DNA of 64,000 nt from Eledone cirrhosa (taxonomy: Eukaryota). Where the stretch lies: assembly GCA_964016885.1 (NCBI GenBank), contig OZ024748.1, forward strand, positions 51,894,001 to 51,958,000, written 5' to 3'. Below the pieces are notes generated by a model. The model was not told the DNA's origin. It was given only the letters and a program-made list of their open reading frames with translations, and searched no databases. Both the position numbers and the translations under genes were made by a program. Positions 1 through 64,000 of the stretch are shown here, piece after piece. Position 1 is the stretch's first letter. Each line of letters begins with the position of its first letter.

Positions 1-1846
1 ATTGCTGGCCTTGTGCCAAAAGTAGAAACAATTAATTATGAGGAGCCAATGGGTTAGTGATGTCAAAATTAGTTTATGTCAGTTTCAATGTTAATATCAG
101 CAAAAGATAACATGAGACATAAAATACGGACACATGAACAGCTTGCTTATCAGCTGTATACTGGGCATCTCCGTAGTTTCAGATGCTTTGAAAACTGAAC
201 TATTCTTCTCAGTTCACCAATAGACTTTAAGAGAGAGAGGTAGAGGGAAGAATCAAGCCAGGTAGTGGCCTGGTACAGTTTTTTATCAACCTTGAAAGGA
301 TGAAAAGCAGAGTTGATCTTGAACTCAGAGAGCAGAGACCTGGGATCAATATGCCAAACATTCCAGCAACTTTGCCAATTTACTGCCTCATGCTAACCTT
401 TATTCATTTGTATTCCCATTTGAATGGAAATATGTAGAACTAGAATTTTTTCCAACATGCTAACGCATATGTGTATATTTGTGTGCATGTGTGTATGTGC
501 ATATGCATACATTTATATGTGTGAGTATATAAATATAAAGGTGGAAACATACACATGCACAGACATACATTCACACAAACACAAATACACATACATTCAT
601 ACATAGCGTAGCAAATGAAACACCAACCGCTGTTTTGCTATAGTTTTTTTCACTATTCCTTTGCTTCCTCTTACACACACATACATTCTCATACACATGC
701 ATTGCGTGACAGACGGAAGTCACTCAAATTTATATATAGCTTAAGAATATTTCCTAGTAAACAATGGAACATTTGACTGTAGATTTGAACTCAAGAAGTA
801 CAAGCCAATAAATTCCTACTCTCCTTTATTTCCAAAGTCCATATTTGTCTTGGTTCAATACTTGCTTATGATATACTCTGTGATCTCTTCTGGATCTATA
901 TATCATATTCTCATGCTTTGATATTTATGCTATATGAGTCATAGGATACCGTCAAGTCAAATTCTCCTATAAGAAGTTATCGTGTTTAAGCATTCATTCT
1001 TGATATACATTAAGAAACCTTATTTACCCTTATATATATATATATATTTATTTATTTATTTATTAAAATAACAGATTAAAGTTTAAACAAAGAATCGCTG
1101 TTTTCACCCTTAATGTTAAGGGTGAAAGCAGCGAGTATTTGCTTAAACTTTAATCTGTTATTTTAATAAATGTTTGCTCTATGGTTCTTATATATTTGAT
1201 ATATATTTATCCTTATCGAGCCCTCTTTGGATTTTAGTTTTCACGTTTATTATTATTACTATATATATACTCTTTTACACTTTTACCTGTTCCAGCTATC
1301 CAGCTGAGGCCATGCTGGGGCACCGCTCTTGTAATATATATATTATTATTACTATATATTTATATAATTTTATTCTTTACCATTAACATTAATACAAAAA
1401 ATAATTGTTATATTTTTTAGAGAAGGGCCTCAAATTTCATATAGTTTAGGGCTTCAGCAGCTGAAAGTCTGGGCCTGCTCTTTGCAATTTCACTTCTCTA
1501 ATTCAATGAATAGAACATACTCAGCCATGTTTCTTTATACATGATAACTGCCATATTGCTCCATCCAAAATCACAGACTCTGGGATCATATGACCTAACA
1601 CCAATGGAATATTAGAATATTATATATGATATCAAAATGTTACTGTGATATCAGAATTATGAATTTTTTATATATGATATCAAGATATTTAAAAAACAAT
1701 ACTAAATGAAAAAAAAAATCAACATTAGTCTTCATCTGATATTATTTATATTTTAGATATATTTTAGATAACATAAAACATTAAAAACACCAGCAATACT
1801 TTAATGATTGATTATATTGTTTTATCTTTTCACTTTTTTTTTGTTT

Positions 1847-1877
<31 letters not shown>

Positions 1878-2176
1878 CTGTAAGATTTTTTTATGGAATT
1901 TTGTGTGATTTAATATTTTTATTCTTTATTTCGTTTGTATTTTTTATGTCTCTCCCCCCTCTATGTGTGTATATATATATATATATATTTACATACATAC
2001 ACATATATACACACACATCCTGTTTCAAACACAATTTATATCTATGTGTGTGTGCCTGTGTTTGTATGTGTCCATTTGTATATATTTATTTGTGTGTTTC
2101 CATATGTATATATTTGTGTGTATGACCATGTGTATGTATATATATATATGTGTGTGTGTGTGCATGACCATGTGTG

Positions 2177-2217
<41 letters not shown>

Positions 2218-2525
2218 ATGTGTGCTTGTTATCCATTTTCTTGTATTACATTTGGGTCTAATAATGGAGACAAAACAAAATATTTGTAGAGAATGGTACT
2301 AAATGTGGACATTGAAATATATGTGTGTGTGTGTATATATATATATATATACATGCGTTTGTGCGTGTGTCTAAACATTGATTTCTCCGAGTACATCTAT
2401 ATTTATATTTAGATAATTAAATATGTGCTGATATACCTTTGTGAGTAATAGGTATCTTTATTTTTAGTACATACACACATATATGTATATATATATATAC
2501 ATATATATGTATATATACACACATG

Positions 2526-2557
<32 letters not shown>

Positions 2558-2864
2558 CATACACACACATATATACACACATACATAAGCACACACATAT
2601 ATATACACTCATATACACACACACATATATATACACACATATACATACACACACATATACACATATATATAAATATAGATATATACATATATATACATAT
2701 ACGCATATATATATATATACATATATACATATACATATATATAATTATATATAGATATATACATATATATATACATATATATAATTATATATAATTATAT
2801 ATACATACATATACAAACATATATATACATCTATATATACTTGTATATATACACATTCACTGGG

Positions 2865-2973
2865 GTAAACTGGAGCAATGTGAAATAAAGTGTCTTGCTC
2901 AAGGAAAATACACATCACCCAGTCTGAGAATTGAACTCACAACCTTTCGATTGCCACTAAGCCATGTGCCTCC
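2865..2973 (-). mobile_element. CORE-SINE family A, head and core fragment
   Basis: Reverse complement of 18475-18600 with an internal deletion. Confidence 0.75.
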
Positions 2974-3251
2974 ATATATATAAGAGGGTGAGAGGGATAG
3001 AGATAAAGACATGCTTAGATACGTAAAATGATCTATATATATATATATATATATATATAGCGGCGATGAATTAGTTTTGCGAGGTTTTTTATATGAAATC
3101 GTGTGTCGAAACAGATATTGTTATACTTGGACCGAGTAAGTTAGATCGCAGATATAATAAAAGACAGCGAGAAGCGAAAATCAACCAAACAGTGAGTGTG
3201 TTCTGTTATTAATTCTGGCAATATTACGCAAATATGACCCTCCCCAAGTAT

Positions 3252-3288
<37 letters not shown>

Positions 3289-3381
3289 AAATGTTATTCA
3301 GTCATGTGTGTGTGTGTACATGTTTGCAAATATACATATAAATACTTTATCTCTATATATATATCAGTATATACATATAAA

Positions 3382-3417
<36 letters not shown>

Positions 3418-4435
3418 TTAACCATGTATTTCATATGGAATATTTGAATAATTTTATTTTGCTTGTTTTATTTATGCTTGATTCAGGTTTGATTTTAGGG
3501 AAAAAAAATACTTTTTTGTTTTATTACAGGTTTATTTTTTGTCTTTATTACACTTTGGGATCTTCGTTTTCATTTCAAATTCTGTGATTTTTTTAAGCAA
3601 TACTTTTATTTACCATATTTCCTGGAGCTGAAGACGCTTTGTCCTCGAGGTTACACCCTGATTTTGACAGCCAAAAATTAAAAAAAAAATAATAAACAAC
3701 CTTTGGCCTCCAGGACGCATGGTAGATTTTTGAGACTTCTTTTAGGAAAAAAGTAGCATCTTTGATGCCAGGAAATACGGTAATTGCCTGAATGAATCAC
3801 AATGATACTGTGCCATGCAAGCCCAATATCAATAACCTTATATTCAATCTTTATTGAGAGTTGCAACAGGTCAAACACTCTTTTACATCATTTTTAATAA
3901 TATTTAATAATTTGCCAATTTTTTCAATTAATGTATAGCTTACCAAACAAAGGTTAGGGACGAACCTTCAGTCGTGCAAAAAACATGACAACCTCTCCTG
4001 TGCACTTGGTAAAACATGAGACGATATGTGAGATATAGCTCCCTGGCCTGTCTTGGAAGTAAGTAGCTCTGCTTCGTTATTGACTTGGACTATGTAGGCC
4101 TATCCAAGCTTAGCTAACAGGGAAAGCGGATGTTAAAATCTCCAATTTGGTGCTAGTAAAGTAACAAACAAATGTATGGAGACAAAGAAGTGAGATAAGA
4201 TTATTTAGCATTTTTCAGTAAAAAGCTCCAGGTATACTCTGTGATGTGTTTGACAAGAGGAAGGTAAACTAACCATATAAAGTATTCCAAAAAGATTTGA
4301 TGCAAGTGAAAGATGGTCCCTAACCTGTTTTGGATGGTAGTTCTCTGAATCAGAACTGAATCAGACCATAGTAACCTCTCCAAACTATGCCAGTACAAAC
4401 AAACAAACATAAAAATTATGAAGATGATAAATAAT

Positions 4436-4625
4436 AATTGTTTCTACTTTAGGCACAAGGCCAGCAATCACCCAGTGCATTACTGGTACTTTATTTGATC
4501 GACCCCATAAGGATGAAAGGCAAAGTCAACCTCGGTGGGATTTGAACTCAGATCGTAAAGGGACGTAACTATGCAGGAAAGCATGGCGTCCAACCCTCTA
4601 CCGATACTGCCAATCCACCTCACTA
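4436..4625 (-). mobile_element. Meta-like SINE (a diverged second copy follows at 4640-4800)
   Basis: Close match to 36984-37171. Confidence 0.85.
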
Positions 4626-4869
4626 TAAGAATGATAATAATAATGGTTTCTGATTTAGGTACAAGGCCAGAAATTTGAAGGAAAGGGGAAGGTCAATTAA
4701 ATCGACCTCAGTGTATTACTGGTACTTTATTTTATTGACCCCGCAAGGATGAGAGGCAAAGATAACCTCAGCGAGATTTGAACTCAGACCATAGAGAGCG
4801 GTAATGGGTTCTTTTCGTAATCTAATGATAGACACAAACACATACAGCATATGTTCATTTACAAATATA

Positions 4870-5290
4870 TATATATACACACACACACATAGCCACACAC
4901 ATGTATGCGTGTTTGTATATACATATATACATGTGTGAGAAGTAGTACAACCCTTGTCATATATACATACACACACACACAGCCACACATATGTGAGTGT
5001 ATGTGTACTCATATATACACACACACAGCCACACACATGAATGTGTGTTTGTATATACATATATACATGTGTGAGAAGTAGTACAACCCCTGTCATATAT
5101 ACACACATACACACACACAGCCACACATATGTGAGTGTATGTGTAGATATATAAATACATATATTTATATATGAGAGGTAGTACAACCCCTGTCATATAT
5201 ATATACACACACACACAGCCACACATATGTGAGTGTACGTGTACATATATAAATACATATATTTATATATGAGAGGTAGTACAACCCCTG

Positions 5291-5295
<5 letters not shown>
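4870..5295. repeat. Minisatellite with ~100-120 bp units (GAG(A/G)(A/G)GTAGTACAACCC..GTCATAT..ACAGCCACACAT), 4 copies
   Basis: GTAGTACAACCC recurs at ~4942, 5078, 5178, 5277. Confidence 0.8.
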
Positions 5296-5347
<52 letters not shown>

Positions 5348-6120
5348 CACACACATACAGCCATATATATATATATATATGTGTATGTGTGTGTGTATAT
5401 ACATCTATATATATTAATTGCCCCCTTGCTTAATTTTCGAGAGCATACATTAGTTTAATTTGTGTGATTCTCTTCTCACATAGTTGAATTAACTTCTAAA
5501 ATTACTGACCCAATCAATTAAGATAAAACTTAAGAATGGAAAATATTGAAATTAATAAGTAAATTAAATGAAAATCAAATAAAACCAATAGAAAACAATA
5601 AGGAAAGCTTGATAGATTCTATTAGGAAATATAAACAAACCACATCACCTAGAATACCACCACCACTTTACCACCACCACTTATACCACCTCACTACCAC
5701 CTTAACAACACCACCATCACAACCTGTACTACCTTAATACCACCACCATCACAACCTATTCCACCTCACTTCCACCACAACTTATATATCGGCTAACCAC
5801 CACCCCACCTATACCACCGATATCACTTCACTACCACCTCTACCACAACCTTTACCCCCTCACTAGTTCACCACCAATGTCACCGCACCACCACCACCTA
5901 TAATACCTCCACCACCGCCACCAATACAACCTATACCACCTTACTACCACTACAACCACTAGCACAACCTTTACCACCTCACCACCTATACCACCACCAC
6001 CACCACCACCTATATGCCCTCATCTAGACTAACCACCACTATCATCATCATCACAGCTATAACTAATAACCTGGCAGCTTTCTTCCAGAGAAAAGCAACT
6101 ATATATGATGATGTTGAACG

Positions 6121-7620
6121 TGGTGATGTGGTGGGGGTGATGATGGTGGTGATGATGGTGGTGATGATGGTGGTGGTGGTGGTGATGTTGGTGATGGTGA
6201 TGGTGGTGGTGATGTTGGTGGTGGTGGTGGTGATGTGGTGGGGGTGATGTGGTGGGGGTGATGATGGTGGTGGTGGTGGTGGTGATGTTGGTGATGGTGA
6301 TGGTGGTGGTGATGTTGGTGGTGGTGGTGGTGATGTGGTGGGGGTGATGTGGTGGGGGTGATGATGGTGGTGGTGATGTTGGTGGTGATGTTGGTGATGG
6401 TGGTGGTGATGGTGGTGGTGATGTTGGTGGTGGTGGTGGTGATGTGGTGGGGGTGATGATGGTGGTGGTGGTGATGGTGGTGGTGGTGGTGATGGTGGTG
6501 GTGATGGTGGTGGTGGTGGTGGTGATGTGGTGGGGGTGATGTGGTGGGGGTGATGATGGTGGTGGTGGTGGTGGTGATGTTGGTGATGGTGATGGTGGTG
6601 GTGATGTTGGTGGTGGTGGTGGTGATGTGGTGGGGGTGATGTGGTGGGGGTGATGATGGTGGTGGTGATGTTGGTGGTGATGTTGGTGATGGTGGTGGTG
6701 ATGGTGGTGGTGATGTTGGTGGTGGTGGTGGTGATGTGGTGGGGGTGATGATGGTGGTGGTGGTGATGGTGGTGGTGGTGGTGATGGTGGTGGTGATGGT
6801 GGTGGTGATGTTGGTGGTGGTGGTGATGGTGATGGTGGTGGTGGTGGTGATGGTGGTGGTGATGTTGGTGGTGGTGGTGATGATGGTGGTGGTGGTGGTG
6901 ATGATGGTGGTGGTGGTGATGATGGTGGTGGTGGTGGTGGTGATGTTGGTGGTGGTGGTGGTGGTGGTGATGTTGGTGGTGGTGGTGATGATGGTGGTGG
7001 TGGTGGTGATGTTGATGGTGATGATGGTGGTGGTGGTGGTGATGTGGTGGGGGTGATGATGGTGGTGGTGGTGATGGTGGTGGTGATGGTGGTGGTGATG
7101 GTGGTGGTGATGTTGGTGGTGGTGGTGATGGTGATGGTGGTGGTGGTGATGTTGGTGATGGTGGTGGTGATGATGGTGGTGGTGGTGGTGGTGATGGTGA
7201 TGGTGGTGGTGATGTTGGTGGTGGTGATGATGTTGGTGGTGGTGGTGGTGATGGTGGTGGTGGTGGTGATGATGGTGGTGGTGGTGATGATGGTGGTGGT
7301 GGTGGTGGTGATGTTGGTGGTGGTGGTGGTGGTGGTGATGTTGGTGGTGATGATGGTGATGATGGTGGTGGTGGTGGTGGTGATGTTGGTGGTGGTGATG
7401 TGGTGGGGGTGATGATGGTGGTGGTGGTGATGGTGGTGGTGATGGTGGTGGTGATGATGGTGGTGGTGATGATGGTGGTGATGTTGGTGGTGGTGGTGAT
7501 GGTGATGGTGGTGGTGGTGGTGATGATGGTGGTGGTGGTGGTGATGATGGTGGTGGTGGTGGTGATGTTGATGGTGCTGGTAGTGATGTTGATGGTGGGG
7601 ATGTGGTGGTGGTGGTGATG
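6121..7620. repeat. Complex (GGT/GAT/GTT)n trinucleotide array
   Basis: Direct reading; punctuated by GATGTGGTGGGG. Confidence 0.95.
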
Positions 7621-8667
7621 CTGAAGCCAATGATGAGGGTTGTAATGATGATGATGATGATGCAACAGCTATAAAAGGTGATAGGCAAACATCTTGAAGA
7701 TTTATTGCTTAAATTCATTTTGATCATTAAATCAACCCTCTCTAGACTGTGCCACACACACAGTTTGCTCCTCCCACACCACACCACCACTCCACCAGCC
7801 TGCTCCTCCCACACCACACCACCACTCCCCCAGCCTGCACCTCTCACACTACACCATCTCTACACACCACACCACACCAGGTCACTACACCAACACTCAC
7901 CCAGCCTGTGCCTACGAGACCACACCACACTACACAACACACTCCACTACACTACACTACACAAGGTCATTACACCACCTCTACACACCACACTACACCA
8001 CCTCTACACACCACACTACACCACCTCTACACACCACACCGGGTCAAAACACCCCCCTCTACACACCACACTACCCCACACACCACACCACACCACACCA
8101 CACTACACACCACACTACACCACACTACACACCGCACCACACAAGGTCACTACACCACCACACCACACTACACCACACCACACTACACACCAGACCGGGT
8201 CACTACACCACCACACCACACCACACCACACTACACCACCACACTACACACCACACCACACTACACCACCACACCACACCTTGATCATCACAGTGTAAAA
8301 CCAAGATGTTGTTCTCTATATTTCACAAACACCTGACTATTTAATGAAAAGCAAATATAATTAAAAATGTTTTGTTGTTGCTTCTAGTCGCACACATACA
8401 CATACATATAACATAGATACAGCCACACATACATATATATATACATATCCACATACATATATATACATTCACATATATATATATACATTCACATACATTC
8501 GCACAAATGTATAGATACATCCACATATACATACATACATACATATACACACATATGTATAGATACACCCACACATACATACATATACATTCACACATAT
8601 GTATAGATACACCCACACATACATACATACATATACATTCACACATATGTATCTATACATATGTATA

Positions 8668-9128
8668 GATAAAAGCCGACCTTACCCAATTACACCTCTC
8701 AAAGGCGATGACACACAACCGTGACCTCTGGCGTCACGCAGTAATACAGAGTACCTGACCTGCTATGGGTACAAGCTGAAGTATATAGACAATATGCCCC
8801 AACACCCTCCCACTGCAAGGTGGTCGTGGAGGTGCCACGGCAAAAAAGCACCCAGCCCACACTGTAAAGTGGACGTGGAGGTGCCGCGGCTAAAATGCAC
8901 CCAGCCCACACTGTAAAGTGGACTTGTAGGCACCACAAAAAAAGCACCCAGCACTCACTGTAAATGAGGTTGGTGTTAGAAAGGGCATCCAGCTGTAGAA
9001 ATCAAGCCAAATCAGTTCCTGTATGAGCAAGGCATGGTCAGCCGACCAGACACTGCCCACATCAGGACAACCCGTCTAACCCATGCTAGCGTGGAAGAAC
9101 GGACGTACAACGGTGATGATGATGATGA
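8668..9128 (+). mobile_element. 5'-truncated RTE-A 3' end
   Basis: Close copy of 16585-17004 with one extra internal unit; (GAT)n tail. Confidence 0.88.
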
Positions 9129-10120
9129 CACCCACATATACATACATACATACATACATAAACACATATGTATAGATATACCCTTACATATATATATACA
9201 CACATACATTCACACATAGATACCCTTACACACATAGATATACCCTTACACACATACATACACATATATAGATATATCCTTACATACATACATACACATA
9301 TATATAGATACACCCACACATACACATATATTCACATACATACACACATACATTCATATATACATACATATATATATAGACACTTTTAATTAAATGATTA
9401 TTCCTCCCTTAATAATTCTAAGCTTTATGTTTTTACCTTTTATATATATATATGGTTATTTATTTAGGTATTTATTTATATATTTATATATTTATTTATT
9501 CCCAACTGTCTTCTTTCGTTTGTTATTTTCTTTCTAAGAAACAAAGGAAGAAATCCCCAAACAATCAATCTTCATTCTTTCATTCTCACCAATCTTCTCT
9601 CATTTTTCTTTCTACGAAACTTCATTCATTTGCTTCTATTAATTTTGCCTCTTAATTTCTTTCACATTGTTGTTATTTGTTTATTTATATTTCTTGTTAT
9701 CATCTTCCTTCAGTTGTATTTCTCATTATCTGCTACTAATTTCCTAATTATTCATTAGTCTCTTTCATTCTGACAATCAGACAATATTTTCATTAATTCA
9801 TTATCCCTTCTTTCCTTTCTACCTTTCTATCTATTAAGCCAATACTTCTTTCTTAATTTCTTCATCGTTATTTATCACCTGGCCTGGCCTCAACCATATT
9901 ATCAGCACCTCGTACACTCTACACAAGCACTTATATAAATATACAGATTTACAGTAGACATTCATCACCAATTTGAGTACGAACCCAGTCAGTTGATGAT
10001 CCTTTGATCCATCCAGCCCTTCCTAGCAAAGAAAGCAGATGTTAAACGATGATGATGATGATAATAAGCCACACAAGGCATATGAGGCCAACAAGGGAGT
10101 CTCTATGTGGATGTGAATGC

Positions 10121-10516
10121 TTAACCCTGTATCAGTTAAACCTCGGCTGTATCTGGCCAAAATTCTCACACCTCTTTCTTTTCAAACTGACTGTAACCAA
10201 CCGCTCATACTGATGTTAAGGTATTGTTCTCAAAAGAAATAATATCAAAATCTCATAGCTTCGATATTATGTGGGATAAAGTGTTTACCATGAAAATAAA
10301 AAGTAAATATAGAGTAATGTAAATGCTAAAGGGTTGAACTGGCAAGACTTCTCTCACCTCTTTCTGTTCAAACTCACTGTAACCAGCCGCTCATACTTAT
10401 GTTAAGGTATTGTTCTCAAAATGAATAATATTAAAATCGCACAGATTCGATATTATGTGAGATAATTATGTGAGGTAATGCCTTTACTACAAATATACGA
10501 TATGATAAAGAGTTAA
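10121..10516 (+). mobile_element. Tandem pair of piggyBac-type MITEs
   Basis: TTAACCCT start. Two copies of CTGTAACC..GCTCATAC..GTTAAGGTATTGTTCTCAAAA..TTCGATATTATGTG, ending TAAAGGGTTGA and TAAAGAGTTAA. Confidence 0.7.
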
Positions 10517-10729
10517 CCTGATAGTGATAGCAACCATATCAACATGAAACAGTTGGATATGTCAAGTTGTGAAAGAGTATTGGGGAGAGGCACAACCACA
10601 GCTGTTTGAAGTTTAGTATCACAAGTTCTTGCTGACAATGAGGGCTTTAGCTGCCATATCATATGCTGGGTGTTTACAGTGAGTTTTTGTGTTTGAGTTT
10701 CCTACACATTTCTCTTATTCTCATAATTT

Positions 10730-10927
10730 AGGAGTCATGACAAAAAGCACCCAGCACACACTGTCAATGTGATTGGCATTAGGAAGGGCATCCAGCCATA
10801 GATATCTAGCCCCAAACAGTCCTATATGAGCAAGACATGGTCACCTGACCCAACTTGCCTCGAAAGGAACAACCTGCCTAATCCATGCTTGTATGGAAAA
10901 TGGACGTTAAATGATGAAGATGATGAT
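10730..10927 (+). mobile_element. RTE-type 3' UTR fragment
   Basis: AAAAAGCACCCAGCACACACTGT...TTAGGAAGGGCATCCAGC...CATGCTTGTATGGAAAATGGACGTTAAATGATGA. Confidence 0.7.
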
Positions 10928-11122
10928 AGCATAAATAAAGTCCCATAAACTGAGCGCCTGATGAGGGCCAGTTTTGAAGAGGCTCCTCCACTATAAAGTG
11001 GTGGCCATAACTGGACCCCAAAACCTAAGATTGCACATGAAACTATATTTGTGCTAAATAAACTCTCTTGCAATAGATTGAGCATTGATTTCTTTGACCT
11101 TTTATCGACAGATATCCTGCAT

Positions 11123-11176
<54 letters not shown>

Positions 11177-11714
11177 TGCCACCATTACATCATGTCATCA
11201 CCACATCATCACCACCATTATCATTATATCACCGTCACAAACATCACATCATTACAATCATTATCACATCACCATCACATCACATCACCACAACCACATC
11301 ACCACCACAATCACATCATCACATCATCACCATCACCACAATCATCACATCATCACCATCACCACAATCATCACATCACATCACATCACCACCACAAACA
11401 CATCATCACCATAATCATCATCACGTCACATTATTGCCACCATCACATCGTCATCATCATCATTACCATCACAATCCCACTTATGTTTGCTATCCCATGC
11501 TGACATCTATTAAAGGAGACTTTTAGAATTAGTATACTATGGCCGGATGCTTTTCCTGATACCAACTTTTTAGTGCTTCTTATTATTCTCTCACATAAAG
11601 TGTACTGAATTAATAAACTGTACAATTTTGTGTCTTATTTCATTTTTCGTACTGTGTATTTAACACTATGTAATTTAATATGTCTGTCTTTTTCTTTTAA
11701 AAAATAGCAAAATG

Positions 11715-11940
11715 TCAGGTTGTGGGTTCGATTCCTGGGCTGCGTGTTGTGTTCTTGAGCATAACACTTCATTTCACATTGCTCCAGTATACTCAGCTGA
11801 AAATGAGTACCAGCAATAGCTGGGTGTTTAATCCAGAGATGAACTGGCATCATGTCCAGCGGAAGTCTTGTAACACCACGGAAACCAGGATAAGCACTGG
11901 CTGATGAGCTTTTAGGCTCGAGACAGACTTTAGACTTTTA
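11715..11940 (+). mobile_element. CORE-SINE family B (5'-truncated)
   Basis: B box GGGTTCGATTCC, core and family-B tail. Confidence 0.78.
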
Positions 11941-12279
11941 GAAAGAGTAATTTGAGAAATATTTTTCTGTTATTTCAAGCACGTAGAAATATCCTTGTAG
12001 AGTATGCTTTGGTGGTGGGGATCTCTCCCAAGCCTCATCTAGAAATTAATGCCAATAATGGATGCTTAGATTATTTAATTTTCTTTTTTTTTTTAAATAT
12101 AAAAAAAATATTTAAAATATATAAAAAATATTTTTTTAAATATAAAAATAAATAAAATGTCTGATTTGGTCATCTAGTCTGTATTATCTTGATTCTCATA
12201 CAACAAACATATGTTGTTGTTGGTATTGTTGCTGTTGGTTCTGCTATTGTTCTTGGTGGTGGTGATATTTCTGTTATTG

Positions 12280-12420
12280 TTTTTCTTTGCTCCCATATTC
12301 CTGAGCGTATCATGGGAACAGAGTCGTGAAACACACCTTCCAGTGGGTCCTGTCAAAAGCAACCATTTCCAACTGATCCAGCTGGAACCCCAAATGAGAC
12401 CAGCCAAGCTCATGGATGCT
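12280..12420 (-). pseudogene. Old RTE (Expander/Rex3-like) ORF C-terminal remnant
   Basis: Minus frame HELGWSHLGFQLDQLEMVAFDRTHWKVCF resembles the LGIPPEELEEVAGEREVW-type ends of Expander/Rex3 ORFs. Homologous copy at 60360-60495. Confidence 0.55.
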
Positions 12421-12953
12421 ATCATATATGTCAGTGTTGTTGTTATTTCTATTTCAAAATATTATGCAGAATAACTTTGTAAGGGATGATGTGTTGGTGT
12501 GGTTCTCCCACAGGTCTCATTTAAAAGTCAATGCCAATAATAGATGCCAAAATCCTTAAAAATAAAAAAAATATATATAAATATATATATATGAAATGTC
12601 TGTCTTGGTCATCTAGTCTGAATTATCTAGATCCTCTAACAACAGACAGATCCATTAAATATAAATAAAAAAGGATCTATGAGTCGGTCTTCAAATATCT
12701 CATTCATTCAGCCATTAAAGATTTCTCAGCAGGAAGCTTTTCTGTTTTAGTATATTACTTTCTTTCTATATATCCTCCTGTATTTATTACTTCATCTGCC
12801 CAATGTTTATCATGTTTAGTTTCTTTGTGTGAGTGAGTGTGTATATATGTATATATATATGTATGATGATGATGATATATATATGTATATATATATATGT
12901 ATGATGATGATGATGATATATATATATATATAGAGAGAGAGAGGTATACACAT

Positions 12954-12984
<31 letters not shown>

Positions 12985-13015
12985 CATATATACACATACA
13001 CACATATATATATAG

Positions 13016-13068
<53 letters not shown>

Positions 13069-13115
13069 TACACATACACACATATATATAGAAATATATA
13101 TATATATATATACAA

Positions 13116-13150
<35 letters not shown>

Positions 13151-13163
13151 TATATATACATAT

Positions 13164-13204
<41 letters not shown>

Positions 13205-13259
13205 GTAAAAATAAATATAAATATATACATACATACATACATACACATATATAGATATA

Positions 13260-13314
<55 letters not shown>

Positions 13315-13756
13315 CATGTTTCTATATTATTCCAAATTCCGTTAAATTGCATCTGCTGTAATTTCCATAACGGATTTCCAAATTGTTGTTTCATGGAGTC
13401 TTTACTGCCAAGAAATATAATTTATTATACGACCATCAGGGGAAGAAAAAGATGGTAACAATATACCAAAAACCTTCAGAAAATGTAATAAACAATATAA
13501 TATAATACAAAATATTTATATATATATATATATAATGTATGTGTGTCTTATTATATATATATATATATAATGTATGTGTGTTATGTATATATATATAGAG
13601 AGAGATATTTATATATATAATGTATGTGTGTGTTATTGTATATATATATATATATATATCAACCTTTTGTTAGTTATATGTGTTTGTGATGTATATATAT
13701 GTATATAAATAGATATTTATATATATAATGTATATATAAATATATATAAAGTGTAT

Positions 13757-13789
<33 letters not shown>

Positions 13790-14204
13790 ATGTATATATA
13801 TATATATATATATAATAACACACATATACATTATATATATATATATATGTGTGTGTAACTAAACAATGACACTACCAAATAAAATAATAAAACATAATTA
13901 TTAAAAATATAAAAATAGTACAAAAAGGGAAAATAGGAAATCTTTTCCCTTAAATTTCTAAACGTATAAAGCAGTGATTTATTTGTCTATTTTGACAAGT
14001 GAAATAAGCAAAAGTATTAACTGTGGGGTTTCACATTGAGGCCAGAGTCTGCGTCAAGTTACAAAAATCTTCAGCTAATTGATTTAGTATCAGCTCAAAT
14101 CTCAGCTGATTGTTGGATATTTTTCTTTTTTTAAGTTACATCACCGTGTAATTAACTGCATTCTCAACAAAAAATAAATACAGGAAAACATGAAAGAAAA
14201 AACA

Positions 14205-15350
14205 AGAACAACAACAACAATGAAAATATCACCTCCACCACCAACAACAGAAACAATAATATCACCATCACCATCATCAACAGAAACAATATTATCACCA
14301 CCACCACCATCAACAGTAACAATAATATCACCACCACCACCACCACAAATAATAATATCACCACCACCACCACCACAAATAATAATATCACCATCACCAC
14401 CACCAACAGTAACAATAATATCACCATCACCACCAACAGCAACAATAATATCACCACCACCACCAACAACAACAACAACATCACCACCACCAACAGCAAT
14501 AATAATATCACCACCACCAAGAACAAAAACAACAATAGCACCACCACCACCAACACCACCACCACCAAGAAGAAAAGTAACAGTAACAACACCACCAGGA
14601 AGAGTAACAACAACAATCTCAAAGTCATCAACAACACCAAGACCACCACTAACAATAATAGTGACAACATGGCCTCCTCCACCAAAACTTCCACCACCAA
14701 TGACAACAGCAACCCCACCAACATCACCACCACCAATGACAACAGAAACAAATACAACAACAACATGACCACCACCACCACCAACAACAACAAATACAAC
14801 AACAACCCCATCACCACCAACCACCAACAACAACAACAACAACATGACCACCAACAACAACAACAACAACAACAACATGACCACCACCAACAACAACAAC
14901 AACAACAACATGACCACCACCAACAACAACAACAACAACAACAGCAGCAGCAACAACACCACCACCACCACCAACAACAAACAACAGAAACAAATACAAC
15001 AACAACATGACCACCACCAATGACAACAACAACAGAAACAAATACAACAACAACAACATGACCACCTCCACCAACAACACCACCAGCAATGACAACAACA
15101 GAAACAACAACATGACTACCACCACCACCACCACCAACAACAACATGACCAACAACAACAACAACAACCCCATCACCACCAACCAACAACAACAACAACA
15201 GAAACAAATACAGCAACAACAACAACAACAACAGAAACAACAACGTGACCACCACCACCACCAATGACAACAGAAACAACAACAACAACATGACCACCTC
15301 CACCACCACCACCACCACCACCACCAGAAACAATTACAACAACAACAATA
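14205..15350. repeat. Complex (ACC/AAC)n trinucleotide array
   Basis: Direct reading. Confidence 0.9.
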
Positions 15351-15538
15351 ACATTAAGACAGATAGATAAATAAATATATTGAAAAGTATTCTTTTTTCT
15401 GTATTTGAGACAGAATTAAATATATAACATCTTGGAATGAATCAAGCTGGCATCACATTTTCTTAACCTTCTAGATGATGATGATGATGATAAGATGAAG
15501 AGTTCTTATATATACATACATACATACATACATACATA

Positions 15539-15601
<63 letters not shown>

Positions 15602-16130
15602 ATATATATAATCATCATTATATTTATATATATATATATATGTGTGTGTATATATATTTATATATATTTATGTATGTGTGTATTTATACATATATATATA
15701 TATTTCTATATATATATATATATATATGTATATTTCATTTGTGGTTATGTATTATTGTTATTATTAAATAATAATAGTTTCTTTATTTACCATAAGGGTG
15801 GCAGTTGAAGGTGACATTACGAGGACAAATTACAAAACCCAGTAGGGGTTTGAAGGAGGAGGAGAAAAAAAGGAAGAAAAAGAAAAAATAAAAAGAATAA
15901 AAAAGAAAAAATAAAAAGAAAAAAAAGAAAAAAGAAAAAATAAGAAAAGAAAGAATAAGAAAAAGAAAGAAAAAGAAGGAAAAAATAAGAAAAAGAAAAA
16001 GACGAAATGTATTTGGCTTTTCCTAAAACGTTTCTTCTCATTGTTATTTGTTTAATATATTTTTTGTATTAAATTTTATCTGTTTAATATATATATATAT
16101 ATGAGAGGGGGAGAGACACACACACACACA

Positions 16131-16184
<54 letters not shown>

Positions 16185-16557
16185 TTTTTATTAGCATGAG
16201 TCAGCATAAGTTTTCCATCAAGTGAGTAACTGATTTTGGAATTGTCATCTCATTTTTTAAAATTCGTTTACTTCATCTCTTTGCCACCTTTGGGTGTATG
16301 AGAAATTCTTTTAAGTTATTTACTATTTTAATGATTTCAGTCATAGGACTGTGACCATACTGGAGCCCTGCATTCAAGTGTTTTAAACCTTTTGATACCA
16401 ACCACTCCTGGCTCTAAAATAAGTCTGCGTGCATTTATAAAGGAAAAAAAAAACTTCCATCATCATCACACTCTCTCTCTCCATCTCTCCATATATATAT
16501 ATAGAGAGAGATGGAGAGAGTGTGATGATGGAAGTTTTATTTATATATATATATATA

Positions 16558-17000
16558 TGACCCAAGAAGACCTGGGATGAGGTGATAAAAGCCGACCTTA
16601 CCCAATTACACTTCTCAAAGGCGATGACACATGCCCGTGACCTCTGGCGTCACGCAGTAATACAGAGTACCCGACCTCCCATGGGTACAAGCTGAAACAT
16701 ATAGACAATATGCCCCCACACCCTCCCACTGCAAGGTGGTTGTGGAGGTGCCACAGCAAAAAAGCACCCAGCCCACACTGTAAAGTAGACGTGTAGGCGC
16801 CACGGAAAAAAGTACCCAGCCCTCACTGTAAATGAGGTTGGTGTTAGGAAGGGCATCCAGCTGTAGAAATCAAGCCAAAATCAGTTCCTGTATGAGCAAG
16901 GCATGGTCAGCCGACCAGACACTGCCCACAACAGGACAACCCGTCTAACCCATGCTAGCATGGAAGAACGGACGTAAAACGGTGATGATGATGATGATGA

Positions 17001-17004
<4 letters not shown>
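16558..17004 (+). mobile_element. 5'-truncated RTE LINE 3' end ('RTE-A' type, long 3' UTR)
   Basis: Encodes PKKTWDEVIKADLTQLHFSKAMTHARDLWRHAV (cf. [34 protein letters not shown]). Followed by tandem ~50-nt GTGG..GGTGCCAC..AAAAAGCACCCAGC..ACTGTAAA units, TTAGGAAGGGCATCCAGC and a (GAT)n tail; flanked by (TA)n. Confidence 0.88.
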
Positions 17005-17032
<28 letters not shown>

Positions 17033-17037
<5 letters not shown>

Positions 17038-17305
17038 TGCCCAGCCCACTCTGTATAGTGGTCATGTATGTGCGAAGATAAAAACACCCAGCCCACATTG
17101 TAAAGTGGTCGTGTAGGTGTCATGACAAAAAGCCCCCAGCACATACTGTAAATGTGGCTGGCATTTGGAAGGGCATCCAGCTGTTGAAACCAAGCCAAAA
17201 TCAGCCGTGTGTCAACGAAACACGGTCCTCCGACTTGATCTCTCCCAAAGGGACATCCCATCCTACTCATGCTAGCATGGAAAATGGACGTTAAATGAAG
17301 ATGAT
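17033..17305 (+). mobile_element. RTE-type 3' UTR fragment / non-autonomous element (diverged subfamily)
   Basis: Same tandem units, GAAGGGCATCCAGC motif and CATGCTAGCATGGAAAATGGACGTTAAATGA tail as RTE-A. Confidence 0.7.
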
Positions 17306-17639
17306 AAATGCATGTGTATATATGTGTGTCCTCTGCTGTTGCTATGTCAGCCATGAGAAATTATCCATTGTATATTAGATTCAAGTGAGAAATCACATTG
17401 CATTGGTATGAGTTCAAAATGCTGTCCTGACCAAAATGTAACATTCACTTTATGAAAATTACTCTGCAGTCATCAATATTGCAAGCTCAAACTTCAAAGC
17501 CACTGCCACTTGTCTACTTAAAAAATAAATTTCTATGGACCAGTATTGAGTGCTCAACCATTGAATGCTTCAATGTTTTAAATACTACGGAATTTTGAAC
17601 ACATTCTTTTGTATGTAAGTATATATATCGACAGTCGAT

Positions 17640-17815
17640 CAACTTTCGTCAAATTGGACTGAGGAAACAATGCTTCCATTGGTCTTTCCAATTGCTAAGA
17701 GCTACGTGAAATAAAGTGTCTTGCCCAAGAACACAAACACATTGCTCGGTTCTGGAATTGAACTCACAACCTCATGATTGTGAATCCAATTCTCTAACCA
17801 CTCAGCCACACACCT
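17640..17815 (-). mobile_element. CORE-SINE family C (third tail type)
   Basis: Head and core on the minus strand, followed by tail CAATGGAAGCATTG..CAGTCCAATTTGACGAA also present at 33065-33200 (-) and 63640-63770 (+). Confidence 0.65.
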
Positions 17816-18304
17816 TATATATATATAGTTACCCAATATATATAGTTACCTTATATATATATAGTTACCTGAATTATCTCTAGGTGTGCTGTTCATATTA
17901 TCTTTACTCCTGTTGAAAAGCCCCGAGATTCTATGATACAGCCACTAATTTTCAGCGAAACAAACTATTTGTAGTTTGTCCACGAGTTTAATAGAAATTG
18001 AAATGGTTAGTACATTTTAATTCACTTTTTTAGGTTATTATGTATTTTCCGTTTTTTTCGCCGATTACATGCATTGCACCACAATGGTTTTCACCCCATG
18101 TAATTAAAAAGCACACTTCTTTGTGTGTTCATTTCTAAACATCTGATGAAGGGTTTCTTCTCTTGTTTTGTCCATATTACCATCTTAAATTTTTTTTACA
18201 GTAACCACACAGCTCGCTTCATTTCTTGTAATTATATATATATATATATATATATGTAGATAAATCTACCAAGAGTTTACGGTAGTGTCCAATCCGTATG
18301 AATG

Positions 18305-18819
<515 letters not shown>

Positions 18820-18953
18820 TATATATATATATATTTAAGAGTTAAACAAGGTTCAATGAATACATCAAAGAATGAGTTTTACAATAGATTGGATTACTAC
18901 CTTGATTGAATCTTAACCATCTACTATGTCAGGGTATGTCATGTATCATTTTA

Positions 18954-19016
18954 TTTTATCTGATGAGGTCGTACTGTTGAACTTAACTCAGTACCTCTGA
19001 AATATGTATAATAAAA
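18954..19016 (+). ncRNA. Type I hammerhead ribozyme motif (intact core)
   Basis: TTTTAT-CTGATGA-GGtcGTACTG(12 nt)CAGTACctCT-GAAA-TATGTA-TA^ATAAAA. Confidence 0.62.
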
Positions 19017-19054
19017 ATATAATTGATCACAAGAATATCTATTTTGTTAATATT

Positions 19055-19106
<52 letters not shown>

Positions 19107-19449
19107 TTACACCGGTGTAGAGTCACCAAAAAGTATATGTAATGTGTTTACCTGGTGTCCATATCTATATCAGTTCTGTTGATTAAAAAAAACAAAACGC
19201 TCATCATTGAAACAGGTGGAGGCCCATTCCTTCCTTAACAATACCATCTCATATTGATTGCTGTTTATTTTATTGATCTTAGTTGGTTTATTTCTCTCTG
19301 CCATTTCTTTCAGACATATCTCAAAGATATTAAAACATCTTTGACCAACCATTACTGCCAAAAAGCCTGTTGTTGTTGTTGTTGTTGTTGTTTTTAATGC
19401 TGATATTGTTGTCAATATTACTGGGCTTGTCACACTTTTTGTCATTTGT

Positions 19450-20280
19450 GCAGTAATAGTTCTAGCAGTAGTAGTGGTAGTAGGAGTGGTGGTTGCAGCA
19501 GTGATGGTGGTGGTAGTAGTAATGGTAGTAGTGGAGGTGGTAGTAGTAGTAGTAGTAATGGTGGTGGTGGTGGTAGCAGCAGTGATGGTGGGGGTTGCAG
19601 CAGTGATGGTGGTGGTGGTAGTAATGGTAGTAGTGGAGGTGGTAGTAGTAGTAGTAGTAATGGTGGTGGTGGTAGCAGCAGTGATGGTGGTGGTAGAAGT
19701 AGTAGTGGTGAATGTGTAGTTGCAGCAGGAGTGAGAGTAGTGGTGGTGGTAAGATTAGTGGTGGTGGTAATAGTAGTAGTGGTAATAGTTGTAGTGATGG
19801 TGGTGGGGGCAGAAGTAATAATAGTAGTAGTGGTGATGGTGGTGGTGGTGGTAGTAATAGTGGTGGTGGTGGTGGTAAGAGTAGTGATAGTAGTAGTAGT
19901 AATAATGGCAGTGGTGGTGATAAAAGTAGTAGTAGTAATGGCAGTGGTGTTGGTAAAGGTAGTAGTAGTAATAGTGATGGCAGAGGCGGTAGTAAAGGTA
20001 GTAGTAGTAGTGATGGCAGTGGTGGTGGTAAAGGTAGTAGTAGTAATAGTGATGGCAGAGGTGGTAGTAAGGGTAGTAGTAGTAGTAGTAGTGATGGCAG
20101 TGGTGGTGGTAAAGGTAGTAGTAGTAATAGTGATGGCAGAGGTGGTAGTAAGGGTAGTAGTAGTGATGGCAGTGGTGGTGGTAAAAGTAGTAGTAGTAGT
20201 GATGGCAGTGGTGGTGATAAAAGTAATAGTAGTAGTAGTAGTAGTAGTAGTCGTAATGGCAGTGGTGGTGGTAAAAGTAA
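19450..20280. repeat. Complex (GGT/AGT)n array
   Basis: Direct reading. Confidence 0.9.
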
Positions 20281-21149
20281 TATTTATTTTTATTCTTGTT
20301 TTTTTTATCATGTACTTGTTTGTTTTTGATGTTACTTTTTGTTTCTTCTGTAGTTCATTCCTCTGCCATTTCTCTCTCTCAGAGATCTCAGAGTTATCTC
20401 CAAGACATTAAACACCACTTACCAACCACCAACCACCCAATGGTCAAACCAAGTCCAGTCCAGTCTGGTCCGGTCAATCATCGGTTGAAGAAGCAAACCA
20501 ATGAAGCAATGAAACCAGAAACAAAAGACAATATTTTCCATCCCCCACCACCACACCCCTACCCCACACCCCTACACTACACCCCAACCCCTTATATTAC
20601 TGTTCATGTCAAATATAACTAAGTCGAGTCAGACATCAGAGGAATGGGGAGAGGAGGGGGTTAATGTGGCCACTACCACCACCACCACTAGCCAGCAATG
20701 ACCACCACCACCTTTAGACATCAACCAGAAACTCCACAACCACCATCTTTAGAAAGCCCTGACTCCACCAACCCCTTTATCAGCTACCAGCACAACCACC
20801 GCCATTAACCCCCAACCATTATCATCACCGCCAACAACAACAACCTCTACTACTACCACCCATACCACTACACACCATTAAACATAAACGAACTTCACCA
20901 TCAGCTCTAACCATCAACTAAAGCCGCCATTACTAACCCAACCACTGCCACCACCACGCACTACACTTCTAACCATCAACCAAAGCCACCACATTCAATG
21001 ACAACCATCAATACCATCACCAATACAATCAACATTACCTCTACCTTCGATAACTACCATCACCACCATCAACAACACAACAACAGCAACCACCGTCACC
21101 CTCCATCACTTCCACCACTTTCAAAAACAACCAGCAACCACCATCGTGA

Positions 21150-22128
21150 CCACCTTCCACCACTACAACCACCAACACAGCTACCACCACCACCACCACA
21201 GCTACCCCCATCACTGCCACTACCACCAAACACAGCCACCAACACCACCACCACCACCACCACCACCACAGCTACCCCCATCACTGCCACCAAACACAGC
21301 CACCACCACCACCACAGCCACCACCAGAGCTACCACCACCACCACCACAGCTACCCCCATCACTGCCACTACCACCAAACACAGCCACCACCACCACCAC
21401 AGCCACCACCACCACCACAGCCACCACCTACCACCACCAAGCACAACCATCTACCACCACGACAGCCACCAACACTGCCACCACAGCCACCACCACCACG
21501 ACAGCCACCAACACTGCCACCACAGCCACCACCACCACCACAGCTACCACCACCACAGCTACCAGCACCACCGCTACCACCACCACCACCACTACCAGCA
21601 CCACCACTACCACAGCTACCACCACAGCCACCACCACTACCACAGCCACCACCACCACCACCACTACCACAGCTACCACCACAGCCACCACCACTACCAC
21701 AGCTACCACCACAGCCACCACCACTACCACCGCCACCACCACCACCACCACTACCACAGCCACCACCACCACTACCACAGCTACCACCACAGCCACCACC
21801 ACTACCACAGCCACCACCACCACCACCACTACCACAGCTACCACCACAGCCACCACCACCACCACTACCACAGCCACCACCACCACCACCACAGCTACCA
21901 CCACAGCCACCACCACCACCACTACCACAGCCACCACCACCACTACCACAGCTACCACCACAGCCACCACCACCACCACTACCACAGCCACCACCACCAC
22001 TACCACAGCTACCACCACAGCCACCACCACCACCACTACCACAGCCACCACCACCACCACCACTACCACAGCTACCACCACCACCACTACCACCACCACT
22101 ACCACCACCACCACCACCACCACCACCC
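21150..22128. repeat. Complex (ACC)n array with CAG/CTA interruptions
   Basis: Direct reading. Confidence 0.9.
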
Positions 22129-22301
22129 TTAACTCATCATGCTGTTGTTGAAAAATATTTGCAAAATTGCTTTTCTGAAGTAATTGTCCCTAGATTGGCC
22201 GAAATTCCCTGGCAACAACACACCACACGGATAAATACATCGTTTCTTAAACGTGTGTGTGTGTATGCATCGGAATGTGTGTATGTGTGCGTGTATAAAT
22301 G

Positions 22302-22382
<81 letters not shown>

Positions 22383-22433
22383 TCATCATTTTATGTCTGC
22401 TTTTCCCTGTTTGCAAGGGTTAGATATACATAC

Positions 22434-22491
<58 letters not shown>

Positions 22492-22578
22492 GATATATGT
22501 GTGCGTGTGTTTATATGAATGTATTTGCTAGTCGGGGAAAAATGGGTGTTAAATGATGATGTATGTGTGTGCATGTAT

Positions 22579-22636
<58 letters not shown>

Positions 22637-22675
22637 TGAAACAAAATGAAAACGAAATTTCATTTCTCACTCTTA

Positions 22676-22724
<49 letters not shown>

Positions 22725-22829
22725 CACACATGTGTGTAGAAAATGTAGTGTGCAACAGATCTCTATATGACAATGGAGGTTTCTCATTTTTGGGACCTCT
22801 AAATTTTCTCTCTTCCAATCAACCAGCAT

Positions 22830-23730
22830 CATTACCACCACTACTACCACCACCACTACTACAAATACCACCCCTACTATGACCACTTGTACCACCACTG
22901 CTATCACCACCACTACTACAAATACCACCCCTACTATGACCACTTGTACCACCACTGCTATCACCACCACCACTACAAATACCACCCCTACTATGACCAC
23001 TTGTATCACCACCACTACTACAAATACCACCCCTACTATGACCACTTGTACCACCACTGCTATCACCACCACTACTACAAATACTACCCCTACTATGACC
23101 ACTTGTACCACCACTGCTATCACCACCACTACTACAAATACCACCCCTACTATGACCACTTGTACCACCACTGCTATTACTACCTCTACCACCACTACTA
23201 CAAATACCACCCCTACTATCACCACTTGTACTACCACTGCTATTACCACCGCTACCACCACTACTACAAATACCACCCCTACTATCACCACTTGTACCAC
23301 CACTGCTATTACCACCGCTACCACCACTACTGCAAATACCGCCCCTACTATCACCACTTGTACTATCACCACTACTACAAATACCTTACTATCACCACCA
23401 CCACCACTACTACAAACAATTCACTATCACCACCACTACCACCACCACCACTACTACAAACACCCCACAAACACCACCACTACCACCACCACAACTACTA
23501 CAAACACCCCACTATCACCAGCACTACCACCACCACTACTACTACAAACACCCCACTATCACCACCACTACTACAAACACCCCACTATTACCACCACTAC
23601 CACAACCACTACTACCACCACTACTACTACAAACACCCCACTATCATCACCACCCCCAGCCTTACACACAACCACCTCTACAACCAATCACCACCATCCC
23701 TACTACTACCGATACCACCACTGTCTTATA
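22830..23730. repeat. ACC/ACT-derived minisatellite (ACAAATACCACCCCTACTATGACCACTTGTACCACCACTGCTAT...)
   Basis: About nine 45-70 bp units abutting the 28-bp satellite. Confidence 0.85.
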
Positions 23731-23769
23731 ACACTATAGTGGAATATGTGATATCATCATAACTTCACT

Positions 23770-26700
23770 GTTAACCATCAGAACACCAGTACATATAGTT
23801 AACCATCAGGAGAGCAGTACATATAGTTAACCATCAGGAGAGCAGTACATATAGTTAACCATTAGGAGAGCAGTACATATAGTTAACCATTAGGAGAGCA
23901 GTACATATAGTTAACTATTAGGAGAGCAGTACATATAGTTAACCATTAGGAGAGCAGTACATATTGTTAACCATTAGGAGAGCAGTACATATAGTTAACC
24001 ATCAGGAGAGCAGTACATATAGTTAACCATCAGGAGAGCAGTACATATAGTTAACCATTAGGAGAGCAGTACATATTGTTAACCATCAGGAGAGCAGTAC
24101 ATATAGTTAACCATTTGGAGAGCAGTACATATAGTTAACCATTAGGAGAGCAGTACATATTGTTAACCATTAGGAGAGCAGTACATATAGTTAACTATCA
24201 GGAGAGCAGTACATATAGTTAACCATTAGGAGAGCAGTACATATAGTTAACCATCAGGAGAGCAGTACATATAGTTAACCATCAGGAGTGCAGTACATAT
24301 AGTTAACCATTAGGAGAGCAGTACATATAGTTAACCATTAGGAGAGCAGTACATATAGTTAACCATCAGGAGAGCAGTACATATAGTTAACCATTAGGAG
24401 TGCAGTACATATAGTTAACCATTAGGAGAGCAGTACATATAGTTAACCATTAGGAGAGCAGTACATATAGTTAACCATTAGGCGAGCAGTACATATAGTT
24501 AACCATCAGGAGAGCAGTACATATAGTTAACCATTAGGAGAGCAGTACATATAGTTAACCATTAGGAGAGCAGTACATATAGTTAACCATTAGGAGAGCA
24601 GTACATATAGTTAACCATTAGGAGTGCAGTACATATAGTTAACCATCAGGAGAGCAGTACATATAGTTAACCATCAGGAGAGCAGTACATATTGTTAACC
24701 ATTAGGAGAGCAGTACATATAGTTAACCATCAGCAGAGCAGTACATATAGTTAACCATTAGGAGTGCAGTACATATAGTTAACCATTAGGAGTGCAGTAC
24801 ATATAGTTAACCATTAGGAGAGCAGTACATATAGTTAACCATTAGGAGAGCAGTACATATAGTTAACCATTAGGAGAGCAGTACATATAGTTAACCATTA
24901 GGAGAGCAGTACATATAGTTAACCATTAGGAGAGCAGTACATATAGTTAACCATTAGGAGAGCAGTACATATAGTTAACCATTAGGAGAGCAGTACATAT
25001 TGTTAACCATTAGGAGAGCAGTACATATTGTTAACCATTAGGAGAGCAGTACATATAGTTAACCATCAGGAGAGCAGTACATATAGTTAACCATTAGGAG
25101 TGCAGTACATATAGTTAACCATTAGGAGTGCAGTACATATAGTTAACCATTAGGAGTGCAGTACATATAGTTAACCATTAGGAGAGCAGTACATATTGTT
25201 AACCATCAGGAGAGCAGTACATATAGTTAACCATTAGGAGAGCAGTACATATAGTTAACCATTAGGAGTGCAGTACATATAGTTAACCATTAGGAGAGCA
25301 GTACATATTGTTAACCATCAGGAGAGCAGTACATATAGTTAACCATTAGGAGTGCAGTACATATAGTTAACCATCAGGAGAGCAGTACATATAGTTAACC
25401 ATTAGGAGAGCAGTACATATAGTTAACCATTAGGAGTGCAGTACATATAGTTAACCATTAGGAGTGCAATACATATAGTTAACCATTAGGAGGGCAGTAC
25501 ATATTGTTAACCATCAGGAGAGCAGTACATATAGTTAACCATTAGGAGAGCAGTACATATTGTTAACCATTAGGAGAGCAGTACATATTGTTAACCATCA
25601 GACCACCAGTACCTACTGTTAACCATCAGAACACCAGTACCTACTGTTAACCATCAGAACACCAGTACCTACTGTTAACCATCAGAACACCAGTACAGTA
25701 CATACTGTTAACCATCAGGACACCAGTACAGTACATACTGTTAACCATCAGGAGAGCAGTACATACTGTTAACCATCAGGAGAGCAGTACATATAGTTAA
25801 CCATTAGGAGAGCAGTACATATAGTTAACCATTAGGAGAGCAGTACATATAGTTAACTATTAGGAGAGCAGTACATATAGTTAACCATTAGGAGAGCAGT
25901 ACATATTGTTAACCATTAGGAGAGCAGTACATATAGTTAACCATCAGGAGAGCAGTACATATAGTTAACCATCAGGAGAGCAGTACATATAGTTAACCAT
26001 TAGGAGAGCAGTACATATTGTTAACCATCAGGAGAGCAGTACATATAGTTAACCATTTGGAGAGCAGTACATATAGTTAACCATTAGGAGAGCAGTACAT
26101 ATTGTTAACCATTAGGAGAGCAGTACATATAGTTAACTATCAGGAGAGCAGTACATATAGTTAACCATTAGGAGAGCAGTACATATAGTTAACCATCAGG
26201 AGAGCAGTACATATAGTTAACCATCAGGAGTGCAGTACATATAGTTAACCATTAGGAGAGCAGTACATATAGTTAACCATTAGGAGAGCAGTACATATAG
26301 TTAACCATCAGGAGAGCAGTACATATAGTTAACCATTAGGAGTGCAGTACATATAGTTAACCATTAGGAGAGCAGTACATATAGTTAACCATTAGGAGAA
26401 CAGTACATATAGTTAACCATTAGGAGTGCAGTACATATAGTTAACCATTAGGCGAGCAGTACATATAGTTAACCATCAGGAGAGCAGTACATATAGTTAA
26501 CCATTAGGAGAGCAGTACATATAGTTAACCATTAGGAGAGCAGTACATATAGTTAACCATTAGGAGAGCAGTACATATAGTTAACCATTAGGAGTGCAGT
26601 ACATATAGTTAACCATCAGGAGAGCAGTACATATAGTTAACCATCAGGAGAGCAGTACATATTGTTAACCATTAGGAGAGCAGTACATATAGTTAACCAT

Positions 26701-28641
26701 CAGGAGAGCAGTACATATAGTTAACCATTAGGAGTGCAGTACATATAGTTAACCATTAGGAGTGCAGTACATATAGTTAACCATTAGGAGAGCAGTACAT
26801 ATAGTTAACCATTAGGAGAGCAGTACATATAGTTAACCATTAGGAGAGCAGTACATATAGTTAACCATTAGGAGAGCAGTACATATAGTTAACCATTAGG
26901 AGAGCAGTACATATAGTTAACCATTAGGAGAGCAGTACATATAGTTAACCATTAGGAGAGCAGTACATATTGTTAACCATTAGGAGAGCAGTACATATTG
27001 TTAACCATTAGGAGAGCAGTACATATAGTTAACCATCAGGAGAGCAGTACATATAGTTAACCATTAGGAGTGCAGTACATATAGTTAACCATTAGGAGTG
27101 CAGTACATATTGTTAACCATTAGGAGAGCAGTACATATAGTTAACCATTAGGAGTGCAGTACATATAGTTAACCATTAGGAGTGCAGTACATATAGTTAA
27201 CCATCAGGAGAGCAGTACATATAGTTAACCATTAGGAGAGCAGTACATATAGTTAACCATTAGGAGTGCAGTACATATAGTTAACCATTAGGAGTGCAGT
27301 ACATATAGTTAACCATTAGGAGAGCAGTACATATTGTTAACCATCAGGAGAGCAGTACATATAGTTAACCATTAGGAGAGCAGTACATATAGTTAACCAT
27401 TAGGAGTGCAGTACATATAGTTAACCATTAGGAGTGCAGTACATATAGTTAACCATTAGGAGAGCAGTACATATTGTTAACCATCAGGAGAGCAGTACAT
27501 ATAGTTAACCATTAGGAGTGCAGTACATATAGTTAACCATCAGGAGAGCAGTACATATAGTTAACCATTAGGAGAGCAGTACATATAGTTAACCATTAGG
27601 AGTGCAGTACATATAGTTAACCATTAGGAGTGCAATACATATAGTTAACCATTAGGAGGGCAGTACATATTGTTAACCATCAGGAGAGCAGTACATATAG
27701 TTAACCATTAGGAGAGCAGTACATATTGTTAACCATTAGGAGAGCAGTACATATAGTTAACCATCAGGAGAGCAGTACATATAGTTAACCATTAGGAGTG
27801 CAGTACATATTGTTAACCATTAGGAGAGCAGTACATATAGTTAACCATCAGGAGAGCAGTACATATAGTTAACCATTAGGAGAGCAGTACATATTGTTAA
27901 CCATCAGACCACCAGTACCTACTGTTAACCATCAGAACACCAGTACCTACTGTTAACCATCAGAACACCAGTACCTACTGTTAACCATCAGAACACCAGT
28001 ACAGTACATACTGTTAACCATCAGGACACCAGTACAGTACATACTGTTAACCATCAGGAGAGCAGTACATACTGTTAACCATCAGGAGAGCAGTACATAT
28101 TGTTAACCATCAGGAGAGCAGTACATATTGTTAACTACCCGTACACCAGTACATACTGTTAACCATCAGAACAACAGTATAATACATATTATTAACCATC
28201 AGGACACCAGTACAGTACATACTGTTAACCATCAGGACACCAGTACAGTACATACTGTTAACCATCAGAACACCAGTACCTACTGTTAACCATCAGAACA
28301 CCAGTACCTACTGTTAACCATCAGGACACCAGTACATACTGTTAACCATCAGGACACCAGTACATACTGTTAACCATCAGGACACCAGTACCTACTGTTA
28401 ACCATCAGTACACCAGTAAAGTACATACTGTTAACCATCAGGACACCAGTACAGTACATACTGTTAACCATCAGGACACCAGTACAGTACATACTGTTAA
28501 CCATCAGGACACCAGTTTATACTGTTAACCATCAGGACACCTGTACAGTATATACTGTTAACCATCAGGACACCAGTACAGTACATACTGTTAACCATCA
28601 GTACACCAGTACAGTACATACTGTTAACCATCAGGAGAGCA
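23770..28641. repeat. 28-bp tandem satellite GTTAACCAT(T/C)AGGAG(A/T)GCAGTACATAT(A/T), roughly 170 units
   Basis: GTTAAC recurs every 28 nt (e.g. 23826, 23854). Variant 28/33-bp units (..CAGAACACCAGTAC..) at 25600-25760 and 27900-28620. Confidence 0.97.
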
Positions 28642-28771
28642 ATGTACACCATTAACCATTAATACACTATATACAAGAAGAAAAAGAAAAAAAAAAGAAG
28701 AAAATGAAATATAAAAAGAAAGAAAGAAAGAGAAAAAGGAGAAGGAAGATGAAAAGGAAGAGGAGAACAAT

Positions 28772-28804
<33 letters not shown>

Positions 28805-30165
28805 GAAAGTAAAAAAGGAAAAACTACAAGACCCCCCCCCTCTCCACTCACCTTCCCCACAATACATAAAAATATAAGGAAGAAGAAAAAAAATAAACAA
28901 TAACAAAACTAAAACTAAACAGTAGCACCTCCTCCACTTACTCCTCTTCCTGTCCCACTGCTGCCACCAAAGAAACACCTCCTCCACCTACTCCTCTTCC
29001 TGTCCCACTGCTGCCACCAAAGAATTATGGGAAAGTAAAAGAATGTAAACATCCTGGGATGAATTGCTTCAATGTTAGTAAAGTTCCTATAAAATGGTGT
29101 TTTTCAAGACTGACCAAGCAGATCATTGCTGAAATTAATTGCTACCACTGACCAATATTTTCCTCACACTCAAATTGACCTCCTCCTCCTCTTCACAGAC
29201 TCTACTTTCATTATTCTCTCCCTCTCCCACCAACCTCCTCTCATAACTATCTATCTATCTAACTGTCTGTCTGTCTGTCTTACCCCCCCCCACCCTCTCT
29301 CTGTCTCTCTCTCTCTCTCTTAACACTTACTTTTCTCTTTCTCTCTTATGCTCTCTCTCTCTCTGATTTTCTTTGTCTTACTCTCTCTCAGTCTCTTACT
29401 AACTCTCTCTCTCCTTTAACACTTTGAATCTGTCAGTCTTTCTAACTCTCTATCTATCTATCTACCTTGCTCTCTCTGTCTCTTACTAACACTCTCTCTA
29501 TGCATCTCTCAATCTTTCTAACTCTCTCTCTCTTTAACACACTCTCTATGAATCTCTCACTCTTTCTAACTCTCTCCTTAACACTCTCTCTATGAACCTG
29601 TCAGTCTTTCTAACTCTCTCTCTCTCCTTAACACTCTCTCTATGAAACTGACAGTATTTCTAACTCTTTCTCCCTTAACACTCTCTCAATGCATCTCTCA
29701 CTCTTTCTAACTCTTTCTCCCTTAACACTCTCTCTAACTCTCTCTCTCCTTAACACTCTCTCTATGCATCTCTCACTCTTTCTAACTCTCTCTCTCTCTC
29801 TCTTTAACACTCTCTATGAACCTGTCAGTCTTTCTAACTCTCCCCTTAGCACTCTATGCATCTCTCACTATTTCTAACTCTCTCTCCCCCCAACTCATTC
29901 TCCCTTACTGTCCATTTATTTCACCAACTCACTCTTTCTGTCTCTCCTTTTCACTAACTCTGTCTCATCAATTCAATCTCTTTCTGTCTAACATTTGTAC
30001 TAACTCCCCCCCCCCTCTCTCTCTTTAACACAGTTTCACTCCCCCACCCACTTTGTGTCTATCTACCTCTTCTTCACTCCCTCTATCACTCCACGCTGTT
30101 GTTTTATCTATTACAACTAAATTATTTATTTATTCCAGTCATCATTCATGTAAAGCAATTTAAAC

Positions 30166-30199
<34 letters not shown>

Positions 30200-30574
30200 C
30201 ATTATATATATATATCACTCACACACACATATATATATACACACAGACACTTTTTCTTTAGGTGATTTCAGATGTCAAGTCCAGTTGTTGTGAAGAACAA
30301 GTGGGATTCTATTATAGATATTGTTTAAAAACTGTTTTATCAAATCTGTTTGCTCTACTCCCCTACATTCCCCTCACCCATATCTTGAGCCCATTAACCT
30401 CCACACTAGCACTAGGTCCTTACTAGACATGGGGTAAACAAGGTTTTATAGAGTTCCAATCAGCCTAAAGTTTTCATACCACTTCCATCACAACTACATA
30501 TGTCAGTTCTATTCATGGAAATTACAAACAGCAGAGGAGGCAATACATAACCCTGGTGAAGTCCAATATTCACA

Positions 30575-30722
30575 TAGTTGTTTCCTAGACCTCAGAAATT
30601 CAAATGACCATGTTCCACAGGACTTGTGGAAGGTTTTCTAGGAATATGGGATCAATGGACAGCTTAATATTGTCTTAAAGTCCTGTACAAGTAACTTTGT
30701 ATTTATGTTGAGATAAATGGTC
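30575..30722 (+). pseudogene. Degenerate LINE reverse transcriptase remnant
   Basis: Translates to CFLDLRNSNDHVPQDLWKVF*EYGINGQL, resembling RT motif 3 ([20 protein letters not shown]). Confidence 0.5.
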
Positions 30723-31283
30723 CAGGAAACAAGTTATACAACCAATACTTCCATGATTTTTTAAAAGACTGCTGCGGAGTGAATATTTGGTCAACTCTGC
30801 CATGTCCAAAAGGAAAACCATACTGTTTCAAAGTTAGCTTGGACTTGACAAACCCCCCGAAAATTAGAATAACATGAAATAATCACATATTTTTTGTCAG
30901 ATTTCAGTTGTAATTAAGTTTATTAAATCTAAACAAACTTATTCCCAATATTTCATTGTCATCGGTTTCCACATGCATGTATATGTAATCCTGCATCTCA
31001 TAAGTAAGTCATTGGGGGAGCGTACTGACATATGGCCTTTCTAGGGCATAGTTAAACCTGGCAGAGCACATCTCCTCTCCATGTCTGAATTTCTTCTAGA
31101 GAAGAATAGAGAGTGAGAAAAAGGTATAGAGGAAGAATCGACCCTAGTACAAGACTGGTACTTTATTGGCCTTGAGAGGGTGAATGGCAAAGTTGACTTT
31201 GGTGGGATTTGAGACCAGAGAGCCAAAGCGAATACCACAAGGCAATATATCCAACGTTCTAGCAACTCAATTTTGATTACTAA

Positions 31284-31428
31284 AAGGGCATCCAGCTGTA
31301 GAAATCAAGCTAGAATCAGTTCCCGTATGAGCAAGACAAGGTCAGCCGACTGGACACTGCCCACAACAGGACAACCTGTCTAACCCATGCTAGCGTGGAA
31401 GAACGGACGTAAAACAGTGATGATGATG
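31284..31428 (+). mobile_element. RTE-A 3' tail fragment
   Basis: Matches 16850-16990; ends in GTGATGATGAT. Confidence 0.75.
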
Positions 31429-32084
31429 TTACAACAGTGGCATACACAGATACTAGCATTTACAGTGCTTGGTTTCTACTGCTGGATGCCCTTCCTAGCA
31501 GCAATCTCATTTACAGTGCTTGGTTTCTACTGCTGGATGCCCTTCCTAGCAGCAATCTCATTTACAGTGCTTGGTTTCTACTGCTAGATGCCCTTCCTAG
31601 CAGCAATCTCATTTACAGTGCAACATCAGCCTATCTGTTACAAATGATCTGATGCTAGCTTTTCCTATATGATACCAGTAATACCATCAGGTTTCTCTCT
31701 TTCCAAAGGTTCAATCAAATATTACATATTGCACTACACCGACCCACCTTCATTAAAAATGGGGAAACCAAGTGCAATGGAAGATGTAAAAGACCAATTT
31801 AATGAGCAAAATATCTTGAAATAAAATTGAAAGATAGAGGAAAGAAGAATTATATAAAAGCAACAACAAAAACATTTACACATGACTTTCTACTCTATAA
31901 TCCACACTATCATACAATTAAGGACATTAAGTTTTATGATGGAATTTAAGCATAAATAATACAATATATATACATATTTATCTCTATATATATATCAATA
32001 TTTATCTTATACACACACATATATATATATATACAAACACACAAATACATACAAACACACACACGCATATATATATATATATAT

Positions 32085-32118
<34 letters not shown>

Positions 32119-32127
32119 AAACACACT

Positions 32128-32189
<62 letters not shown>

Positions 32190-33214
32190 CATATATATAC
32201 AAATGCACATACGTACACATACACACATGCATATATGTATATAAATATATAGTGTTTTATTCAGCAGGAATATTAACCAAACTAGGAATGATTTTATAAT
32301 ATGTAAGTGACCAATGATTGCATTGCATGCTGCCAGGATTGGTCTAAATTAAGAAAGCACTTTATCTCATATAGAAACGATTGCTTCTGAGAACATTCCG
32401 ATTATCAGCAAATCAGTCTGTAGAATATTCCCAAATACATCTTTTGTTCTAGCCACTATTTGGCTATTAATATTCCAATCGGCAACCTTCTCAACTCGAT
32501 TACAAAGATTACGTTCTCATTGTGTTTCTGCTTAGAGAAAATTGCTCGACCAAGTGCGATGAATCTTGGAATTGGTAAAATTAAGGACTGTACTATTCAA
32601 ATGTTCTGTGTGCTTTATTGTCTAATAATATATTGCTTTTTGATTATTTCTTTATATAACTTTTGTTTTAATTTTCTATACAAAACGCAGACATACGTCT
32701 ATGGAAATGTTGTTCAGCTGTTGCAATCATGCATCATATAAAGTCTATTTAATCATGCAATTATCATTTACAGAACAATGGCTCACTGACCAGTGGGAAG
32801 AATGCCAGGCTTGGAACTTTGGAGTTGCAAGTGAAAATCACTACTTCACTACTTATGAATCACAACTAACTGAAATCAACAGCTGAATGTGTCTTCAGCT
32901 CTTGTGAAACTCAGACTGGAAAGTTCAGAATTTTGCTTCAAATCTTGAAACATGAATAAACTTATTTATTTATTCATGGTTGATAGAGAGTCACAGCAAA
33001 CCAATTCTTAAATAACCCAGTCTACTGAACAAATGTTGACCAGTTTATAGTGTCATTGCTGCTATATATCGATAGTAGATTAACAAGATCCCAGACCTCA
33101 TTCATTTAATCAGTGGGGGTTGAGTTCGTCAAATCGGACTGAAGAAGCAATGTTTCCATTAGTCTTTCCAATTGATAATACTATCTGTCGGTCGCAACTC
33201 CATGCACATATATA

Positions 33215-33630
33215 GAGAGGGAGAGGGGGAAGTGGGGGGATATGGGAGGGGGAAGTGAGAGAGGGGAAGAGGGGAAAAGTGAGAGAGAGGGGAAGAGGGG
33301 GAAGTGAGAGAGAGGGGGAGATGGGGGGGAGGGGGAAAGTGAGAGAGAGGGGGATAGGGGGGAAAGTGAGAGAGGGGAAGAGGGGGGAAAGTTAGAGAGA
33401 GGGGAAGAGGGGGAAGTGAGAGAGGGGAAGAGGGGGAAAGTGGGGGGAGAGGGGAATAGGGGAAGTGGGGGAGAGGGGGAAAGTGAGAGAGAGGGGAGAG
33501 TGAGAAAGTGAGAGAGAGGGGGAGAGGGGGAAAGTGAGAGAGAGGGGGAAAGTGAGAGAGAGAGGGGGAGAAAGTGAGAGAGAGAGGGGGAAAGTGAGAG
33601 GGATGGAGAGAGATGGAGAGAAGTGGGGGT
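33215..33630. repeat. Polypurine GGGGGAAAGTGAGAGA-type tract. Similar GA tract at 61850-62310; CT minisatellite at 29300-29880
   Basis: Direct reading. Confidence 0.85.
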
Positions 33631-34305
33631 AAAAGCCCAACCACGATGCTTGGCAGTTTCGGACTGTATTTGGCAAATCTCAATAAACCCTTGAAAAGCC
33701 CTGCCAAACACAAGCAAAAGCTGCTAGGTGTCGCAATTGGGTTTCAGTCCCTCTATTCTCTCTCTGCTTCTTCCTATGCATAGAGTACTCCTCTGATCTG
33801 TCTCAACACCACAGACCTTATATATAGGAGTATGTGTGTGGTAAATACATATGCAAATATGTATATGTGTATAAACATATATATATACTTATAAAGAAAA
33901 AGAGATGAAATCGAAAATGCAACCGAAGTCTTATTTTTTTTTTAAATATATATATTTATTTGGTTCCTTAACCGAAGTCTTATTTTTTTTTTAAATATAT
34001 ATATTTTTATATATATTTTAAAAAAAATAAGACTTCGGTTAAGGAACCAAATAAATATATATATTTTTTAAAAAAATAAGACTTCGGTTGCATTTTCGAT
34101 TTCATCTCTTTTTCTTTATACTTCCACTCGTGTAGGACACCTCGGTTATTTTTCATTTTGTAAAAAAAAACCTCACTTTCTAATATATACTTATATATAT
34201 ATATATATATTATATATATACTTTATATATATATATACTTATCTATATATGTGTGTGTGTGGGAGTATGTGCATAGTAGATATATAATATGCTGTCTAAG
34301 AGAAC

Positions 34306-34764
34306 TTATGATGCCTGTGTGAGATGTTCAATGCTGCATGGTAGTGAGACATGGCAGCAACTGCAGAGGAACGGCTGGAGAGAAATGAAGCAGGCATGCT
34401 CTGATGGATGTGCAATGTCAATGAGTGTGAACGTCCAAGCATAGACGAGTTGAGAGTGAAACTGTGTATAAGAGGGACAAACTGTAGTGTGCGTGAGAGA
34501 AGACTGCATTGGTATGGCCATGTGATGTGTCATGGAAGATGACCGCTGGATGAGGAAGTGCCAAGAAATCCCAGTGGAAGGAAAACACAGTAGAGGAAGA
34601 CCACGAAAAACATGAGCAGAGGTGGTGACAGCTGACCTGAGATTACTGAAGCCCACAGATGATGAAGGACCGTGATGTGAGGAATTGAGAGATGCTGTAC
34701 TGAAAAGGACCCGTCCCACCCTTGCAAGCAAGGAAAAGCTACCAGGTAAAATGATGATGATGAT
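34306..34764 (+). pseudogene. Decayed 5'-truncated RTE LINE ('RTE-B' type, short 3' tail)
   Basis: Translates, with stops and frameshifts, to [16 protein letters not shown]...RLERNEAGML*WMC...RRLHWYGHVM...RGRPRKT, colinear with the intact ORF C-terminus. Ends in CCCGTCCCACCCTTGCAAGC...(GAT)n. Confidence 0.9.
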
Positions 34765-34791
34765 ATATATATATATATATATGAGGCATAT

Positions 34792-35135
34792 GGAGGCATA
34801 TGGCTTAGTGGTTAGAGCATTGGCCTTGCAATCGAAAGGTTGTGAGTTCAATTCTCAGACTGGGTGATGTGTTGTTTCCTTGAGCAAGAGACTTTATTTC
34901 ACATTGCTCCAGTTTACTCAGCTGTAGAAATGAGATGATAGGGACTGGGGTCTCTATCATTCCACTGCAAAGTGGTCGTGGAGGTGCCACAGCAAAAAAG
35001 CACCCAGCACTCACTGTAAATGAGGTTGGTGTTAGGAAGGGCATCCAGCTGTAGAAATCAAGCCAGAATCAGTTCCCGTCCCACCCTTGCAAGCAGGGAA
35101 AAGCGGACGTAAAATGAAATGATGATAAAATGATA
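34792..35135 (+). mobile_element. CORE-SINE family A
   Basis: Near-identical to 18475-18819. Confidence 0.88.
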
Positions 35136-36049
35136 TATATATTTATTAAAATAACAGATTAAAGTTTAAGCAAAGAATCGCTGCTTTCACCCTTAACGGG
35201 ATCTTCTGAAACTAACAAAGAAGTGAATATTTCAAAAAACGTTTTTTCAAATATTCACTTCTGCGTTCACAGATTGACTTTGTTAGTTTCAGAAGATCCC
35301 GTTAAAGGTGAAAGCAGCGATTCTTTGCTTAAACTATAATCTGTTATTTTAATAAATATTTACTCTACGGTTCTTATATATTTGATATATATTTATCCTT
35401 ATCGAGCCCTCTTTGGATTTTAGTCTTCAAATTTATTATTATTACCATATATATATATATGTATATATGTATATATATATACTTAGACACTCTGAGTTGT
35501 ATATATTTACATAAGAATGTATGTAAACAAAACAGTATAGAGCCATAGAGTGACCTGTCAAAATATTACAGCTAAAACATTTCAAAAAAAGATGGGGGGG
35601 GGGGGATAGAGAATGAAACACTGGTGGGGGATGGGGGTGAGAGAAAAAGATTGAGTTGAATATGTATATGTATGAGGTGGGCAGAGGAAAGGCAGAATGT
35701 AATTTGAAAAGTCTGTGTTGTGAGTGTGAGAGTGTGATTGTGTATGGGTGAGTGATAGTATGTGTATGTGTGAGTGATAGTGTGTGTATGTGTGTGTGTG
35801 TATGTGTGAGTGTGTGAGTGTGTGTGTGTATGTGTGAATGTGTATGCATGTGTGTGTGTGTGTGTGTGTGTGAGTGTGTGTGTGTGTGAGTGTGTGTGTG
35901 TGTGTGAGTGTGTGAGTGTGTGTGAGTGTGTGTGTGTGAGTGTGTGTGTGTGAGTCTGTGTGTGAATTTGTGAATGTGTGTGCATGTGTGAGTGTGGATA
36001 TGTGTGAGTGTGTGTATGTGTGTGAGTGTGAATTTGTGTGTGTGGGTAT

Positions 36050-36090
<41 letters not shown>

Positions 36091-36264
36091 TCTGTGTGTG
36101 TGTGTGTGTGAGTGTGAGTGTGTATGTGTGAGTGTGTGAGTGTGTGAGTGTGTGGTGGAAGTGAAAAATAAGACAAGGTAAGTGCTTATATGCTGGGCCA
36201 CATAGTCACTGTGTCACTGGCTGTCTAAGAGAATTTAAATGTTCATTAATCATCCATGTGCATA

Positions 36265-36295
<31 letters not shown>

Positions 36296-36911
36296 GTATA
36301 TTGTGTATATATATATATATATGTATATGTGTGTGTGTGTATATAAGTATATGTTTATGTATATATGAATATATATATATATACACACACACATATATAG
36401 ATATATATATATATATACGCACACACACACACACATACACACACATAACATATATATGTATATACATAAACACACATATATACACACACACACACATATA
36501 TACACTTATATACAGACACACGGCATACTCTGTGATCCTGGTTGTTTTTGATGATATTTCTCTAATCTGCTGACCCCATCATTTCTATGGTATCATCTTA
36601 TACTGTGAATAACAAGGAGGATGGTTATGTAATAAAGGCAGTTCAGAAAGGGAGGAGAATAAAAGAGGGGGAGGGGGAGGAGAGGGGGAAGGGGAGGAGA
36701 AAGAGGGGGAGGAGAAGGGGGGAAAGAGGGGGGAGAGAGAGTATGTGAGAGAGAAAGATTTATTTATATATATATATGTGTGTGTAGAAGGTGAGTAATA
36801 TTGTAGAACAATAAAACTATGCATATATCAGATAAGTAGCACTCAACAGTTGGTAGAACTGGAGTATATATGATAAAGAAGAAATTAAAAGATGGTTAAA
36901 AGAGTTCCATA

Positions 36912-36981
36912 TATTTTATTATGCACATTTTGAATACAAAATCATCCTGGGAAATTTTTTGTGTTCCCATCAGATAAAATA
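36912..36981 (-). ncRNA. Degenerate hammerhead (inverted partner of 37255-37324)
   Basis: Minus strand: TATTTTAT-CTGATGG-GAACACAA..TTGTATTC-AAAA-TGTGCA-TA-ATAAAATA; two core substitutions. Confidence 0.5.
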
Positions 36982-36983
36982 AC

Positions 36984-37171
36984 TGTTTCTACTTTAGGCA
37001 CAAGGCCAGCAATTACCCAGTGCATTACTGGTACCTTATTTTATCGACCCCGTAAGGATGAAAGGCAAAGTCAACCTCGGCGGGATTTGAACTCAGATCG
37101 TAAAGGGATGTAACTATACTGGAAAGCATGGCGTCCGACTTTCCACCGATACTGCCAATCCACCGTACAAT
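36984..37171 (-). mobile_element. tRNA-head SINE with Meta/MESC-like central domain, 17-bp TSD
   Basis: Minus strand: TGGCAGTATCGG A box, GAGTTCAAATCC B box, GTTGACTTTGCCTTTCATCCTTACGGGGTCGATAAAAT..GTACCAG, tail GGCCTTGTGCCTAAAGTAGAAACA. TSD CCATCAGATAAAATAAC at 36967-36983 and 37172-37188. Confidence 0.88.
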
Positions 37172-37254
37172 CCATCAGATAAAATAACGTAACATGATAT
37201 GAGGCATAATAGCACTTGTTTATAGGAAAGTGCTAAGTCTACATATTGTTACCT

Positions 37255-37324
37255 TATTTTATCTGATAAGAACACAATTTTTGTCCCAGGATGATTTTGT
37301 GTTCGAAATGCGCATAATAAAATA
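37255..37324 (+). ncRNA. Type I hammerhead motif with a G8A core change
   Basis: TATTTTAT-CTGATAA-GAACACAA(19 nt)TTGTGTTC-GAAA-TGCGCA-TA^ATAAAATA: perfect 8-bp stems I and II, palindromic stem III. Confidence 0.62.
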
Positions 37325-37427
37325 TATGGAACTCTTTTAAACATCTTTTAATTTCTTCTTTATTATATATATATATACATATATCAATGATATTAATAAA
37401 GGGAAACTATATTTATAAAACCATATT

Positions 37428-37482
37428 TATTGTATTATATACATTTCAAGGGTACCAAAACTTTGGTAGACTCTCATCAGAT
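37428..37482 (-). ncRNA. Hammerhead core, same family as 55378-55479, with stem I truncated
   Basis: Minus strand: AT-CTGATGA-GAGtcTACCAAA..TTTGGTACCCTT-GAAA-TGTATA-TA-ATAC. Downstream flank 37385-37430 matches 55352-55398. Confidence 0.5.
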
Positions 37483-37511
37483 CGGTGACAATCAAGCATA
37501 TATGTATATAT

Positions 37512-37850
37512 ATCATCATCATCATCATCATTTCATTTTACGTCCGCTTTTTCCCTGGTGGGATGGGAACTGATTCTGGCTTGATTTCTACAGCTGGATG
37601 CCCTTCCTCACACCAACCTCATTTACACTGAGTGCTGGGTGCTTTTTTGCTGTGGCATCTCCACGACCACTTTGCAGTGGAATGATATGGACCCCAGTCC
37701 CTATCATCTCATTTCTAGAGCTGAGTAAACTGGGGCAATGTGAAATAAAGTGCCTTGTTCAAGGAAACAACACATCACCCGATCTGAGAAGTGAACTCAC
37801 AACCTTTCGATTGCAAAGCCAATGCTCTAACCACTAAGCCATGTACCTCC
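37512..37850 (-). mobile_element. CORE-SINE family A
   Basis: Reverse complement of 18475-18819 with a small deletion in the tail. Confidence 0.88.
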
Positions 37851-38113
37851 ATATATATATATTGTCTGTGTGTTTGTCTGGTTCCATTATCCTAATGCCT
37901 CTGAAATATACATAACAGCTTCTAATAAACTGAATTATGGAAAAGTAGAACTGTGTCTTTATATTATACAGGACAAAAATCACTACATGGGGATTCAAGG
38001 TCTAGTTATGACTATCTTCTCAGATTGTGCACCATTACGTACTCTCCAGTGAGATGGTCATAATTGGACTACAAAACTTTAGGGAGCGATTTTTGTTCCA
38101 TGTATGAACATAA

Positions 38114-41100
38114 ATGAATAATATAATATTTCAGCTCTCAAATTTCTCATACAGCGATATTTTACTAAACACGTGTATATACATATATATACAGGTATAT
38201 TTATATAGGTATATATATATATATATATATACAAATATATTTATACAGGTATATACATACATATATATACAAATATATTTATACAGGTATATACATATAT
38301 ATATATATACAAGTATATTTATACAGATATATACAGATATATACATATATACAAGTATATTTATACAGATATATACATATATATATATATATATAACCCT
38401 ATCTCCTCCCGCCCCCCACCACCCCCACCCTCCAAACGCAACCCAAAACTTCAGAGTTGGTACCATAAATGTAGGCACCCTAAAGGGTCGCGCTAACGAG
38501 GTTGTAGAAATGCTTGAACGTAAGGAGGTCGATGTTTGTTGTATTCAAGAGACCAGGTGGAGGGGTGGGTCTGCTAGATTCATTGAGGGTAAAAAACGAT
38601 GTTATAAGCTTTTCTGGGTGGGAAACGACGATGGGCTGGGTGGAGTAGGAATCATGGTAGCAGAAAAGTGGGCAGATAAGATAATAGACGTAAATAGAGT
38701 GAACGACAGAATAATTAAAATAAGACTTGTCCTCAATAGAACTACGGTGACAGTAATATCTGCGTACGCACCCCAATCCGGACTGCCCGGCACTATAAAA
38801 GACAGATTCTATGAGACACTGTTGCTAACTACCTCCCAAATATCTGACAGTGACTATATAATTATTGCAGGCGACCTAAATGGTCACGTTGGACAACATT
38901 GTGACGGCTACGACGAAATCCATGGAGGCTATGGGTTTGGTACTAGAAATGAGGAAGGCTCCAGAATCCTGGAATACTGTGATGCAAATAACCTAACTAT
39001 CTGTAACACTAACTTCAAAAAACGTGACAATCACCTGATTACCTATAGATCCGGGGAACACACAAGCCAGGTAGATTATATCCTTACCAGAAGACGTGAC
39101 AGAGTGTCTGTTGTAAACACTAAATCCCTCCCCCATGAAGAATGCACCTCCCAACATAGACTGATAATTAGCGACCTCATAGTCAGGACGAGACGTACCC
39201 GACAGCAGAAGAGGACTATCCTCAGGAGGAAAATATGGAAACTAAAGGACCCCACAGCCAGAAATAAATTTCAAAGCATATTACTTGATGCTTTCGACAG
39301 TAAGGAAGAGCATCTAGAATCGGACAATATAGAGGGACAGTGGAAATTTCTGAAAGCAAACCTGCTGTTGGCGACAGACGAGGTCTGTGGCTGGAGCAGG
39401 CCTGTAGGCAGGAGGAGAGTAACATGGTGGTGGAACAATAGGGTGGAGGGGTCAATTAAGGCCAAAAAGCAGGCTTGGAAAGTATGGCGGGATGGGGGAA
39501 GTAGAGTAGACTATCAAGTGGCCAGGAGGGAAGCTAGGAGAGAAGTGTACTTAGCAAGAAGGGAAGCGGAGGAAAGAAAGTTCAAGCATGTTCTACAACG
39601 CGATGACCAAAAACGTGAGGTGTTCAGGATTGCCAGGCAATGCGTCAAGGAAAACCGTGATATTGTCGGGGAGAAGTGTGTACTTAACGATGATGGCATA
39701 CTTGCCATCACCGACACTGATAAGAAGGTAGCTTGGAAGTGTCACTATGAAAGGCTACTAAATGAGGAGAATAAATGGGAGAAAGACAGTCTCCCCCATA
39801 TCGACCCGATAGAGGGACCAGCAGTGTTAGTCGAGGGGAGTATAATAAGTAAGGCAATCAAGGATATGAAGACTGGTAAGGCGGCTGGGCCTTCGGAAAT
39901 AGTTGCTGAGATGCTGAAGGCATCTGGCACGGTGGGACACACCATGGTCACCCGCATAGTTAACCAAGTCGTACAGAATGGGGTTGTTCCGAAGGACTGG
40001 CATAGCAGCATCATCGTTAACTGTTATAAGGGTAAAGGAGACGCCCTAGATAGGAGTAACTATAGAGGCATTAAATTAATCGACCAGGTCATGAAGGTCA
40101 CGGAAAAAGTAATAGCGCAACTAATCAGAGAGAGAATTGATCTAGATGAAATGCAGTTCGGGTTTGTGTCAGGCAAAAGCACCACAGACGCTCTTTTCAT
40201 AGTACGACAACTACAGGAGAAGTACCTAGCTAAAGGTAAACCCCTCTACTTAGCTTTTGTCGACCTGGAGAAAGCCTTCGACAGAGTCCCCCGCTCCATT
40301 ATCTGGTGGGCTCTTAGAAAACTAGGCGTTGACGAATGGCTTGTGAGGGCTATACAAGCCATGTATAAAGAAACAGTCAGCAAGGTTAGAATTAACAACG
40401 AATATAGTGAAGAGTTTAGCGTAAAAGTTGGCGTCCATCAGGGCTCTGTTCTCAGCCCCCTACTATTTATTATTGCCCTTCAGGCTATAACAGAGGAGTT
40501 CAAGACAGGCTGCCCATGGGAACTCCTATACGCAGACGACCTGACACTCATAGCGGAATCAATGGCCGAGCTAGAGAAGAAATTCCAAACATGGAAGCAC
40601 GGCCTAGAGTCAAAAGGACTTAAAATTAACCTGGCTAAGACCAAAGTTCTAGTTTGTAGGAAAGAAAACAAGGCGGCGGTCCCTTCTGGGAAATGGTCGT
40701 GCTCGGTATGTAGGAAAGGCGTAGGTAGAAACTCCATCTTATGTCCTAAATGCAAAGTATGGGTGCATAAAAGATGTAGTGGGATCACAGGTAAGCTAAC
40801 TAAGAACATAGACTTTACATGTGGCCGATGTTCTGGTGCAATAAGTAGCAGCAAGTGCCCACAAAATACTAGCTCTTTCAATTGCGCAGAGGGTTCTATA
40901 GAAATAGTGGACAGCTTCCGTTACCTGGGCGATAAAATCAGCAGTGGGGGAGGGTGCTCTGAAAGTACTGTAGCTAGAGTCAGAACTGGTTGGAAAAAGT
41001 TCAGAGAACTTATACCACTATTAGCTGCTAAAGGGTTCTCCCTAAAAATGAAAGGCAGGTTGTACGATGCCTGCATACGAACAGCAATGTTGCATGGTAG

Positions 41101-41497
41101 TGAGACCTGGGCATTGTGTGCAGAGGATATACGCAGACTAGAGAGGAACGAAGCTTGCATGCTCCGCTGGATGTGTAACAGTAATATACGTGAACGGCAA
41201 AGCATAAACGAACTAAGGAAAAAATTAGAGATAAGAGGGATCAGATGTTGTTTACTCGAGAGAAGGCTGCGTTGGTATGGACACGTGATGCGCATGAAAG
41301 TCGATAGCTGTATTACAAAGTGCAGGGCAATAAAGATAGATGGTAGCCACGGAATAGGCAGACCTAGAAAAACATGGGATGAGCTGATAAACTCCGACCT
41401 CATACACTTACACCTCTCCAAGACAATGTCACTGGACCGTGACCTTTGGCGGTACTCAGTAACAGAGAAGACCCGCCTTGCCAGTAGGCATCTCTAA
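38114..41497 (+). CDS. LINE ORF2-type polyprotein: APE endonuclease + reverse transcriptase with embedded PHD-type finger + RTE C-terminal domain. Element-derived part starts ~38395; the first ~94 codons are flanking repeat read-through
   Basis: APE motifs [41 protein letters not shown] motifs [51 protein letters not shown] (40529-40540), [16 protein letters not shown]-terminal [24 protein letters not shown]. No stops or frameshifts. Confidence 0.93.
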
Positions 41498-41737
41498 CAA
41501 ACTACACCCCGTCCCGCCACCACCCCCACCCCATCCACACCACCCCGTTCCATGTAAAGTTATGTTGGTGCCGCGCCATCCAGGCCGAAACAAACGAGAT
41601 CGTGTAGGTGTCACGACAAAAAAACACACAGTCCACGCTGTAATGTGGCCGTGTAGGCAACACGGTAAAAACCTCCCAGACCCATACTGTAAATATATTT
41701 ACAGCGTGGACTGTGTGTTTTTTTGTCGTGACACCTA
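38395..41737 (+). mobile_element. RTE-clade non-LTR retrotransposon (LINE): near-complete coding region, no 5' UTR, rearranged 3' end
   Basis: GC-balanced 3.3-kb block set within an AT-rich minisatellite (ACAAATATATTTATACAGGTATATACATAC-like units on both sides). Single APE+RT ORF; the 3' UTR shares units with the RTE 3' fragments at 8670 and 16558. Confidence 0.95.
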
Positions 41738-41951
41738 TATATTTATACAGATATATACATACATATATATATATATATATACAAATATATTTATACAGGT
41801 ATATACATATACAAATATATTTATACAGGTATATACATACATATATATATATATACAAATATATTTATACAGGTATATACATACATATATATATATATAT
41901 ATACAAGTATATTTATACAGATATATACATACATATATATATATATACAAG

Positions 41952-42001
<50 letters not shown>

Positions 42002-42257
42002 AGTATATTTATACAACTAGATACATACATACATATATACACACACACATACATACAGTAGTGAGATAGCTATAGCACAAGTAGTTAGGACATAACTTGC
42101 CTGGTACTAATACAACAATAAAATACATGCAGTGCATGATAGAGTGTTGAGGGTGAAGTGAGTGGCAAGTAGGCAGACCACCTGGGAGGTCAGATACATA
42201 GAGTAGGCTCTGATTTGATTTGTGCTGACCTAGCTGTTGAATAATGATGATAATGCC

Positions 42258-42323
<66 letters not shown>

Positions 42324-42386
42324 ATGTGTATGTATATATGTATGTATATATGTATGTGTATATATATATATATACATATGTATATA

Positions 42387-42427
<41 letters not shown>

Positions 42428-42438
42428 ATATATATATA

Positions 42439-42483
<45 letters not shown>

Positions 42484-42548
42484 GTATATATATATGTGTA
42501 TATATATGTATGTGTATATATATGTATGTGTATATATATATGTATATA

Positions 42549-42587
<39 letters not shown>

Positions 42588-42833
42588 ATATATATATGTA
42601 GATATGTATGCGTATATATATATATGTATGTGTATATATATATATATGTGTATATATATATATATATGTGTATATATATATATATATATGTGTGTATATA
42701 TATATATATATGTATATATATGTATGTGTATATATATATATATGTATGTGTATATATGTATGTGTATATATATATACACATACATATATATATATATATA
42801 TATGCATGGAAGATGGCCATTAAATGATGATGA

Positions 42834-42964
<131 letters not shown>

Positions 42965-43467
42965 TGGAAGATGGCCATTAAATGATGTGATGTGATATTA
43001 TATATATATATATATATATATACATACACCCACACTCACATGCATAATAGTTTTATGGCCAGTATGATAAATATACTACACTTGACATAGTATTGAGTTC
43101 CTTCAAGCTGATATTTGTTTTGAAAGAATAACTATTAACATGCGTGGTTACGTATGTTGGCCTATGTATATATATATACATGTATAATGGTTTTTTATTG
43201 GATATATGATGCAGAAGAGATTGGTGAAGCGGTGAGATGTTTATGATCAAAGACTTTAATGATAGCACTAACTAAATATATAATGAATAAGAGAATAAAT
43301 AACTAACAATATGTGTGTTTAATAGGTAAATGGGCAAACATCATTCTATGTACACAGACTTGTATACGCACATACATATGGGCATATCTATCTCGCTAGC
43401 TCTCTCTCTCTCTATATATATATTTATATATATATATATATATATACATATCTATCTATCTATCTAG

Positions 43468-43519
<52 letters not shown>

Positions 43520-43543
43520 CTATGTGCATATCTATCTATCTAG

Positions 43544-43588
<45 letters not shown>

Positions 43589-44574
43589 TACGTACATGCA
43601 TATCTATCTATCTAGCTGTGTATATGTATACACACACACAAATACTTACATATACTTAAACATGTATATACACATGCACATATGCCCATACACACATACA
43701 CCCACGGGCACACATGTGCACCAATATATATATATGTATATAGGTAGAGAGAGAGAGAGAGGAAGAGAGGAAAAAAGGAGGAGAGGAGAGGAAAGATAGA
43801 GAGGAAAAGTGGGAGTGAGGTGGAGAGGAAGAGAGAGGTAAAAGAAGAGAGAGAATGAAATACAGGAAGGTAGATAAATGTTTCTTTCCTCCATGCACTT
43901 ATTACAAAAACTGCTGATAATTGCAAGCAAGTTCAACTGCAAAAAAGAGAGAATTAGTTCCTCAGTGAAATATGTTACTTTGTCTAATTAGGTCTTTACA
44001 TCTTGTGTTCAAATTTTACTAGTGTCAACTTTGATTTATAACATTTCAAGGGTCAATGTGATAAATTAGGAAAACTATACTCAGCTCCAGAAAGTGTATC
44101 CTAGTGTTAACAGTGTCTGGCTGGGTGGTAACTCCCAACCCCCATCACTCCTATAGGAGTTGTAGGGGCATCATATTGACATACATTTCTATGGCATTTA
44201 AAAAAAAAAAACCTGGTGGAGCCTATCTCCTCTCTCGAGGCCTGAATAGAGTAGATTGCTTCCAGAGGATGATAGAGAGTGTAAGAGAAAGATATATAGA
44301 GAAAGAATTGGCCCCAGTACTTGACTGGTACTTTCTTTATCAACCTCAGTTGGATAAAAAGCAAAGTTGACCTTGGAGGGATTTAAACTCCAAGAGCAGA
44401 GAGCTGGAACCTGTTCCATAAAGCATTGTATCTGATGTAATGACAGCCAGTTTGCTGACTTGCTAACATTAAACTTCAATATTTATTAAACAAGTAAACA
44501 AGCTCAAAGGTAGCTATGACATTATGGTATCGGTCTAAAATATTTTTAGACTTTTAGATTTTTTTTTCTTTTAG

Positions 44575-44850
44575 TGCATGGCCTGGTAGTAAGAATACTG
44601 GACATACTGTCATAATGTTGTGGGTTCAATTCCTGGACTGGTTTGTGTGCTGTGTTCTTGAGCAAAACACTTCATTTCACATTGCTCCAGTATATTCAGC
44701 TGAAAGTGAGTAACAGCAATAACTAGAGGTTCAACCCTGCAATGGACTGGCATCCTGTCCAGGGAAGTCTTGTATTTTCAGTTGCTTCACGCCACAGAAA
44801 CCAGGATAAGCACTGATCTGATTAGCCTGTGATCAGGACAGACTTTAGAA
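44575..44850 (+). mobile_element. CORE-SINE family B
   Basis: Colinear with 59972-60260. Confidence 0.8.
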
Positions 44851-45007
44851 GTCAGACCACATCCTTCGAGGAAATGCCTTCTCTATTCTGTCTAGCTGGG
44901 CCACAAGGCAGGCCCCCATTTGTACATAATAGTGGGAGATGCGGAGAGCGGGAGGGACGGAGGCAGTGACATTGGGAGTTTGGTTCCTTTGTGTTCGGAC
45001 CTGGAGA

Positions 45008-45060
<53 letters not shown>

Positions 45061-45679
45061 TCACAGACACACACAATCACATATATTGAGTGCTGAACTT
45101 AACAGAACATTTGCCCAACAAACAGATGCTAGTATGGAAAAGCAGATGTAAAATCCTAAAGATCATCAAAATCATGGCTCTGCTCAATCAAGACTGATCT
45201 GAGGCTACAACAGCTACAACAGCAACAACAACAACAGTTCAGAAGAGTTAGCTTATAATTTGATATTTCCATAATGATTTTTTAAATTAAAAAGTAAAAA
45301 AAAAAAACCTTCCCATTTTTCGTTTTAATTTATTTTGGAAAATATTCTATAAAATGTTCTATATAAAAGTAACAAGATTCTATTTTCCATTTTATGCTAT
45401 TTTCAGTTACTTTTCCTGTGTTCTCTGCTGTGTCTTATTTTAATAAATGAATGTTCTGGAAGATCATTTCAGTTCAGAACATTGACCTCATTAATTGCCA
45501 CCCTTTTAATTGCTTTACATTTTTAGATATATAACTGAATAACAGGGTTTTCTTGTTGGTGTTGTTGTTACTTTTTTCTCTTTTGTCTTTTAGCTTTTGG
45601 TCAATTAACACTCACATATATGTCTGTATGTGTGTGTGTATATATGTGTGCGTAAATAAATGTGTCTATCTTTGCACAC

Positions 45680-45731
<52 letters not shown>

Positions 45732-45790
45732 GCACACATTTACACATATGTATATATATATATGAGTGTGTTTCTATGCGTGCAGACGTG

Positions 45791-45828
<38 letters not shown>

Positions 45829-45885
45829 ATTACATATTTGCACATATGTACATTACATATGCATTTGTGTACATATATAACTTCC

Positions 45886-45940
<55 letters not shown>

Positions 45941-45990
45941 ATTGGTGTGTTTCTTTGTTACACTTCATCTATTTGAAGTTGCTCACCATT

Positions 45991-48900
45991 AACCATCCAT
46001 ACCACCACCACTACCACCACCAAGTCCTATAACCATCCATACCACCACCACTACCACCACCAAGTCCTGTAACCATCCATACCACCACCACTACCACCAC
46101 CAAGTCCTATAACCATCCATACCACCACCACTACCACCACAAAGTCCTATAACCATCCATACCACCACCACTACCACCACCAAGTCCTATAACCATCCAT
46201 ACCACCACCACTACCACCACAAAGTCCTGTAACCATCCATACCACCACCACTACCACCACCAAGTCCTATAACCATCCATACCACCACCACTACCACCAC
46301 AAAGTCCTATAACCATCCATACCACCACCACTACCACCACAAAGTCCTGTAACCATCCATACCACCACCACTACCACCACCAAGTCCTATAACCATCCAT
46401 ACCACCACCACTACCACCACCAAGTCCTATAACCATCCATACCACCACCACTACCACCACAAAGTCCTGTAACCATCCATACCACCACCACTACCACCAC
46501 CAAGTCCTATAACCATCCATACCACCACCACTACCACCACCAAGTCCTATAACCATCCATACCACCACCACTACCACCACCAAGTCCTATAACCATCCAT
46601 ACCACCACCACTACCACCACCAAGTCCTATAACCATCCATACCACCACCACTACCACCACCAAGTCCTATAACCATCCATACCACCACCACTACCACCAC
46701 AAAGTCCTGTAACCATCCATACCACCACCACTACCACCACCAAGTCCTATAACCATCCATACCACCACCACTACCACCACCAAGTCCTGTAACCATCCAT
46801 ACCACCACCACTACCACCACAAAGTCCTGTAACCATCCATAACACCACCACTACCACCACCAAGTCCTATAACCATCCATACCACCACCACTACCACCAC
46901 CAAGTCCTATAACCATCCATACCACCACCACTACCACCACAAAGTCCTGTAACCATCCATACCACCACCACTACCACCACCAAGTCCTATAACCATCCAT
47001 ACCACCACCACTACCACCACCAAGTCCTATAACCATCCATACCACCACCACTACCACCACAAAGTCCTGTAACCATCCATACCACCACCACTACCACCAC
47101 CAAGTCCTATAACCATCCATACCACCACCACTACCACCACCAAGTCCTATAACCATCCATACCACCACCACTACCACCACCAAGTCCTATAACCATCCAT
47201 ACCACCACCACTACCACCACCAAGTCCTATAACCATCCATACCACCACCACTACCACCACAAAGTCCTGTAACCATCCATACCACCACCACTACCACCAC
47301 CAAGTCCTATAACCATCCATACCACCACCACTACCACCACCAAGTCCTGTAACCATCCATACCACCACCACTACCACCACAAAGTCCTGTAACCATCCAT
47401 AACACCACCACTACCACCACCAAGTCCTATAACCATCCATACCACCACCACTACCACCACCAAGTCCTATAACCATCCATACCACCACCACTACCACCAC
47501 AAAGTCCTGTAACCATCCATACCACCACCACTACCACCACCAAGTCCTATAACCATCCATACCACCACCACTACCACCACCAAGTCCTGTAACCATCCAT
47601 ACCACCACCACTACCACCACAAAGTCCTGTAACCATCCATACCACCACCACTACCACCACCAAGTCCTATAACCATCCATACCACCACCACTACCACCAC
47701 CAAGTCCTATAACCATCCATACCACCACCACTACCACCACAAAGTCCTGTAACCATCCATACCACCACCACTACCACCACCAAGTCCTATAACCATCCAT
47801 ACCACCACCACTACCACCACCAAGTCCTATAACCATCCATACCACCACCACTACCACCACCAAGTCCTATAACCATCCATACCACCACCACTACCACCAC
47901 CAAGTCCTATAACCATCCATACCACCACCACTACCACCACCAAGTCCTATAACCATCCATACCACCACCACTACCACCACAAAGTCCTGTAACCATCCAT
48001 ACCACCACCACTACCACCACCAAGTCCTATAACCATCCATACCACCACCACTACCACCACCAAGTCCTGTAACCATCCATACCACCACCACTACCACCAC
48101 AAAGTCCTGTAACCATCCATAACACCACCACTACCACCACCAAGTCCTATAACCATCCATACCACCACCACTACCACCACCAAGTCCTATAACCATCCAT
48201 ACCACCACCACTACCACCACAAAGTCCTGTAACCATCCATACCACCACCACTACCACCACAAAGTCCTGTAACCATCCATACCACCACCACTACCACCAC
48301 AAAGTCCTATAACCATCCATACCACCACCACTACCACCACCAAGTCCTATAACCATCCATACCACCACCACTACCACCACAAAGTCCTATAACCATCCAT
48401 ACCACCACCACTACCACCACCAAGTCCTATAACCATCCATACCACCACCACTACCACCACCAAGTCCTATAACCATCCATACCACCACCACTACCACCAC
48501 AAAGTCCTGTAACCATCCATACCACCACCACTACCACCACCAAGTCCTATAACCATCCATACCACCACCACTACCACCACCAAGTCCTGTAACCATCCAT
48601 ACCACCACCACTACCACCACCAAGAACTATAACCATCCATACCACCACCACTACCACCACCAAGTCCTATAACCATCCATACCACCACCACTACCACCAC
48701 CAAGTCCTATAACCATCCATACCACCACCACTACCACCACAAAGTCCTGTAACCATCCATACCACCACCACTACCACCACCAAGAACTATAACCATCCAT
48801 ACCACCACCACTACCACCACCAAGTCCTATAACCATCCATACCACCACCACTACCACCACCAAGTCCTATAACCATCCATACCACCACCACTACCACCAC

Positions 48901-51900
48901 AAAGTCCTGTAACCATCCATACCACCACCACTACCACCACCAAGAACTATAACCATCCATACCACCACCACTACCACCACCAAGTCCTATAACCATCCAT
49001 ACCACCACCACTACCACCACAAAGTCCTGTAACCATCCATACCACCACCACTACCACCACCAAGAACTATAACCATCCATACCACCACCACTACCACCAC
49101 CAAGAACTATAACCATCCATACCACCACCACTACCACCACCAAGTCCTATAACCATCCATACCACCACCACTACCACCACCAAGTCCTATAACCATCCAT
49201 ACCACCACCACTACCACCACCAAGTCCTATAACCATCCATACCACCACCACTACCACCACCAAGTCCTATAACCATCCATACCACCACCACTACCACCAC
49301 CAAGTCCTATAACCATCCATACCACCACCACTACCACCACCAAGTCCTATAACCATCCATACCACCACCCATACCACCACCAAGTCCTATAACCATCCAT
49401 ACCACCACCACTACCACCACCAAGTCCTATAACCATCCATACCACCACCACTACCACCACCAAGTCCTGTAACCATCCATACCACCACCACTACCACCAC
49501 CAAGTCCTATAACCATCCATACCACCACCACTACCACCACAAAGTCCTGTAACCATCCATACCACCACCACTACCACCACCAAGTCCTATAACCATCCAT
49601 ACCACCACCACTACCACCACCAAGTCCTATAACCATCCATACCACCACCACTACCACCACCAAGTCCTATAACCATCCATACCACCACCACTACCACCAC
49701 CAAGTCCTATAACCATCCATACCACCACCACTACCACCACCAAGTCCTATAACCATCCATACCACCACCACTACCACCACCAAGTCCTATAACCATCCAT
49801 AACACCACCACTACCACCACCAAGTCCTATAACCATCCATACCACCACCACTACCACCACCAAGTCCTATAACCATCCATACCACCACCACTACCACCAC
49901 AAAGTCCTGTAACCATCCATACCACCACCACTACCACCACAAAGTCCTATAACCATCCATACCACCACCACTACCACCACCAAGTCCTATAACCATCCAT
50001 ACCACCACCCATACCACCACCAAGTCCTATAACCATCCATACCACCACCACTACCACCACAAAGTCCTATAACCATCCATACCACCACCACTACCACCAC
50101 CAAGTCCTATAACCATCCATACCACCACCACTACCACCACCAAGTCCTATAACCATCCATACCACCACCACTACCACCACCAAGTCCTATAACCATCCAT
50201 AACACCACCACTACCACCACCAAGTCCTATAACCATCCATACCACCACCACTACCACCACAAAGTCCTGTAACCATCCATACCACCACCACTACCACCAC
50301 CACCAAGTCCTATAACCATCCATACCACCACCACTACCACCACAAAGTCCTATAACCATCCATACCACCACCACTACCACCACAAAGTCCTATAACCATC
50401 CATACCACCACCACTACCACCACCAAGTCCTATAACCATCCATACCACCACCCATACCACCACCAAGTCCTATAACCATCCATACCACCACCACTACCAC
50501 CACAAAGTCCTATAACCATCCATACCACCACCACTACCACCACCAAGTCCTATAACCATCCATAACACCACCACTACCACCACCAAGTCCTATAACCATC
50601 CATACCACCACCCATACCACCACCAAGTCCTATAACCATCCATACCACCACCACTACCACCACCAAGTCCTATAACCATCCATACCACCACCACTACCAC
50701 CACCAAGTCCTATAACCATCCATAACACCACCACTACCACCACCAAGTCCTATAACCATCCATACCACCACCACTACCACCACCAAGTCCTATAACCATC
50801 CATACCACCACCACTACCACCACAAAGTCCTGTAACCATCCATAACACCACCACTACCACCACAAAGTCCTGTAACCATCCATACCACCACCACTACCAC
50901 CACAAAGTCCTGTAACCATCCATACCACCACCACTACCACCACAAAGTCCTATAACCATCCATACCACCACCACTACCACCACCAAGTCCTATAACCATC
51001 CATACCACCACCACTACCACCACCAAGTCCTATAACCATCCATACCACCACCACTACCACCACAAAGTCCTGTAACCATCCATACCACCACCACTACCAC
51101 CACCAAGTCCTATAACCATCCATACCACCACCACTACCACCACCAAGTCCTGTAACCATCCATACCACCACCACTACCACCACCAAGAACTATAACCATC
51201 CATACCACCACCACTACCACCACCAAGTCCTATAACCATCCATACCACCACCACTACCACCACCAAGTCCTATAACCATCCATACCACCACCACTACCAC
51301 CACAAAGTCCTGTAACCATCCATACCACCACCACTACCACCACCAAGAACTATAACCATCCATACCACCACCACTACCACCACCAAGTCCTATAACCATC
51401 CATACCACCACCACTACCACCACCAAGTCCTATAACCATCCATACCACCACCACTACCACCACAAAGTCCTGTAACCATCCATACCACCACCACTACCAC
51501 CACCAAGAACTATAACCATCCATACCACCACCACTACCACCACCAAGTCCTATAACCATCCATACCACCACCACTACCACCACAAAGTCCTGTAACCATC
51601 CATACCACCACCACTACCACCACCAAGAACTATAACCATCCATACCACCACCACTACCACCACCAAGAACTATAACCATCCATACCACCACCACTACCAC
51701 CACCAAGTCCTATAACCATCCATACCACCACCACTACCACCACCAAGTCCTATAACCATCCATACCACCACCACTACCACCACCAAGTCCTATAACCATC
51801 CATACCACCACCACTACCACCACCAAGTCCTATAACCATCCATACCACCACCACTACCACCACCAAGTCCTATAACCATCCATACCACCACCACTACCAC

Positions 51901-53310
51901 CACCAAGTCCTATAACCATCCATACCACCACCCATACCACCACCAAGTCCTATAACCATCCATACCACCACCACTACCACCACCAAGTCCTATAACCATC
52001 CATACCACCACCACTACCACCACCAAGTCCTGTAACCATCCATACCACCACCACTACCACCACCAAGTCCTATAACCATCCATACCACCACCACTACCAC
52101 CACAAAGTCCTGTAACCATCCATACCACCACCACTACCACCACCAAGTCCTATAACCATCCATACCACCACCACTACCACCACCAAGTCCTATAACCATC
52201 CATACCACCACCACTACCACCACCAAGTCCTATAACCATCCATACCACCACCACTACCACCACCAAGTCCTATAACCATCCATACCACCACCACTACCAC
52301 CACCAAGTCCTATAACCATCCATACCACCACCACTACCACCACCAAGTCCTATAACCATCCATAACACCACCACTACCACCACCAAGTCCTATAACCATC
52401 CATACCACCACCACTACCACCACCAAGTCCTATAACCATCCATACCACCACCACTACCACCACAAAGTCCTGTAACCATCCATACCACCACCACTACCAC
52501 CACAAAGTCCTATAACCATCCATACCACCACCACTACCACCACCAAGTCCTATAACCATCCATACCACCACCCATACCACCACCAAGTCCTATAACCATC
52601 CATACCACCACCACTACCACCACAAAGTCCTATAACCATCCATACCACCACCACTACCACCACCAAGTCCTATAACCATCCATACCACCACCACTACCAC
52701 CACCAAGTCCTATAACCATCCATACCACCACCACTACCACCACCAAGTCCTATAACCATCCATAACACCACCACTACCACCACCAAGTCCTATAACCATC
52801 CATACCACCACCACTACCACCACAAAGTCCTGTAACCATCCATACCACCACCACTACCACCACCACCAAGTCCTATAACCATCCATACCACCACCACTAC
52901 CACCACAAAGTCCTATAACCATCCATACCACCACCACTACCACCACAAAGTCCTATAACCATCCATACCACCACCACTACCACCACCAAGTCCTATAACC
53001 ATCCATACCACCACCCATACCACCACCAAGTCCTATAACCATCCATACCACCACCACTACCACCACAAAGTCCTATAACCATCCATACCACCACCACTAC
53101 CACCACCAAGTCCTATAACCATCCATACCACCACCACTACCACCACCAAGTCCTATAACCACCCAGACCACTACCACTACCACCACCAAGTCCTATAACC
53201 ATCCATACCACCACCCATACCACCACCAAGTCCTATAACCATCCATAACACCACCACTACCAACACCAAGTCCTATAACCATCCATACCACCACCACTAC
53301 CACCACAACC
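45991..53310. repeat. 40-bp tandem satellite AACCATCCATACCACCACCACTACCACCAC(C/A)AAGTCCT(A/G)T, roughly 180 units
   Basis: Exact 40-nt period with two 43-nt units (~50301, ~52864). Confidence 0.97.
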
Positions 53311-54150
53311 ACTACCACCATCAAGACCTCTAACCATCGACACCACCACATCTCACACCATTGACCATCAATACTACTACTGCGCATCCAAATACTACAG
53401 CTAGTGATATTACCACTAAGAAAACCTCCCCATCCAACCACAACCACCACCACCACCACCACCACTGCTACCAACACAACCACTGCTACCAACACAACCA
53501 CCACCACCGCCACTGCTACCAACACAACCACCACCAACACAACCACCACCACCACCACTGCTACCAACACAACCACCACCACCACAACCACTGCTACCAA
53601 CACAACCACCACCACCGCCACTGCTACCAACACAACCACCACCAACACAACCACCACCACAACCACTGCTACCAACACAACCACCACCACCACAACCACT
53701 GCTACCAACACAACCACCACCACCACAACCACTGCTACCAACACAACCACCACCACCACCACTGCTACCAACACAACCACCACTGCTACCAACACAACCA
53801 CCACCACCAACACAACCACCACCACCACAACAACCACCACAACCACCACCACAACAACAACCATCATGTCGCAGTCCAATCGGAAACTTAATAGAATAAT
53901 TAGTAAAACAATAAAGATGCACTAGACACACACATACATAATATATATATGTATATATATATATATATGTGTATATATTTATATATGTATATATACACAC
54001 ATACACATATTTTAATATATATATATGCGTGTGTGTGCGTGTGAAAAAGAATGATATTGAATCTGTCTCTCAATACTGAAATCAATTGTAATGTTTAAGA
54101 GAGGGAGAAGGTGGGGGAAATATTCCATTTAAATTGGTTCAACTTAACTT

Positions 54151-54186
<36 letters not shown>

Positions 54187-54188
54187 TA

Positions 54189-54246
<58 letters not shown>

Positions 54247-54738
54247 TATATGTAAATATATATATATATTGAAAAAAAAAATTTTAATTTTTAAAAAGAT
54301 TTTTGTAGTTATCTTCATTGTTTTATTTTTGATTTTATTACTATATTTCTTAAATATTAATTGCTTATTTTTATATTCTATTATATTACTATCATATTTT
54401 TTTTTTTTTTGTGGAGGGGAGGGAATTGTGAATTTTTCTTCCCTTAATGAATTTGTTTCGCAATTAACGTCAACATAACGAAAGAAAAAATAGAAAAATC
54501 CAACAACGATAAATAAAGGAGAAAAATCCAATGCCTTTATTTTTATTTTTTAATGTTTTAAATATTTTTTCTCCTCATCGTCTCTCTCTATTTTCTGACC
54601 TTTTCATTAATTAAAATGCGAACTAGAGCACACAACAGCTTTTAATTGAAAATAGAAACTATAGATTCTTGAAAGAATCTAAAATAGAAGATAAAATAGA
54701 GGAAAAATGAACAAATAAATATCCTCGAAAAGTAAATT

Positions 54739-54774
<36 letters not shown>

Positions 54775-54960
54775 CACAACAAGTGCAAAAAATAGACCTT
54801 CTCCCTATAAAGAAAAAAAAAACTTTAAAAAGGTGAAAATAACATTTCTTGAACAAAGTCTAAATTGCCAGCTTCATTTAAACAAGTTCATTTTCTCTGC
54901 CATCTGAATAGCTTCATTTGATTATTCATTTACAAGTCTCTCTCTCTATATATGTAATTT

Positions 54961-54991
<31 letters not shown>

Positions 54992-55180
54992 GTAATTATA
55001 TGTATATATATATACATATATATATGTATATCCCTCATTAAACACACACACGTATATACTTATGCTCACGTATGCATATAGCTTACCATTTGATTCCAAC
55101 CTTGCTAGCATAGATAAGGTGGTTTGATGATGATGATAAATACGTACACATATACTAACACACACAATATATATATACAT

Positions 55181-55216
<36 letters not shown>

Positions 55217-55303
55217 GAGTTTACAAATGGGGAGTTATAATAAATTTGACTTGCAAAGTTCAGATGGAAAATGGTTCGGAGGGAAAATGGTTGCAGTGAA
55301 GAT

Positions 55304-55356
<53 letters not shown>

Positions 55357-55377
55357 ATATTAAATAAATGGAAACTA

Positions 55378-55479
55378 TATTTATAAAACCATATTTATTT
55401 TATTATATATATTTCAAGGGTACCAAGACAACATTGGTACGCTTTCATCAGATAAAATACAAAGTTTGTTTTATAAATA
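55378..55479 (-). ncRNA. Type I hammerhead ribozyme motif (intact core) in a PLE-like terminus (~55350-55740)
   Basis: Minus strand: TATTTTAT-CTGATGA-AAGcGTACCAA(tgttgtc)TTGGTACcCTT-GAAA-TATATA-TA^ATAAAATA. Stem I is extended by a further 12-bp helix TATTTATAAAAC/GTTTTATAAATA. Confidence 0.75.
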
Positions 55480-55744
55480 GAGACATACCCATGAAAATCA
55501 TACCTTATCGGTTGGATATTCTCTGGATAGTGGAAATATATTAGGGATTTTTCAAACTTATGGGTGAATATGCAAATGAATATGTAAATAATTGAAAAAC
55601 AACATTTATTTAAACGACTATGGAGAGAGAGAGAAGAGATGAGGAGAAGGATAAAATAGTGCGAGAGAGAGAAGAAAGAAACAAGAGAAGATGAATAAAA
55701 ACTCATATCCAACAAATTAAATACCCTTCTACTTATATAGATAT

Positions 55745-56486
55745 GTTTCTTTATTAGCCACAGGGGCACAAAAGAAGGGGACAAATACAAAGGGGGAGTT
55801 TACATACAGGTATATGAAAATAAAACTATTAATAAAATAACAAATAACAATTGATATCCCCAATAGGGGGGAGGTGTTACACAGGGCTTGTACACACCCC
55901 GAAAAAATGTACAACCCTCATCTCCAGGAGCACCAAGAGTGAGTACTCCTTTCCTCTCTTCCTCTTTCTCCTCAACCTACAGGCTTATATAGAGAGAAGG
56001 CCCAACCACTCGGGCCATCTTTGCCACATTCACCCACCTTTTATAAAATTTGCTGGGGTACAGCACCTCTCTCTCCATCCTGATTCTTCTTCCAAAATGA
56101 TATTTGAAAAAACGAATCAGTTGCTCGCCGGAGAGGAAGGTGTCTGACCTCGGCCCTTTTAACCTCGTCCACCATATAACCTCTTTCACCATAGCCATAA
56201 CACATAGGAAAACCGCCTCTCCCTCGTTTTTGAAGGAGGGTGGCGGTTTGATCATGACAATGGACTCGGTGGTCAACTGGATTGGTCCCACCCGCGACAA
56301 TAGTCGTTCTACATAGCCCCACACGTCGGTAATGCCAGGGCAGTGTACAAATGTGTGCGCGACGGGTTCCTCGTCGCGCACGCATCTCAGACAGATCTTT
56401 TTTGAAGGGTCCCTACCTGGGCGCCCGTGTCTGTAGAGCTTGTCTCGAACTGGTAGAGCTCCACGGTAGCACTGCCAGGCCAGGGA
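55745..56486 (-). mobile_element. 5'-truncated Tx1/L1-type LINE fragment (ORF2 C-terminus with zf-RVT motif + 3' UTR)
   Basis: ORF 55977-56486 (-) encodes LAWQCYRGALPVRDKL...CLRCVRDEEPVAHTFVHC (C-x2-C-x8-H-x4-C)...KEVIWWTR, typical of L1/Tx1 ORF2 ends. 3' UTR ends with AATAAA at 55750-55755 (-). Confidence 0.85.
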
Positions 56487-57004
56487 TAGATAGATAGATG
56501 GATGGATATACACCTTCACTCAGTTAAACACACACAAGCAAATAAAGTAGATGTAAAAACGACAATGATGATGACACATACAAACACACACACTCAAACA
56601 TCAGCATCACCATCGTTTAATGTGTTTTCCATGATAGTCAGGGTTGGCTGGGTTGTTACTGATCAGTTCAGTAAATAACCAAAGCCATTGACTAAATCAT
56701 GCTGACATATTTTCCCACGTGTTGCAAAGTGCACTGAGTGCATTTCATGATGGCACCAGAACTGGGGAGGTTGTCATGTCATAGACATAACTGAAGAGTC
56801 CTCTCGACTATGTTCCTCAATGTTCTATGACTGAATGTTTTCTCTGCCACACACACACACACATGTCAGAATTATAGTCAAAGGTTAATGAAATGAAGTA
56901 CCAGTCATATACAACTGGTGTAGAGCCATGCTGGGGCATTGCCATTAATTGTAAGCGGCTATTATTTTAAACATCACCTTCGTTGACAACATTATTATTA
57001 TAAT

Positions 57005-59260
57005 TGCCATCATCATCATCATCATCATCAGTAGCATCATTATCACCATCCCCACCATCACCACCATCATTATTACCATCATCACCATTATGACCATCAC
57101 CAACATCACCATCATGATAACCATCACCATCATCACCATCACCACTATTACCATCACCATCACCACCATCATGATAACCATCACCATCATCACCATCACC
57201 ATCATCACCATTATCCCCACCATTACCACCATCATTATTACCATCATCACCATCACCACTATTACCATCACCACCATCACCACCATCACCACTATTACCA
57301 TCACCATCACCACCATCACCACTATTACCATCACCACTATTACCATCACCATCACCACCATCACCACTATTACCATCACCATCACCACTATTACCATCAC
57401 CATCATCGCCACTATTACCATCACCACCACTATTACCATCACCATCATCACCACCATCACCACCATCACCACCACCACTATTACCATCACCACTATTACC
57501 ATCACCATCACCACCATCACCACCACCACCACCACCACCACCATGACCATCACCACCATTACCACCATCACCATTAATTGACAATGTAATATATTTTTTA
57601 TGATATTTCTATCTTATGTTGTTCCTGTTGTTTATTCAATCAGAGTTAAACTGATTTAAGCTGTTTAAGTGGCACAGGGGAGAGGATTTAATTAATAAAG
57701 GAAATTGAACCATAGCCTGTCTTACACAGTATTACATATGGTGGTGGTGGTGGTGGTGGTGGTGGTGATGATGGTGATGGTGGTGGTGGTGGTGGTGATG
57801 GTGGTGGTAGTGGTGGTGGTGATGATAGTGGTGGTGGTGATAGTGGTGGTGGTGATGATAGTGGTGGTGGTGGTGATGATAGTGGTGGTGGTGGTGATGA
57901 TAGTGGTGGTGGTGGTGATGATAGTGAAGGTGGTGGTGATGGTAGTGGTGATGGTGTGGTGGTGGTGATGGTGGTGGTGGTGATGGTGGTGGTGGTGATG
58001 GTGGTGGTGGTGATGGTGGTGATGGTGGTGATGGTGGTGATGGTGGTGGTGGTGGTGGTGATAATGGTGGTCATAAATATAATTAAGATGGTGATGATGA
58101 ATATAATTACGATGGTGGTGGTGGTGGTGTTGATGATGATGATGATGGTGGCGATGATGGAAGTGGTGGTTGTGATGATGATGCTGGCTATAATTAAGCT
58201 GCTACTACTGATGATGATAATGATGATCATAATGATGATGATGTATGTTGTAATTATCATCATCATTGTGGCAGTTATGCTGATGGTAGTGATGCTGCTG
58301 ATGGTAGTGATGCTGCTGATGGTAGTGATGCTGCTGATGGTAGTGATGCTGCTGATGGTGGTGATGCTGCTGATGGTGGTGATGCTGCTGATGGTGGCGA
58401 TGCTGCTGATGGTGGCGATGCTGCTGATGGTGGCGATGCTGCTGATGGTGGCGATGCTGCTGATGGTGGCGATGCTGCTGATGGTGGCGATGCTGCTGAT
58501 GGTGGCGATGCTGCTGATGGTGGCGATGCTGCTGATGGTGGCGATGCTGCTGATGGTGGTGATGCTGCTGATGGTGGTGATGCTGCTGATGGTGGTGATG
58601 CTGCTGATGGTGGTGATGCTGCTGATGGTGGTGATGATGCATGCAGTGATTATTTTCATCATCATCATAAATATTGTTATGACAGGTATGTTGGTGATGA
58701 TGATGATGATGTATGTAGTAATTATTGTCATCAGCAACAACAACAACATTATTTTGACAGTTATGTTAGAGATGATGATGAATGTGGTGGTGGTGGTGGT
58801 GGTGGTGATGATGGTGATGGTGGTGGTGGTGGTGGTGATGGTGATGGTGATGGTGGTGATGGTGATGGTGATGATGATGGTGATGATGATGGTGATGGTG
58901 ATGATGGTGATGATGGTGGTGATGATGATGGTGATGGTGATGATGATGATATATGTGGTGGATCATCAACATCATCATCATCACCAATATTAAGTTATGT
59001 TGTTGGTCTTGATGATGATGATGTATGTGGTAATTATCAGCAGCAGAAGCAGCAGTAATATTATAATGACAGTTGTGATGATGATGATGATGATGATGTG
59101 CAAAGTGACTTTCTTCCATCATCATCATCATTATCATGACAGTTATGCTGTTGTGGACTGTATGTAGTGATTGATAACAGCAGCAGCAGCATCAACATCA
59201 ACATCAGCAGCAACATCAGCAGCAGCAGCAGCAGCAGCAGCAGCATCAGCAACATCAACA
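57005..59260. repeat. (CACCAT)n tract, then (GGT/GAT)n tracts including an 18-bp GATGCTGCTGATGGTGG(C/T) minisatellite at ~58280-58635
   Basis: Direct reading. Confidence 0.9.
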
Positions 59261-59355
59261 ACGCAATTGTGATAGTTACATTGTTAGTATAATAACAAAA
59301 AAATGGACCTGTTGCTGATAATGATTACAAAATTGTTAAGGTAAATGATATTAAT

Positions 59356-59528
59356 TGTTTCTACTTTAGGCACAAGGCCAGCAATTACCCAGTGCATTAC
59401 TGGTACTTTATTTTATCGACCCCGTAAGGATGAAAGGCAAAGTTAACCTCGGCAGGATTTGAACTCAGATCGTAAAGGGACGTAACTATGCTGGAAAGCA
59501 TGGCGTCCGACCCTCTACCGATACTGCC
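59356..59528 (-). mobile_element. Meta-like SINE with 12-bp TSD
   Basis: Close match to 36984-37171; TSD AATGATATTAAT at 59344-59355 and 59529-59540. Confidence 0.85.
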
Positions 59529-59669
59529 AATGATATTAATGCTGATATTTTAAAGTTTTAGTCAAGTAAGAAAAGGCAGCGCCCATGAGCCCCTTTTCAG
59601 AACCTTTGAGGTTGCTGGAAGCATAGGAGAAAAGTATCCTCAGACCACACACCTGATGCAAATACTATC

Positions 59670-59933
59670 TTAACCCTTCAGATATCAAACTGCATGAAAA
59701 TGTCCCCGTCTCTTTGATACAAAGTTGTTTATTCTAAAATATTTATATTTATCTAAAAACCTACCATCATAATTTTATCTAAGAAAATCTTGTAAATTAT
59801 ATTCCAAATTCCAACTTAATAATGAAAAATTTAATTAAATTAGTAATTCACACCAAATTCTTTATCGCTTTCAAAACTGTTTGGAAACCATAGGCCACAT
59901 CTTTTATTAGAAATATAGGAATTAAAGGGTTAA
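59670..59933. mobile_element. Second piggyBac-type MITE
   Basis: TTAA-CCCTT ... AAGGG-TTAA termini with different internal sequence. Confidence 0.5.
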
Positions 59934-59971
59934 TGGTGGTAGCTGCATATAATAGGTTGTGATGATGGTAG

Positions 59972-60260
59972 GGGAGGCGCATGGCCTAGCAGCAAGGGTG
60001 TTGGACTTACGATCATAATGTCATGGGTTTGATTCCTTGGCTTGGGTTGTGTTATATTCTTGAGCAAAACATTTCATTTCATGTTGCTCCAGTAAACTCA
60101 GCTGAAAATGAGTACCAGCAATAGCTGGGTATTTAACCATGCAATGGACTGGTGTCCTGTCCAGGTGGAGAGGGAGTCTTGTACTCTTAGATGCTTCATG
60201 CCATGAAGCCGGGATAAGCACTGGCCTTATGAGCCTTCTGGCTTAAGACAGACTTTAGAT
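59972..60260 (+). mobile_element. tRNA-head CORE-SINE, family B (different tail)
   Basis: GGGAGGCGCATGGCCTAG..GGGTTTGATTCC head, CTTGAGCAAAACATTTC core, tail GACTGG..CCTGTCCAGG..GGATAAGCACTGG..GACAGACTTTAGA. Confidence 0.8.
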
Positions 60261-60359
60261 GATGGTTGTAGTGGTGGTTTTTGTGATGTTGGTATCTGAG
60301 ATATCTACAATTTTGGCATTACCATGTTAGTGGCAGTAATAATGGTGATTTTGTTGTTA

Positions 60360-60495
60360 TTCTTTGTCCACTTATTCCTGAGAGGATTGTGAGGGCAGAG
60401 TCCTCAAACATATTTTCCAGCAGGTCCTGTCAGAAGCAACCATCTCCAATTGATCTGGCTGGATCCCCAGGCCAGACAAATTGAGTTCATGGAAC
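60360..60495 (-). pseudogene. Old RTE (Expander/Rex3-like) ORF C-terminal remnant
   Basis: Minus frame HELNLSGLGIQPDQLEMVASDRTCWKICLRTLPSQSSQE; homologous to 12280-12420. Confidence 0.55.
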
Positions 60496-60689
60496 ACATT
60501 ATGGTTTTGCTGTTATAGTTTAGCTTCAGGTCAACCCTGATTCAGCACAACTCTGAATTAAGGCATTACTACCATAAAAGATTTTCGTCTTTGTTAACCC
60601 TTTCTTTACTATATTTCTAAGGAAATACACAGTATTTGCAATAATTTATGGGGCCACCAGTGCATGGGCCCCTATTTGCTCATAATAAT

Positions 60690-60753
60690 TGTTTCTACTT
60701 TAGGCACAAGGCCAGCAATTACCCAGTGCATTACTGGTACTTTATTTTATCGA
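60690..60753 (-). mobile_element. 5'-truncated Meta-like SINE with 21-bp TSD, inserted in an older repeat (homolog at ~44912-45005)
   Basis: TSD CCCCTATTTGCTCATAATAAT at 60669-60689 and 60754-60774. Confidence 0.8.
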
Positions 60754-61881
60754 CCCCTATTTGCTCATAATAATGGGAGATGCGAAGAGCAGGAGAGATG
60801 GAGGTGGTGACAGTGGGAGTTTGGTGCCTCTGTGTTTGAACCTGGTGTAGATGTGTTTGTGTGAATGGTCAATGTCAGGCACTGAAACCTGAGGTAGCGT
60901 TTTTGTTCCGTGTATTATTATATTGTTCTTTAATAATTCAATAACCAAATGAAATTTGCAACAAAAATCTTGGTTTTAAACATTCATGAAAAGATTTATA
61001 GAAGTTCTTAATTTTTATAAATTATTAAGATTGTATATGTAACATAACTGAATAAAAGGTAAAAATATATGTTAAAAGGTTTTAACTTACTGTCTATTCT
61101 TAAATATAAGCCGAGGAATATGTGACCCCCTCTGCCCGCCAAAAATAGACAAAAGAAACAAACAAAAAACATGGTAAATGGGTGGGGGTGGGGGGGAGTT
61201 AGTTTATATCTGCCATCTAAACAATGTGTTGATTAGCCGGCTAGCCTTATAAACAAGGTTTAGGGTGACTTATAGTCGAGTATATATGCTAAATAGAAGC
61301 ACTTTAGAGTAGCTGGTTTGAGTGAGTTGGTGTCAAAAAGGTTAAGATGGTATGGTTTGATATGATAGAGTTTTAACTGCTATCTCTTGTTTGTCTTTGT
61401 AACAGTAGTAATGTCTATAATTGCAACAGATTTTAGTGCTTCCAATGTTGTCAAGAGTGATAAGGATTATGTGAAGCTACCAACACTTTGCATCTGCTGT
61501 TTTACCAAATGGTGGATTTGATTGATAGCCTAATTAACAAATACATCTAATTAGTTTTGTTTGCAATATCTAATTTGAAATTCCAACAGCTATCTTGTTT
61601 TTTAAACTATCACTTTACAGTTAATTTCAATTTCTGGTGAATATTTACAGTTCTTTTTTTAGAATCAATTAGGAGAGTAAAAAAAGGTGTATGGTGGTGG
61701 TGGTGGTGTGGGTGTGTAATGTTTTTTAACATAGCGACATGTGGAGGAGGTGGGGGAGAGGAATAACGGAAGGGTTAGGGAAATCAGGAGCGTATGGGAG
61801 ACAGAGTGATAGAAAAGGGCAATAAGAGAAACAGATAGAGCAGGTCAGTGTCAGGGGGAGAGAGAGAGAGAGGAAGAGAGG

Positions 61882-61912
<31 letters not shown>

Positions 61913-62754
61913 GAAGAGGAAGAGAGGAAGAGAAAGAGAGGAAGAGAAAGAGAGGAAGAGAGAGAGAGAGAGAGAGGAAGAGAGGGAGAGAGAGAGAGGA
62001 AGAGAGGGAGAGAGAGAGAGAGAGAAAGAGAGGAAGAGGAAGAGAGGAAGAGAAAGAGAGGAAGAGAAAGAGAGGAAGAGAAAGAGAGAAAGAGAGGAAG
62101 AGAAAGAGAGAAAGAGAGAAAGAGAGAAAGAGAGAAAGAGAGAAAGAAAGAGAAAGAGAGAAAGAAAGAGAAAGAGAGAAAGAAAGAGAAAGAGAGAAAG
62201 AGAAAGAGAGAAAGAGAGAAAGAGAGAAAGAGAGAAAGAGAGAAAGAGAGAAAGAGAAAGAGAGAGAAGAGAGAAAGAGAGAAAGAGAAACAGGGGAAGA
62301 GAGAGAGAGCGCAAGTGAAAACAAAAAAGGAATTATAGAGAGAAAGACATGAAAAAATAATTAGAGAGATGTGTGTGTTTGGTACCTTAAACTAAACAAC
62401 AAATCACTTTTAATATGACACAAAAGGTAACACTTAAAATTAAATAAATGAAATTATTTTGGAAATGAATTAAATTTCAGTCATTGTAATATGGTTTTTA
62501 TTGCCAACAGACTTCTGCTAATAGTTTGCCTCGCAAGTCTGTCTTTAATACTAATAATTGTTTTTGATTTAAGCACAAGGCCAGAAATATAGAGGGAGAA
62601 AACAGTTGATTATATCAAGCGCAGTTCTTGACCAAGATTTTATTTGATGATGAGGAATTTTAGAAGTTGATTTAAGTAGTATTTGGACCCACTCACTGAC
62701 CACACTACTAAAAATATGTAAACCTTCAGTTGTCTTTGTCATATTATCATCATG

Positions 62755-62905
62755 ATCATCATGATCATCATCACAGTTTTACGTCCATTCTTCCATGCTA
62801 GCATAGGTTAGATGAGTTGTCCTGCTGTGGGCAATGCTAGGTCAGGTAACCATACCTTCCTAATACAGAACTGATTTGGGCTTGGTTTCTACAGGTAGAT
62901 GCCAT
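62755..62905 (-). mobile_element. RTE-A 3' tail fragment
   Basis: Diverged reverse complement of the RTE-A tail (TTTTACGTCC..TTCCATGCTAGCATAGGTTAGA). Confidence 0.65.
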
Positions 62906-62919
62906 TCATATAACAAAAG

Positions 62920-63140
62920 GGGTGGTGGATTAGCAGTATCAGTAAAGTGCTGGACACCATACTTTGTGGCATAGTGTTTCAGCCCTCTATGTCCCGAGTT
63001 CAAACCCTGATGAGGTTAGCTTTCCCTTTCATCCTTACGGGGTCAATAAAATAAAGTACCAGTAATGCACTGACGTTGATTTAATCAACTTTTCCCCTTG
63101 CCCGAATTTGTTGGCCTTGTGCCTGAATCAGAAACAATTA
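62920..63140 (+). mobile_element. Meta-like SINE. Further diverged copies or pieces at 1-36, 255-385, 31120-31270, 43960-44090, 44300-44465, 62555-62690
   Basis: GGTGGATTAGCAGTATC..GAGTTCAAACCC..CCTTTCATCCTTACGGGGTCAATAAAATAAAGTACCAG..GGCCTTGTGCC. Confidence 0.8.
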
Positions 63141-63245
63141 TACATATAACAAGATAATTTACTGTTGTAGCAACAACATTGTTCTCTGACACCATTGAAG
63201 AGAACTCTGATTATACTTTGTTACATTGGTACAAAGTAACCTCTT

Positions 63246-63460
63246 TTAACCCTTTAATGTTCAAACCGGTCAAAACCGGCCAGAATTGTCTACCTTTTTC
63301 TGTTGAAACTGGCTGTAACTGATGTTAAGGTATTGTTCTCAAAATAAATACTTTCAAAATCTCATAGATTCGATACTATGTGAGATAATTATGTGAGGTA
63401 AAGCCTTTACCATGAAAATATAATAGTATATATAGAGGAATGTGAATGCTAAAGGGTTAA
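63246..63460 (+). mobile_element. piggyBac-type MITE
   Basis: TTAA-CCCTTTA ... TAAAGGG-TTAA termini; homologous to 10121-10337 and 63778-63994. Confidence 0.75.
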
Positions 63461-63512
63461 GGAAGAGTAGAATTGATAGAACACTATCTTAATATATTAC
63501 TGGTACTTGTTG

Positions 63513-63775
63513 TGAAGGTACATGGTTTAGTAGTTAGAGTATTGGATTCATAATTGTAAGGTTGTGAATTTGATTCCTGGACAGGGCCATGCATTATGTC
63601 CTTGAGCAAGACACTTTATTTCACAATGCTCTTTTTTCCAAGAGTTGCAGCTGGTAGATATTATGAGCAATGGAAATATTGTATCCTTAGTTCAATTTGA
63701 AGAGATGCACCTCACTCGGAAAGTGAATAAGTTCTGGAAACTTAATTGATTCAATTCCATGTTGACACTGAAACG
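63513..63775 (+). mobile_element. CORE-SINE family C
   Basis: CATGGTTTAGTAGTTAGAG head, CCTTGAGCAAGACACTTTATTTCAC core, family-C tail. Confidence 0.65.
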
Positions 63776-63777
63776 AT

Positions 63778-63994
63778 TTAACTCTTTATCATTTACATTA
63801 CTCTATATTTTCATGGTTAAGGCTTTACCTCACATAATTATCTCACATAATATCGAATCTATGAGATTTGGATATTATTTATTTTGTGAATAATACCTTA
63901 ACGTGAGTATGAACAGCCGGTTACAACCAGTTTAAGCAGAAAAAAGTGAAATAATTCTGGCCAGATATGGCCAGTTTAAATGCTAAAGGGTTAA
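63778..63994 (-). mobile_element. piggyBac-type MITE (inverted copy of 63246-63460)
   Basis: TTAA-CTCTTTA ... TAAAGGG-TTAA termini; internal sequence is the reverse complement of the neighbouring copy. Confidence 0.72.
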
Positions 63995-64000
63995 ACTAAT

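What the first reader, a model, noticed from the sequence alone, without database searches (positions are those of the whole stretch)
55378..55479. Best-preserved hammerhead: extended stem I, with AATAAA straddling the cleavage site
Seen (minus strand): intact CUGAUGA/GAAA, 10-bp stem II with one mismatch, palindromic stem III ATATATAT, 8-bp stem I, an 8x6 internal loop and a further 12-bp helix. That geometry could allow loop I-loop II tertiary contacts. In this copy and those at 18954, 37255 and 36912, the cleaved A plus the stem I 3' arm spell A^ATAAA, so the poly(A) hexamer is both paired in stem I and cut by cleavage, although stems II and III differ between families. Inference: a possible switch between polyadenylation and self-cleavage/circularisation in these elements.
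Basis: partly seen in the sequence, partly recalled or inferred. Interest (0 to 1): 0.72.

Follow-up and report, generated by a model that had tools for sequence, protein, structure and literature searches.

The report
Penelope-element hammerhead beside a poly(A) hexamer
This predicted self-cutting RNA motif is one of tens of thousands of copies from the end repeat of a known kind of jumping gene (a Hydra-clade Penelope-like element); the AATAAA word lying exactly across the cut site is lost in three quarters of its relatives, but such a word is usually kept just after the cut, where it may serve as the element's poly(A) signal.

Summary
The fold is there as described. It is the hammerhead in the pseudo-LTR of a high-copy Hydra-clade Penelope-like element (RT plus C-terminal GIY-YIG-type endonuclease, 3,434-nt monomer). 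The window holds an ordinary 5'-truncated end piece with an inverted tail, inserted in (TA)n.

The straddling idea fails. Of 46,956 genomic matches in this group, only 24% keep A^ATAAA; the rest carry G-U-compatible changes. The four window copies share one inherited stem I, and two look like arms of one insertion.

Part of the observation survives. A second AATAAA at +5 is kept in 90%, at least one of the two in 96%. Eleven of 18 sampled hammerhead families have A(A/T)TAAA at 0 to +12 (background 2.3%). This suggests a poly(A) signal just 3' of the cut, used before cleavage rather than as a switch. No RNA data were available, and only 3 of 25 published Hydra-clade hammerheads show it.

The distal helix is limited to this group; loop-loop docking is unsupported. 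The scan has reported Penelope hammerheads in this genome before, on other DNA.

The parts
55352..55708 (-). 5'-truncated pseudo-LTR (end of 3' UTR, hammerhead, first tail end at +52) of a Hydra-clade Penelope-like element
   Evidence: 92% identical over about 370 nt to both pLTRs of full-length copy L187; end at +52 is one of two preferred ends
55709..55735 (+). Inverted 27-nt piece that ends at the second tail end (about +147); the left arm of the insertion
55306..55351 (.). (TA)n target tract at the 3' end; a short TA run also lies at 55736-55744
55468..55479 (-). Distal helix, 5' arm (pairs with 55389-55378)
   Evidence: pair probabilities 0.65-1.0; z -3.3 against shuffled flanks
55452..55459 (-). 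Stem I, 5' arm
   Evidence: pair probabilities only 0.32-0.38
55445..55451 (-). Catalytic core CUGAUGA
55416..55444 (-). Stem II (10 pairs, one C-C mismatch, 7-nt loop; 10.1-11.1 pair is A-U)
55405..55415 (-). GAAA and palindromic stem III (ATATATAT), predicted dimer interface
   Evidence: monomer stem III probability 0.001; palindrome duplex -3.2 kcal/mol
55399..55404 (-). AATAAA straddling the predicted cut (after A55404); dispensable in this group
   Evidence: kept in 11,198 of 46,956 matches
55394..55399 (-). Second AATAAA at +5 to +10; the better conserved hexamer and candidate poly(A) signal
   Evidence: kept in 42,135 of 46,956 matches
55378..55403 (-). Stem I 3' arm, 6-nt loop strand and distal helix 3' arm
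18952..19018 (+). Hammerhead of a related family (same stem I type, intact core, straddling hexamer only)
37255..37324 (+). Hammerhead of the TGCGCAT family, core damaged; right arm of a diverging pair
36912..36983 (-). Hammerhead of the TGCGCAT family, core damaged; left arm of the same pair
37376..37482 (-). Fifth copy, same group as the finding, lacking the 5' arm of stem I; straddling hexamer lost, +5 hexamer kept

Best explanation
This is the type-I hammerhead motif in the pseudo-LTR of a high-copy Hydra-clade Penelope-like retrotransposon, here in a truncated copy inserted in (TA)n; it likely cuts only weakly or as a dimer, and the AATAAA just 3' of the cut is likely the element's poly(A) signal, the exact overlap with the cut being incidental. 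Shown: the anatomy (cut site, tail ends at +52 and about +147, ATG at +200, RT-endonuclease ORF, long 3' UTR, second pLTR), the copy numbers and the hexamer counts. Inferred: a transcript from a tandem or full-length copy is polyadenylated about 20-35 nt past the cut in the 3' pLTR, so that it still holds the whole hammerhead and is translated. The two hammerheads would then pair through their palindromic stems III and cut, removing the poly(A) tail and releasing a unit-length RNA that may be ligated to a circle. The RT would start at the two tail sites on opposite target strands in (TA)n, giving the two-armed insertions. The steps would be sequential, not alternative. The window copy has no ORF and is a passenger.
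For: Identity: upstream DNA of sister copies translates to the endonuclease end; long frames carry RT motifs; the hammerhead lies 200 nt before the ATG and recurs 3,434 nt later in L187; protein motifs match the Hydra clade description. Ends: 117 of 124 copies that do not run on to the ATG end at +46-62 or +139-160, like the two RT start sites of PMC11167929. Hexamer: at least one kept in 45,237 of 46,956 matches; neither in 1,719, against 3,671 expected under independence (arithmetic mine). The family with no +5 hexamer has A-to-G changes at three tested positions in only 164 of 23,567 matches. A(A/T)TAAA starts at 0 to +12 in 11 of 18 families, the reverse-complement word in 0 of 18, background 2.3%. 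AATAAA is the most widely shared 6-mer after the cut (11 of 27 clusters; 0 in the 40 nt upstream). It is kept when insertions move it to +14 or +21. Dimer: with PMC4209133.
Against: No RNA evidence at all. No copy of 147 ends in a poly(A) run. Copies extend past the predicted poly(A) site, and 128 of 131 run intact through the cut, so templates were uncut read-through RNA or re-ligated circles; the data do not separate these. About half of the first 100 listed AATAGA matches lack both hexamers, some in both arms of an insertion, so such templates were copied. The hexamer-bearing families are probably related, so the counts reflect few events. Only 3 of 25 published Hydra-clade hammerheads have a strict hexamer at 0 to +12 (read by eye). 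In the anole PLE, cleavage was not needed for insertion in vitro and no RNA-seq reads began or ended at the cut. The own 3' pLTR was the nearest match of the 5' pLTR in only 4 of 14 full-length copies.
Confidence: 0.55

Rival explanations
1. Same element, but the hexamer is not a poly(A) signal. It is an A-rich word inherited by one PLE lineage, or a binding site for the element's own protein, and templates are simply uncut read-through RNAs.
For: No poly(A)-ended copy in 147; 128 of 131 copies run through the cut; double-loss templates were copied; 3 of 25 published Hydra hammerheads have the word; uncut RNA is the dominant substrate in the anole PLE.
Against: The word persists across five unrelated stem I sequences while its flanks diverge, including families whose nearby ORF pieces are only 37-56% identical to this one. 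Expanded subfamilies lose one hexamer or the other, seldom both.
Confidence: 0.3
2. One reading: the hexamer must overlap the cut and be paired in stem I, so that folding and cleavage directly compete with polyadenylation.
For: The overlap is real in five related families, and 23,403 of 23,567 matches of one family keep it against A-to-G change. In this copy part of the +5 hexamer is also paired in stem I.
Against: 76% of the nearest relatives lack the overlap. In other families the hexamer lies outside stem I, at +5 to +21. Stem I is only about 35% formed in the ensemble.
Confidence: 0.07
3. A fast monomeric hammerhead in which the extended stem I docks on loop II, as in canonical natural hammerheads.
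For: The 12-bp distal helix is stable. A 2-bp stem III with a tetraloop is described for invertebrate and axolotl hammerheads (PMC7229834).
Against: Stem III here is two A-U pairs, probability 0.001. Stem II is 11 positions long and varies in length and loop between subfamilies. The distal helix is absent in the related families and the internal loop closes up in the ATGAAA subfamilies.
Confidence: 0.08

Closest known systems
Hydra clade of Penelope-like elements (Craig et al. 2021, PMC8557442)
   Same: Single ORF with RT and C-terminal endonuclease, DKT, CxCX5C linker, CxxC and CxH motifs, (TA)n target, hammerhead in the pLTR, tandem and inverted ends
   Different: Monomer 3,434 nt with a 3' UTR over 1 kb (theirs generally under 3 kb); RWR or RWC where they give RWK; longer stems I and II; hexamer next to the cut in most lineages here, in 3 of 25 of their listed hammerheads
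[quoted passage not shown]
   Same: Type I, short palindromic helix III, long helix II, thousands of dispersed single copies from truncated elements, opposite-strand pairs
   Different: Helix I is 8 bp plus a 12-bp distal helix (theirs 4-5 bp); A-U at 10.1-11.1 and no bulged base after position 9
Anole Poseidon PLE with two internal RT start sites (Frangieh et al. 2024, PMC11167929)
   Same: Two preferred ends downstream of the hammerhead, AT-rich target, copies that run through the uncut site
   Different: Starts lie in the 5' UTR, about 95 nt apart, not inside the ORF; different clade
Mammalian Clec2 3' UTR hammerhead (as summarised in the review PMC6765202)
   Same: Cut lies 5' of a poly(A) signal, so cleavage would remove the tail
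   Different: Clec2 is a discontinuous ribozyme in a host gene with tested activity; here the signal is 0-21 nt from the cut in a retroelement and untested

Membership tests
Type-I hammerhead ribozyme | Core CUGANGA and GAAA, NUH cut site, three helices, helix I open | tested here: met
   triplet AUA
Type-I hammerhead ribozyme | Match to an Rfam hammerhead model | tested here: not met
   no hammerhead among 7 matches at E<=10
Type-I hammerhead ribozyme | Self-cleavage | not testable with these tools
   no RNA run listed
Canonical tertiary-stabilised hammerhead | Short helix II and conserved loop 1-loop 2 contacts | tested here: not met
   helix II has 11 positions; loop II and helix II length vary between subfamilies; distal helix not general
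Penelope-like element (EN+) | One ORF with RT and C-terminal GIY-YIG-type endonuclease | tested here: met
   motifs read in translations and matched by eye to the Hydra alignment; Pfam and PDB gave no hit
Penelope-like element (EN+) | pLTRs from partial tandems, inverted 5' piece, optional tail | tested here: met
Hydra clade | DKT motif, divergent RT4(B), CxCX5C linker, CxxC and CxH at the C-terminus | tested here: met
Hydra clade | N-terminal RWK motif | tested here: inconclusive
   RWR in L187, RWC in L057
Hydra clade | (TA)n insertion and hammerhead in the pLTR | tested here: met
Hydra clade | Placement in the RT tree | not tested
   the published proteins were only compared by eye
Non-LTR retrozyme | Short non-coding tandem unit | tested here: not met
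   the monomer is 3,434 nt and coding
Functional poly(A) signal | Hexamer with an upstream UGUA, a CA site 10-30 nt downstream and a U-rich stretch | tested here: inconclusive
   these words are present in this copy, but the sequence is AT-rich and no control was run for them
Functional poly(A) signal | Poly(A) added downstream in RNA | not testable with these tools
   0 of 147 DNA copies end in a poly(A) run

The most novel reading that the evidence does not exclude
In this PLE lineage the hammerhead and a poly(A) signal form one module. Polyadenylation ends the mRNA just past the ribozyme; dimer cleavage then strips the tail and closes a unit-length circle. The circle would be the only template on which RT start sites lying downstream of the poly(A) site can yield full-length copies. 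That would give PLE hammerheads the role that is still open.
Probability: 0.2. Interest if true: 0.72.

Novelty: new member of a known kind. Interest (0 to 1): 0.36.

Why it matters
What hammerheads do in endonuclease-bearing Penelope-like elements is stated to be unclear (PMC8557442). A poly(A) signal held within about 20 nt of the cut, upstream of both RT start sites, would force a choice between leaky read-through and a circular template, and 3'-end sequencing plus divergent RT-PCR can decide it. Without that, this is one ordinary copy among roughly 200,000 hammerhead motifs in the genome (58 in 800 kb, tandem arrays included, scaled up).

Tried and rejected
Rfam found no hammerhead, only microsatellite-driven miRNA matches and weak chance hits. 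Pfam and PDB sequence searches of the ORF gave nothing. No RNA holder was listed, so no reads were laid. A first guess of Nematis or Neptune clade was dropped once the Hydra motifs matched. Apparent different 5' and 3' hammerheads in L058 and L068 turned out to be neighbouring insertions. The idea that full-length copies begin at the cut was rejected: 5' ends are scattered. A 5' UTR intron around the hammerhead was considered (donor-like GGTAWGW upstream in 84 of 106 copies of this group, 0 of 11 in the TGCGCAT family); one exact pattern covering four donor-acceptor joins found no spliced genomic copy, which does not exclude splicing because PLEs retain introns. One paper on dimer cleavage of PLE hammerheads (PMC5785218) was not held and is not used. 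Seven literature searches listed no paper linking AATAAA to PLE hammerhead cut sites; subscription journals, and the supplements of PMC4209133 and PMC11167929, which I did not open, may bear on this.

Full report
Observation. The motif lies on the minus strand as described. Distal helix 55479-55468 with 55389-55378; 8x6 loop; stem I 55459-55452 with 55403-55396; core 55451-55445; stem II with 10 pairs and a C-C mismatch; GAAA; palindrome ATATATAT; predicted cut after A55404. The fold beats 199 of 200 shuffles. Stem II and the distal helix are well formed, stem I only about 35%, and the monomer stem III almost never (0.001); two palindromes pair at -3.2 kcal/mol. Rfam does not recognise it.

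What it is. A DNA search of the own genome gave 2,150 candidates; 40 were scored, the best at 97-99% identity. Sister copies extend upstream into the end of an endonuclease domain, whose search gave 64,584 candidates, 150 scored. Long frames carry RT motifs. In copies with the ORF start the order is hammerhead, tail end at +52, tail end near +147, ATG at +200. L187 holds two pLTRs 3,434 nt apart. All 20 full-length loci examined have a stop before codon 300. The protein has DKT, a CxCX5C linker and terminal CxxC and CxH motifs, and matches the published Hydra-clade alignment by eye (PMC8557442: passages, section 11 and four supplement look-ups read). The window copy is 357 nt of pLTR ending at +52 in (TA)n, with a 27-nt inverted piece of the second tail at its 5' end.

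Ends. Among 147 copies anchored on the 3' arm, 66 end at +46-62, 51 at +139-160, 23 run on to the ATG and 7 end elsewhere; none has a poly(A) run. Most of these loci were picked by similarity to the query; the 22 from the evenly spaced sample split 10, 10 and 2. Of 131 copies anchored 5' of the core, 128 run intact through the cut. This matches the two internal RT start sites and the uncut template reported for the anole PLE (PMC11167929, parts 1-2 of 4 read). In 14 full-length copies the two pLTRs differ by 4.2% within a copy and 7.6% between copies, but the own partner ranks first in only 4 of 14, partly because two partners are short. This fits one template per insertion without proving a circle.

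Testing the overlap. Four exact genome-wide patterns split this group (subtraction mine): both hexamers 8,096; only +5 34,039; only straddling 3,102; neither 1,719; total 46,956. The straddling hexamer is therefore missing in 76%, through A-to-G changes that keep stem I by G-U pairs; only A or G was allowed at those two positions. The four window copies share one stem I, and two are a diverging pair of one family. In other families the hexamer starts at +4, +5, +6, +7, +9, +14 or +21. The overlap is a by-product of one stem I.

What survives. At least one hexamer is kept in 96%. The +5 hexamer is lost in 28% of matches that keep the straddling one and in 4.8% of those that lack it. The TGCGCAT family, which has no +5 hexamer, shows A-to-G changes at three tested positions in 164 of 23,567 matches. 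In 1.48 Mb of loci, 19 clusters were found and one low-complexity false positive dropped; 11 of 18 have A(A/T)TAAA starting at 0 to +12, none has the reverse-complement word, and background is 2.3% per window. Merging evident relatives by hand leaves 5 of 11 lineages, and these five may share an ancestor. In the larger set AATAAA is the most shared 6-mer after the cut (11 of 27 clusters; 0 upstream), and 9 of 10 clusters with the downstream ACTCY-GAGT motif have the hexamer against 6 of 17 without it. The tandem, retrozyme-like families lack it. In the GCAGT-stem lineage 54 of the first 100 listed matches show it at +6 or +7 (counted by hand); the displaced subfamilies that I opened keep it at +14 or +21, except one arm with a point change.

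Against. Of the first 100 listed AATAGA matches, 53 lack both hexamers (by hand). The opened ones sit on four different stem II backgrounds, two of them in both arms of an insertion, so such templates were copied. In the published table of 25 Hydra-clade hammerheads only 3 have a strict hexamer at 0 to +12 (by eye). Copy counts reflect few lineage events. No RNA run was listed.

Tertiary contacts. The distal helix beats shuffled flanks in the main subfamily (z -3.3) and most sister subfamilies, but not in the 18954-type (z 0.3) or 37255-type (z 2.1) families; in ATGAAA subfamilies the internal loop closes into a longer helix. Loop II and stem II length vary freely. I find no support for loop-loop docking. 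The helix may simply help hold a weak all-A-U stem I together (inference).

Mechanism. Most likely the hammerhead cuts slowly, as a dimer or with protein help, as reported for metazoan PLE motifs (PMC4209133, parts 1-2 of 4 read). The hexamer is more likely than not the pLTR poly(A) signal. Addition 15-30 nt after it (standard spacing, recalled) would end the RNA just past the extended stem I and before both RT start sites. Cleavage would then remove the tail, as described for Clec2 (review PMC6765202, passages read). Full-length copies must then come from read-through RNA or from a ligated circle, which PMC4209133 already proposed. All RNA-level steps are inferred.

Novelty. PLE hammerheads, palindromic stem III, inverted arms and (TA)n targeting are known. 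Seven searches listed no paper on a poly(A) hexamer at the cut; PMC2377424 has no occurrence of AATAAA or polyadenylation (passages). PMC7229834 was read in passages and the 2026 retrozyme preprint in part 1 of 5. Earlier notes of this scan reported the same kind of element in this genome, one with AATAAA after several motifs. Verdict: new member of a known kind, with one testable and apparently unreported regularity; interest 0.36.

Noticed in passing
window 55501-55496 and 55486-55481 (minus strand); L187 pLTR: Two splice-donor-like sites 30-50 nt upstream of the core, kept in 84 of 106 copies of this group and in three related families, with acceptor-like sites near +66 and +157. A 5' UTR intron here would contain the whole hammerhead and both hexamers.
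   Followed up: partly
L208, L209, L211, L215: The same A-to-G change in the +5 hexamer recurs on four subfamily backgrounds, in two cases in both arms of an insertion; it could be RNA editing of the template or small sub-lineages.
   Followed up: partly
L156:281-3381 (-); L162:6638-7694 (+); L147:5268-6069: Tandem hammerhead units of about 310, 528 and 467 bp that look like non-coding retrozymes; none has the hexamer after the cut.
   Followed up: no
L064, L063, L148, L167, L220, L226 downstream of the cut: An ACTCY...GAGT motif lies between the two tail ends in many families and may mark the RT start sites.
   Followed up: partly
L187, both pLTRs: The two pLTRs differ at 1 of 180 positions and share variants rare or absent in the other 19 loci, which points to both being copied from one pLTR.
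   Followed up: partly
window 36995-37190: A short repeat that looks like a SINE fragment (label from recall) and a cut-off 5' half of a hammerhead lie between the two diverging TGCGCAT-family copies.
   Followed up: no
window 46001-54000: About 8 kb with GC near 0.49 and extreme strand skew (GC skew about -0.87), probably a simple tandem repeat.
   Followed up: no
window 1073-1156: A near-perfect 84-nt inverted repeat; related sequence recurs next to several fetched loci.
   Followed up: no
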